From Candidatus Saccharimonadota bacterium (lineage in GTDB: Bacteria > Patescibacteriota > Saccharimonadia > Saccharimonadales > UBA10212), in contig JACPKF010000001.1 of NCBI GenBank assembly GCA_016187125.1, positions 169,653 through 233,652 of the forward strand: DNA of 64,000 nt, read 5' to 3'. The stretch's first letter is position 1. The number at the start of each line of letters is the position of its first letter. The notes beneath the pieces are model-generated. The model saw only the letters and a list, made by a program, of their open reading frames with translations. It made no database searches and was not told where the DNA came from. The translations under genes and the position numbers were made by a program. Shown one piece after another: positions 1 through 64,000 of this stretch.

Positions 1-1
1 T

Positions 2-1210
<1,209 letters not shown>

Positions 1211-1214
1211 CGTA

Positions 1215-1640
1215 ATGCTTCATTTTCAACTTGTCTCCACCAGCGGTACCAAATACGACGACGAGGTCTACGAAGTATTAGTGCCCACTCGCGCTGGCGT
1301 AGTTGGCATATTTGAAGACCATATGCCACTAATTTCGGCGGCTCAGCCGGGAGTCTTAAGTGTCCGTAAAAAAACTAACGATCCGGATAGTGCCATGGAG
1401 CACTTTGCTATTAATGGCGGCGTGGTTGAAGTTGATGGCAAAACTGTCCGTTTTATCGCCGACGACATCACCACCAGCGACGAAGTCAGTGAACAAGAAG
1501 CCAACATTGCTCTCAAGCGGGCTGAGGAGCTAGTCAAAAACGCCGACAGCCAAGTGGCTCTCCACGAAGCCCACCGCCTGCTGCATCACAGCTCGGCCAA
1601 ACTCCACCTCGCTCAACTCAAAAAACGCCACCACCGCTAG
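1215..1640 (+). CDS. atpC: ATP synthase subunit epsilon
   Basis: Follows atpD; G-x-x-G-I-x-x-x-H-x-P-L-I-S and FAINGGVVEV motifs. Confidence 0.95.
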   Translation: MLHFQLVSTSGTKYDDEVYEVLVPTRAGVVGIFEDHMPLISAAQPGVLSVRKKTNDPDSAMEHFAINGGVVEVDGKTVRFIADDITTSDEVSEQEANIALKRAEELVKNADSQVALHEAHRLLHHSSAKLHLAQLKKRHHR

Positions 1641-1652
1641 ATTTGAAAAACT

Positions 1653-3269
1653 TTAAGCAGCTTGCGCCCAAGGAGCTATTCGTTCTTCTATTTGTTTGAC
1701 ATCGTGTTCCATCACCAGCTCGCCCGAATCGAGTACCTGCTCTAACGGGATTGAGTGGTCAAGCGGATTTACCTCGTCAACTACCGGGAACTGGATGTAG
1801 TCGGTACCATGTCCGGCCCGGTTTATTGTTACTAGCTTGAGTGTCCTGCCTGACTCTTCCCACAGCTTGGTTGCCTCGCGGAAATAATGTTGCGTGAATT
1901 CGAATGAGCCATCTACCCCGCAACCGAACGTCGGATATTCTTTGGGATCGACATGTAGGTGAGCGACCCTCTTAGCATCCTCCGGTATGGCAGCCTCGCG
2001 GTGAAGGTGTCCGCCGGCCCAAGTCGGTGCCATCACGATAGGACCGTTGTCATCTAATACAAAGCCTGTCCCATCCTTATTCAAGCGGACTCTGATCGGG
2101 TGCTCCTCAAGCATTTTGCGCATGGCCTCATAAAACTCTGCGCCCTCAACCGATGGTTTATTAGGCTCCAAACCTTCTATCCTGACACTGCCGACAGTAT
2201 CTTTATCGATCATGGTTAAGGGCACTATCTCGTTGGGCTGGAGATTGGCTTTGACGGCGCCCATCTGGCCGGTAGCTGAGGATAAGAAGTAATCCAGTAG
2301 TATTTCTTGTGACCAGAAGGCGCCCTCACCTTGCTGCGTAAATTCAGACGCTTGCTTTATGCGCTCACCCTGACTCCAGCTGCTCGTCAGTTCTTTTACT
2401 ACCACCGAATCTGAAAGATAGCCATATTTACCGAAAAGAGTGCCGCTACGACGGATTCCGTTGACTGCCCCTGAAGACATCCAGTTTGAGTATGTTATTT
2501 CTGGTATATCGGCAAGTTTCACATCAATTTTATTCGGTCTCATCGAAGCTGACACCCATTCGCGATAACCAAGTTCGTCGAGCATATCAGTCGGGAAGTA
2601 AGGATGTCCGCTTTCGAGTGTATTTCTGATAAGTCCCTTGAACTCTATTTTGCCGGATTTGGATCTAGTATAAAGACCGGCATTTAAATTCGACACGCCG
2701 TTGTTAACCATTAGACATCTAGCAAGCCCTATTTTTTGATCGTGAGTAGCATTTTCAATAGCGCCAGAATTGTCTTGTATCAGAGCTTGCAGAACAAGAT
2801 GTCTGGGCATTTCCCTAGCTTTTATCAGCCTTTTCCTGTTGGGAGCCCTAAAGATTTGGGCAACCTTTATGGCCTCTATACCTGCCGGTGGAATATTCTT
2901 TCGGACGATTTGATTAAATTTATCCAGATCCGATTCACCAAAAGCTGCTTCGATTTTCGCATGCAACTTACCCCACACCGAAAATTTATAAAATACGCTG
3001 TAGACAAGTTGTTCAGGGGTAATTATAGCATCGGATGGGACAACTAATTCTGCCGGCTGGCCACCACTAGCGACAAAACCTCGGCTGGTCTCGGTGCGTA
3101 TGAAATCCATTGTCGGTCTTAGATTTGCAGCTAAACCCGACTCTTTTGAAACAATGGTTGGCTCAGTCAACCAATGCTGATAGGGGTGACGTTCGCGCCA
3201 TGCACTATAGTGGGATAAATCAATACCTGAAGGTGGGCTACTCGGCCCACTTTCGTGTGATGTTAACAT
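1653..3269 (-). CDS. Hypothetical protein with a C-terminal class II aldolase/adducin-like domain
   Basis: 538-aa ORF; SSATG..VKANLQPNEIV, KPSVE, HLH, FGCG and AGHG occur in the order of class II aldolase motifs; N-terminal ~300 aa not recognised. Confidence 0.55.
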   Translation of the reverse strand: MLTSHESGPSSPPSGIDLSHYSAWRERHPYQHWLTEPTIVSKESGLAANLRPTMDFIRTETSRGFVASGGQPAELVVPSDAIITPEQLVYSVFYKFSVWGKLHAKIEAAFGESDLDKFNQIVRKNIPPAGIEAIKVAQIFRAPNRKRLIKAREMPRHLVLQALIQDNSGAIENATHDQKIGLARCLMVNNGVSNLNAGLYTRSKSGKIEFKGLIRNTLESGHPYFPTDMLDELGYREWVSASMRPNKIDVKLADIPEITYSNWMSSGAVNGIRRSGTLFGKYGYLSDSVVVKELTSSWSQGERIKQASEFTQQGEGAFWSQEILLDYFLSSATGQMGAVKANLQPNEIVPLTMIDKDTVGSVRIEGLEPNKPSVEGAEFYEAMRKMLEEHPIRVRLNKDGTGFVLDDNGPIVMAPTWAGGHLHREAAIPEDAKRVAHLHVDPKEYPTFGCGVDGSFEFTQHYFREATKLWEESGRTLKLVTINRAGHGTDYIQFPVVDEVNPLDHSIPLEQVLDSGELVMEHDVKQIEERIAPWAQAA

Positions 3270-3307
3270 AGACTAGTTATACCAGATATAAGAGAAAAGT
3301 ATAGTGT

Positions 3308-3730
3308 TTAGTCCGGGGCGCCTCTGCCCAAATCATCCAAAAGCACAATGAGTTCATCCGTTGCAATGTTTGAACAATCAATCTTCTCCTGCATAGTAAT
3401 AATATAACCTTGCAGCAGTCTTTGAACCTTAGCTGCTTCACTGCGCCATAAAAAGTGAATTGACTCAGGGTTATTAAGAAAATACCGTGAGGTCAAATGA
3501 ACTGATCCAAAAAATGGTCCGATATCGGCTTCGACGTTCAGCAGGTCGTGAATCCGAACGCTGACTATTTTGGCTATTCGAAAGAAGGGACGATGAACAA
3601 TAGTTGCCTTTTCGCGGTCAATGGTAATCGTGTCGGGAAAAAGTATAAAAGGAAAAACCGTATTAGCTGAAAATAATACGTCGTGAGACTTAATAGCTAC
3701 GTCGTAGAGCTTCTCCGTACCTTTGTCCAT
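3308..3730 (-). CDS. Hypothetical protein, bacterial PH-domain-like
   Basis: 140 aa; FPDTITIDREKATIVHRPFF...VEADIGPFFGSV resembles PH-like proteins common in CPR. Confidence 0.55.
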   Translation of the reverse strand: MDKGTEKLYDVAIKSHDVLFSANTVFPFILFPDTITIDREKATIVHRPFFRIAKIVSVRIHDLLNVEADIGPFFGSVHLTSRYFLNNPESIHFLWRSEAAKVQRLLQGYIITMQEKIDCSNIATDELIVLLDDLGRGAPD

Positions 3731-3796
3731 ATCCGGCGATACCCCTCATATAAGCACTACGATTGTAGCATGGCATTTGTGCAGGAATTGTCAGAT

Positions 3797-6700
3797 TTAT
3801 CTCACTTGAGCCCAATCACGGGCGTTTTGGAAAAGCTTGAACCATGGTGACTGCTGCCCCCAATCGCTGGGATGCCAAGATAACTGCTTGGTTAAAAATA
3901 CTCGTTCGGGATGAGGCATTATAATCGTGGTGCGACCATCAGGAGTCGTTAAGGCAGTTATACCCTGTGGCGAACCATTAGGATTGCTGGGATATTTTTC
4001 GCTCACTTTTCCGTAATTGTCAATAAATTGCAGCGGCACTAGGCCATCATGAAGTGCCCTGGCCGCGCCTTGGCTGTCGCTAAATTCTGCCCGGCCCTCA
4101 CCATGAGCTGTCGGGATTGGCAAATAACTGCCTTCCATGTCCTGAAAGAAGATTGAGGGCGATTTATTAATTTTTACCAGAGCTAATCGGGCTTCAAATT
4201 GCTCTGACTTGTTTTTCAAAAAACGCGGCCACATTTCCGCCCCGGGAATTATATCTTTGAGCGCCGCAAACATTTGGCAGCCATTGCAAACGCCGAGACT
4301 GAAGCTATCCGGACGGGCAAAAAAGTCTCCGAACATTTTGCGCAAATCATAATTAAAAAGTATCGATTTAGCTATTCCCTCTCCTGCCCCCAGTACGTCT
4401 CCATAAGAAAACCCGCCACAGCTTACCAAGCCCGCAAAATCATCTAGCGAAACCTTGCCGCCGGCTAAATCTGTCAAATGGACATCAACTGCCCTAAAGC
4501 CAGCTAAGTCAAAAGCGGCGGCCATTTCAACGTGGCCGTTGACTCCTTGTTCACGCAAAATCGCGACTTTTGGCCGGTTTTTATGATGGCGCTCAATTAA
4601 GTTAAAGGTGGTTCTGACTGATAAACCGGGATATTTATCGTCAGCTACTAGGTTTAATTCTTCTTCGGCGCAATCTGGGTTGTCGCGCAGTTTTTGTATT
4701 TGGTAGCTGGTGTCGGCCCACATTCTTTCTAGTCGGACACGGCTGTTTGAATAAAGCAGTTTGGATTTATTTTTAATTACAATTTCTTGCTTCGGGATAG
4801 TCTTAGCAAGATCATAAACGCATCGGCCGACGGCTGCCTTAAGATCTGATAACACCGTTGGCAAGTCGGACGATTTGACCTGAATAAGCACGCCCAACTC
4901 TTCGTTAAATAAAATCTCGGTTGCTGTGCCGGGTAAACCGGCGATATCAACCTCAAGTCCCAGTCGGCTGGCAAAACTCATCTCACAAAGAGCCGTGATT
5001 AGGCCGCCGTCGGAGCGATCGTGGTAAGCCAGGATTTTACCTTGCTTGTTGAGTTTTTGGATAACCCCAAAGAAGTTCCTAAGAATTTCCGGCTCGGCAT
5101 CAGGACAGACGTTACCTACTCGGTTATAAACCTGGGCCAGAGCCGAGCCACCCAAGCGGTTTTTACCTCTGCCCAGATCGATAAGTATCAGGCTGGTATC
5201 GCCTGGCTGTAGCTGCGGCGTAAGTGTTAAAGAAGTGTCGGCAACCGGCGCAAAAGCGCTAATAATTACCGATAAGGGTGATGTGACTGACTGATTTTTG
5301 CCTTTTTCATGCCAAAGCGTGCGCATGCTCAGCGAGTCTTTGCCCACTGGAATGGTTAAACCAAGTGCCGGGCAGAACTCTTGACCTAAAGCTTTAACTG
5401 AGTCATAAAGATTTTGATCTTCGCGGTTGTAGCCGGCAGCCGCCATCCAGTTAGCCGATAGTTTTACGTCAGACAGTTTAGCGATAACAGCAGCCGCAAT
5501 ATTGGTGATGGCTTCACCGACTGCCATCCGAGCCGAACTGGGCGCGTCGATCAAAGCCAGAGGAGTGCGCTCGCCCATGGCCATTGCCTCTCCTGTCTGT
5601 CCTTGGTAGGAACTTGCACTCACAGCTACATCACTAACCGGTACCTGCCATGGCCCGACCATTTGATCGCGAACCACTAGGCCACCAACAGTCCGATCGC
5701 CAATCGTTATTAAAAACTTTTTACTGCCGACACTCGGTAGGTGCAGAACTCTCTCTATAGCCTCCTCGACATCAATTTCCTGAAAATCGAACGGAGGAGA
5801 TAACTTTGCCTGACGATTAAAACGGCGGGTCATTTTGGGCGGGCTGCCAAATAAAATATCCAGCGGTAGATCAACCGGTTGATTGGAAAACAGCTTATCA
5901 TTAATGATTAACCGTTTGTCAGTCGTTGTTTCGCCTATGACAGCAAATGGACAACGTTCCCGCTGACAAATGCCGGCAAATGTAGCGAGGTCTTTTTCAT
6001 TAATAGCTAAAACATAGCGTTCCTGAGCTTCATTGCACCAAATCTCCATCGGCGACATCCCAGGGTCGGCGTTTGGTATGTCCCGCAGTTCTAACTTTGC
6101 TCCTAAACCTTGGTCGTGTACCATTTCCGGAACTGATGTAGACAGGCCTCCGGCTCCGGCGTCGTGAATTGAAATAATCGGATTTTTATCGCCGTGGGAC
6201 CAACAACTGTTGATAACTTCCTGAGCTCGGCGCTGAATTTCGGCATTGGCTCTTTGGACTGAAGCAAAATCTAGTTCCTCTTCGCTCTCGCCGCTTCGCA
6301 TACTGGAAGCCGCGCCGCCACCCAGGCCAATTTTCATGGCCGGCCCACCAAGCACGATTATTTTAGCACCAGGCTGGACATTGCTTTTTTTAACATGCTC
6401 ATTACGGATATTGCCAACGCCCCCGGCAATCATAATCGGCTTATGGTAACCCCAAACTGTGCTCTTATCTAGTTCTGGAACTGATTGCTCGTAGGTTCTA
6501 AAATAACCGCCAAGATTAGGCCGGCCAAACTCATTATTAAAGCCGGCAGCCCCAAGCGGCGCTTCGATCATTATATCTAGCGGTGATGCGATTTGACCTG
6601 GCTTCCCGTAATCTTTTTCCCAGGCCCGGATTGCTCCAGGGATCCGTAAATTGGAAACGCTATAGCCGCTTAGGCCAGCCTTCGAGCGTGATCCTCGGCC

Positions 6701-7651
6701 AGTGGCTGCACCATCCCGAATCTCACCTCCAACACCCGTAGCTGCTCCCGGAAATGGCGCGATAGCTGTAGGGTGATTATGGGTCTCAACCTTGGCAACC
6801 AGATGAGCTGGTTCGGTATGTGTTTGGTAATCTTTACTTACTGGATCTGGGAAAAACCACTCGGCCGCGCCACCTTTTATTACCGCTGCGTTGTCCGAAT
6901 AAGCCGATAAGACGTTATCGCCGGCCTTCTCATAGGTATTTTTAATCATCTTAAATAAGCTTTTGGATGTGGGCATTCCATCAACGACCCAGTTAGCATT
7001 AAATATTTTATGGCGGCAGTGCTCCGAGTTAAGCACGCCAAACATCATTAGCTCGGCATCAGTCGGATTACGGCCTAATTTCTTATAAGCCAGGTGCAGA
7101 TAATCTACCTCGTCATCCGAGAGAGCCAGGCCCATGGAAGTATTAGCTTGCTCAAGAGCTTTTTTTCCATTATTTGAAATGTCTATTATCTTGAGTGGCT
7201 TTGGCTTGGTGGCTTGGAATAAAATCTCGGCAGATTCCAATTTGTCCAACACTGCCTCTGTCATGCGGTCATGAATAAATGGGATTACTGCCTGTTTATG
7301 TAGAGATTTTTTAGAATTTATGTAGTATGCGGTGCCTCGTTCAATTCTTTGAACGTTGACTAGACCTGAGTTACGGGCAATATCTGTGGCTTTGGACGAC
7401 CAAGGCGAAATGGTGCCTGGCCGTGGCACCACTAGCAGCAATTGCCCATCCGAGGAATCTTTTAGGGGATCCCCGTAATTAAGCAACTCTTGTAGCTGTT
7501 TGTCATCTTTAGGCGAGATATTCTTAGCGTCTACGAAATGAATGTACTGAGCATCTACAGCTTCTATTGACGCGTCAACTTTTTGTAGCTGCCTAAGTAG
7601 TCTTTGCCGTCTAAAATCTGGTAATGCAGCCGGACCGTGATAGATTCGCAC
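3797..7651 (-). CDS. purL: Phosphoribosylformylglycinamidine synthase, large single-chain type
   Basis: 1284 aa; NSEHCRHKIFN, ETHNHPT, GVCNGCQ and MPHPER motifs (fused glutaminase domain). Confidence 0.97.
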   Translation of the reverse strand: MRIYHGPAALPDFRRQRLLRQLQKVDASIEAVDAQYIHFVDAKNISPKDDKQLQELLNYGDPLKDSSDGQLLLVVPRPGTISPWSSKATDIARNSGLVNVQRIERGTAYYINSKKSLHKQAVIPFIHDRMTEAVLDKLESAEILFQATKPKPLKIIDISNNGKKALEQANTSMGLALSDDEVDYLHLAYKKLGRNPTDAELMMFGVLNSEHCRHKIFNANWVVDGMPTSKSLFKMIKNTYEKAGDNVLSAYSDNAAVIKGGAAEWFFPDPVSKDYQTHTEPAHLVAKVETHNHPTAIAPFPGAATGVGGEIRDGAATGRGSRSKAGLSGYSVSNLRIPGAIRAWEKDYGKPGQIASPLDIMIEAPLGAAGFNNEFGRPNLGGYFRTYEQSVPELDKSTVWGYHKPIMIAGGVGNIRNEHVKKSNVQPGAKIIVLGGPAMKIGLGGGAASSMRSGESEEELDFASVQRANAEIQRRAQEVINSCWSHGDKNPIISIHDAGAGGLSTSVPEMVHDQGLGAKLELRDIPNADPGMSPMEIWCNEAQERYVLAINEKDLATFAGICQRERCPFAVIGETTTDKRLIINDKLFSNQPVDLPLDILFGSPPKMTRRFNRQAKLSPPFDFQEIDVEEAIERVLHLPSVGSKKFLITIGDRTVGGLVVRDQMVGPWQVPVSDVAVSASSYQGQTGEAMAMGERTPLALIDAPSSARMAVGEAITNIAAAVIAKLSDVKLSANWMAAAGYNREDQNLYDSVKALGQEFCPALGLTIPVGKDSLSMRTLWHEKGKNQSVTSPLSVIISAFAPVADTSLTLTPQLQPGDTSLILIDLGRGKNRLGGSALAQVYNRVGNVCPDAEPEILRNFFGVIQKLNKQGKILAYHDRSDGGLITALCEMSFASRLGLEVDIAGLPGTATEILFNEELGVLIQVKSSDLPTVLSDLKAAVGRCVYDLAKTIPKQEIVIKNKSKLLYSNSRVRLERMWADTSYQIQKLRDNPDCAEEELNLVADDKYPGLSVRTTFNLIERHHKNRPKVAILREQGVNGHVEMAAAFDLAGFRAVDVHLTDLAGGKVSLDDFAGLVSCGGFSYGDVLGAGEGIAKSILFNYDLRKMFGDFFARPDSFSLGVCNGCQMFAALKDIIPGAEMWPRFLKNKSEQFEARLALVKINKSPSIFFQDMEGSYLPIPTAHGEGRAEFSDSQGAARALHDGLVPLQFIDNYGKVSEKYPSNPNGSPQGITALTTPDGRTTIIMPHPERVFLTKQLSWHPSDWGQQSPWFKLFQNARDWAQVR

Positions 7652-8748
7652 TATCTAACCTCCAATGAATCAGCCGCAAATGTAATATTTTTAGGCTTGA
7701 TAACAACTTGTTTTGGTCCCTCTTCGACCTTGCCAGCCAACCACGATCTAAAGCCAAGGTTTTCAGCAATTCCTTGAGCCTTTTTTGCATCTTTTAAGGG
7801 CAAATATATAGCGTAGCCGGCGCCCATGTTGTAGTTACTGTACATTTCTTCATTATCGTTATTGGAGTGTTCCTGAATAAAGTCAAAAATTGGCTCCACC
7901 GGCGGTATATTTTCCAGATTGTAGGTAAACGTCCGTGTGGGGCGCATAATTTTACGCCAGCCATGCCCGGTAATGTTTGATAAATAATGAACGTCTAGGC
8001 CACTGTCAAAGAATTTCCGGACTACTGGCGCATATATATGGGTTGGCTTAAGGACTTCTTCCCCCAAAGTTCGTCCATTTGATAACTTTGTCTGATAACT
8101 GTCTTGCAGCGTGGCGGCAATTTTCCTTATTAGGCTAATACCGTTGGCATGCACACCGTTGGATTCAATCAGTAAAATAGCGTCGCCGGCCTTCAGGTTC
8201 TTTTCACTGAGCAGTTGATTTTTTGGTTTAATCACACCGAATGCTGATCCGGCTAATTCTAGAGCTCCTTTCTCAATGACATTTGGCAGAGACTGTGTTT
8301 CGCCTCCGCCCCAAGCCACCCCAGCTTTATCACAAGCTTTCCGCCAGCCACTAATAAACTCCTTTGCCAGCACTTGATCGCCTAGCCAATCGTATGAACT
8401 TGACGACCAATAGGCACTTAGGGCTACCGGGGTTGCGCCGACACTAATTAAGTCGTTAATAATGGCCGCTACGCTGTCTTGGGCCACCGCCCCGAAAAAT
8501 GATTTGCCTATTTGCTGATATACCGCCTGAGCGACCAAACTTTTTGTTCCCAGACCCTCAGAAATCAACGCGCCATATTGCTCACCCATATCAAATACGT
8601 AGGCCGATTCGCCCCTCGTGCTTTCTACTTCCTTAAACCCGAACGGTAAATTTTTGGCTGTGGCTCGACCTTCTTTTTGAGCCAAAACTTTCATCGGATC
8701 GGCCAGCGAGTAATTTACCGATTTATGATAAGAAAACTTTTTAGCCAT
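7651..8748 (-). CDS. purM: Phosphoribosylformylglycinamidine cyclo-ligase (AIR synthetase)
   Basis: EGLGTK, GGET, SNGVHANG, NITGHG and YNMGAG motifs; purine operon context. Confidence 0.93.
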   Translation of the reverse strand: MAKKFSYHKSVNYSLADPMKVLAQKEGRATAKNLPFGFKEVESTRGESAYVFDMGEQYGALISEGLGTKSLVAQAVYQQIGKSFFGAVAQDSVAAIINDLISVGATPVALSAYWSSSSYDWLGDQVLAKEFISGWRKACDKAGVAWGGGETQSLPNVIEKGALELAGSAFGVIKPKNQLLSEKNLKAGDAILLIESNGVHANGISLIRKIAATLQDSYQTKLSNGRTLGEEVLKPTHIYAPVVRKFFDSGLDVHYLSNITGHGWRKIMRPTRTFTYNLENIPPVEPIFDFIQEHSNNDNEEMYSNYNMGAGYAIYLPLKDAKKAQGIAENLGFRSWLAGKVEEGPKQVVIKPKNITFAADSLEVR

Positions 8749-8753
8749 GGCTA

Positions 8754-9263
8754 CTACAGTTGGGAATTTTGCCAGCCTTCGGCTTGCAATTTCCGGTCCG
8801 CCTCTTTAACAGCATCGGTTTGGGCTTGCCTGTATGATTGGTATTTTTTGGCCAGAGCTTTATCGCTAAGCGCCAGAATTGCCACCGCCAGTAGTCCAGT
8901 ATTTTTGCCGCCATTTTCGGGCATGACCGCCAGTGGCACCCCGGGCGGCATCATAATGTTTGAAAATAAAGCCTCGTGATCATGGCCATCCCTCTTAATG
9001 GGGATGGAAAGCACAGGCAGATAGCTGTGGGCGGCCGCTACCCCGGCTAAATGAGCCGAACCGCCGGCGCCGGCGATAATAATTTTTAAGCCCCGAGCCA
9101 CAGCTGTTTTAAGATAGTCAGTCGTTTCGGCAGGAGTCCGATGCGCCGAAAGCACCCTTACTTCGTTTGCTACACCAAATTCGTCGAGTGTTTTTGCCGC
9201 TTCACGCATAACGTCGAGGTCCGACTTGGAACCCATAATAATACCCACGACTGGGTTTGCCAT
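8754..9263 (-). CDS. purE: N5-CAIR mutase / AIR carboxylase
   Basis: IIMGSKSD, SAHRTP and AGAGGSAHL motifs; ATG at 9263 preceded by AGGAGG. Confidence 0.95.
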   Translation of the reverse strand: MANPVVGIIMGSKSDLDVMREAAKTLDEFGVANEVRVLSAHRTPAETTDYLKTAVARGLKIIIAGAGGSAHLAGVAAAHSYLPVLSIPIKRDGHDHEALFSNIMMPPGVPLAVMPENGGKNTGLLAVAILALSDKALAKKYQSYRQAQTDAVKEADRKLQAEGWQNSQL

Positions 9264-9370
9264 AGATCCTCCTATCACAGCTAGTTTATCTACTTATATT
9301 TTAACCCATAAAGTCCTCGCTGAACATCTGTTAATTTTATCTTCCCTAAATGACAAAAAACAGTAACTAA

Positions 9371-9412
9371 AGACACAACAAAAATCAGCGATCGCTGATT
9401 TTTGTTGTGTCT
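9371..9412. promoter_or_regulatory. Perfect 42-bp palindrome in the divergent purE/purC intergenic region
   Basis: AGACACAACAAAAATCAGCGATCGCTGATTTTTGTTGTGTCT is its own reverse complement; a regulatory role is inferred. Confidence 0.6.
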
Positions 9413-9471
9413 CCTGTGAGATTTTAAGTCAGGTTGTTTTTAACTAGTGACTACGGTTACAATATCAAGAG

Positions 9472-10431
9472 ATGGGTGTGCAAACAATTTCTCGGACTGA
9501 TTTTGCTTTTCCGGGGCAAACTGGGGTCTACCGTGGTAAAGTTCGCGACGTTTACGGCATCGGCGATAAATACATCGTTGCCGTCGCCACCGATAGGATT
9601 TCAGCCTTTGACGTTATTTTGCCTCGAGGCATTCCCTACAAGGGACAAGTGCTTAATCAATTGGCGGCTCATTTTTTGAAAGCCACGGAGGGGATTACGC
9701 CAAATTGGCTGGTGGCTGTGCCCGATCCAAATGTCAGCATCGGCTATAAATTCGAGCCTTTTAAGATTGAAATGGTTGTTAGAGGCTGTTTAGTCGGTCA
9801 TGCCTGGCGGGAATATAAGACTGGCAAAAGGCAAATATCCGGATTTGCAATGCCTGATGGCTTAAAAGAATATGACAAATTTCCGGAGCCGATTCTTACT
9901 CCCGCAACCAAGGCGGAAGAAGGTCACGACGAAGACATATCACCTGAAGAAATAGTCAGTAGAGGCTTAGCCACAAAATCGGAGTGGGAAAAATTAGCCC
10001 AACTCACCCACCAGCTATTTGCCAAAGGCCAGAAAATGGCTAAGGCTCGTGGTTTATATCTTGCCGACACCAAATATGAGTTTGGTAAATCCGGCGATAA
10101 AATATATCTTATCGATGAAGTTCACACCCCCGATTCCTCCAGATACTTTTACCTAGATAGTTACAATAAATATTCAAAAGATCGCAAAGACGAGCCAAAG
10201 CATTTGAGCAAGGAATTCGTCCGCGAGTGGCTGATGGAACAGGGTTTCAACGGCCGAAAGGGCCAGAAAATGCCTGAGATGACCGACGAATTCGTTAATT
10301 CGGTATCGGAGCGCTACATTGAATTATATGAAGAGATGAGCGGGCAGAAATTTATTAAACCGCCGGCCGGCCAAGATATAATGAAGCGAATAGAAACAAA
10401 TGCAAGGGAGGCTTTAGGAAAATTACAATGA
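9472..10431 (+). CDS. purC: SAICAR synthetase (long form)
   Basis: YRGKVRDVY, TDRISAFD, ADTKYEFG, DEVHTPDSSR and SKEFVR motifs. Confidence 0.97.
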   Translation: MGVQTISRTDFAFPGQTGVYRGKVRDVYGIGDKYIVAVATDRISAFDVILPRGIPYKGQVLNQLAAHFLKATEGITPNWLVAVPDPNVSIGYKFEPFKIEMVVRGCLVGHAWREYKTGKRQISGFAMPDGLKEYDKFPEPILTPATKAEEGHDEDISPEEIVSRGLATKSEWEKLAQLTHQLFAKGQKMAKARGLYLADTKYEFGKSGDKIYLIDEVHTPDSSRYFYLDSYNKYSKDRKDEPKHLSKEFVREWLMEQGFNGRKGQKMPEMTDEFVNSVSERYIELYEEMSGQKFIKPPAGQDIMKRIETNAREALGKLQ

Positions 10432-10570
10432 TTATCAATCACCTCCCATTTACTGTTAATTATTCACCTTTTACTGTGTGTTTACCTTTTACTGTTTACC
10501 ATTTAAAACCGAAAACGGATAATAGTAAATGCATAGAAAACCGAAAACGGATAATAGTAAACTGCATCGG
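10432..10570. repeat. Low-complexity element with a 25-bp direct repeat
   Basis: AAAACCGAAAACGGATAATAGTAAA at 10505-10529 and 10537-10561, preceded by repeated TTTACTG/TTTACC units. Confidence 0.75.
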
Positions 10571-10579
10571 AGATGCTTA

Positions 10580-11980
10580 ATGAAGCCGATTAAATTGCCG
10601 AAGGTTAGCGATAAACCAATGCATGATGCCATAGACCCGCTAGACGGCCGTTATTACGATCCTGAAATTGCCAAGTTTTTGTCCGAGCGCAGCACGATTG
10701 CTTACAAGGCCTACGTAGAGGTGGCATTGGCACATAATCTGGCCGACTTCAAAATTTGCTCTGACGCTGACGCGCAGGCCATCGAAGCCGCAGCCGCTAA
10801 AGTTACAGCCGAAGAAGTCACCGAAGAAGAAAAAGCTACCAAGCACGACATCAAGGCTTTGGTGAATGCTATTAAAAAATACACCGGCGAGGATGCTGGA
10901 AGATTTGTCCATTTTGGCGCCACCAGTTACGACATTGTTTCAACCGCCACCAGTTTGCAATTTAGGGCAGCAGCCAATGAACTCATCATTCCCCGCGGCA
11001 GAAAACTGCTTAAAACTTTGGTTGATTTGACCGGGCGTTATGCCGACACGCCGCAGATCGGCCGCACCCACGGCCAGCACGCTGTGCCAATTACTTTCGG
11101 CTTTGTCATGAGCCAGTACGTTTCACGGCTTGGCAAGTCACTCAAGTCTGTTGAGTATAAGGCCAACCACTTAAAAGGCAAGTTCTCCGGCGCAGTCGGT
11201 GCCTATAACGCATTGTCAGTTTTTGTCGATGATCCGCTGGAGTTCGAGAAGAAGTTTTTGGAAAAACTGGGGCTTGAGTCATCGGAATCTTCGACCCAGA
11301 TCGTACCGCCGGATAACATGGTCCGCTTACTTGACGAGCTGGCCATCATAGCCGGCATCATGGCCAATCTGGCGCACGACATGCGCCATCTTCAGCGGAC
11401 CGAGATTGCCGAAATCCGTGAGAAGTTCGAGGAGGGCCAAACCGGCTCCTCGACCATGGCCCATAAACGCAACCCGATCAGTTTTGAAAATGTAGCCAGC
11501 TTGCACAAACAGGTTCTATCTCAAATTCTGAATGCTAACCTTAATCTAACCAGTGAACACCAGCGCGACTTGACCGATTCGGCTTCGGCCCGCTTCTACG
11601 GGGTTCCGGTGGCCACGGTTGCCGTCATGCTCAGCCGACTGAACTCAGCACTATCCAAGATCGAGGTTGATGAAGCCAATATGCAGCGCAACCTAGCCAT
11701 GAGCGGTGGAGCCATCGCCGCCGAACCGCTGTATCTTATGCTCGCCAAATATGGTCACACTTCAGCTCACGAGAAGTCCAAGGAACTGGCACATCAAGCT
11801 TTGGATTCAAATCAACCGTTAGTCGAAGCGATTGCCGCCGACACCGAAGCCAAAACTTACTGGGACAAATTCACCGAAATGGAAAAACAAATCATCACCG
11901 AACCACAAAAATATTATCTTGGGCTGGCATCCGAAAAGGCAAATGCTATCGCATCCAACTGGCATAAAAACCTAAATTAA
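10580..11980 (+). CDS. purB: Adenylosuccinate lyase
   Basis: HFGATSYD, GRTHGQHA, GSSTMAHKRNP and EHQRDLTDS motifs; the ORF-track extension to 10529 is repeat-derived. Confidence 0.96.
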   Translation: MKPIKLPKVSDKPMHDAIDPLDGRYYDPEIAKFLSERSTIAYKAYVEVALAHNLADFKICSDADAQAIEAAAAKVTAEEVTEEEKATKHDIKALVNAIKKYTGEDAGRFVHFGATSYDIVSTATSLQFRAAANELIIPRGRKLLKTLVDLTGRYADTPQIGRTHGQHAVPITFGFVMSQYVSRLGKSLKSVEYKANHLKGKFSGAVGAYNALSVFVDDPLEFEKKFLEKLGLESSESSTQIVPPDNMVRLLDELAIIAGIMANLAHDMRHLQRTEIAEIREKFEEGQTGSSTMAHKRNPISFENVASLHKQVLSQILNANLNLTSEHQRDLTDSASARFYGVPVATVAVMLSRLNSALSKIEVDEANMQRNLAMSGGAIAAEPLYLMLAKYGHTSAHEKSKELAHQALDSNQPLVEAIAADTEAKTYWDKFTEMEKQIITEPQKYYLGLASEKANAIASNWHKNLN

Positions 11981-11982
11981 TT

Positions 11983-12213
11983 TTATTTACGTTTTTTATC
12001 GATTTCACTTTTGACGATTTTCCACTCGGCTATGGACGGATGGTCGCTACCGTCGGACGATTTTGGTGTACTTTCGAATCGTCTCATTTGAATCTCAAAC
12101 AGCTCATTAACAACTTGCGAAAGCGATTTGCTGTGCTGCAATGAATATAGTTGCAGGAATTTTTTAACATACGGCTCTAAGTAAATGGTCGTTTTCTCAG
12201 TTAATTTAGTCAC
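11983..12213 (-). CDS. Small ribbon-helix-helix-like DNA-binding protein
   Basis: 76 aa; KTTIYL beta-strand, helix, then KSLSQVVNELF helix; AGGAGG lies 9 nt before the GTG start. Confidence 0.7.
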   Translation of the reverse strand: MTKLTEKTTIYLEPYVKKFLQLYSLQHSKSLSQVVNELFEIQMRRFESTPKSSDGSDHPSIAEWKIVKSEIDKKRK

Positions 12214-12274
12214 CTTGTCATACCTCCTATACTCGTCACACTGTCTGTATAGTTCTTACGAAATATTACTGTTA

Positions 12275-12706
12275 CAACGTTACAACGTCAAGACGCTGTT
12301 AAGTGTGACAGTGAGTATGCTGGGGTAATAGGCGTGCATGAATGTGACGTTGTGACGTCAAGACGTTATTATGCATTTTATGGCGTGATAAAATTTAATT
12401 TCTGAGACTAATTCTAGCGTTATGACGTCATGACGTTGCGGAGATTGGTGGGAATCTTGTGTTAAAACTACATCTGTTTAAACCTAAATCTGTCGAAAAA
12501 TGACGTTATAACGTTATGACGTCATTGGCAGGATGAGAGTTAATGGTGGGTTAGTTAACTAAATTGAATGGTTGCCTTACATTGGACGTGGAGTTGAGTG
12601 TTAACGTTGTGACGCTGTACCGTCATGACGTTGCGCGGAGTGGTGGAAGTTCCCTGTGTTAAAACTAGATCTGCCGAAAAAATGACGTTATGGCGTCATA
12701 GCGTCA
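12275..12706. repeat. Six clusters of tandem 8-bp boxes, consensus TGACGT(C/T)A
   Basis: 19 abutting 8-mers in clusters starting at 12275, 12345, 12415, 12501, 12602 and 12683. Confidence 0.88.
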
Positions 12707-12754
12707 TGCGGTAAGGGATATGCTGTAAGGGTGGTGTATGTTCGACGAGCTACA

Positions 12755-12800
12755 TTCAGCAATCAAGAAAAACAAATAGTTCTAACAAAAACTACCTTCG
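12755..12800 (+). pseudogene. Degenerate copy of the purB 3' end (remnant 1)
   Basis: Reads FSNQEKQIV versus native FTEMEKQII, followed by ACAAAAACTACCT. Confidence 0.5.
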
Positions 12801-14195
12801 GCGAGCACGAGTGTTTGAAGCATGCCGACGCACCGGTTGAGATGTTTGGTGTATCCCAGCGTCATGTATCATCCTTTTAAGACTTCTCTTGGGCTGATTG
12901 TTATCGTTACCACCGCTTCGTTCTACAGGTTTGATCGTAGGCGGACTTGTACTTTCGGATAAGCTACCCGCTGTGCCGTAATAGCCGGCTTTAAGATGCC
13001 TTAATCCCCCGATAGATTGTAGTTTATCGACAACGATCGCAAAATCTCCCGGTGGCAATCTATCGCCAAAAAGGTCTCGAGTTATTTCAGCCACGTGCAC
13101 TGTTGGTTTATCAGCAAATAATGCCAGTACTCTTTCTTCAAAATCATCTGGAAGCTTAAATCCATTGGTTGCCGCAGCTTTTTTCAGATCTGATGCATGG
13201 TCGCCTATGTTATACGACGGGGTAGTAAATACATCTCGGCCTTGGTTAATTACAAAGCCTCGCTCGCAAAGATCCAGCAATACCGAGCGCACCTTTTCAA
13301 TGTTTTCAGTCTCAAGCTGTGCTCGAAAAATTTTTCTGATAAGAGAAAGAGTCGATACGGCTCGCCTAGTCACATTTATGGCTGTAACTGCTTCGGCCTC
13401 AAAGTTAGGATGAAGATTAAAAGGACGCTTATAGTTGGCTAAAGCTTCCATTGCCATCCGTTTTTCCTCAACAATTTTATCCCGAATACCGAGTATTATT
13501 TCTTGTATACTTTCTCCAGCTTCGGAATCGACAGTATTGGTTGTTCCATCGACTAATCGATCCCTCAAATTTTGAAGAGGAACTTTTTTACTACTTTCTA
13601 CTAGTGACCTACGACCGATAGAAATAGCAGGAGGAGTTACCCACTCCTCGGCTGCTATATCAACTACTCGTTCGCCGCTGGCCCATCGCCGAACTCTTCT
13701 AATTTGCGTTTCTATGCTTTTCCTATTTGATGTCCCTGGCAATTCCGACATTAACCTTGTAAATGCAACTTCCACCTCTTCATCGTTCATTGTGACAATC
13801 TCAGCATGACCATATACATTCTCCAAAAACGAGCGCATTCGCTGGCTCGAGGCATCGGGTTCTATTTTTTTCAACGTTTTTGATTCTGAAACAGCCTGAG
13901 GGTCTACGTTATCCGACATGTCATCTCTACGCTCAGGCTGTTGTAGCTGTATAACTTCAGCATCTCGTACTTCTCCTTGTGGAAATGTTTCTGGCATAGG
14001 TTCAGCGTTCATTACTTCAGAATATTTCTGAGTGTAAGCATCTGATAAAAGACTATCCAGCTCAATCGGAAACAGATCGACTGAATGTTCTTTAAGCAAA
14101 AATCTCAGCGAGGCAACATACTCACCGGCTGCCCGCAAAGCCAGCCTGTTTTGGGTAGACAAGTCAATATTTAGTTCAAAAAAATCTGTTGACAT
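12792..14195 (-). CDS. Hypothetical protein with a possible HTH/winged-helix region
   Basis: 467-aa ORF; SGERVVDIAAEEWVTPPAISIGRR resembles an HTH motif. Confidence 0.6.
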   Translation of the reverse strand: MSTDFFELNIDLSTQNRLALRAAGEYVASLRFLLKEHSVDLFPIELDSLLSDAYTQKYSEVMNAEPMPETFPQGEVRDAEVIQLQQPERRDDMSDNVDPQAVSESKTLKKIEPDASSQRMRSFLENVYGHAEIVTMNDEEVEVAFTRLMSELPGTSNRKSIETQIRRVRRWASGERVVDIAAEEWVTPPAISIGRRSLVESSKKVPLQNLRDRLVDGTTNTVDSEAGESIQEIILGIRDKIVEEKRMAMEALANYKRPFNLHPNFEAEAVTAINVTRRAVSTLSLIRKIFRAQLETENIEKVRSVLLDLCERGFVINQGRDVFTTPSYNIGDHASDLKKAAATNGFKLPDDFEERVLALFADKPTVHVAEITRDLFGDRLPPGDFAIVVDKLQSIGGLRHLKAGYYGTAGSLSESTSPPTIKPVERSGGNDNNQPKRSLKRMIHDAGIHQTSQPVRRHASNTRARRR

Positions 14196-14269
14196 TGTAT
14201 CCCCGATATTAAACCATTTTTCCTTAGTTAATAAAATGGTGGATGGTTGTTCGCTAGAAAAAAGTCTGT

Positions 14270-14386
14270 TGGGATAAATTTACTGACCAGGAAAAACAAA
14301 ATCATCACCGAACCACAAAAATACTACCTCGGCCTCGCATCCCAAAAAGCCAAAACTATAGCCGCTCCTGGAAAAAATCAATCTAA
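14270..14386 (+). pseudogene. Displaced copy of the purB 3' end (remnant 2, two frameshifts)
   Basis: WDKFTDQEKQ/IITEPQKYYLGLASQKAKTIA/SWKKSI* versus native WDKFTEMEKQIITEPQKYYLGLASEKANAIASNWHKNLN*. Confidence 0.92.
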
Positions 14387-15039
14387 TATGTACTTAAGTA
14401 TTCGATAGTAGCGGAGGTAGCGGAAAGGCCTAAGCCACCTATCCGTTCAGCATGTAATGATAGAACATCGGCTAATGTTCCTCGTTGTTCAGGCAATACT
14501 GCTTCACGAGGGTCCTGACGCGTGGCCAGGCGACGAGCGATTATTTCTGCTACCGTTCTCGAATTTTGATATACGTACGGACGATTAAAAGCAAAAAATG
14601 CGGTTACTATATCGCGGAATCGTTTATCGTGGTGCATCAACACTTCCGTTCGCTCGGTTATAACAGCATTCCTAGCCCGGCGAAAGTTTTGGCGCGGTTC
14701 ATCAAACTCCAACAGCGCAGCGTCAAGCAATATATCGGCTGCCATTGTGGCGCTGGCACGAGCTGCCCTAACCTCAAGTCCGGCTTCTGTCAAATCAGTC
14801 CATAGCGGGACTGTCATTTCTGGTACTTCGGGCTGAGCGCCAAAAAAACTGTCTGTTGTATGGTGAAAATCAATGCCCAGGTCTATCTGGACGCTCAATC
14901 CCCTTATTGGAACATTTTCACCATGTAAAGCTTTATGAATACCGGCGAAATCAGGTAATGTGCTGCCTAGGACAATATCGCGCTCACGGCCACTAAAAAC
15001 AGAAGTAGTTATATGTGTGTGCGCCAGGATGTTCGGCAT
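14383..15039 (-). CDS. ACP phosphodiesterase (AcpH)-like metal-dependent hydrolase
   Basis: N-terminal NILAH, LGSTLPDF and GIDFHHTTDSFF motifs. Confidence 0.6.
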   Translation of the reverse strand: MPNILAHTHITTSVFSGRERDIVLGSTLPDFAGIHKALHGENVPIRGLSVQIDLGIDFHHTTDSFFGAQPEVPEMTVPLWTDLTEAGLEVRAARASATMAADILLDAALLEFDEPRQNFRRARNAVITERTEVLMHHDKRFRDIVTAFFAFNRPYVYQNSRTVAEIIARRLATRQDPREAVLPEQRGTLADVLSLHAERIGGLGLSATSATIEYLSTY

Positions 15040-15076
15040 TTAAATAATATATACCAAGTTTTAGCCATAGTACAAA

Positions 15077-15175
15077 CAAGAAAGACAAATCATCACCGAG
15101 CCGCAAAAATACTATCTAGGTCTTGCTTCCCAAAAAGCCAAAACTGTAACGGCCTACTGGAAAAGCAAGCTCTGA
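15077..15175 (+). pseudogene. Displaced copy of the purB 3' end (remnant 3, intact frame)
   Basis: QERQIITEPQKYYLGLASQKAKTVTAYWKSKL*, with no start codon. Confidence 0.92.
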
Positions 15176-15187
15176 GATATTTGGAGT

Positions 15188-16090
15188 TTAGTTGGAGCCA
15201 AGCCTTGCTACGGCTATAGGTCTTACTGCGTTTTTGAGATTATCATGACTGAATAGTGATTCATCAGACCCAAAGATAGAAACAAGGATGTTGACCTTTC
15301 TCCCTCTGCCCTCTCTTAGAACGCAACCATCGCGACCACTGAAACTATGCAGTGATCTGTCTGGGAATACCAAGCCAACACCTTTCATTATTGCCCTAGC
15401 ATCTTTCCTACCATGACAGCTAAGTCTAAATTCTGATCCCTTGTTCTTAACAATTTGAGCAATTGCCAGTCCTCCAATGCCAATTGTCTTAACGACTAAA
15501 GCAGCTTTTTGCTCGCTATATGGATCTACTACCTTGCCAAAAGAGTCTCTAACAGTGTCATTAAAAATAGTCGTGTCTTGAATGATTCCCTCAGATATCC
15601 TATCTGAAGCGCGATCAACAGCCCTAGCGAAGGGCCTATAGAAACGCGCTGCGGCTATCACACCGGCCAATGGCAAGTATAAAAGAGGGTAGCGAAACTC
15701 GAATGGTCCAATTGTCGGGGCAGCAGCTCGCGCCCGAACTATAATTTCTTCTCTTTGCTGAAATAAAGATCGCCCTCCTTCCATCTGGGGAATTCGCTTG
15801 CTAACTAAATGACCAAAAATAGTTGGCCAGATGGTTGGAAGAATGGGCTCTTCAAGCCTCCTAGCATAACGAAGCGCTTGATCGTCTGTCACCTGTGCAC
15901 GTTCGAATGTAACTAAAGTCGATTCTTCTAATGGAGTAAGCCGTCTACTTTCATATCCAAAACCAGGCTTTGTTATTTGAGTAAAATTAATGCCTGACTG
16001 TGGATCTAGTTGCGGGCGAACTTCCAAGAGTAGGGAATCGTCTGGTCCTCGACCCATAATAAACTTGCGTGGTGTTTCCCTAAGTACCAT
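15188..16090 (-). CDS. Hypothetical protein
   Basis: 300-aa ORF with no recognised motif. Confidence 0.55.
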   Translation of the reverse strand: MVLRETPRKFIMGRGPDDSLLLEVRPQLDPQSGINFTQITKPGFGYESRRLTPLEESTLVTFERAQVTDDQALRYARRLEEPILPTIWPTIFGHLVSKRIPQMEGGRSLFQQREEIIVRARAAAPTIGPFEFRYPLLYLPLAGVIAAARFYRPFARAVDRASDRISEGIIQDTTIFNDTVRDSFGKVVDPYSEQKAALVVKTIGIGGLAIAQIVKNKGSEFRLSCHGRKDARAIMKGVGLVFPDRSLHSFSGRDGCVLREGRGRKVNILVSIFGSDESLFSHDNLKNAVRPIAVARLGSN

Positions 16091-16176
16091 TTATAATATA
16101 CCTCTCTTCAATGGAGTAACAATACAACAAAAATTATAGTATTTCAATAAAATGGCCCTATTTTACTCAAAATACT

Positions 16177-16204
16177 TTATAGCGCGCGGTGGCCGATTAT
16201 CAGT
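16177..16204 (-). pseudogene. Displaced purD 3' end (remnant D2)
   Basis: ACT GAT (A) ATC GGC CAC CGC GCG CTA TAA = TD/IGHRAL* versus native TDIGFRVLNH*. Confidence 0.6.
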
Positions 16205-16212
16205 GTTTTCAA

Positions 16213-16797
16213 CTAGAGCCACTCAGCTACGCCCCCATGGTGCGAGCAAGTACCACTGCGAGACTGGCTATAGCTGTATGAGCCATCGCGGCATCTAGCC
16301 GTTGGCGAATTCCCAGGTATCGGTTCTGGTGTCGGGCTACATACAGTATTACCAATAGAATTCACGTATGTACCATTTGGACAGGTAGGTATAACTGGAG
16401 CAACATATGTGCCGTGATTAATAACTTTCGTTATTGGTTGGGTAGTTATTTCTTCTTTAAGCTGAATTCGGCCGGTTTCCGTACCGTTGGTATATGTGAC
16501 ATCATAGATCCTCGTCCTCACCCCATTGAAACCTTCAATCGTAACGTTGTCGGTTCCGGCAGCCAGTGTCACATCATCGACTTTTTTTGTTTCAAAGGGT
16601 ACAGCTTCTGTGACAGTTACTGTTTTATGCTCGATATTGTCGCTTTTTACTACTGAAGGAGCTTCAACGGGCGGAGCTGTTTGATTATTAGAGGTCGCGC
16701 CGGTAGCTCCAATTGTTACGATTGATACACCAGTTACTACGCCTACTTTTCCAACAGTAGATAGAGCCGCGAACCAGCCCTTCAATGCACCAAACAT
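16213..16797 (-). CDS. Membrane-anchored G5 domain plus DUF3761-like protein
   Basis: N-terminal TM; G5-like VPFETKKVDD...EGFNG...VINHGT; C-terminal TARCRDGSYSYSQSRSGTCSHHGGVAEWL. Confidence 0.85.
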   Translation of the reverse strand: MFGALKGWFAALSTVGKVGVVTGVSIVTIGATGATSNNQTAPPVEAPSVVKSDNIEHKTVTVTEAVPFETKKVDDVTLAAGTDNVTIEGFNGVRTRIYDVTYTNGTETGRIQLKEEITTQPITKVINHGTYVAPVIPTCPNGTYVNSIGNTVCSPTPEPIPGNSPTARCRDGSYSYSQSRSGTCSHHGGVAEWL

Positions 16798-16855
16798 ACC
16801 CCACCCCCACTTTATATATTTTTATTGTACTCGTGGAATCAATAAACGGACAGAT

Positions 16856-16885
16856 TTAGAGAACGCGGAGGCCGATGTCATGAAA
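16856..16885 (-). pseudogene. Displaced purD 3' end (remnant D1)
   Basis: FHDIGLRVL* versus native FRTDIGFRVLNH*; separated from purD by a heptamer-type repeat (16886-16920). Confidence 0.65.
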
Positions 16886-16922
16886 ATAGCTAAGAGCCAT
16901 TAGCTAATAGCTCTTAGCAGGT

Positions 16923-18206
16923 TTAGTGATTCAAAACCCGAAAACCAATATCCGTACGAAAATGCATATCTTTAAAATGGATTCCACTTGGCCCAATTTG
17001 AGCGTAGGCTTTTGCAAGGGCATTTTTTAAATCTTTGCCGTAGGCGGTTACATTTAAAACCCGACCACCATTTGTCAAAATTTTGCCATCCTCGTTTTTT
17101 GTGCCAGCATGAAAAATAACAACGTCCGGATCTTCAACACTATTTAGTCCCATAATCTCGTAGTCTGTTTGGTAACTCCCCGGATAACCACCACTTGTAA
17201 GCACTATATTGACAGCCGCTCCGGGTTTAATTCGGATAGCTTTAGAAGTTAGTCTGCCTTCCGCAGACTGCATTAGAAGCGGATAGATATCTTCATCAAT
17301 CACCCGCATCATTGGTTGGCACTCCGGATCGCCAAAACGACAGTTGAACTCAATTACTTTTGGATCGCCTGCCTCGGTTATAAAAAGTCCGCCATAGAGC
17401 ACACCTTTGTAGGGTCTACCATCGGATCGCATGCCATCAACGGTGGCCTGGATTATTTCCTTTTGAACTTGTTCATCTAACTCATCGGTCATAAATGGTA
17501 CAGGGGTATATGCACCCACACCTCCGGTATTGGGTCCTTTGTCGCCATCATAAATTCGTTTATGATCTTGAAGATAGGGCAGCATCAGAATATTTTCTCC
17601 GTCACTGAGCGCAAAAGTGCTGACTTCTTGGCCACGCAGTCTTTCTTGAAAGACAATTTGGTTACCTGAATCGCCAAAGATTTTTTTGGCCATGATATCG
17701 CCAAGTGCCGTTTCTGCTTCTTCTTGGGTCTCGGGCAGAATCACACCTTTGCCGCCGGCAAGGCCGTCGGCTTTAATTACATAACTCTGCGGCGGATGCT
17801 GCCGCACATACGCTTTTGCCTCGGCCAAAGAACTGACTACCGTGGAGTCCGGGTAGGGAATTTTATGCCTTTTTAAGAAACTATCCGAGAATACCTTGCT
17901 GGTCTCGATCTTAGCAGCAGCTTTGCTCGGTCCAAAAATTTTTAAACCTTCCTTCTCAAATAAGTCTACAATGCCTTCAGCCAAGGGCATCTCCGGGCTG
18001 ACAACCGTCAGATCGATCTTATTTTGCTTGGCGAAGTCGGCCAGTTTATTAAGTTCGCTAACATTGATATCTATATTTTCACCGACTTGGCTTGTTCCCC
18101 CGTTACCCGGCGCAAAATATACTTTTTCAACCAGTGGCGACTGGGCAATTTTCCAGCTTAGAGCATGGGCTCGTCCCTCACCACCAACGATTAAGACTTT
18201 GGCCAT
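16923..18206 (-). CDS. purD: Phosphoribosylamine-glycine ligase
   Basis: APGNGG, KADGLAGGKGV, QDHKR, GPNTGG and EFNCRFGDPE motifs. Confidence 0.97.
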   Translation of the reverse strand: MAKVLIVGGEGRAHALSWKIAQSPLVEKVYFAPGNGGTSQVGENIDINVSELNKLADFAKQNKIDLTVVSPEMPLAEGIVDLFEKEGLKIFGPSKAAAKIETSKVFSDSFLKRHKIPYPDSTVVSSLAEAKAYVRQHPPQSYVIKADGLAGGKGVILPETQEEAETALGDIMAKKIFGDSGNQIVFQERLRGQEVSTFALSDGENILMLPYLQDHKRIYDGDKGPNTGGVGAYTPVPFMTDELDEQVQKEIIQATVDGMRSDGRPYKGVLYGGLFITEAGDPKVIEFNCRFGDPECQPMMRVIDEDIYPLLMQSAEGRLTSKAIRIKPGAAVNIVLTSGGYPGSYQTDYEIMGLNSVEDPDVVIFHAGTKNEDGKILTNGGRVLNVTAYGKDLKNALAKAYAQIGPSGIHFKDMHFRTDIGFRVLNH

Positions 18207-18269
18207 CACCCAACCTCCGGTTGCTTAAGTAAAAAGTCATTAGTAATAAGCAATAAGCCTTTTTGCATT

Positions 18270-18980
18270 TTACTTTTTACATTTTGCATGTTGCTCATTT
18301 TTTACCTTGTAAAAATGCCGGCGTTTTTCTATAAAATCTGATAAGTCTTTCGGCAGATGCTTTTTCTGGGATTGCTTAACTCGCTCAAACAAAATCTCGG
18401 CCGTATCAGCGGGTCCGACAGGTACTTTATGTTCGGCAATAGTCGGACCCTCGTCGTAATTTTTGGATACCGCATGGAGTGTGTGGCCAGCCTTTTGGGC
18501 GGGGTGAGCCAAAACGAATTCTTGGACATGAATACCGATCAGCCCTTTGGTAGCCGGCAGTAATCCGGGATGAGTATTGAGCATCATCGCCTGATAAGGA
18601 CTCTTATACTCAGAGCGCCAGCCAAATTTATAGACTAGTCTTTGACCGATCATTTTCATGTAACCCATAAGAAGAACCAGTTCGAAACCACCGTCCTTGA
18701 TAAGATCTACTATCGCCTTCTCTTCCTGCGCAGTTTGTAGGCCGGGCTGTGAACTATTGGTATCGGGATGAGTTTTACTATTAATAAGTGCTGTCTTAAT
18801 GCTCAGGCCATACTCGCTGTTAAGATTGGCTATACGGCGGAAAATTCCGGCATCTTTGTTATTGCAGATCACCAGACCAACTTGCGGCAGACTTGGTTCC
18901 TTAACGCCGGCTCTTATGAGGGCCTCGGTGGTTGTTCCTTCCCCCGACGCTAAAACCGCAACCTTTGCTCCACTCATCAT
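18270..18980 (-). CDS. purN: Phosphoribosylglycinamide formyltransferase
   Basis: VLASGEGT, LLMGYM, NTHPGLLP and YDEGP motifs; start placed at ATG 18980; C-terminus is repeat-derived. Confidence 0.9.
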   Translation of the reverse strand: MMSGAKVAVLASGEGTTTEALIRAGVKEPSLPQVGLVICNNKDAGIFRRIANLNSEYGLSIKTALINSKTHPDTNSSQPGLQTAQEEKAIVDLIKDGGFELVLLMGYMKMIGQRLVYKFGWRSEYKSPYQAMMLNTHPGLLPATKGLIGIHVQEFVLAHPAQKAGHTLHAVSKNYDEGPTIAEHKVPVGPADTAEILFERVKQSQKKHLPKDLSDFIEKRRHFYKVKNEQHAKCKK

Positions 18981-19037
18981 TTGCAAGTATACAATACACT
19001 CCTGGCGAAATCGCTTTCCAATAATAATTAAAACCAC

Positions 19038-19069
19038 CCACAAAAATACGCGATCGCGTATTTTTGTGG
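19038..19069. promoter_or_regulatory. Perfect 32-bp palindrome upstream of purN
   Basis: CCACAAAAATACGCGATCGCGTATTTTTGTGG; same core as 9371-9412. Confidence 0.6.
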
Positions 19070-19122
19070 CCTTTTGTTCAAATTAAAGAAGTCAGGTAGT
19101 GGCCTTGGCTTTGCTGAGTACT

Positions 19123-20520
19123 TTAGTTTACTTTCGTTATCTCGCGAGCTCTATCACCAATTGAAATTGGATAAACGCCGTTAAAAAATGAGGTTGAAAA
19201 AACGCTAGCCGGCAAATTGGTGGACTCAATCATCCCATCGTATGACAAATAATGGAGAGAGTCGGACCCCATATATTTATTTATCTCCTCAACGGTCATT
19301 TTGGTGGCAATCAATTCCTGCTGGGTAGGTGTATCAATGCCGTAAAAGTCCGGATAACGCACTGGCGGTGAGCTGATCATAAGATGTACTTCTTTAGCTC
19401 CAGCCTGCCTAATCATCTTGACGACTTGGCGCATAGTTGTGCCCCGGACGATGGAATCATCAACTAAAATAACCCGCCGACCTTTTAAGCTTTCCGGTAC
19501 TGGGTTAAGTTTCATGGTTACATCGTGTTCGCGCATCTCTGTAGTAGGTCTGATAAAGGTGCGATGGATATAGCGGTTTTTGATTAAAGCTGCTTCAAGG
19601 GGGATACCGCTAGCTTGGGAGTAACCAATAGCCGCTGGTATGGCAGAATCGGGCACCGGCACAACTACATCACCTTTGACCGGCGATTCTTTGGCCATAA
19701 TCCGCCCAAAATTCTGCCGTACTTGATTAACCCGCTGACCAAGTAGCAAACTATCGGGGCGAGAGAAATAGACAAATTCAAAAATATCGAGTTTCTGATC
19801 GCCAGGTACTACTTGATGCGAAGTAATACCGCGTTCATCAATGACTATTAACTCGCCCGGTTTCACATCTCGCACAAATTCGGCGCCGATGGTATCAAAA
19901 GCACAAGTTTCAGAAGCCGCTACATAGCCATTCCCGAGCTTACCGATAGACAGCGGCCTGATGCCACACTTATCGCGGAAGGCCACTAATTTTGTCTTAT
20001 CCATGGCAATAGCCGAAAAAGCGCCTTCAAATAGCGGATAAGCCTTGATGATCGCCTGCTCTAGCGAATTGCCTTTGTCAAGATAGCAGCCAATAGCGGC
20101 AGCCATCATGCCTGAGTCGTTTAATTTGCCTACCGGTACTCCATGCTCATTTAAGAAAGCTGCCAATTTCTCCCAAGTCGGTAAATTACCGTTGTGGGCA
20201 AATGCAAATTGACGAGAGTAATCAACCAGCGGCTGGTTATAGCGAGCATCTGTACCACCAGACGTAGAATAACGATTATGGCCGATGGCCATGGAGCCAA
20301 CCAGTTGCTGCAAATCTTCTTCGCGGTAAACGGTAGCTACCAGCCCATGCGCGCTGTGACGATGAAGTTGTTTGCCATCTGAGCTAACAATACCAGAGCT
20401 TTCCTGGCCTCGGTGCTGCAAGGCCCACAGGCCATAAAAAGCGAGTCTGGCCGCCTCAAAGTCTGGGCCCCAGGCGCCAAAAATCCCACACTTCTCGCCA
20501 AGCTGTGCCTTATCAGCCAT
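19123..20520 (-). CDS. purF: Amidophosphoribosyltransferase
   Basis: EKCGIFG (propeptide plus catalytic Cys), LQHRGQE, GHNRYST and VDDSIVRGTT motifs. Confidence 0.97.
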   Translation of the reverse strand: MADKAQLGEKCGIFGAWGPDFEAARLAFYGLWALQHRGQESSGIVSSDGKQLHRHSAHGLVATVYREEDLQQLVGSMAIGHNRYSTSGGTDARYNQPLVDYSRQFAFAHNGNLPTWEKLAAFLNEHGVPVGKLNDSGMMAAAIGCYLDKGNSLEQAIIKAYPLFEGAFSAIAMDKTKLVAFRDKCGIRPLSIGKLGNGYVAASETCAFDTIGAEFVRDVKPGELIVIDERGITSHQVVPGDQKLDIFEFVYFSRPDSLLLGQRVNQVRQNFGRIMAKESPVKGDVVVPVPDSAIPAAIGYSQASGIPLEAALIKNRYIHRTFIRPTTEMREHDVTMKLNPVPESLKGRRVILVDDSIVRGTTMRQVVKMIRQAGAKEVHLMISSPPVRYPDFYGIDTPTQQELIATKMTVEEINKYMGSDSLHYLSYDGMIESTNLPASVFSTSFFNGVYPISIGDRAREITKVN

Positions 20521-20601
20521 AAATATTATTTAAATTAGTAGTAGATGCTTTCAAGTTCTTATTATAACACTTATGTATTGATCTAGAAAACATGTATTAT
20601 T

Positions 20602-21207
20602 TCATTTTTGGGCTAAAAATTTCTTAACTTCCTTGTATGTGGCACCGTTAATAGCTTGTGCTTCATATAAATTATCTATAAGTTCGGCAATAGTCATGGC
20701 GCTGTATAGTCTGTAACCTTTTTTACGCAATATTTCGCTACCGCCCTTTTCGTAATCAAGTAAGACTATAAAATCTTCTATTTTTAGTCCTTCGGCCAGA
20801 AAAGTCTCCATGGTCTCTAGCTTAGAATCACCTTTTGTAATCAAATCATCGATTATGGCAATCGTTTCGCCTTTTTTATATTCACCTTCAATCCTCTTAT
20901 TAGTGCCATAGCCTTTTGATTCTTTACGGCGATAAATCAAAGGTTTTTGCATCTCCAGTGATACAGCGCTAGCAATTGGCATAGCCGCGTAAGGGATCCC
21001 AGCTATGCGGTCGAATTTCAAATTTTTTAAGATTTTTACGTATTCTTGAGTGATGTATTTTAGAATTTTTGGGTACGAAACAAGGATACGAAGATCTACA
21101 TACATCGGCGACACAATACCGGATTTAAAAGTAAAATCGCCAAATTTAATAACTCCAATTTTATATAGTTCCAGCGCCAGTTTTTTCTTAGCCTCTTGGC
21201 TTAGCAT
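20602..21207 (-). CDS. pyrE: Orotate phosphoribosyltransferase
   Basis: FGDFTFKSG, RKESKGYGT and IDDLITKG motifs. Confidence 0.95.
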   Translation of the reverse strand: MLSQEAKKKLALELYKIGVIKFGDFTFKSGIVSPMYVDLRILVSYPKILKYITQEYVKILKNLKFDRIAGIPYAAMPIASAVSLEMQKPLIYRRKESKGYGTNKRIEGEYKKGETIAIIDDLITKGDSKLETMETFLAEGLKIEDFIVLLDYEKGGSEILRKKGYRLYSAMTIAELIDNLYEAQAINGATYKEVKKFLAQK

Positions 21208-22034
21208 TATTCACTTCCTCCCTTAATTTTATCCCTTAGCTCAATGGTTTTTTGCCGCGCAACTTTAGCAAAATCATCTCCTGTGGAGGCAAAAATAATT
21301 TCCCGCGAGGAACTGATTATAAGCCCTTCCTTTTTGGAATTGAGTCCGGCTTCGAGGGTTTTTCGCAGATCGCCGCCTTGAGCGCCAACACCCGGTACTA
21401 AAATTACCATTTCGTCCCCGACTATAGCCCTGACTGACGCCAGCTCACGGGGGTAAGTCGCGGCTACTACCAACAGGCAATTGTTATTAGAGTTCCAGCG
21501 CTCAGCCACATTTCGGGCCACAACTTTGTAAAGTTCCTCGCCGCCTACTTTCAAGTCTTGGAACTCGGTGGCTCCCGGGTTAGATGTCCGGCATAAGATA
21601 ATAATGCCCTTGTCTTGGCGGCTCAAGAAGGGTTTCAGCGCTTCCCCGCCAAAATAGGGGTGCACGGTTATGGCGTCAGCCTTTAGATAGTCAAAAACAA
21701 ATCTGGCATAATGTTCGTTGGTAGTGCCAATATCGGCCCTTTTGCCATCAAGAATAACCGGTACATTTGGATAATTTTTTAAGATGTAGTCGCAAGTTTT
21801 CTGCAGTTGTTCAATGCCTCTGGCGCCAATACTTTCATAAAAAGCGCAGTTTGGTTTAAAGGCGCAGACGAGGTCGGCAGTAGCATCAATTATTGCTCTG
21901 TTAAAGAAAAGAAGCGGCTCAGCTTGGCTAGCGACAGACGCCGGTAATTTGGACAGCACTGGATCAAGTCCGACGCAAACCAGGGAGTTGTTTTTAGCGA
22001 CGCTCAACCCTAGCTTGCTTTTAAAACTAGCCAT
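21207..22034 (-). CDS. pyrF: Orotidine-5'-phosphate decarboxylase
   Basis: CVGLDP, DGKRADIGTT, RTSNPG and PGVGAQGG motifs. Confidence 0.96.
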   Translation of the reverse strand: MASFKSKLGLSVAKNNSLVCVGLDPVLSKLPASVASQAEPLLFFNRAIIDATADLVCAFKPNCAFYESIGARGIEQLQKTCDYILKNYPNVPVILDGKRADIGTTNEHYARFVFDYLKADAITVHPYFGGEALKPFLSRQDKGIIILCRTSNPGATEFQDLKVGGEELYKVVARNVAERWNSNNNCLLVVAATYPRELASVRAIVGDEMVILVPGVGAQGGDLRKTLEAGLNSKKEGLIISSSREIIFASTGDDFAKVARQKTIELRDKIKGGSE

Positions 22035-22057
22035 TTGCCTTTAGTATAGTTATAGAG

Positions 22058-23155
22058 ATGGGAAAAACCAATCACAAACCGCGGTCTTTTTACGACCCTA
22101 GCAAAACCTATGATGATAATTTCGATAGTGGGCCGTCTCAAGTATTCCCCGACGAAAAAGTATATAAAAACCGCGGAGCTCCGAAATTCTCTTTCTTAGG
22201 CAGACCGCTTTACTTGCCTTTTGGCATCGCCGCTGGCCCCTTACCAAATAGTCAATACGTCAAGTACGCCTTTGAGCGGGGTTTTGACGCGGTTTGTTAT
22301 AAGACTCAGCGTAGCGTAGCTTTTAAAGTCAATGACTTCCCGAACGTCCTGTATGTTGATGTCGACGGCGATTTAACACTTGAAAAAGCCAAAAAACCGC
22401 TAGTTGGCAAATCCCAGACCACTAAACCACTTAAGCAGCTTTCTATCACTAATTCCTTTGGGAATCCATCTAGGGGACCTGCGTTTTGGCTGCCGGATAC
22501 TAAAAAAGCTTTGAGCTATCAAGGTCGTGGGCAGCTTTTGATATCCAGCGTAGTTGGTACTATAAAAGCCGGTTTTAGTGGTGAGGATTATTTTAATGAT
22601 TTTGCCAAAGCCGCCAAATTAGCCGCCTCTACCGGAGTTGAAGCCATCGAGATTAATCTTTCGTGTCCTAATGTCGCCAGTGAAGGCATTTTATGTTACA
22701 CCTATGATTCGGTAGTGTCTATCGTCGGCAAGGTCAAAAAAGTTATTGGCGATCTGCCACTAATTGTAAAGTTAGGTTATTATTCCGCCGATCAAAATCA
22801 GCTGCTAGCAAGAATTGTCAAAGCTATTGCCCCTTCTACGGCCGCTATTTCAACAATTAATACCATACCGGCGCCGGTGGTTGATGAAAACGGTAATCAG
22901 GCACTGCCCGGTAAAGGTCGTCTGATGAGCGGTATTTGCGGCGCCTCAGTTAAATGGGCCGGCCTGGAGATGGTCAAAAAACTAGATGGCTTGCGTAAAA
23001 AACAGGGCTATAGCTTCGAGATTATTGGTATAGGCGGAGTGATGAGCCCTAAAGACTTTCATGACTACCGGCAAGCTGGAGCCGATTTGGTTCAATCTTG
23101 TACCGGGGCGATGTGGAATCCTAACTTGGCAGCCGAAATTAAAGCCACACTATAA
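22058..23155 (+). CDS. pyrD: Dihydroorotate dehydrogenase (class 1-like)
   Basis: GIAAGP, ITNSFG, INLSCPN, INT and IIGIGGV motifs; divergent from pyrF. Confidence 0.85.
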   Translation: MGKTNHKPRSFYDPSKTYDDNFDSGPSQVFPDEKVYKNRGAPKFSFLGRPLYLPFGIAAGPLPNSQYVKYAFERGFDAVCYKTQRSVAFKVNDFPNVLYVDVDGDLTLEKAKKPLVGKSQTTKPLKQLSITNSFGNPSRGPAFWLPDTKKALSYQGRGQLLISSVVGTIKAGFSGEDYFNDFAKAAKLAASTGVEAIEINLSCPNVASEGILCYTYDSVVSIVGKVKKVIGDLPLIVKLGYYSADQNQLLARIVKAIAPSTAAISTINTIPAPVVDENGNQALPGKGRLMSGICGASVKWAGLEMVKKLDGLRKKQGYSFEIIGIGGVMSPKDFHDYRQAGADLVQSCTGAMWNPNLAAEIKATL

Positions 23156-23261
23156 CCCTTACCTCAGCACATCTTTTCAACTTCCTCAATATTAGTAGAA
23201 GATCGGGCTTGTGTTATGTCAGGCTTGATATTACACTGAGCATAAAGGGAATGATTGTCAA

Positions 23262-24227
23262 ATGGTAACCGCTAACAATAAACGGCTCCAGATCCTCAGT
23301 GGCAGCTTGCACCGGGAATTGGCCCAGAAAGTGGCCCAAAAACTAGGCGCCCATGTTAGTCCAATCGAACTTGTGAAGTTTGCCAACGGCGAAATCAAAT
23401 GCCAGTTGGAAGAGTCGGTCCGCGGGGCCGACGTTTTTGTTTTTCAGACCCACGGCAACCCGGTCAATGAAGCCATCATGGAACAAGCGATCATCATTGA
23501 CGCCGCTAAGCGGGCCTCGGCCAAACACATCACCGCCGTCTGCCCACTCTTTGGCTATGCTCGCCAGGACCGCAAAGCTTCTGGACGCGAACCGATTGCC
23601 GCCAAGTTGGTAGTGGATATCTTGAGCATCGCCGGCGCCGACCGCATAGTCAGTCTTAATTTGCACAGCGGCCAGATTCAAGGTTTTTTTGACGGCCCCT
23701 TTGATCATCTAACCGCCTTACCACTTTTGGCTGAATATTTAAAGGGTCGTTTTGGCGAAGATTTTGTCATCGTCTCAGCTGATTCCGGACGTGTAAAAAT
23801 GGCTGGACGTTATGCTGATTACCTAAATACCGATCTAGCAATTATCCACAAGCGGCGCACAGCCACTAACCGCGCCGAGGCTCTGGACGTTATCGGTGAG
23901 GTCAAAGGCCGCAACTGTGTAATTGTTGACGACATGGTGGACACTGCCGGGACGGTAGTGGCGGCTGCCGAACAACTCAAAAAACACGGCGCCATCCGAA
24001 TTTCTGCCGTGGCCAGTCATGGGCTGTTTTCGCCACCAGCCGTTGAACGACTTAAAAAATCTTCGATTGATCATTTAATAGTAACCGACACGCTGCCCCA
24101 AACCGTTAAACTGACTAAACCCAGCCTTGAAGTAGTTTCAATCGTTGATCTTTTAGCGGACGCTGTTAAAGCCATCTTTGAAGAAAAATCAGTCTCGGCG
24201 CTTTTCGGCGGTCACAACCAAACCTGA
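23262..24227 (+). CDS. prs: Ribose-phosphate pyrophosphokinase
   Basis: FANGE, GYARQDRK, LHSGQIQGFF and VDDMVDTAGT motifs. Confidence 0.97.
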   Translation: MVTANNKRLQILSGSLHRELAQKVAQKLGAHVSPIELVKFANGEIKCQLEESVRGADVFVFQTHGNPVNEAIMEQAIIIDAAKRASAKHITAVCPLFGYARQDRKASGREPIAAKLVVDILSIAGADRIVSLNLHSGQIQGFFDGPFDHLTALPLLAEYLKGRFGEDFVIVSADSGRVKMAGRYADYLNTDLAIIHKRRTATNRAEALDVIGEVKGRNCVIVDDMVDTAGTVVAAAEQLKKHGAIRISAVASHGLFSPPAVERLKKSSIDHLIVTDTLPQTVKLTKPSLEVVSIVDLLADAVKAIFEEKSVSALFGGHNQT

Positions 24228-24233
24228 CTTTAG

Positions 24234-24611
24234 ATGAGTGTTGTTAAGCTCGAAGGCTTGGTTAGGCGTTTTGATGGTAATGGTCGTAAATTAGGCTATC
24301 CCACAGCCAATATCAATACAGCCACAAATCTGTCAGACGGAGTTTATTTTGGTTTTGCAGATCTAGCTAAATATAGGCACCACCCAGCACTTATCTTTAT
24401 AGGTGCTCCGTTAACACTCGGCAACAGCCGGCGCCGCGTCGAAGCTCATCTGCTGGATATTGATGACGTTGATTACTACGACAACAATATACAGCTTGAG
24501 ATCCACCATTTTTGGCGACCCAATCAAAAATTCGAATCTACAGGGGAGCTTATAAAAGCCATGCAAGCCGACGAGGCGGCCGCCAGGCAATGGTTTGATA
24601 AAGTGCTATAA
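24234..24611 (+). CDS. Stand-alone riboflavin kinase domain
   Basis: GRKLGYPTANI and VEAHLLD motifs; lacks the RibF FAD-synthetase domain. Confidence 0.88.
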   Translation: MSVVKLEGLVRRFDGNGRKLGYPTANINTATNLSDGVYFGFADLAKYRHHPALIFIGAPLTLGNSRRRVEAHLLDIDDVDYYDNNIQLEIHHFWRPNQKFESTGELIKAMQADEAAARQWFDKVL

Positions 24612-24621
24612 TACCCCCGTT

Positions 24622-25131
24622 ATGAGTACTTCTAATGAAAGGCGTGAAGTGATGGAAAATGTTCATATCGGACCGGTAACTGAATATTCGCCAGAATTAG
24701 TTGATGGAATTAATAGGCTTTTGCAAGAACTTGATCCAAAATTTGCTGATAGTCCGATAACGCGCGAGATCCTAGAAGAACGTATTCGATCAAACAGCGC
24801 TGATCAATTTGTAGCCACACTGAACGGAGAGGTTATTGGCTGCGGTGTGATGTCGGTTGTTCATGGTTCATTAGCCAAAAACGGCAAGCGAGGACATTTA
24901 GAGGATTTTGTGACTGATGAATCTTGGCGTGGCCATGGTATAGGTAGCAAGTTGTGGCTGGCCTTTATCGAGTGGTGTAGGCAAAAAGAGCTCGTTGCAA
25001 TGGGTTTTGATACGGAAACATACAGACCAGATGCGCTTAATTTTTATATTAACCGGGGAGCCGAAGTCCTCGAGGCAAATCGATTTTTGTGGGTAGATCT
25101 AACTAAATTAGATGGTCGATCAAGCCAATAG
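24622..25131 (+). CDS. GNAT acetyltransferase
   Basis: LEDFVTDESWRGHGIG (motif A). Confidence 0.88.
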   Translation: MSTSNERREVMENVHIGPVTEYSPELVDGINRLLQELDPKFADSPITREILEERIRSNSADQFVATLNGEVIGCGVMSVVHGSLAKNGKRGHLEDFVTDESWRGHGIGSKLWLAFIEWCRQKELVAMGFDTETYRPDALNFYINRGAEVLEANRFLWVDLTKLDGRSSQ

Positions 25132-26107
25132 TGACAATATCCCGTACGCTGCTCTGAAAAGTCTCTTCGATACGCCTACGAAATCTGTGCATAGATTTGG
25201 CAGCGGGATTGTTAATAAAACATATTTAGTAACCACAAGTAACGGCCAAAAAAATATTCTCCAATGTCTCAGCCCTATTTTTAATGAGGTAATGGTTAAA
25301 GATTTCGACGAAGTTACCAAACAGCTCCAAAAGGCTGGCTGGGAAGTGCCAAGTATTGTGCCAACCTTAGACGGTAAACTTTACTTAAAAGACGCGGAGG
25401 GAAAATTGTGGCGGCGTCTGACATTTATAGCGTCTGAACCTGTTAAAGTACCCGTACTAGATGATACTACTCTTTCCGAAATTGGCTCCTTACTAGCTAG
25501 ATTTCATAAAACCTTGGCCACAATAAGTTATAAACCCTCTTTCCAGATTCCTCATTTTCATGAGACCGAATACTTTGGGGATAGGTTGGCTAAACTACAA
25601 GCCTCAATGCCAAGCTTAGAAACTAAGGAGCTTGCGGTCGATATCTTGGAAGCCTACAAGGGTTTACCCTCTCTTCCCGGGGCTTCTACTCAACTGATCC
25701 ATGGTGACCCCCAACGGAGTAACATTTTATTTAGAAACGGCAAACCATTTACATATATCGACTTCGATACCGTTATGCCAGCAAATATCTGGCCTGATAT
25801 CGGAGACCTCTTAAGATCACTAGCCGAAGACAGCAAAAAGGCAAGCGCCCCATTTCCTTTAGAAAAGTTGGAGAAAGTTATAGATGGTTACACGCAAGTT
25901 TCACAGCCTATCACCGACCAGATTAAACTTCGAGACTCTTGTGTTGCCGCCATGAAAATAATAACTCTAGAACTTGCTATGCGCTTCTTGATCGACATTG
26001 TAGAAGATAACTATTTTGCATGGGATAATAGCCAGTATCCAAGCCGACAAGCTCATAATTTAGAGCGAGCAAAATTACAATGGAGTATTTATAACGATTA
26101 TGTATAA
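25112..26107 (+). CDS. APH/choline-kinase-like phosphotransferase
   Basis: GSGIVNKTY, LARFH, IHGD...N and IDFDT motifs. Confidence 0.85.
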   Translation: MVDQANSDNIPYAALKSLFDTPTKSVHRFGSGIVNKTYLVTTSNGQKNILQCLSPIFNEVMVKDFDEVTKQLQKAGWEVPSIVPTLDGKLYLKDAEGKLWRRLTFIASEPVKVPVLDDTTLSEIGSLLARFHKTLATISYKPSFQIPHFHETEYFGDRLAKLQASMPSLETKELAVDILEAYKGLPSLPGASTQLIHGDPQRSNILFRNGKPFTYIDFDTVMPANIWPDIGDLLRSLAEDSKKASAPFPLEKLEKVIDGYTQVSQPITDQIKLRDSCVAAMKIITLELAMRFLIDIVEDNYFAWDNSQYPSRQAHNLERAKLQWSIYNDYV

Positions 26108-26669
26108 AGCTATAATTTTTGACTTTTTTGACGTCATACACACTGACCACCAAAAGGCTTGGTTGGCTAAGTATGGTTACAAGCGTGAAGGTGGATTTGC
26201 TGAGGCTTCAGACCAGCTGGATAGTGGCCAGATTGATCAGGAAATTTATTTTCAGCGCTACGCTCAACATAGCGGCAGTACTCCCGAAAAAATTAAACAA
26301 GAGTTTAAAGATTTATCAAAAATAGATAACGACATAGTTAAACTAATCAAAAAACTAAAGTCGCACTACAAGCTTGGATTGTTGTCCAATACAACGACTG
26401 ACGAGCTACGACCGATTTTGGATCAATATGATCTGGCGCCACTTTTTAACGAGATTATAATTTCGGCTGATGTTAAGATGACTAAACCCGAGCCCGAGAT
26501 TTTTCAATTGATATTAAAGCGTTTGCAGGTATCGCCCCATGAAGCAATTTTTGTTGACGACAACCCAAATAATGTTGAAGGAGCAAACGCCGTAGGTATA
26601 AAAGGCGTTCTTCATAAAGATTTTGATTCTTTGGTCGCTCAACTAAATAATTTAGGCGTAAAAACTTAA
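26100..26669 (+). CDS. HAD-family phosphatase
   Basis: IIFDFFDV, LSN, KPEPEIF and FVDD motifs. Confidence 0.9.
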   Translation: MYKAIIFDFFDVIHTDHQKAWLAKYGYKREGGFAEASDQLDSGQIDQEIYFQRYAQHSGSTPEKIKQEFKDLSKIDNDIVKLIKKLKSHYKLGLLSNTTTDELRPILDQYDLAPLFNEIIISADVKMTKPEPEIFQLILKRLQVSPHEAIFVDDNPNNVEGANAVGIKGVLHKDFDSLVAQLNNLGVKT

Positions 26670-26676
26670 AAAACTT

Positions 26677-27843
26677 ATGGCACGCATACCAATTTCTGAA
26701 TACAGGGCCAAAAGCTTGCTGCTTGGCAGTAGCTACAGGGGCCTTAGCTTTAGGGTAAAAAATTCTTCGGCTAGGTTTAGCAAACTTGATCCAAAAGGCC
26801 GCTACGTTCTAAAGGTCGACCAAGGTATTAAGAAGCGTCATAAACAGGGCCTTTTAGCTGTTGATATAAATCCAGGGGCGGCTCCTGAATATATAAAAAA
26901 ATTTCAAGCCAAAGGTTATGAGCAGTATTTGATTGAGCCATTTTTACCCCACGCTGCCAAAGACGAAAAATATTTGGCAGTCGAACGGCTGCGCGAAGGC
27001 CTGCAGATACTTTATTCAAGGCAGGGCGGAGTCGACATTGAAGACACTGGCGCCGTAGTCGAAAAAGTTTTATATAAAGGCGGTCCGGGGGAGTTAAAAA
27101 AAGTCGCCGCGGCTCTTGGCCTTAAGGCAGAATTCTTAGAAACGCTTACCCAGCGTTTTAATCAACTACATATGACATTTGTGGAAATAAATCCTCTGGT
27201 TGTACAAGCGGGCAAGCCGCTGCTGCTGGACTGTGCTGCACAAGTCGACAGCGCTGCCGCCTATTTTACCGACGAATGGACTCTGGACGATGACACCTCG
27301 TCTTTGAATTTGAGCCCGGCCGAGAAAGCCGTGGCCGAACTTGAAGCCAATTCTGCCTCTTCCTTTTCATTAAAACTGGTCAATCCCGATGGGGCGCTGG
27401 GTATGTTACTTTCCGGTGGTGGCGCCAGCGTGGCCATAGCCGATGAAGTCTGTAACCTTGGCCAAGCCGATAATCTGCTTAATTACGGTGAGTACAGCGG
27501 AAACCCAACCGCTGAAGAAACGAAGCTCTATGCCATCCAAGTACTAAATCTACTCCTAGCCAGTCAAGCCAAAACTAAAGCTCTGGTGATTGCTGGTGGC
27601 GTGGCCAACTTCACCGATATCAAGCAGACTTTTAAAGGAGTAATCCAGGCGCTTGGTTCCAAGAAGAAACAACTCCAACAGCAACGTGTTAAAGTTTTTG
27701 TACGGCGCGGCGGTCCGAACGAAGTTGAGGGACTTGCTATGATGCGCGGCTTTTTGGAAATGAACGATTTACTTGGAGAAGTCAGCGGATCAGACGTGAT
27801 TTTGACGAAAGCTGTTGCCAGTGCCGTGGAGTATGTAGCATGA
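26677..27843 (+). CDS. aclB: ATP-citrate lyase, ATP-grasp/citrate-binding subunit
   Basis: SEYRAK, KVDQGIKKR, EINPL, SGGGAS, NYGEYSGNP, GGVANFT and RRGGPN motifs. Confidence 0.92.
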   Translation: MARIPISEYRAKSLLLGSSYRGLSFRVKNSSARFSKLDPKGRYVLKVDQGIKKRHKQGLLAVDINPGAAPEYIKKFQAKGYEQYLIEPFLPHAAKDEKYLAVERLREGLQILYSRQGGVDIEDTGAVVEKVLYKGGPGELKKVAAALGLKAEFLETLTQRFNQLHMTFVEINPLVVQAGKPLLLDCAAQVDSAAAYFTDEWTLDDDTSSLNLSPAEKAVAELEANSASSFSLKLVNPDGALGMLLSGGGASVAIADEVCNLGQADNLLNYGEYSGNPTAEETKLYAIQVLNLLLASQAKTKALVIAGGVANFTDIKQTFKGVIQALGSKKKQLQQQRVKVFVRRGGPNEVEGLAMMRGFLEMNDLLGEVSGSDVILTKAVASAVEYVA

Positions 27844-29630
27844 TCAATATTGCCAAGTTAAGAGATAAACACGCCATCGTTAGTTTGGGCAATTACCAGC
27901 CGGTGCTGCAATCAATCCTTGATTTTGACTATATGATTGGCCGGAAGAGGTCAAGTTTAGTGGCCATCGTGACAGCTGGAATCCACAACCAAAAACTGTT
28001 CTTCGGCACTCGAGAGATACTTATTCCTTGTGCCCAGGATATCAAGGAACTGAAAGACCTAGAGATTCCCCCGCCCGATTTATTTTTGAATCTTAATTCC
28101 GGACGGCGAGCTAAAGACAGCACCAAAGAGTTTATCGAAGCTTTCCCTAAAGTTTTAGGCGGGCACATCTTTGCCGAGAATGTGCCGGAACAACACGCTA
28201 TTTATCTATACCAAAAATTTCATGACAAACACTTTATAGCCGGACCTTCCGGCGTTGGCCTAATGCTGCCGGGACATCTCAAACTCGGGGCGGTTGGCGG
28301 TACCGATTGGCGGCAGCTTGTTGCCTCTAAGCTATATGCATCCGGCTCTGTGGCCGTGCTTTCCGCTTCCGGGGGCATGATTAACGAACTCATTAGAATG
28401 GTCGCTAACGGCGGTAACGGCTGTTCTTTCGCGCTAACACTAGGCGGTGACCGATTCCCAATCACGTCGCCTGGCGAAGCCCTGCTGGCCGCGGAGGCCG
28501 ATCCTCAAACTAAAGTTATTCTTTATTACGGTGAGCTTGGCGGTTATGACGAATACGACATAATTGAGCTAGTTAAAGCCGGGCGGGTCAAAAAACCAAT
28601 CATCGCTTATATTGCCGGCAATGTCGGTGAAGCTTTTGCTCGTCCGGTGCAATTTGGCCATGCTAAAGCCCTGGCGGCCAGACCACCAGAGTCTGCCAGC
28701 GCTAAACGTCGTGCCCTAAAAAAAGCTGGCGTAAAAGTAGCTGACTCGATTGCTAGTCTAGCCGACTTTGTTGAAGCTTTAAGGGGTGATATACTGCCTA
28801 AAATGCCCCAGCGGGATCCCCAGCAACTCTCATCGCGTCAACCTGGTTTAATAACCACGACAATTTCTGACGAGAAAGAAGTATATGAGTTTGTCGGCAA
28901 ATCGTTGGAAGACTGGGAAAAGAACCATAGTTTAGTAGAAATGATTGTTGCCGGACTGCTAGGCCGACCGGCCCACTCTAAGTTGCTTGTCCAGTGCAGT
29001 GAATCGATTTTTAAACTAGCCCTAGACCACGGCCCGAATGTTTCCGGCGCCGTCAACACCATCGTAACCGCCCGGGCTGGACGGGATATGGTTTCCAGCT
29101 TAAGTGCCGGCCTGCTGACCATTGGCCCGCGCTATGGCGGCGCCGGCAACGATGCGGCTCGGATTTGGTTTGACGCCGTTCAAAGCGGCATGGACGCCAA
29201 AGAATTAGTTGAATCATATGCTAAAAATAAGCGTTATATCCTTGGTATTGGCCACAAAAAATACAATTTGTCTCAACCCGACCCCAGAGTTACTCGACTA
29301 CTGGAATTCGTAAAAGATCTGCCAGAACGCCCCTACACCGATTTTGCCAAGGCCGTAGTAGCTATTACCAGTTCTAAAAAAAGTAATTTAATCCTTAACT
29401 TTGACGGTGCATTCGCGGCTGTACTGCTAGATATTTTGCAGCAATCCGAAAAGCTCAAGCCGCGGGAGATTGCCCAACTGATTGATAGCGAGTTTTTTAA
29501 CGCTTATTTTGTGATTCCGCGGGCTGTCGGCTTTATCAGCCACTTCTTGGATCAAAAGCGTTTAGACGAAGGATTGTTCCGCCTGCCAGACAGTCAAGTG
29601 ACCGTCATCCCGACCCAAAAAACAGACTAA
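27840..29630 (+). CDS. aclA: ATP-citrate lyase, CoA-binding/citryl-CoA lyase subunit
   Basis: SGGMINE, GGDRFP, QFGHA (phospho-His), DHGPNVSGA and GIGHK motifs. Confidence 0.92.
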   Translation: MINIAKLRDKHAIVSLGNYQPVLQSILDFDYMIGRKRSSLVAIVTAGIHNQKLFFGTREILIPCAQDIKELKDLEIPPPDLFLNLNSGRRAKDSTKEFIEAFPKVLGGHIFAENVPEQHAIYLYQKFHDKHFIAGPSGVGLMLPGHLKLGAVGGTDWRQLVASKLYASGSVAVLSASGGMINELIRMVANGGNGCSFALTLGGDRFPITSPGEALLAAEADPQTKVILYYGELGGYDEYDIIELVKAGRVKKPIIAYIAGNVGEAFARPVQFGHAKALAARPPESASAKRRALKKAGVKVADSIASLADFVEALRGDILPKMPQRDPQQLSSRQPGLITTTISDEKEVYEFVGKSLEDWEKNHSLVEMIVAGLLGRPAHSKLLVQCSESIFKLALDHGPNVSGAVNTIVTARAGRDMVSSLSAGLLTIGPRYGGAGNDAARIWFDAVQSGMDAKELVESYAKNKRYILGIGHKKYNLSQPDPRVTRLLEFVKDLPERPYTDFAKAVVAITSSKKSNLILNFDGAFAAVLLDILQQSEKLKPREIAQLIDSEFFNAYFVIPRAVGFISHFLDQKRLDEGLFRLPDSQVTVIPTQKTD

Positions 29631-29695
29631 GATTAATTACCACAGTTTACTCAAGTAGCCTGTCAGCTATAATTAAGGTAGAATTTTGGAGACAG

Positions 29696-30841
29696 ATGCT
29701 TAGTCAACGACTCGCTAATTTGGAGGAAAGTGCTACTTTGGCCCTGAATGCCAAAGTCAAAGCCCTGCAGGCTAGTGGCCAGACAGTCTATAACCTGACA
29801 GCCGGCGAACCCGATTGTGATACGCCCGCTTATATTCAAAAGAGCGTGGCAAAAGCCCTAGATCAGAACAAATATACCCCTACGGCTGGACTGCCGGCAC
29901 TCAGATATGCCATAGCCAACTCAGCCCGTGGTTTTTACACAGCCAAATGGATAACGGAAGATAACATCGTCGTAACAGCCGGAGCCAAACCGGCGCTTTT
30001 TGCTATCTTCCAAGTCCTGCTTGATCCCGGGGATGAGGTAATCATTCCATCTCCGTCCTGGGTAAGTTACAAACGTCAGGTGGAACTGGCCGGTGGCGCA
30101 GTCGTGGAAGTTCCCTTGCGCAAAAATTTTGATTTGGATGCTAAGGCCATAGCTAAAAAAATTAGTCCTAGAACAAAAATAGTTTTAATTAATTCACCGC
30201 ACAACCCGACCGGTTTGGTTTTTTCGGCGCGCGAGATAGCCAAACTAGCTCGAGTAGTCAAAGATAAGCCAATATTTGTCTTATCCGATGATATTTATGC
30301 CCGCCTAGTTTACGGCGATGATTATTCGCCGATTACGACTCAGCCATTTAATAAAGATCGGCTAGTTATTATTAACGGTTTTTCCAAAAGCCAGGCCTTG
30401 ACCGGCTGGCGTATAGGTTACTTGATTGCGCCACCGGCGGTGGCGACAGCTGTCGCACAGTTACTCAGCCACACTTTTGGCAACGCTCCCCTCCCCAGCC
30501 AAAATGCCGCTTTGAGTGCTCTCGCCGGCGGCGACCAGCCGCCGATGCTAAAGGATTTAACACGTTGACGGAAGCTAGTATCAAAAGCCTTAGCCAAAAT
30601 TCCTAAAATAAAGTTTAGCCAACCGGGCGGTGCTTTTTACTTTTTTATTGATATTCGCCAGCTAACACACGACAGCCAAACTTGGTGCGAACAGTTATTA
30701 AAAGAGGGGCAGGTCGCTCTTGTGCCGGGGGAGGCTTTTGGAGCTCCTGGTTTTGTACGACTGAGCTTCGCAGCCAGCGACAAGACTTTAGTTGATGGAA
30801 TTAAAAATTTGCGGGAGTTTGTTATGAAGGAAGCCTCTTGA
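29696..30841 (+). pseudogene. aspC: Aspartate aminotransferase (class I/II) interrupted by an in-frame TGA at 30566-30568
   Basis: GEPD, NSPHNPTG, DDIY and NGFSK..TGWRIG motifs; the frame continues past the TGA (RKLV...PGGAFY...PGEAFG...RLSFA) to a TGA overlapping the ppcA start. Confidence 0.85.
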
Positions 30842-32346
30842 GACAAATTCCGGCTACAATGGCCACCCAACATCCTGATAACGCCAACGCGCCCAAGTGG
30901 AAGTCCGATGGCCAGCCCTTTATTGGCTTGTATGACGAGCTCTATGAGGCTTTAGAGTCCTTTATTAACCTTGACATACCTGAATTCATGTGGGACTGGG
31001 AGGGCAAACATGCCGACAGCGCTGTGGTCGATAAATTACTCAGCAACTACCATAGCTATTTTGCCAAACATAAACTTGGCAAAGACCGATATTTAACATT
31101 TCGCATTCCTAATATCTGGCAAGAAAAGGGCTATAGTCTCTTGCAGGCTATGACCGTCATTTTAACCAGCGAGGATTATGCACGCGACCTCAAATTCGGC
31201 CAGCGTCCACTTTTTGAAGTCATCCTGCCTATGACAAGCTCAGCCAAACAGCTCATGCATATGCATGAGCTGTTTGGCCAACTGGCTAATTTTAAGTCTG
31301 AAGTCTTTAACGGCAGCCATAAAAATAATGACCAGTTGGAGCTAATTCCTTTAGTAGAGAGTGTGGCCAGTCAGCAAACTATCGGTCAACTACTGAACGA
31401 GTATTTGAAACTTTACAAGTCAAAATTTGGCAAATCTCCAGCTTATATCAGGCCGTTTTTGGCTCGTTCCGACCCAGCCCTGGTTTCCGGTTTGATTGCT
31501 ACTGTACTGGCTAATAAAACCGGCCTTTCGCAGGTTTATGAATTTTCTAAGCGCTGGCATATCGCCGTTTATCCAATTGCCGGAGTCGGCAGCCTGCCTT
31601 TCCGCGGCGGGTTGTCGCCTTCAAGCGCCAGTTCATATGCCGCGCAGTACCCCGGGCTTAGAACGGTTACCATCCAGTCGTCTTTCCGCTACGATCATTC
31701 AACCGCTGAAGTTAAAAGAGCCATCAAGACTCTGGCTCAAGATCTGCCGAGATCTAAACCGCACATAATCACCGGAGCCGATCAGAAACTGCTAGACAGA
31801 ATCATTCATAAAGCTTCTGAGCTATATAGATCTACACTTAAAGATATTATAAAAGACATGGAGCCCCTGTTTGAAGCCGTCCCGAGGCGGCGTGAGCGCC
31901 GTCAGCATATCGGACTGCTTGCCTATAGCCGATCAGCAGGTCCCTTGCATTTACCGCGGGCTATAACCTTCACGGCTGCTTTTTATAGCCTTGGCGTTCC
32001 TCCGGAACTCATTGGCAGCGGTCGGTTGCTTGAGAGTCTTTCTGGTGCTCAGTTAGATCTTTTGTTAAGACACTATCCAACACTTCCTAGTGACCTCCAA
32101 AAAGCCGGACACTACTTCAGCCAGAACAACTTGGCAGTTTTAGCAAAACGTAATAAGTCATGGCAGCAGCTAAGCCAAGATGTTAAAGCCATTGAACGAA
32201 TTTTGGGCATCAGGCTTGGACCGCGCACCAACGATGAAATATCCCACGTTAATCTATCGGCCAATGTCTTCCCAACTAAGAAAAACCCCCGTAAATTGTC
32301 GGCTCTTATAGACGAATTGGCACAACTGCGCCGCAGTTTAGGCTAG
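30838..32346 (+). CDS. ppcA: Archaeal-type phosphoenolpyruvate carboxylase
   Basis: MATQHPDNA, MWDWEGK, RPFLARSDPA, GSLPFRG and LPRAITF motifs; 502 aa. Confidence 0.93.
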   Translation: MRQIPATMATQHPDNANAPKWKSDGQPFIGLYDELYEALESFINLDIPEFMWDWEGKHADSAVVDKLLSNYHSYFAKHKLGKDRYLTFRIPNIWQEKGYSLLQAMTVILTSEDYARDLKFGQRPLFEVILPMTSSAKQLMHMHELFGQLANFKSEVFNGSHKNNDQLELIPLVESVASQQTIGQLLNEYLKLYKSKFGKSPAYIRPFLARSDPALVSGLIATVLANKTGLSQVYEFSKRWHIAVYPIAGVGSLPFRGGLSPSSASSYAAQYPGLRTVTIQSSFRYDHSTAEVKRAIKTLAQDLPRSKPHIITGADQKLLDRIIHKASELYRSTLKDIIKDMEPLFEAVPRRRERRQHIGLLAYSRSAGPLHLPRAITFTAAFYSLGVPPELIGSGRLLESLSGAQLDLLLRHYPTLPSDLQKAGHYFSQNNLAVLAKRNKSWQQLSQDVKAIERILGIRLGPRTNDEISHVNLSANVFPTKKNPRKLSALIDELAQLRRSLG

Positions 32347-32373
32347 TTTTATCTTTAATTGGCTCCTGACTAT

Positions 32374-33456
32374 CTAGCGTTGGATATAGTCCTTAGCCAC
32401 TAGTAGTTCGGCCATTAAGATAGCACCCCCGGCGGCTCCGCGAATAGTATTGTGCGACAAGGTCACGAACTGCCAGTCAAAATATTTATCTTCCCGGAGT
32501 CTTCCCATAGTAATCGCCATACCGTTTTCTAGATCTCGATCTAGAGCTGTTTGCGGCCGGTCCTCATCCGGCAAATAATGGATAAGCTGCTGGGGCGCTG
32601 ATGGTAGCTTGAGCGGCGCCAAAGGATTTTTAAAATTTTTAAGTCTACCAAGAATTTGCTGTTTGGTCGGGTTTTTCTTGAATTTAACAGCCACGCTGGC
32701 CAGGTGGCCATCGGTTACAGGTATCCGAACGCAGACTGCCGAAATAGATGGTATGTTGGCCAACTTAATTGTGCCGCCACTTAACTTGCCCCAGATTTTC
32801 ATGGGTTCTTTCTCCGACTTATCTTCTTCGCCGCCGATGAACGGAATAACGTTATCAATCATTTCCGGCCAAGTCTTAAAGTTTTTTCCGGCACCAGATA
32901 TGGCCTGCAAGCTAGTAGCAGCCACTCGAGTTGGTGAAAATTCTTTGAGCGCCGTTAAGATCGAAACATAAGATTGAATCGAACAGTTTGGCTTAACAGC
33001 AATTAAACCAGTTGTCCAGTTCCTACTTTTGCGCTGCATGTCAATCAGCTTGATGTGGCTGGGGTTTACTTCGGGCATAAGCATTGGCACATCCGGCGTC
33101 CAACGATGAGCTGAGTTGTTGGAAATGACGGCGATGCCAGCCCCGGCGTAGGCAATTTCAATTTTTTTTATGGCCTCCTTATCCATGTCCAGGGCACAGA
33201 AAATCACATCCACTTCTTTGGCAATTTGATCAAAATCAGCTTCTACGGCTCTAACTACCAGATTTTCAAGCTTTTTAGGTACAGGCTTGTTCATGGACCA
33301 ACGTCCAGCCACGGCTGCTTTATAAGACTTTCCGGCGGAGCGCGGTGAGGCCGCGACCGTCACTACTTCAAACCAAGGATGCTCGGCCAGTAAGCTAATG
33401 AAGCGCTGACCGACCATGCCGGTAGCTCCCAAAACGCCAGCTCTGAGTTTTTTCAC
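32374..33456 (-). CDS. asd: Aspartate-semialdehyde dehydrogenase
   Basis: GATGMVGQ, PNCS, QAISGAG and HNTIRGAAG motifs. Confidence 0.96.
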   Translation of the reverse strand: MKKLRAGVLGATGMVGQRFISLLAEHPWFEVVTVAASPRSAGKSYKAAVAGRWSMNKPVPKKLENLVVRAVEADFDQIAKEVDVIFCALDMDKEAIKKIEIAYAGAGIAVISNNSAHRWTPDVPMLMPEVNPSHIKLIDMQRKSRNWTTGLIAVKPNCSIQSYVSILTALKEFSPTRVAATSLQAISGAGKNFKTWPEMIDNVIPFIGGEEDKSEKEPMKIWGKLSGGTIKLANIPSISAVCVRIPVTDGHLASVAVKFKKNPTKQQILGRLKNFKNPLAPLKLPSAPQQLIHYLPDEDRPQTALDRDLENGMAITMGRLREDKYFDWQFVTLSHNTIRGAAGGAILMAELLVAKDYIQR

Positions 33457-34532
33457 GGCTGTTTCCCCTTAGCTACTGACTTAGTACTTAACGTAGCCTG
33501 CAGGACATCGCTAAACACCCCCCCGGCCGTAACCTCCACGCCGGCACCAGGGCCTTTAATAACCAGTGGATTTTTTAAATAACGCCTAGTTTTAAAAACA
33601 ATAATGTTATCTGGACCCTGCAAGCTGCCAATTTCCGAAATTTTTGGAACTGCCTCCAACCCGACACGACAACCGCCTTTGTCAATTGAAGCCACAAAGC
33701 GCAGAACCTTGCCACTTTTTTGAGCCGCTTTCATTTTGGCCTGGTAGGGTGTATCTAACTGCCTAAGCTGCTTTAAAAAATCATCACTCGATAACTTGTC
33801 CATGGATTTTGGGTAAAGTCTTTGCAATCTTACATCAGCTAGCTCTAGTTTGCGCCCCAGTAAACGGGCCAGAATCAGCACTTTTCTGGCAACGTCAATA
33901 CCGGAAAGGTCGTCACGGGGATCGGGTTCGGTAAAACCAAGCTTCTTAGCCTGCAATACGGCTCCAGAAAAAGGTCGGCCGTCTTCCAGTTGCCAAAATA
34001 TAAATCCCAGAGTCCCGCTAAAACAGCCCCGCAAGGCAATGACCTCATCACCGCTTGCCAGAAGCATTTTTAAAGTCTGAATTACCGGCAATCCCGCTCC
34101 TACGGTTGTTTCATAAAATAGTCGTTGACCGCCAAGACTGCGCAATTTGTCAAACTGAGCTTGGGAGCCTGAAATCGGTTTTTTGTTGGACAAAACAACT
34201 GACCCTCCCCTTTTTAGGGCTTGCTTCAGCAAGGGCAGCATATGTTCTGAGGCCGTGGTATCAATCAAAATAAAAGGCTGAGGTATAAGCTTAAGGCACC
34301 TCGGGATGTCGGCTTTGACTTCAGCAGCTGGAAAACTATCCAGTTGAGAGTTGGATAAGCCCTGGGCCTTAAAAATATCCGCCTCGGCTGTGAACAGACC
34401 GCAGTAAACAAGATCAACTCCGTAACTGGCTTTTATAAACTTCCGGCGTTGCCTAATTTGCCTGACCACGGCACTGCCGACGTTACCGACACCTACATGT
34501 AGTAAGTAGTATTTCTTTAGTGGAGTTTTCAT
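33453..34532 (-). CDS. hom: Homoserine dehydrogenase
   Basis: GVGNVG, NKK, YETTVGAGLP, TEPDPRDDLSGIDVARK and GPGAG motifs. Confidence 0.94.
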   Translation of the reverse strand: MKTPLKKYYLLHVGVGNVGSAVVRQIRQRRKFIKASYGVDLVYCGLFTAEADIFKAQGLSNSQLDSFPAAEVKADIPRCLKLIPQPFILIDTTASEHMLPLLKQALKRGGSVVLSNKKPISGSQAQFDKLRSLGGQRLFYETTVGAGLPVIQTLKMLLASGDEVIALRGCFSGTLGFIFWQLEDGRPFSGAVLQAKKLGFTEPDPRDDLSGIDVARKVLILARLLGRKLELADVRLQRLYPKSMDKLSSDDFLKQLRQLDTPYQAKMKAAQKSGKVLRFVASIDKGGCRVGLEAVPKISEIGSLQGPDNIIVFKTRRYLKNPLVIKGPGAGVEVTAGGVFSDVLQATLSTKSVAKGKQP

Positions 34533-35932
34533 GGCTTGGCTAAATGAAATTCTTGATGAATGCTATTGACGGCTTTTTTGGTGTTGGCCTGCTTAATAAC
34601 CAGTGAGATATTGCGTTCTGAGGAGCCTTGGGCGATGGCTATGATGTTAACACCACTGTTGCCCAGCGCCGAGAATATTTTGCCGGCAATACCAGGATGA
34701 CCTCTCATGCCTTCGCCAACGACTGCTAAGATCGCCAATTTCTCTTCCAGTCTAACGGTTTCAATCAACTTTAACTTAACTTCCGGCTCAAAAGTCTCTT
34801 GCAAAATCCGGACGGCTCTTTGGCCGTCATCGGCCGCCACCACAAAGGAAATATTATACTCAGATGAAGCTTGTGATATAAATAGCACGTTAATATTTTG
34901 GGCAGCAATCGCGCCAAAAACTTTGGCCGCCACACCCGGAACTCCTATCATGCCTTTGCCCTGAACTGTGATCAGACTAAGATCGCCGATGGTGGCAATG
35001 GCTTTACCGCTATGAGAATTCCTGCTTATCTGCTCAGAGATTTTAGTGCCGGGTGCTTTAGGATTAAAGCTATTTTTTATTAGGATCGGTATTTGCTTAA
35101 GGGCCGCCGGAACCATAGTCAGCGGATGAAGAACTTTGGCCCCAAAATAAGAAAGCTCGGCCGCTTCGTTGTAAGATAGCCGCCTAAGGGTATGAGCCTG
35201 CTTAACGACTGCCGGGTCAGCTGTCATGACTCCGTCAACATCCGTCCAAATCCAGACCTCTTCAGCGCCTAAACAATAGCCTAAAATAGTCGCCGAATAA
35301 TCGGAGCCGCCGCGTCCTAAAGTTGTAATAATTCCATCACTGGTCGAGCCGATATAACCAGTTACAACCGGCGTCACGGATCTCTTAAGCAGTGGCATAA
35401 TAGCCTTTTTAGCTAGTTTTTCAGATTCTTCAAGCAATGGTCGGGCCGCGCCAAATTGGTCGGTAGTTCGAATAAAACTACTGGCCTCCAGAGCTTCAGC
35501 CTTTAGGCCGGCTTGCCTAATCGCCTCGGTCACCAGATGAATACTCAGACGCTCACCGTGACATAAAATCGCGTCTAAAGCTCTTGGACTAAGCTCGCCG
35601 ATTATGTAAACACTGCTTAAGAGTTGCTCTAACTCCTCAAATTTGACATTAATAACTTCAAGCAGGGCTTGCTCGTGAGGTTTGGTAAGTCCTAAGCCAG
35701 AAATTGCCTCCAGATGAAGTCGACGGAGTTGTTTCAGGTTTCGGTTCATTGAAGTACGTTTTTTCTTAGCAGCCGACTCGGCTGATGCCACAAGCAAATC
35801 GGTAACTTTGTTCATAGCCGATACTACAACCACTACCGGACGAGTTTTTTGCCATGAGGCAACGATCTTAGCTACCGCCTGAATTCGTTGAGCATTACCG
35901 ATTGATGTCCCACCGAATTTCATGACTATCAT
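34529..35932 (-). CDS. lysC: Aspartokinase with two ACT domains
   Basis: MKFGGTS, TTLGRGGSD, WTDVDG and FGAKVLHP motifs. Confidence 0.94.
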   Translation of the reverse strand: MIVMKFGGTSIGNAQRIQAVAKIVASWQKTRPVVVVVSAMNKVTDLLVASAESAAKKKRTSMNRNLKQLRRLHLEAISGLGLTKPHEQALLEVINVKFEELEQLLSSVYIIGELSPRALDAILCHGERLSIHLVTEAIRQAGLKAEALEASSFIRTTDQFGAARPLLEESEKLAKKAIMPLLKRSVTPVVTGYIGSTSDGIITTLGRGGSDYSATILGYCLGAEEVWIWTDVDGVMTADPAVVKQAHTLRRLSYNEAAELSYFGAKVLHPLTMVPAALKQIPILIKNSFNPKAPGTKISEQISRNSHSGKAIATIGDLSLITVQGKGMIGVPGVAAKVFGAIAAQNINVLFISQASSEYNISFVVAADDGQRAVRILQETFEPEVKLKLIETVRLEEKLAILAVVGEGMRGHPGIAGKIFSALGNSGVNIIAIAQGSSERNISLVIKQANTKKAVNSIHQEFHLAKP

Positions 35933-36081
35933 AGCTATGTTCCGTTTAGCTTAAGCACTTCACCTCCAAATTTGCAAAGTCTAGCCAATTATAGCACCGG
36001 CTTTATACTTATTTACAGTCCAGAGGCCAAATTATACATAAAAAAGTCTCTTGGGTGTTCTTTGTTTTATTTGATAGTACT

Positions 36082-36753
36082 TTATAATAACTGCTCTATT
36101 AAAGCAAGAAAGTTATCTACAGCCATATTCTGGCTAATTTTTTGCCGAGGAATAATTACGTCTGCATAGCGCCGGTAGCGGCGACTACGTTGCTCGAGCA
36201 ATTTAGGATAGCAGCGCGCCAGCGTCTGCATGTCCGTCTCGCCTTCATTAGGCCTAAAAACATCCCCGAACACAACCGGCTTGGGTTTTCTCATATAGAG
36301 TTTGAACATCTGCTGCTTCATATCGCTGGTAGCCTCAATGTAAACCATTAAGGCAGATTGTCTTAGCCTTGAGCAGGTTTGATCATCAAGATGAGCAAAA
36401 CTACCGGTTGTGTCTATAACCGTATTGTCCAGGTCGGCATTTTTGATTGCAGCCAGGATTTTATGCAGACCCTTTTTTTCAGCCTCTAAATATTTTTGTT
36501 GATTGGCGGCAAATCTTTTATCGTAAGGCTGGCCCATCCAGCGCGATACGTCCTCAATGCCACTGTAGCCTAGTTTTTTTAGTTCACGGCCTAGTTGCTG
36601 CTCAATCAGATCATCACAGTTTAGATGTTTAAAACCTAGCGCGGCCAGTCGCCTTGACCAGTAGGTTTTACCAGTATTGGACATTCCGATAAAACACACC
36701 ACCAATTTATTTTCTTTCAGCAATTGCTGGAATTGTTTCCCTGTCGTCCTCAT
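36082..36753 (-). CDS. Shikimate-kinase-like P-loop kinase (candidate homoserine kinase)
   Basis: IGMSNTGKT P-loop, CDDLIE, IDTTGS and R..RY..YAD; lies between lysC and thrC. Confidence 0.65.
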   Translation of the reverse strand: MRTTGKQFQQLLKENKLVVCFIGMSNTGKTYWSRRLAALGFKHLNCDDLIEQQLGRELKKLGYSGIEDVSRWMGQPYDKRFAANQQKYLEAEKKGLHKILAAIKNADLDNTVIDTTGSFAHLDDQTCSRLRQSALMVYIEATSDMKQQMFKLYMRKPKPVVFGDVFRPNEGETDMQTLARCYPKLLEQRSRRYRRYADVIIPRQKISQNMAVDNFLALIEQLL

Positions 36754-36847
36754 ATATTTGTAGCTAATATACACTTTTTCTGGTAAGTGAGAAACAGATA
36801 GATCAAGTTATCTAGCTTCACGGGCCTGCCGGGATTATAATTGACGG

Positions 36848-38188
36848 ATGGCTAAAATCCATTTTTGGCATGAATGTATCAGCTGCAGTGCTAAGCAAGC
36901 AGCCGATAAATTTTATTACACTTGCCCGGATTGCGGAGGATTGCTTCTTGTCAAACGCAATGAAAACTATCTCAAAAAATTGATTGGCACCGGCAAAAAA
37001 GCTCGAGACCATTTTGATCAACTAAGATACGGCGTCGAGCGAAAAATCTACCCTAATGATTCTGGTGTCTGGCTTTGGCGAGATTTCTTGCTGCCGGGTT
37101 TTCCAAAGAAGCAGATAATTTCATTAAAAGAGGGTCAAACAGACTTATTTGAAACTCCGCGCTGGCTTAAAAAAGAATTTGGACTTAAAGATCTCTTCAT
37201 CAAGCTAGAGGGCCAAGCTCCATCGGAAAGTTTTAAAGACCGCGGCATGACAGTTGCCATATCCGATGTTCTGCGACTCAAACAGCAAAATCCAAAGTTA
37301 GGCATCATAGGAGTTTCCTGCGCCTCAACCGGCGATACATCAGCTTCGGCAGCTGTCTATTCGGCCTATGTCCGCGATCAGCTAAGTTGCCTGGTGCTGG
37401 TTCCGGCGCAAAAAATTGCCGATTCTCAACTATTTCAGGTAATGGCTCACGGAGCGAAAGTGAGAGCTATCGAACACCCCGATGGCTTTGACGCCTGCAT
37501 GAAAATTGTTCAGCAGTTCAGCGCCAAACACCCGGAACTAATACTAGTCAATAGCAAAAATGATATGCGCCTAGTCGGGCAAGAAGCCATCGGGCTGGAG
37601 ATCCTGCAAGATCTGTCTTGGCAAGCGCCCGATTGGATTGCTATTCCGGTTGGCAATGGGGGTAATCTTGCGGCTCTGCTAAGCAGTCTAAGCAGGGCGA
37701 AAGAGTTTGGGCTTATTAATAAGCTGCCGGGCATTATTGTCGGACAGACAGCGGCTGCCGATACTCTCGTTCGCTGGAGCGAGACTGGATATAAGTCTTA
37801 CCGCCCTGGCAAATTTAAGGCTACCGTGGCCAGCGCCATGAACATCAATGACCCGGTGAGCTTTCCCAGAATAAAATACTTTATGGATCAGTTTAATATC
37901 CATTTTTACCGCGTCAGCGAGCCTCAAATCTTAAAAAGGTGGGCCCAGTTTACTGGGGCTGGAGCCAATATTTGCCCGCAAAGTGCTGTGGCCCTTGACG
38001 CCGTCGTCCAAGCCCGAACAAAAAACATCATCAAAGCCCAAGATACCGTAGTCAGCGTATCCACAGCTTCGGCGGTTAAATTCGCTGAAACTGGCGTTGG
38101 TTATCATAAAACCGCCAGTGTTAAAGATTTTGCCAATCCTTATGTAAAAGTTAAAGGCACTTTAGAAGACTTAGAAAAATCCCTTTAA
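36848..38188 (+). CDS. thrC: Threonine synthase
   Basis: CxxC N-terminus, SFKDRG (PLP lysine), CASTGDTS and PVGNGGN motifs. Confidence 0.94.
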   Translation: MAKIHFWHECISCSAKQAADKFYYTCPDCGGLLLVKRNENYLKKLIGTGKKARDHFDQLRYGVERKIYPNDSGVWLWRDFLLPGFPKKQIISLKEGQTDLFETPRWLKKEFGLKDLFIKLEGQAPSESFKDRGMTVAISDVLRLKQQNPKLGIIGVSCASTGDTSASAAVYSAYVRDQLSCLVLVPAQKIADSQLFQVMAHGAKVRAIEHPDGFDACMKIVQQFSAKHPELILVNSKNDMRLVGQEAIGLEILQDLSWQAPDWIAIPVGNGGNLAALLSSLSRAKEFGLINKLPGIIVGQTAAADTLVRWSETGYKSYRPGKFKATVASAMNINDPVSFPRIKYFMDQFNIHFYRVSEPQILKRWAQFTGAGANICPQSAVALDAVVQARTKNIIKAQDTVVSVSTASAVKFAETGVGYHKTASVKDFANPYVKVKGTLEDLEKSL

Positions 38189-38238
38189 GATAGATTATTG
38201 GCTATAAAAATTTTAGTTATAAGATAGACGTCACTGGT

Positions 38239-38955
38239 CTATATATTGCTCGCCCCAAGCAAACTGCCGATACTAAAGGTGATAATCATAGCTATTAAGC
38301 CCCCAGAGACAACTCTGGCGATGGCTGGCAAGACCGGGGCTTTGCCAACTTTAGCGCTAAGTGTACCAGTGATAATAAGAGCCATGACAACTGATGTAAA
38401 CGCTATCGGTATGCGCATATTGGCCGGCGGCACAGTAATGGCAATTAATGGAACAGCGGCTCCAGCCAAAAACGATGCGGTCGAGGCAATGGCTGCCTGC
38501 CAGGGGTTAACCAGCTCATCCGGGTCTATGCTATGCTCAGCATCGGCATGAGCCATAAAGACATCGCGGTCTGTCAGTTCGCTGGCTACCTTTTTGGCGG
38601 TGGCTTGGGTTAAGCCTTTATCCTGGTAGAGCTTTACCAGCTCATGAAGTTCATCTTTGGGATAGTTTTTGAGCTCAAATTTTTCTTGGTGCAGCAGGGC
38701 CCGCTCCGTGTCGCGTTGACTGCTAACCGACACGTACTCGCCGGCCGCCATTGATATGGCACCAGCGATCAGACCAGCTAAACCAGCGGTTAAAATAACC
38801 ACTTTGGAATCAGTAGCCCCGGCGACGCCAACCACCAGACCAGAAATAGAAACTATACCGTCATTGGCTCCCAGTACCGCGGCCCGCAGTTTGTTTAGTT
38901 TGGGGCCGATGTTTTGGCTATGGTCCTCATAGAGTTCATGTTTATTTTGAGTCAT
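38239..38955 (-). CDS. VIT1/CCC1 family Fe/Mn transporter
   Basis: LRAAVLGANDGIVS and SMAAGEYVSVSSQ motifs. Confidence 0.93.
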   Translation of the reverse strand: MTQNKHELYEDHSQNIGPKLNKLRAAVLGANDGIVSISGLVVGVAGATDSKVVILTAGLAGLIAGAISMAAGEYVSVSSQRDTERALLHQEKFELKNYPKDELHELVKLYQDKGLTQATAKKVASELTDRDVFMAHADAEHSIDPDELVNPWQAAIASTASFLAGAAVPLIAITVPPANMRIPIAFTSVVMALIITGTLSAKVGKAPVLPAIARVVSGGLIAMIITFSIGSLLGASNI

Positions 38956-39047
38956 ATTAACAACTGCCTATTTTAGAGATAGCTAATCAAGCCGTCAACA
39001 CCGACCTCGTTGAAAGATGATTAGATGCAACTACCACCTGTAGTTTT

Positions 39048-40934
39048 TTACGTGCTACCCGTCGGAACTGGTAATTTATCTGATGGTTGCTCAATAAGCA
39101 TGTTTTCAAGAGGAGCGCCTGAAGGTACCATCGGGAAAACATTATCGCCTCGATTGACTATTGCATGAACCACGACCGGCCCATCGTTATGCTCCAAAGC
39201 CTTCTTTAATCTTCGCTTGAGATGCCCGCTAGACTTAATGCGGATACCTTTCAGGCCGTAGCTTTTCGCAAGCTTTACAAAATTAGGGTTGTCGCTCATG
39301 TCGACGCCAATTTCACGGTTGCCAAGGAACATTTCTTGCCATTGACGAACTAGACCCAAGCAGCCATTGTCCAGAATGATAATTTTGATAGGTAATTTAA
39401 GTCTACGGGCGGTGGCCAGCTCGCCAAATGTCATTTGGAAACCGCCGTCGCCAACTATCGCTATAACTAGGTCTTTTGGTGCCGCAATTTGAGCGCCGAT
39501 CGCTGCTGGGACACCGTACCCCATCGTACCGGCTCTGCCGGAGGATAACCAGGCGTTCGGCCGCTTGCTTTTATAGAACTGCATGGTCCACATCTGGGCC
39601 TGACCGACATCTGTAGCTACGGTAGCGTTGCCTTCGGTTAGATTAGACACTTCATCAATGACTTGCTGCATGGTCAATCCAGTATTAGTTTCGTAGCGTT
39701 GAGAGCCTTCAGCTCTTTTTAATTGTACTAACCTGAATAACTTTTCGGTGACATCTTGCATAAATTCTTTTATAGTTTGTCTTCCGCTAACTTCATAGCT
39801 TAGGGAATAGTCTTCCTTATATTTAGCCAGCCGGGCATTCCACTCAATGTGTTTAATTGGTTCGTCGCCTTCGTCCTGCTCCATTATCTTTAGTAAAGCC
39901 TTTAAAGCTACACGGGCATCAGCTACAACTCCTTCATTAGGTTGAATAATTTTTCCAATTTGTTTTTCGTCAATATCAATATGCGCTATAAAGGCATCTT
40001 TGCCGAAAGTTTCTGGGTGACTAACAATTCGGTCATCAGCGCTCGAGCCTACCATGAAAATAAAATCAGCTTCAATCAGAGCCTTATTTGCAGGAACTAG
40101 TCCGTGCATCCCTGGCGCGCCAAGATACAACGGATCGTCTTCTGGAATAGTGCCTTTAGCCAGCAAAGTAGGGGTAATAGGTGTATCTTCCTGCTTAGCT
40201 AGGGCTATTAACTCTTTTTCCGCCTTTGCAATACGCACACCACGACCGGCTAATATAACTGGGTCCTCGGCTGTCCGCCAAGCTTTGGCAATTCGCTCCA
40301 GCCCTCCTAGAGCAATATCATCTAATTCAATAGCCTCGCTTATTACCTCTGGCTCTGCTGGCGAAGACAGTACACCCGTGAATTCATTTGAGGCAATATC
40401 TTTTGGTATGTCAAGCCAAACCGGCCTCGGCCGGCCGGAGTTAGCAACCTGAAAAGCATTATTAACAGCTCGTGGTATATCGTTAGTGTCTTTGACCATT
40501 TCGCTATGCTTGGTAACCGGTCTAGACATTGTCTCGATATCAACTTCTTGGAAGGCATCTTTCCCTATCATGCGCCTGGGTACTTGACCAGAAATTATTA
40601 ACAGTGGCACATTATCCGCACTAGAATTCAATGCTCCGGTCAAAGCATTGGTGGCACCAGGACCACTCGTAACCAGCACAACCCCAGGTTTACCGCTGAT
40701 ACGCGCGTAACCGTCGGCCATTAGAGTCGCGCTGCGCTCATCGCGGGTCATAATAAATTGGATGCCTTCGCCTTCCGTCACAAAGGCATCGGAAATTGGT
40801 AGTTCGGCCCCGCCGGTATATCCAAAAACATACTCCACGCCATTAAGCTGAAGACTGCGTACTAAAGCTTCACCGCCTGTAAGAGATTCTTTAAAGAATT
40901 CTTGTTCAATTGGTTTTTTGTAGGTTTCTATCAT
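39048..40934 (-). CDS. ilvB: Acetolactate synthase large subunit
   Basis: TSGPGATN, DAFQE, GMHG, GTMGYG and GDGGFQM...DNG (ThDP motif). Confidence 0.94.
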   Translation of the reverse strand: MIETYKKPIEQEFFKESLTGGEALVRSLQLNGVEYVFGYTGGAELPISDAFVTEGEGIQFIMTRDERSATLMADGYARISGKPGVVLVTSGPGATNALTGALNSSADNVPLLIISGQVPRRMIGKDAFQEVDIETMSRPVTKHSEMVKDTNDIPRAVNNAFQVANSGRPRPVWLDIPKDIASNEFTGVLSSPAEPEVISEAIELDDIALGGLERIAKAWRTAEDPVILAGRGVRIAKAEKELIALAKQEDTPITPTLLAKGTIPEDDPLYLGAPGMHGLVPANKALIEADFIFMVGSSADDRIVSHPETFGKDAFIAHIDIDEKQIGKIIQPNEGVVADARVALKALLKIMEQDEGDEPIKHIEWNARLAKYKEDYSLSYEVSGRQTIKEFMQDVTEKLFRLVQLKRAEGSQRYETNTGLTMQQVIDEVSNLTEGNATVATDVGQAQMWTMQFYKSKRPNAWLSSGRAGTMGYGVPAAIGAQIAAPKDLVIAIVGDGGFQMTFGELATARRLKLPIKIIILDNGCLGLVRQWQEMFLGNREIGVDMSDNPNFVKLAKSYGLKGIRIKSSGHLKRRLKKALEHNDGPVVVHAIVNRGDNVFPMVPSGAPLENMLIEQPSDKLPVPTGST

Positions 40935-40965
40935 TTATAACTCATAGATATTAATGTTTGCATAT

Positions 40966-40990
40966 AAAAACTCCCACTTGGCGCGGGAGC
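40966..40990 (-). terminator. Attenuator terminator upstream of ilvB
   Basis: Minus strand CTCCCGC-GCCAA-GTGGGAG followed by TTTTTAT. Confidence 0.8.
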
Positions 40991-41025
40991 TATTTTTTCG
41001 TTTGTTATATGCAAAAAACTACCCG

Positions 41026-41073
41026 CTAGGCTGGGTTAATAATGATTACCTCACTAATTAGTTGGTTGCACAT
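41026..41073 (-). CDS. ilv leader peptide MCNQLISEVIIINPA
   Basis: Ile/Val/Leu-rich run just before the antiterminator/terminator; TTGACA-17bp-CACCAT promoter immediately upstream. Confidence 0.8.
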   Translation of the reverse strand: MCNQLISEVIIINPA

Positions 41074-41384
41074 GTGTAACATGGTGGCATATGGCCAAAA
41101 GCCTGTCAAGAAATTATTGGCCTGACTCTCAAAACCTGACTTAACTTATTAGACAATATTTTGTCCGTTTGCAAGAACCGTCCTTGCAAACACTTGCAAA
41201 CACCGTAAAACAGCTATTGGACCATGTACTTTGCAGAGGCTTTGAGAGTCAGATATTCTTGGCTTTCAAGGTCGGTAGAATTACGCGGCCGCGGAAACTG
41301 CTTGTTCGCCAAACTTACTTCCTTGCCATTCAGCGGAAGAGGGGTTCCAACCCCAATAGCTCCAGACGGTTTTCGTCAGATCAA

Positions 41385-42125
41385 CTATTGCGCGACAGCT
41401 GGGGCGTCTTTAGTGGGCGAAGGCAAACTGATAGTAACCGATCCGTATGTAACGGTCATTTCGGCGTTGGAGCCAGCCTTGCTGTCGTTAACGCTGACGC
41501 GTCGCAGCAGATAATTTTTTGTATCAAACCACAGATAGTCTGTCTCGGTAGGCTTTTGGGGGTCACTCTCTTGGTATTTGTAACAAGTCAGCTTGTCGCA
41601 CTTTTCGGTCCCAAGGTTTTTGTAAGTCAGTTGCTCGCCCTTGTCATTTTTAAAGTCTGATTTGAGGAACTCTTTTTTTAGATCCAAGGCCTGAGGCGCG
41701 TTTTTATCGGCAGACGCATATTTGAACCACTTACCGTCAGTGTAATCTTTAGAGTAAGTAATGCCGCTATAGACAATAACGTTGGCTTGCTCTTGGCTGT
41801 TTAACTTAAGGACCATTGAGATGTTATTTTTGCTGTCATAGGCCAAATCGTAACTAGCCGACTGACCAGTTTTATCGATGGCAGTGACAGCTGCTTTATA
41901 GTTGGTGACGCTAGCAAAGGCACCGGCAAATTTACAAAACTGTTTGTCGTTAACCGCAGCTGTGCATTTGTCTTGGGTAACTTTGCTAATGCCTGTTGAT
42001 GGCGTAGAGCTATTGCTTTGTACTTTCCAGCCAACTACCCCCACCACGGCTATAACTGCTGCCAGTAGTAATGCTAATTGGATGTGAGCTAAACCGTTCA
42101 TATTCTTTTGGAGATTTTTGATCAT
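41385..42125 (-). CDS. Exported protein with a pilin-like N-terminal anchor
   Basis: NG|LAHIQLALLLAAVIAVVGVVGWKV followed by a beta-rich soluble domain. Confidence 0.65.
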   Translation of the reverse strand: MIKNLQKNMNGLAHIQLALLLAAVIAVVGVVGWKVQSNSSTPSTGISKVTQDKCTAAVNDKQFCKFAGAFASVTNYKAAVTAIDKTGQSASYDLAYDSKNNISMVLKLNSQEQANVIVYSGITYSKDYTDGKWFKYASADKNAPQALDLKKEFLKSDFKNDKGEQLTYKNLGTEKCDKLTCYKYQESDPQKPTETDYLWFDTKNYLLRRVSVNDSKAGSNAEMTVTYGSVTISLPSPTKDAPAVAQ

Positions 42126-42264
42126 AATTGTTTCCCGCTTATGCTTAGTGATATTAAGTTCATAGTAGTGCTGTTAAATTTACTTGTCAATTAAGATAGC
42201 GGTTACTTGTATGGATTTAGTGCACCAGTGCCAAGGGCGTTATAATCACTTTTAGAGCTCAATC

Positions 42265-42345
42265 TGGCTGAGCATATGGGTCTAGCACCGACCCACTTTC
42301 CTAGACTTTTGCGACATGTAGTACTTCAAGTTATCGAGATCAAGG
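42265..42345. repeat. Dispersed repeat copy 1 (tRNA-3'-end-like on the minus strand)
   Basis: TGGCTGAGCATATGGGTCTAGCACCGACCCACTTTCCTAGACTTT; matches 46168 onward. Confidence 0.8.
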
Positions 42346-42406
42346 TTAAGGATTTTTTGCCGTTTTAGATTGTTCTTTCTAAATTTGTCATACTAGAGCA
42401 AGGCGG

Positions 42407-43711
42407 GTGGATGTTTTGAAGCGCGCCCCTATTTATCCTCGCACTCAACCAAGCAGAATGATGATGGTAAAAATGTTAAAGAAAATAGATTTATGGCCAA
42501 GGAGTATTGAAGGCTATCGCTCAATAATGGATGCTGGGCTCTTAAACGAGATCTATAGTTCGGCTGGTCAGCTTAAAGGTAAACGAGTATTACACATTAA
42601 CTCCACGCCTAACCGCGGCGGCGTGGCTGAGATATTAGCCAATTTAATACCGTTGCTTAAAGGTTTAGGTATTGATGCGGAGTGGTATTCACTGCACAAT
42701 GTCCCAAGTAACTTTTATAGGGTTACTAAAGCTATTCATAATGGCTTGCAGGGCCATCCCCGTCCCCTGCCCCAAAGTGATTGGAAAGTTTACGAAGATT
42801 TTAACCGTAAATTGGCCAAGCAGTTGGATCCTCAAAATTGGGACTTTATTTTCATACAAGACCACCAACTAACTGCGGCCCTGTCATTTTTACCCAGTAA
42901 GGGAAAGTCCAAGTGGCTTTGGCGATCCCACACTGATTCCATAAATACCAAGCCCGAGTATCAACAGCGCTTCTTAGAGTATTTGCAGCCCTACGACGGC
43001 GCAATATTCACCATGCGTGAATATGTGTTTAAAGATTCCCACCTTAAGCATCTCATGATTTCGCCGCCGGCAATTGAGGGCTTAAACCCAAAAAATCTGC
43101 CAATGAGCAAAATCGAAGCCCGGCGTATTATTGGTAAGTTTGGAATTGATACCAGCTGTCCGCTTATTACCCAGATATCCCGTTTTGACCCTTGGAAAGA
43201 CTTGCCTGGAGTAGTTGAAGCCTGGAAACTAGCTAAAGCTAAGGTGCCTAAGATCCAGTTAGCCATAGTTGGCAACTTTACGGTTGACGACTTGCAAGCT
43301 AAAATGATCCTCTCGCAGGTACGCAAAGCGGCAAGCGGGCTTCCGGACGTACATATTATTACCAACCAGGCTGGTCCTCGGGCGATTAAAGCCTTCCAGA
43401 CGGCCAGTGACATTATCTTGCAAAAATCTATACGCGAGGGCTTTGGACTAACAGTCTCAGAAGCCATGTGGTCAAAAACTCCTGTTATTGGCGGTAACGT
43501 TGGCGGGATTATCCTGCAAATTATTCATAACAAAAATGGCTACTTAGTTAACGACGTTGAAGATTGTGCTAAGCGTATTGTTGAATTAATCCAAGACCTG
43601 CGCAAGCGTCGCAATATGGGTAAGGCTGGGCAAAGGCACGTCCGCGAAAATTTTCTACTACCCCGTTTAGTCCGCGATGAGCTAAAGTTTATGCTGGAAG
43701 TTAGTTCTTAA
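42407..43711 (+). CDS. treT: TreT-like trehalose glycosyltransferase (GT4); start codon uncertain
   Basis: INST..GGVAEIL, QISRFDPWK and QKSIREGFGLTVSEAMW motifs. Confidence 0.85.
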   Translation: MDVLKRAPIYPRTQPSRMMMVKMLKKIDLWPRSIEGYRSIMDAGLLNEIYSSAGQLKGKRVLHINSTPNRGGVAEILANLIPLLKGLGIDAEWYSLHNVPSNFYRVTKAIHNGLQGHPRPLPQSDWKVYEDFNRKLAKQLDPQNWDFIFIQDHQLTAALSFLPSKGKSKWLWRSHTDSINTKPEYQQRFLEYLQPYDGAIFTMREYVFKDSHLKHLMISPPAIEGLNPKNLPMSKIEARRIIGKFGIDTSCPLITQISRFDPWKDLPGVVEAWKLAKAKVPKIQLAIVGNFTVDDLQAKMILSQVRKAASGLPDVHIITNQAGPRAIKAFQTASDIILQKSIREGFGLTVSEAMWSKTPVIGGNVGGIILQIIHNKNGYLVNDVEDCAKRIVELIQDLRKRRNMGKAGQRHVRENFLLPRLVRDELKFMLEVSS

Positions 43712-44508
43712 CCAGCCTTAGACAGATTAGCTAAACATTCTATAAAGCCACTCGGATCATTTATTCGGTATCTGGCGTCAGTTGAGTCTGGCCCTACTTT
43801 TATGCTAATTGCGTCCGGCGGCAAGACTTTGAACATTTCTTCATCGCTAGTACTGTCACCGGCGCACAGTATAAAATCGTATCTGTCTCGTTTCAACCAC
43901 TCATGCACCACCTGACCTTTATCGATTCCGGCCTGTTTCACTTCAACCACCATTTCCCTTTCGTCACGACGCACTTCCAAACTAAGAGACCCAATAACCG
44001 GCAGAAGATTCTCAGCCAATAGCTTAGCTTCGGTCTTAGCAAATTTTTGATCCGACGAAAGCCGATAATGAAAAACGATTGCCGTCTCTTTTTCTTCAAC
44101 CTGCGAGCCTGAAATAATTGATACTGCACTATTAAGGATTGGCTTTATGGCTTCTTTCCATTGGCCGTGGTTCTTGAATGCAGACTGCCAGCCCGTTTCA
44201 CTCTTATTAAACGCGCCGTGTTCGGCGACTAGTCCAAAAGGCAAGTGGCCAAGCCAATTCTCGAGCGTGGAGCGATCACGCCCGCTTATGACCACAACTG
44301 TATTTTTCGGGTCTTTACTCAATAAATCCAGGCAAGCTAGAACCCGAGGCGAAGGCTTGGCTTTATGCGGCATTAGGGCTAATGCTACCAGCGTGCCGTC
44401 ATAATCAAGCAACAATAGTCGCTTAGCCGCCTGTTGATAGGCTGCCGTGATCTCTAGGGGTTGCCGTTTTCGAGCTAGCACCAAAGGTTGACTCGATTGT
44501 TTAACCAT
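43708..44508 (-). CDS. otsB: Trehalose-6-phosphate phosphatase (HAD IIB)
   Basis: LLDYDGTL, ISGR, AEHG, DKG and GDSTSDE motifs. Confidence 0.9.
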   Translation of the reverse strand: MVKQSSQPLVLARKRQPLEITAAYQQAAKRLLLLDYDGTLVALALMPHKAKPSPRVLACLDLLSKDPKNTVVVISGRDRSTLENWLGHLPFGLVAEHGAFNKSETGWQSAFKNHGQWKEAIKPILNSAVSIISGSQVEEKETAIVFHYRLSSDQKFAKTEAKLLAENLLPVIGSLSLEVRRDEREMVVEVKQAGIDKGQVVHEWLKRDRYDFILCAGDSTSDEEMFKVLPPDAISIKVGPDSTDARYRINDPSGFIECLANLSKAG

Positions 44509-44555
44509 TACTCCTTACTACTATACTAGTATCTTGGAGCGCTGTAATCGTGTCT

Positions 44556-44584
44556 TGAGCATATGGGTCTTGAACCTCCCATAT
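44556..44584. repeat. Dispersed repeat copy 3 (partial)
   Basis: TGAGCATATGGGTCTTGAACC; the minus strand gives a T-loop-like GGTTCAAGACC. Confidence 0.6.
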
Positions 44585-44878
44585 ACAAAATCTCTAATAG
44601 AAACAGTCGGTTTATGTACGCACTCGTCCGGTTTAATATGTTACAAACGTATCGCCTTGGCAAATATAGGTATGAGTCTGAGGATCAAGCCTCACAGGTG
44701 ATTCAATGCTATCTTTTTTTAGTCAAGATAGTGCCGCTTACTGACCAGCTGGATTGAACCAGTTGCTCCGCGTTTGGTACGTACCAAAGTTCTTTTGGTT
44801 GATTATCACTTCCCATTGATCAGACTGCAGCATTACTTGGACGGGCAAAGAATCCAAAGCCAAGCTATAATATCGTTA

Positions 44879-46096
44879 ATGAATAAAGCCTTAGCTCAGC
44901 GAATTCAAAAGCTGATGATCCAAAACCGCCGGCAATCCAAAGAATTAACTTATACTCTACCATCCCCCGACTCTTATCCTTATCAATGGTTGTGGGATTC
45001 TTGCTTTCACGCTATTATCCTTAGTCATTTTGATATCCCTACAGCTAAGGCCGAGTTGCTCAGTCTGTCTCACCATCAATTTTCTAATGGTATGTTGCCG
45101 CACATGGTCTATTGGAAATCTACCAACGGTAACTCATTCCCGCAAATAAGATGGGGCCGCAGACGAACGAGTAGTATTACTCAGCCACCTATGCTAGCTT
45201 ACGCTGCCTGGCAAATACACTGCCTATCACCCGACCTCGAGTTTCTAAAGTCAATGCTGGGAACAATTGATCGTTTTCACCATTATTTGCTCAAGTACCG
45301 GGATCCTCGGCATCACCATTTAGTTGGTCTAATTCATCCAGACGAATCAGGAGAGGACAATTCGCCGCGTTTTGACAGCGCCTTGACTATGGTTGCCAGA
45401 CAGAATATTGATGAAAATTTCCAGCGCCGTAAAGTTTTAATTGAGCGCTTTCGTAACTACAATTTTGCTATAAAAAATCGCATGGACCGTCGGCACTGGG
45501 TGCGCGATGTTCCTTTCAATGCTATTTTAGTCCGTAATCTAGGGGCTCAAGCCAACATCGCCCAAGCCCTGGGCGACTATGATCAGGCTACATGGGCCCG
45601 GCATCAGGCCCAAGTCGTTAAAGCTGCCATGCGCGCTATTATGCTGGACAGCGATGGTGTTATGTATTCCACTATGGGGCGAAATTATCAGCCCATCAAG
45701 CTTAAAACTTGGGCTATCTTTTCGCCGCTTTTTGCCAAAGTTCTAACCAAGTCCGAGGCCGAAAATCTGGTCCATGATCATTTAGAAAATGAATCCGAAT
45801 TTGCCACGTCCTACTGCGTGCCAACAGTAGCTCTTAACGAATCATCATTTGACCCCGAGGGTTTTTGGCGCGGGCCTATATGGATGGCGATTAATTGGTT
45901 TATCGTCAAAGGTTTGCAGGAGTACGGCTTTGACGCCCAGGCTAAAAGAATTATCAATCAAAGTCTTCGACTATTAAGAAAATCAGGCTTTCGTGAGCAG
46001 TTTAACCCATTAACTGGGGAAGGCTACGGAGCCCACAACTTTACATGGGGTTGCATGGTGATGGACATGCTCGAACCAGTTGACATGCAAAAATAA
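44879..46096 (+). CDS. GH63/MGH1-like glycoside hydrolase (trehalase-like)
   Basis: YPYQWLWDS, ESGEDNSPRFD, WRGPIW and FREQFNP motifs; ATG 7 nt after TATAAT. Confidence 0.85.
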   Translation: MNKALAQRIQKLMIQNRRQSKELTYTLPSPDSYPYQWLWDSCFHAIILSHFDIPTAKAELLSLSHHQFSNGMLPHMVYWKSTNGNSFPQIRWGRRRTSSITQPPMLAYAAWQIHCLSPDLEFLKSMLGTIDRFHHYLLKYRDPRHHHLVGLIHPDESGEDNSPRFDSALTMVARQNIDENFQRRKVLIERFRNYNFAIKNRMDRRHWVRDVPFNAILVRNLGAQANIAQALGDYDQATWARHQAQVVKAAMRAIMLDSDGVMYSTMGRNYQPIKLKTWAIFSPLFAKVLTKSEAENLVHDHLENESEFATSYCVPTVALNESSFDPEGFWRGPIWMAINWFIVKGLQEYGFDAQAKRIINQSLRLLRKSGFREQFNPLTGEGYGAHNFTWGCMVMDMLEPVDMQK

Positions 46097-46167
46097 TTTG
46101 GCCGGCCAAAATAGCCTTAATAACTTCAAGCAGATTTAATTACTTACGGTCACTTTAATCCAATACA

Positions 46168-46253
46168 TGGCTGAGCAGCTGGGTCTAGTACCAGACCGAC
46201 TTTCCTAGACTTTCGGGGCACACATGGTGTCTCAAATCATTGAGCATTGGGGT
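46168..46253. repeat. Dispersed repeat copy 2
   Basis: TGGCTGAGCAGCTGGGTCTAGTACCAGACCGACTTTCCTAGACTTT. Confidence 0.8.
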
Positions 46254-46859
46254 CTAGCCCTTCTTCTGGATTAAACCTTGTACGACTCCGCTAACCAGCC
46301 CTCCTGCAATCGCAGCAATCGTAGGATTCTTTGAAGCTTCTCTCAAGTTGCGTAGCAAACTTTTCTTTTCTTTACTTTCTGGAAGCTTTTCTGCTTCTTC
46401 AACGAGCGCTGTAATAAATTCACTTATCTTTATATGGCTTAATGGGCTGTTGTCTCCAAGCGTTGCATTACCGTAGACGGTTATATTAGCCTTATGGAAA
46501 CGTTCTTGGACCGCCTCCCTAGCTTCTTTCATTTCCTCACTTGATCCATTAGTAACCTCATCCAAGCTGCTGAAGTCATACCTTTGCCATTCCGCAACCT
46601 TTTGCCTGACAAAATTGTCGATTTCGTAAGCTGCGCTTTTTCTTTTTTCGCGCGATTCATCAGGGGTAATAGTTTTACGAAGCCGGCTAAATTCCTGAAA
46701 ATCCCCTTCGTCTAAATTTTTAAGAACTGCCGCCGTATTGGCTAACCAGTCTTTTGTTGTTCTATGTCTGGGGTAAGTGTATAAAAGGTCAACATTTAGA
46801 TCTTTTTGAAAACTTGCCAGCTCTTCGACAAATTTAAGTTTTCGTTCAGATAGCTTCAT
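46254..46859 (-). CDS. Hypothetical protein directly downstream of tRNA-Gln
   Basis: 201-aa ORF with a GAAGGAG SD; mostly helical with a hydrophobic C-terminal segment. Confidence 0.7.
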   Translation of the reverse strand: MKLSERKLKFVEELASFQKDLNVDLLYTYPRHRTTKDWLANTAAVLKNLDEGDFQEFSRLRKTITPDESREKRKSAAYEIDNFVRQKVAEWQRYDFSSLDEVTNGSSEEMKEAREAVQERFHKANITVYGNATLGDNSPLSHIKISEFITALVEEAEKLPESKEKKSLLRNLREASKNPTIAAIAGGLVSGVVQGLIQKKG

Positions 46860-46906
46860 TTTACTCCTTCTAATTTAGAGAGTGAGGTCTCCTTTGGTGC
46901 ACTACT

Positions 46907-46980
46907 TGGCTGGGGAGGAGGGATTCGAACCCCCGATCCTGGGACCAGAACCCAGTGCCTTACCACTTGGCCACTCCCCA
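46907..46980 (-). tRNA. tRNA-Gln(CTG)
   Basis: Cloverleaf TGGGGAG...CTGGG-TT-CTG-GT-CCCAG...GGTTCGAATCC...CTCCCCAGCCA with encoded CCA. Confidence 0.97.
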
Positions 46981-47257
46981 TTAGCGTCCTATTTACCCCA
47001 TAGGCAGCTTCACTGTCCTTTGGGGCCTTTAGACGATCCCGGAATACGTATTTATTTTCCCATATACAATCTGCCAGGCCAAGACGCTGTTTGCTTGGCA
47101 GATTGAGAGAAGTAGTTGACTATGAAGTGAAATCTAGAGTTATGAACTATGGTTATTAATTTTATGATGAGCTAAAAGGTCGTATTTCGATGAGGCCATT
47201 TCTTAGTAACTTCCTCAAGTTATATCTTATCGATCAAAACTACTATAATAAAGTCTA

Positions 47258-47758
47258 GTGAAACAAATTAAACGAGAATACCTGCGCAGTACGCTTTTTG
47301 GCGTAGAAGACAGCCTGGTCTCGACAACCGGTTTGATAGCTGGCCTAAGCGTCGGGGCCAACAGTAATCGCATTGTTATTCTTGGTGGGGTTGTAGCGAT
47401 TGTCATCGAAGCTGTATCTATGGGTGCCGGCGAATATTTAAGTGACGACGCCGTAAAAGAATTGGACAAAATAGATCGTAACCCCGAGAGCGCTTCCGTT
47501 AGCGGCCTGTTGATGTTCTCGTCATACTTACTGGCAGGCTTAATTCCTCTTACACCAATACTGATTCTGGATTATCCTACCTCTCTAATCACCAGCGTAT
47601 TAGCTGCTCTTGCTGCTCTATTCTTATTGGGGTACGTTAAAGGTCGTATTCTTCGAGTTAGTGCTTTCAAAGGCGGCCTGAAAATTTTGATTATCGGGGG
47701 GTTGGCTACAGCTTTGGGTATTATTGTAGGTTTCCTATTTAAAATACAAAATCTATAG
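47258..47758 (+). CDS. Short VIT1/CCC1 family protein
   Basis: LRSTLFGVEDSLVS and SMGAGEYLS motifs. Confidence 0.88.
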   Translation: MKQIKREYLRSTLFGVEDSLVSTTGLIAGLSVGANSNRIVILGGVVAIVIEAVSMGAGEYLSDDAVKELDKIDRNPESASVSGLLMFSSYLLAGLIPLTPILILDYPTSLITSVLAALAALFLLGYVKGRILRVSAFKGGLKILIIGGLATALGIIVGFLFKIQNL

Positions 47759-47759
47759 T

Positions 47760-48008
47760 ATGGAAAAGACTTATAGAACCCTGCGCAAGATAATTATTGC
47801 CTTTCTGGGTCTGCCCGTACTTATTATTGGCCTGATATTAATTCCCTTGCCCGGTCCCGGAGTTCTTGTTACAGCCGGTGGACTTTTTATTCTATCGCTA
47901 GAGTTCAAGTGGGCAGACCGCCACTTACAAAGATTTAAAAAAATAATAAATCAACTTATCGATAAATCTATGAAAAAAGTCCGTGAAAAACAAAAGAGTC
48001 TAAAGTAA
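47760..48008 (+). CDS. PGPGW-like small membrane protein
   Basis: LIPLPGPG...LSLEFKWA. Confidence 0.85.
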   Translation: MEKTYRTLRKIIIAFLGLPVLIIGLILIPLPGPGVLVTAGGLFILSLEFKWADRHLQRFKKIINQLIDKSMKKVREKQKSLK

Positions 48009-48016
48009 GATCTAGA

Positions 48017-48601
48017 CTAACTTAAGCGCTCGCTAACAACGTTCCAGTTCACAATCTGCCACCAAGCTTCGACATAATCGGGACGGCGGTTTTGGTATTT
48101 CAAATAGTAAGCATGCTCCCATACATCAAGTCCTAGGATCGGAGTTTTGCCTTCCATCAACGGACTGTCTTGATTAGCGGTAGAATATACTTCTAGATTA
48201 TTCCTACTTTTGACTAGCCAAGCCCATCCGGAGCCAAACCGGCCAATTGCAGCTTCTGTCATCTTGTCCTTAAAGTCATCTAAATTGCCGAAGGTTTTAT
48301 GAATGGCCTCGGGCACATTCTGCCCTCCGCCTGGTTTCATACTCTCCCAGAACAGGGTGTGGTTGTGATGACCGCCGCCGTTATTTTGGACAGCTGTGCG
48401 GATATCTTCCGGCACGTCTTTGATCCCGCTCAGAAGCTGCTCGATTGTTTTAGACTGCAGTTTAGGATATTTTGCTAACGCCGCATTGAGTTTTTCAACG
48501 TATGCCCCATGATGCTTATCATGATGGATTTCCATAGTCTTAGCATCTATGTGTGGCTCCAGCGCATCAAACTCATATCCTAATTGTGGCAAAGTGAACA
48601 T
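48017..48601 (-). CDS. sodA: Fe/Mn superoxide dismutase
   Basis: [20 protein letters not shown] and DVWEHAYY motifs. Confidence 0.96.
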
Positions 48602-48632
48602 GGTCGCCTCCTTTTAATACCATTATACTCCC

Positions 48633-49313
48633 CTACTTTGATTGGGTTTTTCGCCACTTGTCGATCTCGGCGTGATGGCCAGAAATCAAAACGTCGGGTA
48701 CTTTGAGCCCGCGAAATTCTTCTGGCCGGGTATACTGGGGGTGCTCGATGACACCAGGTTGACTGTGGCTTTCTTTTTCGGCGCTGGTCTCGCCACCCAA
48801 CACTCCAGGAATAAGCCTGGTCACAGCGTCAACAACAATCATGGCCGGCAGCTCGCCACCAGTCAAAACGTAGTCGCCGACCGAAATCTCTTCGTCAATA
48901 AACTGGGTCACGCGTTCATCGTACCCCTCGTACCTACCACAAACTAAAGTTATGTTTTCCAATTTTGATAATTCACGAGCCTTAGTCTGATCAAATTTCT
49001 CACCCCTAGGGGTCATAAGAATAATTCTTGCTTTTTGCTTTTTGCTTTTTGCCTGCCCGCCGTAGCCTTGGCGAAAGCGGGCTTTTTGCTTTGCCGCCTC
49101 AATGGCTGCTACTAGCGGCTCCGGCCGCAAGACCATGCCCGCTCCACCGCCGTAAGGTGTATCATCGACAGTTTTGCGTGATCCTAAGCCAAAATCGCGT
49201 AAATTGATTAGTTTATATTCGACCAATTTTTTATCCTGGGCCTTCCGGAGCATACTGGTATTTAGCACTCCCCCAAACATCTTTGGAAATAAAGTTATTA
49301 TTTGGATTGTCAT
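48633..49313 (-). CDS. trmD: tRNA (m1G37) methyltransferase with an in-frame repeat insertion
   Basis: [17 protein letters not shown] and GDYVLTGGE motifs; insertion [17 protein letters not shown]. Confidence 0.97.
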
Positions 49314-49318
49314 AGTAT

Positions 49319-49741
49319 TTAACTAGTAGCTCGGACGTATATTAAGACCAAAAGACCTAGGCCCAGTAACACTAATCCTGCAGCCTCGGTTAAAGTTATT
49401 CTTTCTTTAAAAATAAAATAACTGGCAATTGTTGAAAGAAAAATTGAGCCACCAAGTACAATAGGTGTTACTATACCCACCTTATTTACCGAATAGCTCT
49501 TGTTTATAAGTAGAGCAAAGATGCCAATCAAAATACCGGAGGCGGCAGCCATTAATATTCCATATTTTTGACTATGCCAGACTTTCCTTGAAAGACTAGG
49601 AACGACTAGAACTAATGGTATAAAAACTGCAAAAAAATTAGAAACAGCAGTTACCAGGTTAGTGCTAGCGTTTCTCGAAGCAGAGACAACGACCAAAATT
49701 ACAGCAGTGTAAATTAGTGCCGCAAGGATTATATAAATCAT
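49319..49741 (-). CDS. EamA/DMT-like small membrane transporter
   Basis: About five hydrophobic helices; FKERITL motif. Confidence 0.75.
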
Positions 49742-49752
49742 CTGTGAAGGTT

Positions 49753-50376
49753 TTAGACATCCAAATCATCAAGATCGGCTAGTTCCTTGCGAGTGCGGCT
49801 GACGACGTCGGAGTGATCTTCTTTGGGTGCTTCCGGTAATTCTTCATCCTCGCTCATATCAACATCGTCGGCAGCACTTGAAGCCTGGTCCTGCCGGCCG
49901 GCCGGCAGGTCGTCAGCCGGTGTAGAATCATCAGTTGTAGCTGAATCGTCTGCTCGACTTGTTTGGTCATCTGCTGGCACTTTATCGTCTGTTTTTTGCT
50001 TGCCCTCGATCCTGCCCGCCGATGTGCCCGCCGGAGCTTCAGCAGAGGCGGGAGCCTTGGCGAAGGATGAAGCCTCGGCGAAGGCGGGAGCTTCAGCGGG
50101 GGAGGGTTCTCTGTCCTCTCGCGGCGGGCCAGTGTCGATAATTTTCAAGTTGTAGCGAGCATCATTTTTAGTACCTAGTGCCCGTAAAAGCGTCCGGAGA
50201 CTTTGGGCGGTGGCACCACGTTTACCGATTACTCTACCTAAATCTTCTGGGTTTACCCAAAGTTCTAACAAAACGCCTTTTTCATCAATTCGGCGCTCGA
50301 TTTTGACGTCATCCGGATGTCCGACTAAGGATTTAACGATATATTCTATGAATTGCTGGTCAATACTAACTGCCAC
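49753..50376 (-). CDS. khpA: KH-domain RNA-binding protein with a repeat-derived acidic tail
   Basis: DLGRVIGKRG (GxxG); lies between rpsP and trmD. Confidence 0.9.
   Translation of the reverse strand: MAVSIDQQFIEYIVKSLVGHPDDVKIERRIDEKGVLLELWVNPEDLGRVIGKRGATAQSLRTLLRALGTKNDARYNLKIIDTGPPREDREPSPAEAPAFAEASSFAKAPASAEAPAGTSAGRIEGKQKTDDKVPADDQTSRADDSATTDDSTPADDLPAGRQDQASSAADDVDMSEDEELPEAPKEDHSDVVSRTRKELADLDDLDV
50016..50073. repeat. 58-bp element, inverted copy A (inside khpA)
   Basis: CCGCCGATGTGCCCGCCGGAGCTTCAGCAGAGGCGGGAGCCTTGGCGAAGGATGAAGC; exact reverse complement at 50629-50686. Confidence 0.9.
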
Positions 50377-50456
50377 TGCAGGGTCCTCCTTGTTGTTAAG
50401 CGACGTATAAATTTATTATAACAGCCTAGGAGCGAGCTTTCGAGACTCTCCGAGAG

Positions 50457-51164
50457 CTACGCCTTTTGCTCCTCTTTGCCAGCTCCAGGAGACGACTTTT
50501 CAGATGCCGACTCTTCTTTTGAAGCTTTTTCCTTGTGTGAGACTTCGGGCGACGGATCGATCACCTGCACTTGAGCTACCGGCTCTTCGACGACTTCCGT
50601 CTTTACGGAAGTTTCCGCCTCCACAGAAGCTTCATCCTTCGCCAAGGCTCCCGCCTCTGCTGAAGCTCCGGCGGGCACATCGGCGGATAAGTCGGTAGAT
50701 GGGTCAATTTCAGGAGTTTTAACTTCTTCAGCAGCTGTTTCCGTATGGACTGTTTCAGATGCTTCTGCATCGGTTGGCTCTGCTGACTCATCAGTGGGTT
50801 CAGCAGTCTCCGCCTCAGCCTGAGCGGCTGGCTCGGGAGCTTTAGCTCCCGGCGGACGATTACGCCGCAGCTTGTCAGGATTTCTGATGGCCCGTTTTTT
50901 GGGCTCGGCCAGATTAACCCACTTAGGCAGTTTGAGGCCTTCTTTTTTAAGCAGACGCGCCACTCTATCAGACGGTTGAGCGCCCCTGTCCAAATATGAG
51001 CTGATAATGTCCATATGGAGTGAGGCAACTTTAGTGTGAGGATCGTAATCGCCCACGTAAGCTACCACCCGGCCTCCTTTTGGGCTAAAGCGACTATCTT
51101 GAACAATCACTCTAAACTGGGCCTGGCCACTTCGCCCAGTGCGCTGCATACGAATTGCTAACAT
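50457..51164 (-). CDS. rpsP: 30S ribosomal protein S16 with a long acidic extension
   Basis: MLAIRMQRTG...FRVIVQDSR...GAQPSDRV. Confidence 0.95.
   Translation of the reverse strand: MLAIRMQRTGRSGQAQFRVIVQDSRFSPKGGRVVAYVGDYDPHTKVASLHMDIISSYLDRGAQPSDRVARLLKKEGLKLPKWVNLAEPKKRAIRNPDKLRRNRPPGAKAPEPAAQAEAETAEPTDESAEPTDAEASETVHTETAAEEVKTPEIDPSTDLSADVPAGASAEAGALAKDEASVEAETSVKTEVVEEPVAQVQVIDPSPEVSHKEKASKEESASEKSSPGAGKEEQKA
50629..50686. repeat. 58-bp element, inverted copy B (inside rpsP)
   Basis: Reverse complement of 50016-50073. Confidence 0.9.
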
Positions 51165-51332
51165 ATCCCAGTCATTTTACAGATATGCAACAGATTAGTC
51201 AATCTGTAATTCTCAATTTCCAACGAAAAGTTGTGCGGCAACCTCGTTGCTTTACGCAATTTTCAAATGTTTGAGACATTGGTTAATTGAAACTCGATAG
51301 AAAATTGGAAATTGGGGTTTAAAAATTAGTTT

Positions 51333-52031
51333 TTAGTCCTCTTTTGTGTAGATTCTTAGGGCGTTGGAGGCAGCTAAAACCTGGGCAGCTTGCTTGCTCG
51401 GTCCCTCGCCTTTTGCCTTAAGTTGATCATCCACATAAACCCCGATTACAAACATTTTGTCGTGATCCGGTCCTTCCTCGTCCATAACTTTATATATGGG
51501 CGTAAAACCATCCCGACTCTGAACCAGCTCCTGTAAACGAGATTTAGGATCCAGCCAAGCACCACTCTCTAAAATTTCTTTTAGAGATGGCAACAAACTT
51601 TTTTCAATAAAAGCCTTAGCGGCCTCATAGCCTTTCTCCAGATATAAAGCACCAACTACAGCTTCATAGCAGTTAGCCAATATTTGTTGCCGGGCCCGTT
51701 CACTACCCCTTTTTTCTCCGCGACTAAGACGTAGTAATGGTTCGAAGCCTTCACGGGCAGCGGCTGTGCTGATACTTTCGGTTCGCACCAAAGCGCTGCG
51801 CCAGTTAGTCAAAACACCTTCCGGCTCTTCAAAATGACTGTACAAGTACTGTGTTACAATCAGCTCAAGTACCGCATCGCCCAAAAATTCCAGTCGTTCA
51901 TTATGTTCGCTGACCGATTTTTTATGCTCGTTTAAATATGAACGGTGCGTAAAAGCCGTAATTAAAAGTTTAAGATCAGAAAAGTCGCCGAAATGAGTTT
52001 TGGCAAAAGTTTGATATTTAGCAATATCCAT
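51333..52031 (-). CDS. rnc: Ribonuclease III
   Basis: THRSY, NERLEFLGDAVL and dsRBD GPDHDK motifs; start placed at ATG 52031. Confidence 0.97.
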   Translation of the reverse strand: MDIAKYQTFAKTHFGDFSDLKLLITAFTHRSYLNEHKKSVSEHNERLEFLGDAVLELIVTQYLYSHFEEPEGVLTNWRSALVRTESISTAAAREGFEPLLRLSRGEKRGSERARQQILANCYEAVVGALYLEKGYEAAKAFIEKSLLPSLKEILESGAWLDPKSRLQELVQSRDGFTPIYKVMDEEGPDHDKMFVIGVYVDDQLKAKGEGPSKQAAQVLAASNALRIYTKED

Positions 52032-52059
52032 CAGACGCTCCCTTTGGTTGCAGAAACTA

Positions 52060-52190
52060 GTGAAGCGCTCCACGGACTAAAGTCCGTGGCTTCAGGCTTG
52101 CGGCTTTCGGAGCGTGGAACCCCGCACCGAAAGCCAGAACTGGCATTCAGCCCCGAACTAAAGTTCGAGGCTTTCTGGTGCGTGGGTAAA
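52060..52190. mobile_element. Non-autonomous IS200/IS605-like (REP/PATE-type) miniature element
   Basis: Subterminal hairpins CCACGGACTAAAGTCCGTGG and AGCCCCGAACTAAAGTTCGAGGCT flank a central GGCTTTCGG/CCGAAAGCC stem. Confidence 0.7.
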
Positions 52191-52260
52191 TAGTAACTAG
52201 GAATTAGTCCTCTTGCTATTTGCTGATTGCTGATTGCTGATTGCTTAATGCGCAGCATTT

Positions 52261-52764
52261 TCATAGTCCTTGGTCCCTGATCTTCTTTAAGCCTAGCAGA
52301 ATAAGTTTACTAATGTCTTCATATTCAATTTTATCAAGAGCATCGTTGGCCGGCATCCAAGCCAAGCTAGTCATCCATTTTTCCGGTTTTACTTCCGAGC
52401 TGTCACCAAAGGCCTTCACTAAAAATATCTCAGTCGTCATCAGAACCAGACTATTGTTACGCCTGTAACGGAAGTTAATTTTGCCCAGCCAATCCCCTAC
52501 CTTCATTTTTTTTAGTCCGGTTTCCTCGGTAATTTCGCGGGCGGCGGCTGCACGAGGTGACTCGCCTTCCTCAATATGGCCCTTGGGTATCGTCCAGCGT
52601 CCTTTTGAATCTTGAATTAGCAGTATTTCAATTTTTTCAGGCTGATCTGCCAATCGGCGGAATATTACGCCGCCGGCCGTCGGTTCTCGAACTACTTCTT
52701 CAATAACTGGCCGCCGGCGACTAACAAACTTCTTTATGCCAGCCAGGGGTTTTGGCCGCCTCAT
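52261..52764 (-). CDS. NUDIX hydrolase
   Basis: Nudix box PKGHIEEGESPRAAAAREITEETG. Confidence 0.93.
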   Translation of the reverse strand: MRRPKPLAGIKKFVSRRRPVIEEVVREPTAGGVIFRRLADQPEKIEILLIQDSKGRWTIPKGHIEEGESPRAAAAREITEETGLKKMKVGDWLGKINFRYRRNNSLVLMTTEIFLVKAFGDSSEVKPEKWMTSLAWMPANDALDKIEYEDISKLILLGLKKIRDQGL

Positions 52765-52818
52765 GGTCGCTTCGCTCCAGTGGGTAGTCGATGGTGAATA
52801 GTCGGTAGAAGAATCATT

Positions 52819-53406
52819 CTATTTAATCCTCTTAGTGGTGGCTTTTTTAATTTTTTTAGACTTGTGACTAGCGACTTTCTTGCCCTGAGCTTGTCGCCCT
52901 TCGAGTATCCTCAGGGCGACCCTGAGTTTTAGTCGAACGGGTCGAACGGGTGACTTGCGACCTGCTAATTTGTCGGCTTCGGCTTCTTTATGGCGCAAAA
53001 CCGTTCCCAGAACGCCGTTAATAAATTTAGAAGAGTTGTCACCTCCAAAAGCCTTGGCTAGTTCTACAGCTTCGTTGATAGCCACTTTAGGCGGCACTTC
53101 GGTTGCAAACAGAAGTTCATAAACGCCGATCCGCAGCACTGTTCGGTCCATACGAGCAATCTGTTCAATTGGCCATTCCGGGGCTACCGGCTGAATTAAT
53201 CTATCTATGGCATTCCTGTGCTTACTTACTCCATAAACTATTTTTTTTATAAATTCTTTATCGTCGATCGTTTCTTTATAACGATCAATGTTCCGGTCAA
53301 GAACAACCTTAAGACTAAAGGCTTTATCTTTGCACTCCTGGCGAAAATCCTGCTCATATAGAGTCTGCAGGGCTATTATTCTTCCTAGGTGGCGGTTAGC
53401 GCTCAT
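52819..53406 (-). CDS. nusB: Transcription antitermination factor NusB with a repeat-derived C-terminal tail
   Basis: RIIALQTLYE, VAINEAVELAK and FINGVLG motifs. Confidence 0.96.
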   Translation of the reverse strand: MSANRHLGRIIALQTLYEQDFRQECKDKAFSLKVVLDRNIDRYKETIDDKEFIKKIVYGVSKHRNAIDRLIQPVAPEWPIEQIARMDRTVLRIGVYELLFATEVPPKVAINEAVELAKAFGGDNSSKFINGVLGTVLRHKEAEADKLAGRKSPVRPVRLKLRVALRILEGRQAQGKKVASHKSKKIKKATTKRIK

Positions 53407-53449
53407 TTTATGATTTAAGGTTCCTTACTTAGCTTTGTAAAATGAGTCT

Positions 53450-53605
53450 TCAGGCTTTCTTAGCGGCAGCTTTGCTAAGACGACTCTTGCCTAACATGAC
53501 TTTAACTGGGCTTTTGGCGTTGACGGCTCTAGCCAAATTAGTCACTAGATGACTGCGGCGCATGCCGGTGCGACGCGAACTAGTCCGTTTTTTGGGCTTG
53601 CCCAT
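53450..53605 (-). CDS. rpmF: 50S ribosomal protein L32 (missing from the ORF track)
   Basis: MGKPKKRTSSRRTGMRRSHLVTNLARAVNAKSPVKV..., 51 aa, upstream of nusB. Confidence 0.88.
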   Translation of the reverse strand: MGKPKKRTSSRRTGMRRSHLVTNLARAVNAKSPVKVMLGKSRLSKAAAKKA

Positions 53606-53733
53606 ACTAATAGAACTCCTATTTTATTACCAAATTCTTTACTTCCATTATACCATCAGTAGCCTAATCTGTTAGTGGTTTAGAAGACCGGCGTTGACTT
53701 AACCATCAGACGAGTATACAGTATGTCTGTAGT

Positions 53734-54177
53734 ATGACCAGTGGGTGTCCCGGCGAGGAGTTATCTGACCCGGATTCCAAGGAACCAATGATCCAGCCTG
53801 ACGGTATGCCCTGGAGAAGAATTATTGCTATTTCAGCAGTATTTGCGGCTTTGGTGGGGACTACGCTATCCATCGTCCGTGATACTTTCCCGAGACAAAT
53901 CGGGCTTGTCGAATGCCGGAACTGACAAGAACGTCCGGCTTTTGGTACTTTAGGCAGGATCGCCCTGCAAATCAAACAAGCAAGTAACGGCAGAGTTGAC
54001 GCCGGCCTCCTGACAAGGAAAATTGCTGACAGAAATAGCCTGCCCCCAAACACCAGGCAAATGTATTCAGGTCAATCGCTACTAGTGCCAGATATTTGCA
54101 ACCCAGAGGACTATTCTGCAAGACTCCCCGGTAATCTCGCCAGGCCAATGCTAGAACTTTTCAAACTACTAGGCTAA
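53734..54177 (+). pseudogene. Membrane-anchored LysM-like protein with an in-frame TGA at 53923-53925
   Basis: TM helix, then after the TGA: TLGRIA...IADRNSL...MYSGQSLLVPD (LysM-like). Confidence 0.55.
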
Positions 54178-56710
54178 CTAACCTACCCTGAACATAAATA
54201 GCTTTTTTTATTTTTTTACCCGCCAGATTTTTTGCGACTTTTTCGTTATTTTTGGCAGTTTCAATTGCCTCTTCTTCGCTAATATCCGCTGTCACGACAA
54301 TTTCACCACGAACTTTCCCATTAACCTGCACGGCCAAAGTTATAAATTCTTCAGACACAAGTTGCGCATCCCATTGAGGCCAGGGACTTATATGGACCGA
54401 TGCTTTATGACCAAGCTCAGCCCAAAGCTCCTCGGCAATGTGCGGCGCAAACGGCGCCAATAGCTGCACCAGATTTTCCAGTTCAGTTTTCCAAGTCTTG
54501 TAAGCTAACTCAAAGTTACTTGCCCCGAGCTTAGTCGAGGGGTGTTTACCTTTAATCTTATAAAGCTCATTAACACACTCCATTAAAGCCGCGATAGCTG
54601 TATTAAAACTTAATTCTTCCAGGTCCTGGCTGACTTTTTTAATGGTTTTGTGAACCGTCCGGGCAATTTGAACCTCCAATTCCGCATTATGCCCCATGCC
54701 TTGATCTTTGATCTTTGATCTTTGATCTTTGGTTTCATCTAGATATTCCTGGACGATTGTCCAAACCCGCTGTAAAAATCGGAAGGTCCCACCCAGGCCC
54801 TCAACATTCCAAGCAGCCGCTTGATTCCACGGTCCGATAAATAACTCCATCAAACGGATAGAATCGGCACCGTAACCTTGCTTGATCAGCTGATCCGGCT
54901 CGATAGTATTATTCCAGCTCTTGCTCATTTTTTTACCATCAGGCGCTAAGATCATGCCCTGGTTGCGCAGGGTAATGAACGGTTCGTCAAAGTCAATCAA
55001 TTTTTCGTCAAACATAACTTTTGTCCAAAAACGGGCATAAAGAAGATGCATTACGGCGTGTTCGGCGCCGCCGATGTAATCATCTACGGGCAGCCAAAAA
55101 TCTACTTTGGCTTTATCAAAAGGCATATTTGCATTATGCGGATCGGCGAAGCGCAAAAAATACCAACTACTGCAAGCAAAACCGTCCATGGTGTCGGTTT
55201 CGCGCTGAGCATCAGCACCACATTTGGGACATTTGACGTTTACAAACTCCGGTACATTAGCCAACGGGCTGTGGCCATCGCCGCTTGGTTCGTAACTTTT
55301 TACTTCGGGCAAAACTACCGGTAGCTGATCTTCTGGCACCGGCACTGCCCCGTCTTTTGGACAGTGAATGATTGGAATCGGAGCACCCCAATAACGCTGC
55401 CGGCTTATTAACCAATCTCTAAGATGGTAGCTCTTGGTGCGTTTGCCCATGTTTTTCTTTTCCATTAGGTCTCTCATTTTTTCTATCGCGTCTGTAATTT
55501 CTAGACCATCAAGAGGACCTGAATTGATCATTCTGCCAGCCGTTTCTTGCACTTGTTCCGGCTCGGTGATTGGTGAGATATCTCCATCGGGCCCAACTAC
55601 AACGCGCTCAATCGGAATGTCGAATTGCTTAGCAAATTCAAAGTCGCGCATATCATGTCCTGGTACCCCAACAACTGCCCCCGTCCCGAAGCCAGCCAGT
55701 ACAAAGTCGGACACCCAGACTGGAAGATCTTTATCATTCAGTGGGTTTTTAACATACAGCCCCGTAAATACCCCTGTCTTTAGTCGGCCTTCTTCTTGTC
55801 TTTCAATCTCACTTTTTATTAATGTTTTTTGAACATACTGTTCAACTGCCTGCCAATGTGATGGACCAGAATTTGGTATGATTTCCTGGCTGATAACCTT
55901 TTGCACAAGCTGATGTTCCGGTGCCAGCACAACAAAAGTCGCCCCAAAATTAGTATCGGGACGGCCGGTAAATATAGTAATTTCTTGCTGGGTTTTAGCG
56001 TTCGTAGTTTTGTAAGTAACGTTTATGCCTTCTTTGCGACCTACCCAGTTACGCTGCATAGCTTTGATAGCCTCGGACCAATTAACATTGTCTAGATCAT
56101 CAGCTAGCCTATCGGCATAGTCGGTGATTTTGAAAAACCATTGTTTTAAGGCTTTCTTTTCGACTAAGTTGCCGCAGCGCCAGCAGCGACCGTTTTCAAC
56201 TTGTTCGTTAGCTAGAACTGTTTTATCAAACGGGCACCACCACTGGAGACTTTCTTGCTGATAGGCTAGTCCTCTCTCAAAAAGCATAAGGAAGAACCAC
56301 TGAGTCCATTTGTAATAAGCCGGATCAGTGCTATTTATTTCACGTGGCCAGTCATAAGAAAACCCCATTTGCATTAGCTGAGCTTTAAAGTTCTCGACAT
56401 TTTTAGTCACTGCTTGTTGTGGGCTGATGCCAGTTTTGATAGCATAATTTTCGGCCGGCAGACCAAAGGCGTCCCAGCCCATAGGGTGCAGCACATTCAT
56501 ACCGTTCATCCGGCTATAGCGAGCAACGGCATCTCCGATGGTGTAGTTACGCACATGGCCAACATGCATAGCCGCGCCACTAGGATATGGGAAATATTCT
56601 AAAACGTAACGTTTTAGTTTAGATTTATCTTCTGTGGCTTGATAGATCTTAGACTTTTCCCAAATTTTTTGCCACTTGGGCTCGATTTCCTTCGGATTGT
56701 AGCGTCTCAT
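54161..56710 (-). CDS. leuS: Leucine--tRNA ligase
   Basis: FPYPSG-HVGH, DWLISRQRYWG and KMSKS motifs. Confidence 0.98.
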   Translation of the reverse strand: MRRYNPKEIEPKWQKIWEKSKIYQATEDKSKLKRYVLEYFPYPSGAAMHVGHVRNYTIGDAVARYSRMNGMNVLHPMGWDAFGLPAENYAIKTGISPQQAVTKNVENFKAQLMQMGFSYDWPREINSTDPAYYKWTQWFFLMLFERGLAYQQESLQWWCPFDKTVLANEQVENGRCWRCGNLVEKKALKQWFFKITDYADRLADDLDNVNWSEAIKAMQRNWVGRKEGINVTYKTTNAKTQQEITIFTGRPDTNFGATFVVLAPEHQLVQKVISQEIIPNSGPSHWQAVEQYVQKTLIKSEIERQEEGRLKTGVFTGLYVKNPLNDKDLPVWVSDFVLAGFGTGAVVGVPGHDMRDFEFAKQFDIPIERVVVGPDGDISPITEPEQVQETAGRMINSGPLDGLEITDAIEKMRDLMEKKNMGKRTKSYHLRDWLISRQRYWGAPIPIIHCPKDGAVPVPEDQLPVVLPEVKSYEPSGDGHSPLANVPEFVNVKCPKCGADAQRETDTMDGFACSSWYFLRFADPHNANMPFDKAKVDFWLPVDDYIGGAEHAVMHLLYARFWTKVMFDEKLIDFDEPFITLRNQGMILAPDGKKMSKSWNNTIEPDQLIKQGYGADSIRLMELFIGPWNQAAAWNVEGLGGTFRFLQRVWTIVQEYLDETKDQRSKIKDQGMGHNAELEVQIARTVHKTIKKVSQDLEELSFNTAIAALMECVNELYKIKGKHPSTKLGASNFELAYKTWKTELENLVQLLAPFAPHIAEELWAELGHKASVHISPWPQWDAQLVSEEFITLAVQVNGKVRGEIVVTADISEEEAIETAKNNEKVAKNLAGKKIKKAIYVQGRLVSLVV

Positions 56711-56795
56711 CCTTACATCTATTTTAACAGGTATAGTAATCCATTAATGTATGACTTGATAAATAATATGTAGTCTTCCATTTTTTTAATTTGGC

Positions 56796-57119
56796 TTAAC
56801 TTCTAATTCTAGCCAGTACTTGTACAATATCGCTTCGCGTTAGGGGACAATCACCGGCTGCAGCGTCTGAAGAACAAGCTGTACAATTTGCCACCAGATC
56901 AATTATTGCCCGGCCTCGATCAGCCATTTCTTTGGCTGATAATGCGCTCACTCTCCTTCTAATACCTTCTTTTGTGCTAAAAATAGTATTACCTTGTCGA
57001 TCCATCACGACTGTACCAGCCTCTATGGTCTTAATGAACGGTGCCACGGAGCTGGCATCGGGTACGAGTCGTGGACAACCCGCTTTAGGACCCACAAATT
57101 CTCGTTTAACTTCCGACAT
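56796..57119 (-). CDS. Small Cys-containing hypothetical protein
   Basis: 107 aa with an AAGGAG SD; GCP...CTAC...CP. Confidence 0.65.
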   Translation of the reverse strand: MSEVKREFVGPKAGCPRLVPDASSVAPFIKTIEAGTVVMDRQGNTIFSTKEGIRRRVSALSAKEMADRGRAIIDLVANCTACSSDAAAGDCPLTRSDIVQVLARIRS

Positions 57120-57160
57120 TTATATCTAGTCTCCTTTCAAATTATCTTCTTGTTGAACAT

Positions 57161-57189
57161 TAAAAGAGCCCTTTTTGACGAGGGCTCTT
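57161..57189 (-). terminator. Intrinsic terminator in a leader region
   Basis: Minus strand AAGAGCCCT-CGTCAAAA-AGGGCTCTT followed by TTAAT. Confidence 0.8.
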
Positions 57190-57210
57190 GGTTTTGAAAA
57201 ATTAAATCAG

Positions 57211-57276
57211 CTACAAGCAGAGCTCTCGCCAGGACGGCAATGTAAGGAGCTGCCAACTATCAACCAAATTTCGCAT
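57211..57276 (-). CDS. Putative leader peptide MRNLVDSWQLLTLPSWRELCL
   Basis: Short ORF (6 Leu, 2 Trp) ending 21 nt before the terminator stem; TGnTAGTAT lies upstream. Confidence 0.55.
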   Translation of the reverse strand: MRNLVDSWQLLTLPSWRELCL

Positions 57277-57375
57277 ATTAGGTGATACTAACATATCATT
57301 TATAAATACAGCAAATTAGCGGTATTATACCGAAGGCTAAAACTGTTTCACTCTGTTATACTCAAGCTTAAGAAA

Positions 57376-58347
57376 ATGAGTGAGCATAAAGAGTTCTTAT
57401 TGTCTGTAGTTGTGCCCGTTTATAACGAGAGCGCTGGACTGCTGGAGTTTCATAAATCGCTGCTGAAGCAGATAGAAAAAGTCGCTAAAAACGGCTATGA
57501 AATAATTTACTGCGACGATGGCAGCAGCGATGAGACCGCCAAGATTGTTCGTGAGCTTCATAAAGATAATCCCAAAATCAAGCTCATTAGATTGTCGCGC
57601 AATTTTGGTAAAGAAAGCGCTCTTTCCGCCGGAATCCATGCCGCAACTGGTGATGCAATTTTGATGATCGATGGTGACGGACAATACCCAGTTGAATTAA
57701 TTCCAGATTTTATTGCCAAGTGGCAAACTGGCTCCGATGTTGTAGTAGGCATTAGATCTAGTAACAAAGGCGAAGGTTGGTTTAAAAAAATTGGTTCCCA
57801 TTATTTTTATAAGTTATTTAACCGACTGACCGGCGAAAAACTAATCCCCAGGTCAACTGATTTTCGCTTGATTGATCGTAATGTTCAAGAAGCCTTTATT
57901 ACCCTTGGTGAGACCGACCGAATGACCAGAGTACTAATTGATTGGCTGGGGTTTAGTAGAAGTTTTATAGATTTTGAAGCCAATGCCAGAAGCAGCGGAC
58001 CGGCTGGCTATAATCGTCGCAAATTAGTTAAACTTGCCACACACAGCTTTGTTTCTATGACACCTGTGCCTCTTTTTTTGTTTGGTTATCTTGGCGTTTT
58101 TATAACGGCAGGCGCTTTGCTGTTGGGTGGATCGGTGTTGATTGAGCAGATTTTACTTGACGATCCCTGGCACTGGAAGTTCACCGGTACGGCTATGATC
58201 GGCATCCTGCTGCTATTTTTAGTCGGCATCGTTTTAATGGCCCAGGGTATGCTGTCGCTTTATATCTCACATATCCATAGCCAAGCTAAACAACGACCGT
58301 TATACGTAATTGACTATGAAAATTCAGCAGGCATCAGAAAAGTTTAA
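57376..58347 (+). CDS. GT2 polyprenol-phosphate glycosyltransferase (GtrB-like)
   Basis: VVPVYNE, DDGSSD, SRNFGKE and DGDGQ motifs; two C-terminal TMs. Confidence 0.93.
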   Translation: MSEHKEFLLSVVVPVYNESAGLLEFHKSLLKQIEKVAKNGYEIIYCDDGSSDETAKIVRELHKDNPKIKLIRLSRNFGKESALSAGIHAATGDAILMIDGDGQYPVELIPDFIAKWQTGSDVVVGIRSSNKGEGWFKKIGSHYFYKLFNRLTGEKLIPRSTDFRLIDRNVQEAFITLGETDRMTRVLIDWLGFSRSFIDFEANARSSGPAGYNRRKLVKLATHSFVSMTPVPLFLFGYLGVFITAGALLLGGSVLIEQILLDDPWHWKFTGTAMIGILLLFLVGIVLMAQGMLSLYISHIHSQAKQRPLYVIDYENSAGIRKV

Positions 58348-58744
58348 AAGTTTTAGTCCGCAGCTAAAAAAATATCTGTTCATTGGTGTTAGCGTATACG
58401 TATTTGAGCTTGCAGTAATAGTCGTGGCTCAAACTCTGGGAGCCAGCGCCGTTTTGGCAGTGGGCTTGAGTTTTTGGCTTGGTCTAATAGTTTCGTTCTT
58501 TTTGCAAAAATTAGTTACTTTTGGCGATAAGCGCATGCATCATAAAATTCTGATCCCCCAAGTTATTGCTTTTAGCCTACTGGTTATTTTTAATTTTGGA
58601 TTCACGGTCTTAGTGACGAAGCTACTGGCCAGTTTTGTCCCAGCTGTAGCTACCAGGACCTTAGCCTTGGGCGTTACAACTTTATGGAATTTTTATCTTT
58701 ACAAAACTCGGATTTTTAAGACGGACGAAAAACTTTTGTTTTAG
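58310..58744 (+). CDS. GtrA family flippase-like protein
   Basis: Four TMs; SFFLQKLVTF and WNFYLYKTRIF. Confidence 0.88.
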   Translation: MTMKIQQASEKFKSFSPQLKKYLFIGVSVYVFELAVIVVAQTLGASAVLAVGLSFWLGLIVSFFLQKLVTFGDKRMHHKILIPQVIAFSLLVIFNFGFTVLVTKLLASFVPAVATRTLALGVTTLWNFYLYKTRIFKTDEKLLF

Positions 58745-58809
58745 AAGTAGCTATATTAAAGAGCTGTGACTAAGTACAATGATTAAGATAAATAAGGCAT
58801 ATATACTCA

Positions 58810-61416
58810 ATGTGGTATAAAAAACTGACTAATTTTATCTCCCAGAACTTTCCGTCTTTTACAAATCGCGTCAATGAATTTAAACAAACCATAAACACAC
58901 CTGATTTCGCTAGAAGATATGCTATTTTTTCGGTGGTCATTTTACTGGGGACGAGCTTTGTTTGGGCTTTACTGGCAGCAAGTTTGCAACGTGGCAACGC
59001 CGACCAATCAATTAACTCTTATCTTTTTGATAGCTCCGCCACGTTTAACGAGGCCACTTTACCGGCAGCTCATAGTTTTTTAATCAAATGGCCGCTGTTC
59101 TTCTTCCTACATCTGTTTGGTGTTTCTGGCTTTAGCCTGGCCTTTTTTACAGTTCTAACGGTTTTGATCACGGTGTCGGTTTTGGCGCTAATTATCCGCA
59201 AAATTGAGTCTCGTCCCCTATATTTTGGCACGATTTGTCTAGCTTTGGCCTCAGTACTTTTATTAGTCCCCGCCCAGCCTTACGCCGGGGGCCTATTGCC
59301 AGTCAATATGGCCATGATTGCTACGCGCAATCTAGAGTACGTGCTATATATCGCCAGCCTGATTGTTCTGATAAAATCCCCGCGCCTAAAAAGCATCAGT
59401 TTTTGGCTGGCTACGTCTTTTTTAGCTCTGCTGATCGCCAGCGATAAATTGTTTTTAAGCTTGAGTCTCGGTGGGGCAATTTTAGCGCTACTGGCTTACA
59501 GATTTAGCAGTCAGCGCTTGCTGGCCAAACTATCTGCCAAATGGTTGATGTCCGGATTAATAGCCACAGCTGCAGCCGGAACTATACTTTGGGGACTCAA
59601 CAAATTCGGCGTAACTCACATTGCTAACCAGACTGGGCTTGGTCCATACTCTTTATTTCACGGCTTCCATAACCTAGGCCTTGGAATCATCTACGCTTTT
59701 TTAGGACTGCTGACCAATTTTGGAGCTAACCCGGCCTTTGATGCCACCATTTTTAGAAATGTTCCTACTCAGCTGCAGGCCCGGTTAGTGGATGTAGGTG
59801 GGCCAGCCTTTTTAATAAATGCCGCGATTTTCGTGGTTGGACTTTTCTTGGTCCTACGTCTAATACTGAACAGCCTGAATCAAACAACCCAACGCGACAA
59901 GCCAGAGCCAGACCAATCACTTAAACTATCCTTGCTTTTAATCTGGACGTCCGTGGCAGCTATGGTCGTCTTTGTCTTGACTAATCATTATTACGCCGTT
60001 GACGCCCGATATTTAACCATAACCTTATTCACGCTTTTTATAGCTGGCGCAGCTTATCTGCGCCAAACAGTCTTGCGGCCCAAGATGCTGGTAGCCGCCG
60101 GCATGGTTATGAGCCTCGGCATTATACTTGGTATAACTGTGCTGGCCAGAACCTATGACGCCGGCAAAGACGCACTGAGTGAGACGACTAAGCGCAACTT
60201 GCTGGTAGCTCAAGCTTTATCTCATCACTCGGTGAATACTTTAGTAGGTGATTATTGGCGAGTCATTCCAACCAGGCTGGCATCTAAAAACCGTATCAAT
60301 GTCATGCCGCTGGCCGCCTGCACCAAACCGCGTGATAGCTTGACCACTTTGGCTTGGCAACCCGACCTTAAAACCACCAGCTTTGCTTATTTGCTTTCTT
60401 TGGACAAGAGCCTGACCGATTATCCCCATTGCACATTGGATCAAGTGGTTGCTGCCTACGGACGACCCAATAGCAGCACCCTAATTGCCGGTAGCTTAGA
60501 GAACCCGAAAGAATTGGTACTTTTTTATGATAAAGGCATCAACAAAACTTCCCCAAGGTCCAGTCAAGCTCAACAGGCCCCCAGTACCGTTCTGCCGACT
60601 TCCTTAGATAAATTAGCGAATGTCCATTGCGACGGTCCAACTATTATGAATATCGTCGCTCATCAAGATGACGACTTGCTGTTTATGAATCCGGACTTGC
60701 TCCATGAAGTTAAGACTGGAAATTGTATACGAACCATTTACATTACCGCCGGTGATGCCGGCTCTGGCGAGTTTTATTGGCTGTCTCGCGAGCAAGGATC
60801 AGAATCGGCCTATTCAAAAATGCTAAATTACAGCGGCGTTTGGATAAAAAGAATTGTCAAAATAGCCGACAACCAATTTATTCGAGTCGATAACCCCAAA
60901 GGCAACTCTAAAGTCAGCCTGATTTTTTTACGTCTGCCGGATGGTAACACTAGAGGCCAGGGTTTCAAAGTCAATAACTTTGAAAGTCTAGAAAAACTGC
61001 AAAACGGCAAAATTTCAGTCATGTATACGGTGGGCCATCAGTCATTTTATAGTTATCAACAGCTTGAGCATGCCATCGTAGCACTCATGCAAACCTACAA
61101 GCCAACCGAAATCCATACTCAGGCTAATTACATCAGTAAAAAGTTCCCCGACCACAGCGACCATATGGCAGTTGGGTATCTAGCCCGCCAAGCCTGGGAA
61201 CAATATGATATCCGAGTGCCTATTAAGTTCTATATCGGTTATCCGATATATGAAAATCCGGTCAACGTCTCGGACCAAGATCTGCAGGATAAACAGGCTG
61301 CCTTTTTTGCTTACGGCCAGTTTGATTCGGGCGTCTGTGATTCCGTTGCTAGTTGTGATAAATCAAAGACCAGCTATGGTGCCTATCTGCCTCGTCAATA
61401 CACGGTTAATGAATAA
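58810..61416 (+). CDS. Polytopic membrane protein fused to a PIG-L/LmbE-family deacetylase
   Basis: About 12 TMs, then VAHQDDD, ITAGDAG, RLPDG and DHSDH motifs. Confidence 0.82.
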   Translation: MWYKKLTNFISQNFPSFTNRVNEFKQTINTPDFARRYAIFSVVILLGTSFVWALLAASLQRGNADQSINSYLFDSSATFNEATLPAAHSFLIKWPLFFFLHLFGVSGFSLAFFTVLTVLITVSVLALIIRKIESRPLYFGTICLALASVLLLVPAQPYAGGLLPVNMAMIATRNLEYVLYIASLIVLIKSPRLKSISFWLATSFLALLIASDKLFLSLSLGGAILALLAYRFSSQRLLAKLSAKWLMSGLIATAAAGTILWGLNKFGVTHIANQTGLGPYSLFHGFHNLGLGIIYAFLGLLTNFGANPAFDATIFRNVPTQLQARLVDVGGPAFLINAAIFVVGLFLVLRLILNSLNQTTQRDKPEPDQSLKLSLLLIWTSVAAMVVFVLTNHYYAVDARYLTITLFTLFIAGAAYLRQTVLRPKMLVAAGMVMSLGIILGITVLARTYDAGKDALSETTKRNLLVAQALSHHSVNTLVGDYWRVIPTRLASKNRINVMPLAACTKPRDSLTTLAWQPDLKTTSFAYLLSLDKSLTDYPHCTLDQVVAAYGRPNSSTLIAGSLENPKELVLFYDKGINKTSPRSSQAQQAPSTVLPTSLDKLANVHCDGPTIMNIVAHQDDDLLFMNPDLLHEVKTGNCIRTIYITAGDAGSGEFYWLSREQGSESAYSKMLNYSGVWIKRIVKIADNQFIRVDNPKGNSKVSLIFLRLPDGNTRGQGFKVNNFESLEKLQNGKISVMYTVGHQSFYSYQQLEHAIVALMQTYKPTEIHTQANYISKKFPDHSDHMAVGYLARQAWEQYDIRVPIKFYIGYPIYENPVNVSDQDLQDKQAAFFAYGQFDSGVCDSVASCDKSKTSYGAYLPRQYTVNE

Positions 61417-61419
61417 AGT

Positions 61420-62583
61420 TTAAAATTGTTTTAGATAATTAGTATTAAAACTGGTGGTAAGTTTTTGCTTGGTTGCCCAGCGCTCCTCGGCTAGTTCAAT
61501 GAGTTTAGATACAAGATCAACATTAGAAATGCCGGCCTGGCGCCAGTTGTGGGCATATAAACCACCGGGCAGGGGGTTAACTTCGTTAAAATAAACTTTA
61601 CCGGCTTTGGTATCAATCAACATATCCACTCTAGCTATGCCGCTGCAGCCTAAGGCTCGATAAACCTTTAAGCCCATTTCCTCAGCTTTCTGGTAAAGGT
61701 CTTTGGGTAGGGGTGCTGGAATCTCGCTATACCCCTGGGACCCTTTTGTGCCCCCACCTTTACCACCTTTTTTGCCACCTTTCATGTACTTATATTCAAA
61801 ATCGAAATAATCTTCAGGTTTAGTTAATGGATGTTCGAGAAGCGCTGGGGTCAGCTTGTCATTACCGATAATAGGCAGAGTGACTTCAACGAGATTCGAT
61901 ACCCCTTCTTCAACGATCACCTTATCATCATAATGGGCTGCAACCTCAAGTGCATTCATTAGCTCGCCCTCTTTTTCAACTTTTGAAATACCAATACTCG
62001 AACCAAGATGGGCCGGTTTTACAAACAAGGGGTATTTGAGACTCTTGGCCTTACTCAAGACTTTTGTGTGATTTTCAACCAGTTCTTTAGCCTCAAACCA
62101 GACCCAGGGAGTGCTGGCAATCCCTGATGCCTCGGCAACCTGTTTGGCTAACACTTTGTCCATAGCAATGGCGCTGGCTGTCATATCACAACCCACAAAC
62201 GCTACATTGGCCATTTGCAGCAGGCCCATAAGCTCGCCATCTTCGCCGTGCGTACCGTGCATGGCTGGAAAAACCACATTGATTTTACGGTATATCTTGC
62301 GACCGGCAAATTGGCTAGACTTGACTAAACTTAACTCATTATCAAATAACAAATGGACCTTGGGAGCTTTAACTCTAAAATCGTCTATTTCACCGCTTTG
62401 GTAAATAGAAATGTCTTTTAGTTTATCGTCCCAGTACCAAGAGCCGTCCTTGGCAATATACACGGCTTCAACGCGATATTCTTTGGTAAGTTCCAGTGGT
62501 TTAATAACTGATGCCAGGGCCGTGACAATCGAAACATCATGCTCGGTTGATTGTCCACCAAAAATAACCGCGACTGTTTTCAC
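61420..62583 (-). CDS. ddl: D-alanine--D-alanine ligase
   Basis: GGQSTEHDVS, HGTHGEDG, GSSIGI and NEVNPLPG motifs. Confidence 0.96.
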   Translation of the reverse strand: MKTVAVIFGGQSTEHDVSIVTALASVIKPLELTKEYRVEAVYIAKDGSWYWDDKLKDISIYQSGEIDDFRVKAPKVHLLFDNELSLVKSSQFAGRKIYRKINVVFPAMHGTHGEDGELMGLLQMANVAFVGCDMTASAIAMDKVLAKQVAEASGIASTPWVWFEAKELVENHTKVLSKAKSLKYPLFVKPAHLGSSIGISKVEKEGELMNALEVAAHYDDKVIVEEGVSNLVEVTLPIIGNDKLTPALLEHPLTKPEDYFDFEYKYMKGGKKGGKGGGTKGSQGYSEIPAPLPKDLYQKAEEMGLKVYRALGCSGIARVDMLIDTKAGKVYFNEVNPLPGGLYAHNWRQAGISNVDLVSKLIELAEERWATKQKLTTSFNTNYLKQF

Positions 62584-62608
62584 GTTTTAATTATACAGTT
62601 AGGGTTAA

Positions 62609-64000
62609 TTATTGGTAATTATCTGGCCAGTCGTTTTGCAGTAAAATCAGGTCGCCGGCAGCCACAAATTGATCCAAATGATTATAAAAATTTAGCGGGT
62701 CTTCCTCGATAACCAGTTGCCCTTCGTAGCCCTTGTCCCTAATGCCAGCAGTAATCCAGTCGGTCACCGAATGTTTCATTAGTACTACCAAATCAGGCTT
62801 GGCTTCAGCAATAGCCGCGCCGAGACGATGATGAATCGTAGAGCTCTCTTTGCCTTGGTCAACCAGACCCGGCGTGACGTAAATTTTACGCTTAGCCGGC
62901 AGTACTTTTAGCAACTTGAGTCCGGCTAACATACCCTCAATATTGCCATTATATGTATCGTCAATGATCCAAGCGCCCCCAGCCTCCCTGGGTTGCATAC
63001 GATTCTCGAAGGGCTGAATTCTGGCAATTCCTTCTTCGATTTGTTTCTTAGTAAATCCCAAACTGGAGGCTATGGATGCTGCGGCGGCCAACGGGCCAAC
63101 TTGGTGCTCGCCCAAAAGATGGCTATTTATTTGCAGACTCGCACCAGACTTTACCATCTTAAAGCTTAGGCCACTGATACTGACTTTTATATCCGATATT
63201 TTCCAGTCAGCCACTTCTTTCTGGCTGTAGATAAGATGACCTTTTTTAACAAACGGCAAAAGCTGCTTACTTTCGCCGTTAACATAAACATTCTTATTAC
63301 CCAAAAAATCTGCCAAAGAAAATATATCTTCGCCGGCTCTTTGAAGGGTTTTGTATTTATCTAAATGAGCCGGCGCTAGTCCGGTAATAACGCCGATGTC
63401 CGGTTTTGTTGTCCTGCAAAAATTTGCCACATCACCAGGGGTACCCTCCCCAAATTCGATTATCAATACTTCCTCATCGCCTTTTAGACTCCTGGCAAAT
63501 TGGGCGTGGCTAATCGCCACGTTCTTGTTGGCCACAGTGGCGGCGACTTTTTTGCCTTCGTTAAGAACTGTAGCCAGAATTTCTTTCATAGTAGTTTTGC
63601 CATAACTGCCAGCCACGGCAATTTTAGTCCCTGGATGATCTGCAAAAGACTGAGCCGAATGACGAATTTGGAGTAAGTTGTAGGGATTAATAATTATCCA
63701 TCTGCCCAGCAAGAGAGGAATTATTATTAAATGTCCCCAGACTATGGGCGCTATAATTATGAGAGTTAAGGCTAATTGGGCCAGTGGATAACTGTGTGAA
63801 TCAGTTGCCCAAATCAGAAACACAACCCCGGCGGCGTACTGCAATAGTAGGCCTGTCTGCATTGCGAGTAGTAGCCAGCGGGCCGGGCCTGTCATAACTA
63901 ATTGGCGTCGATGCATGACGCGACTAAAGTCGCTAGTTCGCCAGAACCATTTTAGATAAGGCAGAAGTTGGTACTCTGTGGCCTGGAGCATGTAGACAAT
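62609..64000 (-). CDS. murF: UDP-MurNAc-tripeptide--D-Ala-D-Ala ligase (5' end outside the window)
   Basis: AGSYGKTT, IIDDTYNGN and LQNDWPDNY motifs; upstream of ddl. Confidence 0.9.
   Translation of the reverse strand: MVYMLQATEYQLLPYLKWFWRTSDFSRVMHRRQLVMTGPARWLLLAMQTGLLLQYAAGVVFLIWATDSHSYPLAQLALTLIIIAPIVWGHLIIIPLLLGRWIIINPYNLLQIRHSAQSFADHPGTKIAVAGSYGKTTMKEILATVLNEGKKVAATVANKNVAISHAQFARSLKGDEEVLIIEFGEGTPGDVANFCRTTKPDIGVITGLAPAHLDKYKTLQRAGEDIFSLADFLGNKNVYVNGESKQLLPFVKKGHLIYSQKEVADWKISDIKVSISGLSFKMVKSGASLQINSHLLGEHQVGPLAAAASIASSLGFTKKQIEEGIARIQPFENRMQPREAGGAWIIDDTYNGNIEGMLAGLKLLKVLPAKRKIYVTPGLVDQGKESSTIHHRLGAAIAEAKPDLVVLMKHSVTDWITAGIRDKGYEGQLVIEEDPLNFYNHLDQFVAAGDLILLQNDWPDNYQ

Follow-up and report, generated by a model that had tools for sequence, protein, structure and literature searches.

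In the 64,000-nt stretch of DNA analysed here (the window), from a bacterium of Saccharibacteria type, the purine-synthesis genes purB and purD are convergent and, according to ORF calling and Pfam searches, five other ORFs lie in the gap between them, as a sequence-only reading of the same DNA had stated. Two stacks of accessory genes stand back to back in the gap, and within them the genes are set apart by diverged copies of the purB and purD 3' ends (tails); the left stack targets the last ~100 nt of purB and the right stack the last ~25-40 nt of purD. All five displaced tails listed in that reading, three of purB and two of purD, proved real in blastn and matrix searches. The purB start at 10580 was inferred from relatives, the first ATG of the ORF being at 10529. 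The features are as follows:

10580..11980, + strand: purB, adenylosuccinate lyase (Pfam Lyase_1, E 5e-46; ASL_C, E 1e-16)
11983..12213, - strand: cargo 1, 76-aa RHH-like orphan antitoxin homologue (DUF6364, E 0.004, below cut-off)
12269..12705, strand not assigned: six clusters of (T)GACGT repeats with an 8-bp period (4 of 4 genome-wide matches to the triple motif lie here)
12754..12780, + strand: purB relic 1, 5' part only, FSNQEKQI (best non-native matrix match genome-wide)
12792..14195, - strand: cargo 2, 467-aa orphan protein without Pfam or NCBIfam match
14270..14386, + strand: purB tail 2, from WDKF, with two frameshifts (blastn 81% nt identity over 93 nt, 14270-14362, E 7e-19)
14383..15039, - strand: cargo 3, 218-aa ACP-phosphodiesterase-like protein (Pfam ACP_PD, E 2e-4)
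15077..15175, + strand: purB tail 3, frame intact up to the stop (blastn 82% over 62 nt, 15080-15141, E 2e-12)
15188..16090, - strand: 300-aa uncharacterised protein between the two stacks
16177..16204, - strand: purD tail 2, TD/IGHRAL and stop, with a 1-nt insertion (matrix from relatives' tails, 0.006 expected by chance)
16213..16797, - strand: cargo, G5 + DUF3761 protein (Pfam)
16856..16885, - strand: purD tail 1, DIGLRVL and stop (top matrix match genome-wide, 0.003 expected by chance in the interval)
16889..16918, - strand: gene-less hairpin/short-repeat filler of 30 nt with a 13-bp stem, between the purD stop and purD tail 1
16923..18209, - strand: purD, phosphoribosylamine-glycine ligase (Pfam GARS_N/A/C)

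The array is not a scaffolding artefact, because contigs from three of four public runs, a possible source of the present DNA, span positions 10000-18500 as a single piece. The read-assembly contigs differ there from the window by one substitution and one indel, neither of them in the array, and no excised or empty form of the array was seen in the contigs of the four runs.

The purB tails are 90-120 nt long. With a matrix from three native purB ends, relic 1 (12754..12780) reaches 20.3 bits, whereas the best match outside the locus has 15.8, and its 21-nt extension scores 16 against a null 99th percentile of 3. The purD tails, with a total length of ~24-40 nt and highly similar to one another, were missed by blastn with the native purD of the present genome (G000) as query and scored weakly in the peptide scan (25 and <22). 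With a matrix for which eight tails of two relatives were the sole input, purD tail 1 ranked first of 1.66 million genome positions, and the matrix from relatives' tails gave no purD tail match on the other strand of the interval.

Arrays in related genomes

The same array, longer, is present in two genomes of a sister genus, G021 (6 purB and 5 purD tails) and G060 (8 and 5). The purB-purD interval is contiguous in G000, whereas contigs were joined by overlaps in G060 (C5-C29 by a 54-nt overlap, C29-C26 via the near-identical L024) and the two sides lie on separate contigs in G021. Gene content between the two conserved flanking genes is variable, as had been anticipated; both relatives carry partly the same cargo as the window in a different order, with the same cassettes in different slots. 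The proposal of an ordered record of acquisition is therefore not supported as stated: the order is shuffled and the array is no simple chronological record. The proposed one gene per unit needs refinement: the unit next to purD is the gene-less hairpin (a similar filler lies between the purD stop and the first tail in both relatives), and the 300-aa gene, with the last tail of purB on one side and that of purD on the other, belongs to neither stack; units in the relatives' arrays hold 0-3 genes.

Cargo 1, which we take to be an RHH protein, is common to both relatives' arrays (68-69% nt identity to the G021 and G060 copies), and its homologues, found in 21 of 401 genomes, mostly adjoin a small gene that is presumably RelE-like. 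The (T)GACGT clusters are predicted to be multiplied copies of the promoter/operator of this gene; their two-unit motif precedes 18 of 22 RHH homologues, compared with 5 of 385 background windows, and TTGACG-17-TAATAT is located at 12291, within the repeat region. For cargo 2, only the protein itself was recovered among 7,995 scored candidates, and ESM Atlas gave no usable match. Cargo 3 (79% nt identity) is also found, with the same right junction, in the G060 array, which further holds a 40% identical homologue of the 300-aa protein, between two purB tails, and a G5 protein 55% identical to the N-terminal 133 aa of the G5 + DUF3761 protein.

The pattern was also found at other loci, as the sequence-only reading required: one or two tails lie behind about ten other, unrelated genes of G000. 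Besides purB and purD, tail-bearing genes include those for RNase J, polA, rpoD and DNA Pol IV, and comparison of the tail starts of these genes revealed no shared motif. Behind dnaK lies an exact 19-nt duplicate.

Origin and mosaic structure of the tails

Tail divergence is mainly synonymous (pN/pS 0.22; pS 0.49 vs pN 0.11, for 19 codons in 15 tails), and the tails therefore originate from once-coding alleles. Both purB tails of the window are slightly nearer to relatives' purB than to their own purB, which together with the pN/pS agrees with the earlier view of the tails as other alleles and not local duplicates. Likewise, cargo moves together with a 3' end, as had been suggested: the current purB end of G000 resembles the tail preceding the same RHH-like gene in both relatives.

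The displacement of a whole old end by a whole new one was not confirmed, as the tails of the best-resolved shared cassette, encoding an NYN protein, are mosaic, exchanged at about +24 to +35. On its left this cassette carries the 3' half of the tail, and on its right the initial ~25-30 nt of the next one. Between L023 and L024, its left tail has 6 mismatches in the first 35 nt, followed by 741 identical nt, and its right tail is ~90% identical up to +23 and divergent thereafter; the two breakpoints (left after +34, right about +24 to +30) differ by 5-11 nt. The exact 741-nt identity is the trace of a recent transfer. Between G021 and L023, identity changes from ~75% to ~99% inside the NYN coding region, and in an RRM cassette G021 and G060 agree in the right junction and in the 15 nt that begin the purD tail, and then diverge. 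The mosaic breakpoints are based on only two or three cassette pairs. The (T)GACGT operator repeats mark the ends of shared segments in relatives and, together with the breakpoint in the NYN cargo, indicate that generic homologous recombination works within the arrays.

A ~30-nt core of the tails is nearly invariant, synonymous sites included, and exact runs common to different tails are concentrated at -2..+29. The start points of 13 of 17 purB tails fall within 11 nt of one position, near EKQI, with about a dozen different upstream junctions; upstream of this common start the three native purB genes are about as similar as downstream.

Recombination machinery and possible routes of formation

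Genes for RecA, ComEC and DprA are present in all three genomes; none of the three yielded a serine recombinase (PF00239, PF07508) or a reverse transcriptase. The single tyrosine recombinase of G000, a 306-aa XerC/D-like protein encoded on another contig beside a gene we assume to be ndk-like, matches XerC/XerD best; it scores 133.6 bits against a cut-off of 265 for the integron-integrase model TIGR02249 and passes the cut-off of NF040815, a broad XerA/integron-integrase model. No PF00589 match lies near the array, and housekeeping-type Xer genes number one in G000, one in G021 and two in G060. The reported lack of integrase and transposase extends to all three arrays (45 cargo ORFs of the relatives and the window's five). 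For attC-type sites, a search of Rfam models gave sub-threshold chance matches only, and the junction repeats are purB and purD codons.

Of the two mechanisms offered in the sequence-only reading, homology-driven recombination fits better than a trans-acting recombinase, both remaining proposals. Natural competence with homologous integration has been demonstrated in Saccharibacteria (PMC10633639), and we lean towards transformation with homologous or homology-facilitated recombination, the tails acting as reusable short homology arms and no integrase taking part. DNA from related cells would be taken up, inserted and reshuffled by host recombination. The donor would comprise a long left homology in purB or the previous cassette, a new 3' end, cargo and the 5' part of the next tail; it would pair via its long left arm, and the short right junction would be closed within the conserved ~30 nt at the core of any tail or of the recipient's native end, so that the cassette would supply a working 3' end and leave a hybrid tail behind. 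The product would be no different if a circle of tail and cargo looped out and was re-integrated by RecA. Rare illegitimate joins are assumed to have produced the first tail and every new junction between cargo and tail. Erosion of the never-coding 5' part of a tail would stop at the edge of the crossover zone and would in this way account for the common tail start; four tails extend 21-29 nt further left, and three of them are damaged by frameshift, deletion or decay, as erosion predicts.

Against recombination, the perfect matches between tails within one genome, only 9-27 nt, and the ~24-40-nt purD tails fall well short of the flanks of 221 bp that reportedly suffice in Saccharibacteria (PMC10633639), and clustered tail starts are not predicted by ordinary recombination unless erosion is assumed. 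A generic process should also have left tails at more purB loci, yet 0 of 30 others have them, and RNase J tails occur (within 1.5 kb) in only 2 of 30 family genomes. The lack of any excised or empty form in the contigs of the four runs likewise speaks against it. A more speculative possibility is that one Saccharimonadales lineage holds a recombinase-free, self-maintaining integron analogue, in which the purB and purD ends would be standing att-like sites of ~30 nt, kept uniform via selection on cassettes, natural transformation would add and reorder single-gene cassettes from a community pool and carry them from genus to genus, and the orphan RHH protein and its multiplied operators may have been co-opted as part of the platform.

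The sharp tail starts, the core nearly invariant at synonymous sites and the short, similar purD tails would also suit a CIME-like accretion, in which an integrase-bearing phage or integrative element would target core sites ~95 nt short of the purB stop and ~30 nt short of the purD stop, the cassettes being att-keeping remnants moved by integrase in trans; tandem units at protein-gene 3' ends are described (PMC7563491), with sizes of 1.2-13 kb for CIMEs and 130-220 bp for gene-less microCIMEs. We consider this unlikely in view of the missing integrase remnants in the cargo ORFs examined, the lack of serine recombinases, the housekeeping type of the Xer proteins, the apparently non-coincident NYN breakpoints, one breakpoint lying in a cargo gene, and the tails at about ten unrelated genes without a common motif. 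Furthermore, the purB and purD core patterns occur in 0 of 2.9 million viral contigs, and no cognate ICE, IME or phage with an integrase at the same site was found in the three arrays, a small sample.

Still less credence is given to seeding by a nuclease, where a site-specific cut near EKQI (by a free-standing homing-type endonuclease, an HUH/Y1 transposase or a restriction enzyme) would fix the start, repair would copy a foreign 3' end with its neighbouring gene, and homologous recombination would then shuffle the units. It would account both for the common start and for new ends with synonymous divergence. In its favour, 13 tail-bearing genes show a fall of GC3 over their last 12 codons (-0.12 vs -0.01, p 0.014), G000 has four Y1/HUH genes, and long-target-duplication insertion is linked to restriction genes (PMC2853133). 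However, the Y1 genes lie far from the locus, no nuclease family was recognised in the arrays, where many cargo ORFs are without annotation, and restriction/modification families are absent from the cargo of the window and the relatives' arrays. The first slots hold the RHH-like gene, DUF2283/DUF4258 or a short-chain dehydrogenase and no endonuclease, the core is conserved, not recoded, between the G021 and G060 natives and their own tails, and native codons are not significantly rarer than tail codons (30/50, p 0.2).

Local duplication and decay, with tails as slippage or deletion scars of a genome's own genes and fixed cargo, could point to the dnaK duplicate but is very improbable, being contradicted by the pN/pS, by tails that are not closest to their own gene and by cargo and order that vary among genomes. 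Re-insertion of reverse-transcribed transcripts of convergent neighbours reaching ~100 nt into purB is hardly credible either: most cargo is convergent to purB, several cargo genes begin 30-75 nt from the next tail and the minus strand of the tail start is a T-tract, but none of the three genomes has a reverse transcriptase, several cargo genes lie on the other strand, and a unit can comprise as many as three genes, with promoter/operator DNA among its contents.

Relation to known systems

Patescibacteria have tiny genomes and large variable accessory gene sets, and the routes by which single genes enter are poorly resolved. At this locus the route of gene entry can be read from the scars left behind; it ranges from lone scars, at about ten genes, up to 13-unit stacks and crosses genus boundaries. 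Given the narrow crossover zone and the transformability of Saccharibacteria, the smallest homology needed and the enzymes required are open to direct tests; displaced gene ends also provide a search rule for recently mobile genes where integrase-based island finders detect nothing.

Integron cassette arrays likewise consist of small units of 0-3 genes between related repeats, their cargo rich in toxin-antitoxin-like and uncharacterised genes. As in integrons, the cassettes are common to several genomes in different order; unlike them, the array is without IntI, no attC-type palindrome was recognised in it and its repeats are the ends of coding genes. Neisseria minimal mobile elements (PMC3787668) share the variable cassette region between conserved genes and homologous exchange after transformation, but they swap the entire interval, and their definition, as far as given in that source, includes neither internal repeated gene tails nor stacking. 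CIMEs and microCIMEs, as described in PMC7563491, are likewise integrase-less tandem units of similar size at a protein-gene 3' end, gene-less units included, but derive from ICEs or IMEs and need the cognate integrase, whereas no integrase was found here and the breakpoints resolved in a few cassette pairs appear not to coincide at a single base.

Insertion with long target duplication (Furuta et al. 2010, PMC2853133, citing Nobusato et al. 2000) is similar in its lack of mobility genes and its direct repeats >30 bp, some over gene 3' ends, mostly in competent species. The purB tails too are direct repeats of >30 bp with inserts <20 kb and no mobility gene, the purD tails (24-40 nt) being borderline. 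The inserts reported there are single restriction-modification units with near-identical repeats (44/46 to 47/47), whereas the repeats of the array are synonymously diverged alleles, up to 8 deep and re-used. In the sequential displacement arrays of Rhs/CDI/T6SS effector-immunity loci (Kirchberger et al. 2017, PMC5361080, citing Jackson et al. 2009), successive integrase-free additions also accumulate behind a conserved gene body and orphaned 3' pieces are moved downstream; homology-facilitated illegitimate recombination was proposed for their origin and homologous recombination for their spread, with an explicit comparison to integrons. Stacked orphan 3' ends from other strains, variable breakpoints and the lack of an integrase are all present here. 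As described in that source, the variable toxin is the swapped 3' end and the immunity gene the cargo, whereas purB and purD encode housekeeping enzymes, their ends keep the same function and unrelated cargo lies behind them. The tails here are equivalent stretches of 25-120 nt, and the stacks of the two convergent genes are built towards each other.

Displaced gene ends between purB and purD

The assembly carrying the array comprises 828 kb (97% complete), and relatives of its purB at 60-83% identity belong almost all to Saccharibacteria, Saccharimonadales or the Patescibacteria group. Five ORFs separate the convergent purB and purD in the window:

10580-11980, + strand: purB, convergent with purD
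16923-18209, - strand: purD, convergent with purB
cargo ORF, 76 aa: RHH-like, DUF6364 match under cut-off
cargo ORF, 467 aa: orphan
cargo ORF: ACP-phosphodiesterase-like protein
cargo ORF, 300 aa: no family assigned
cargo ORF: G5/DUF3761 protein

The 467-aa ORF was considered as a transposase or nuclease and gave no homologue and no fold match. An assembly artefact at the array is ruled out, as contigs from three of four public runs span the whole purB-purD region in one piece; these runs may be the source of the window DNA and thus provide an assembly check, not independent occurrences. Contigs of three runs differ from the window by one extra A behind 18310 (3' part of a purN-like gene) and by G>A at 17577, either strain variants or consensus errors. 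Between purC and purB, a direct repeat of ~24-32 nt (10506-10561) makes an upstream in-frame ATG, lengthening the purB ORF by 17 codons. A hairpin filler (16889-16918 in the window) lies right behind purD in all three array-bearing genomes; GCTAAG.../AGCTA short-repeat fillers between ribosomal protein genes elsewhere in the window's genome (region L100, contig C6:59000-73000) resemble it.

The sequence-only reading had described displaced 3' ends of purB and purD (tails) among the accessory genes, and these proved real. The two long purB tails of the window are unambiguous in blastn (E 7e-19 and 2e-12), while the purB relic at 12754-12780, missed by blastn, is the best non-native match in the genome to a position matrix built from three native purB ends, the window's own among them. 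No purD tail was recovered by blastn with the genome's own purD end, and nothing informative on them came from an ungapped 24-nt scan using native ends; they are detectable only with matrices from relatives' tails. Using such a matrix, the tail at 16856-16885 was the top match among 1.66 million positions, and the chance expectation of the two purD tails within the purB-purD interval was 0.003 and 0.006. That the tails are different alleles rather than simple duplications, as had also been proposed, is supported by comparison over 19 codons, where purB tails depart from the purB of the same genome at 96 of 195 synonymous sites and at 73 of 660 non-synonymous ones (ratio 0.22, from 15 gap-free, non-independent tails including one duplicate, with three indel-bearing tails left out). 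Furthermore, the two tails of the window match relatives' purB (47-50 of 57 bases) at least as well as their own (47 and 45). The first ~30 nt of purB tails (IITEPQKYYL) are near-invariant, third positions included, and the following 30 nt vary freely; exact runs of 12-27 nt common to tails concentrate at positions -2 to +29. The purD tails (24-40 nt) are mutually close and spelled unlike the three native ends. A tree of the 78-nt purB tails, short, mostly weakly supported and used as a hint only, intermixes the sequences from all three genomes. The idea that new ends were deliberately recoded with rare codons found no significant support (30/50), with only a mild drop in GC3.

Arrays and shared cargo in related genomes

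Among 49 family genomes, this purB occurs in six, and additional purB ends occur in three: the window's own genome (G000) and two genomes of one other genus (G021 and G060). G021 has six purB and five purD tails, its purB and purD sides lying on separate contigs. G060 has eight and five; a contig overlap of 54 nt and the near-identical metagenome contig L024 connect its pieces into one purB-to-purD interval; regions L018-L022 and L038 repeat sequences of these genomes and were left out of the counts. Thirty further purB loci, each queried with its own C-terminus, yielded no tail over background (five with <3 kb downstream; four regions, three duplicate loci, one broken-end ORF and one distant homologue left out). 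An evenly drawn set of 401 genomes from the order contained 48 with a purB match, and extra ends were found with this query in G000 and G021 only; the purD core pattern occurred in one of the 401. The extra purB ends are confined to few genomes, thus the stack is lineage-restricted.

Comparison of the purB-purD interval revealed common cargo in different slots of the three genomes. The RHH-like gene occupies slot 1 in G000 and lies behind tail 3 in G021 and G060, the ACP-phosphodiesterase-like gene lies behind tail 2 in G000 and before tail 1 in G060, and NYN, rhodanese with SCO4226-like, RRM, a DUF5674 pair, the G5 protein and a 270/300-aa protein likewise recur in different slots. A unit contains at most three genes and may contain none, and the genes can face either way. 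Moreover, the current purB end of the window and its next gene resemble the tail-plus-RHH unit of G021 and G060 (68-69% nucleotide identity), which supports the 3' end travelling with downstream cargo. NYN cargo moves with another type of repeat as well: at C6:1200-2600 of G000, direct repeats (~150 nt) belonging to a dispersed element enclose an NYN gene with 70% identity to the array cassette, and this gene adjoins a homologue of a further gene from the G060 array. A conserved stretch of ~280 nt upstream of the RRM gene in the purD stack (regions L071 ~6800-7080 and L070 ~7970-8240; 82% over 599 nt with the gene) may contain a small ORF or an RNA leader. A 284-nt non-coding segment inside the arrays is 95% identical between G021 and G060 (L071 ~10880-11160, L026 2791-3074).

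Within G000, the GACGT repeats are confined to 12269-12705; their clusters number six in the window, four in G021 and six in G060. The motif overlaps a TTGACG-N17/18-TATAAT promoter upstream of 18 of 22 RHH homologues across the order (5 of 385 background windows), and is therefore likely the autoregulatory operator of an antitoxin. Recombinase, partition or uptake sites were dropped as explanations because the repeats match this predicted promoter/operator; viral contigs gave no match to the pattern. The RHH homologue usually precedes a gene which we take to be RelE-like, and a mobility function was rejected since the homologues adjoin these small genes, not integrases, in the 20 loci listed. 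Judged from sequence, the antitoxin here likely lost its toxin while the putative operator multiplied. A further variable site is seen in three other genomes of the order (L082, L086, L090), where a polA-like 3' end is closely followed by an RHH/RelE-like pair.

Breakpoints, recombination genes and displaced ends at other loci

The NYN cassettes of two regions (L023 and L024) show six differences in the first 35 nt of the left tail, then 741 identical nt and ~90% identity into the right tail as far as +23, diverging beyond, and the RRM cassettes of G021 and G060 have the right junction and 15 nt of the purD tail in common. With breakpoints inside them, these tails are hybrids, the 5' portion of the tail going with the preceding unit and its 3' portion with the following one. 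The NYN gene of G021 switches from ~75% to ~99% identity with L023 within the coding region and other segment ends are marked by multiplied operator repeats, which points to ordinary homologous recombination throughout the arrays. Thirteen of 17 purB tails start no more than 11 nt upstream of one codon, preceded by some dozen distinct sequences (one of these tails lost 12 nt internally), and four extend 21-29 nt further; this clustering speaks against a purely generic process. No excised or empty joint was found within the array in contigs of four runs, and, since contigs drop rare variants, this is not evidence of absence.

The claimed lack of an integrase or transposase was upheld. None of 45 ORFs from the relatives' arrays could be assigned to a mobility or nuclease family (22 without a Pfam match; two calls in L026, 7456-7683 and 7718-7927, are antisense to a presumably HicA/HicB-like pair left out of the scan), and the only tyrosine recombinase of G000, XerC/D-like, is encoded on another contig. 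G021 has one tyrosine recombinase and G060 two. Serine recombinases and reverse transcriptase were found in none of the three genomes (completeness 97, 95 and 87%), all of which encode RecA, ComEC and DprA. None of the four Y1/HUH genes of G000 is near the locus, and the purB and purD tail cores, as exact degenerate patterns, were absent from a viral contig collection.

The expectation of the same pattern at other loci held in part. G000 carries tails behind RNase J (two), polA, rpoD, DNA Pol IV, dnaK and several more; except for Pol IV, these names are presumed from the sequences.

Genes of G000 with one or two displaced 3' ends of different spelling downstream (contig:positions)
C7:38933-41020
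C7:15787-18477
C7:11753-12922
C8:80882-82204
C8:94084-94923
C8:14342-14827
C8:101021-101587
C2:21084-21560
C2:29201-31204
C4:4785-7673
C4:20565-23108

In the peptide scan, 10 of 11 matches terminate at a stop no more than one codon off the native register, and one match is low-complexity. At the lower threshold tails were found downstream of 11 of 601 genes, with the other 14 controls at 1-5 but heads downstream at 13; at the higher threshold the values were 6 versus 0-3. The nucleotide scan of 601 genes gave 10 tail-downstream, 2 tail-upstream and 3 mid-downstream, with head controls also high (7 downstream, 7 upstream); many matches stem from dispersed repeats and miscalled ORFs, and the genome-wide scans are noisy. 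As peptide scans select tails conserved in amino acids, codon bias at these genes is partly built in. RNase J tails occurred within 1.5 kb in 2 of 30 family genomes; the C-terminal 15 residues of RNase J are identical in all 30 loci (L102-L131).

Mechanism and relation to known systems

The array is genuine, recurrent and dynamic, and it is resolved in more detail than a lone scar. We infer that DNA would be taken up and recombined using a long anchor on the purB/purD-proximal side, the short junction closing in a conserved core, which may belong to the native end or to any tail, and the evidence fits this course. According to the parts of the reports available, a similar mechanism was proposed for effector-immunity arrays in Vibrio (PMC5361080), and Saccharibacteria were shown to be naturally competent, with flanks as short as 221 bp (PMC10633639), with which the proposed mechanism is consistent. 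A dedicated recombinase-free cassette platform seems rather unlikely. In literature including few subscription papers and no supplements, we found no account of arrays of housekeeping-gene tails in Patescibacteria; a survey on gene exchange among aquifer Patescibacteria uses neither 'integrase' nor 'hotspot' in its main text, and the part available describes no such array (PMC12455944). As far as the available parts of the sources describe them, related phenomena are insertion with long target duplication (PMC2853133), CIME accretion (PMC7563491) and minimal mobile elements (MME; PMC3787668). The array misses a defining feature of each compared family except the broad MME definition, which covers it, although internal tails are not part of the MME description in the text available. 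In operation the purB-purD array resembles a displacement array, in appearance an integron.
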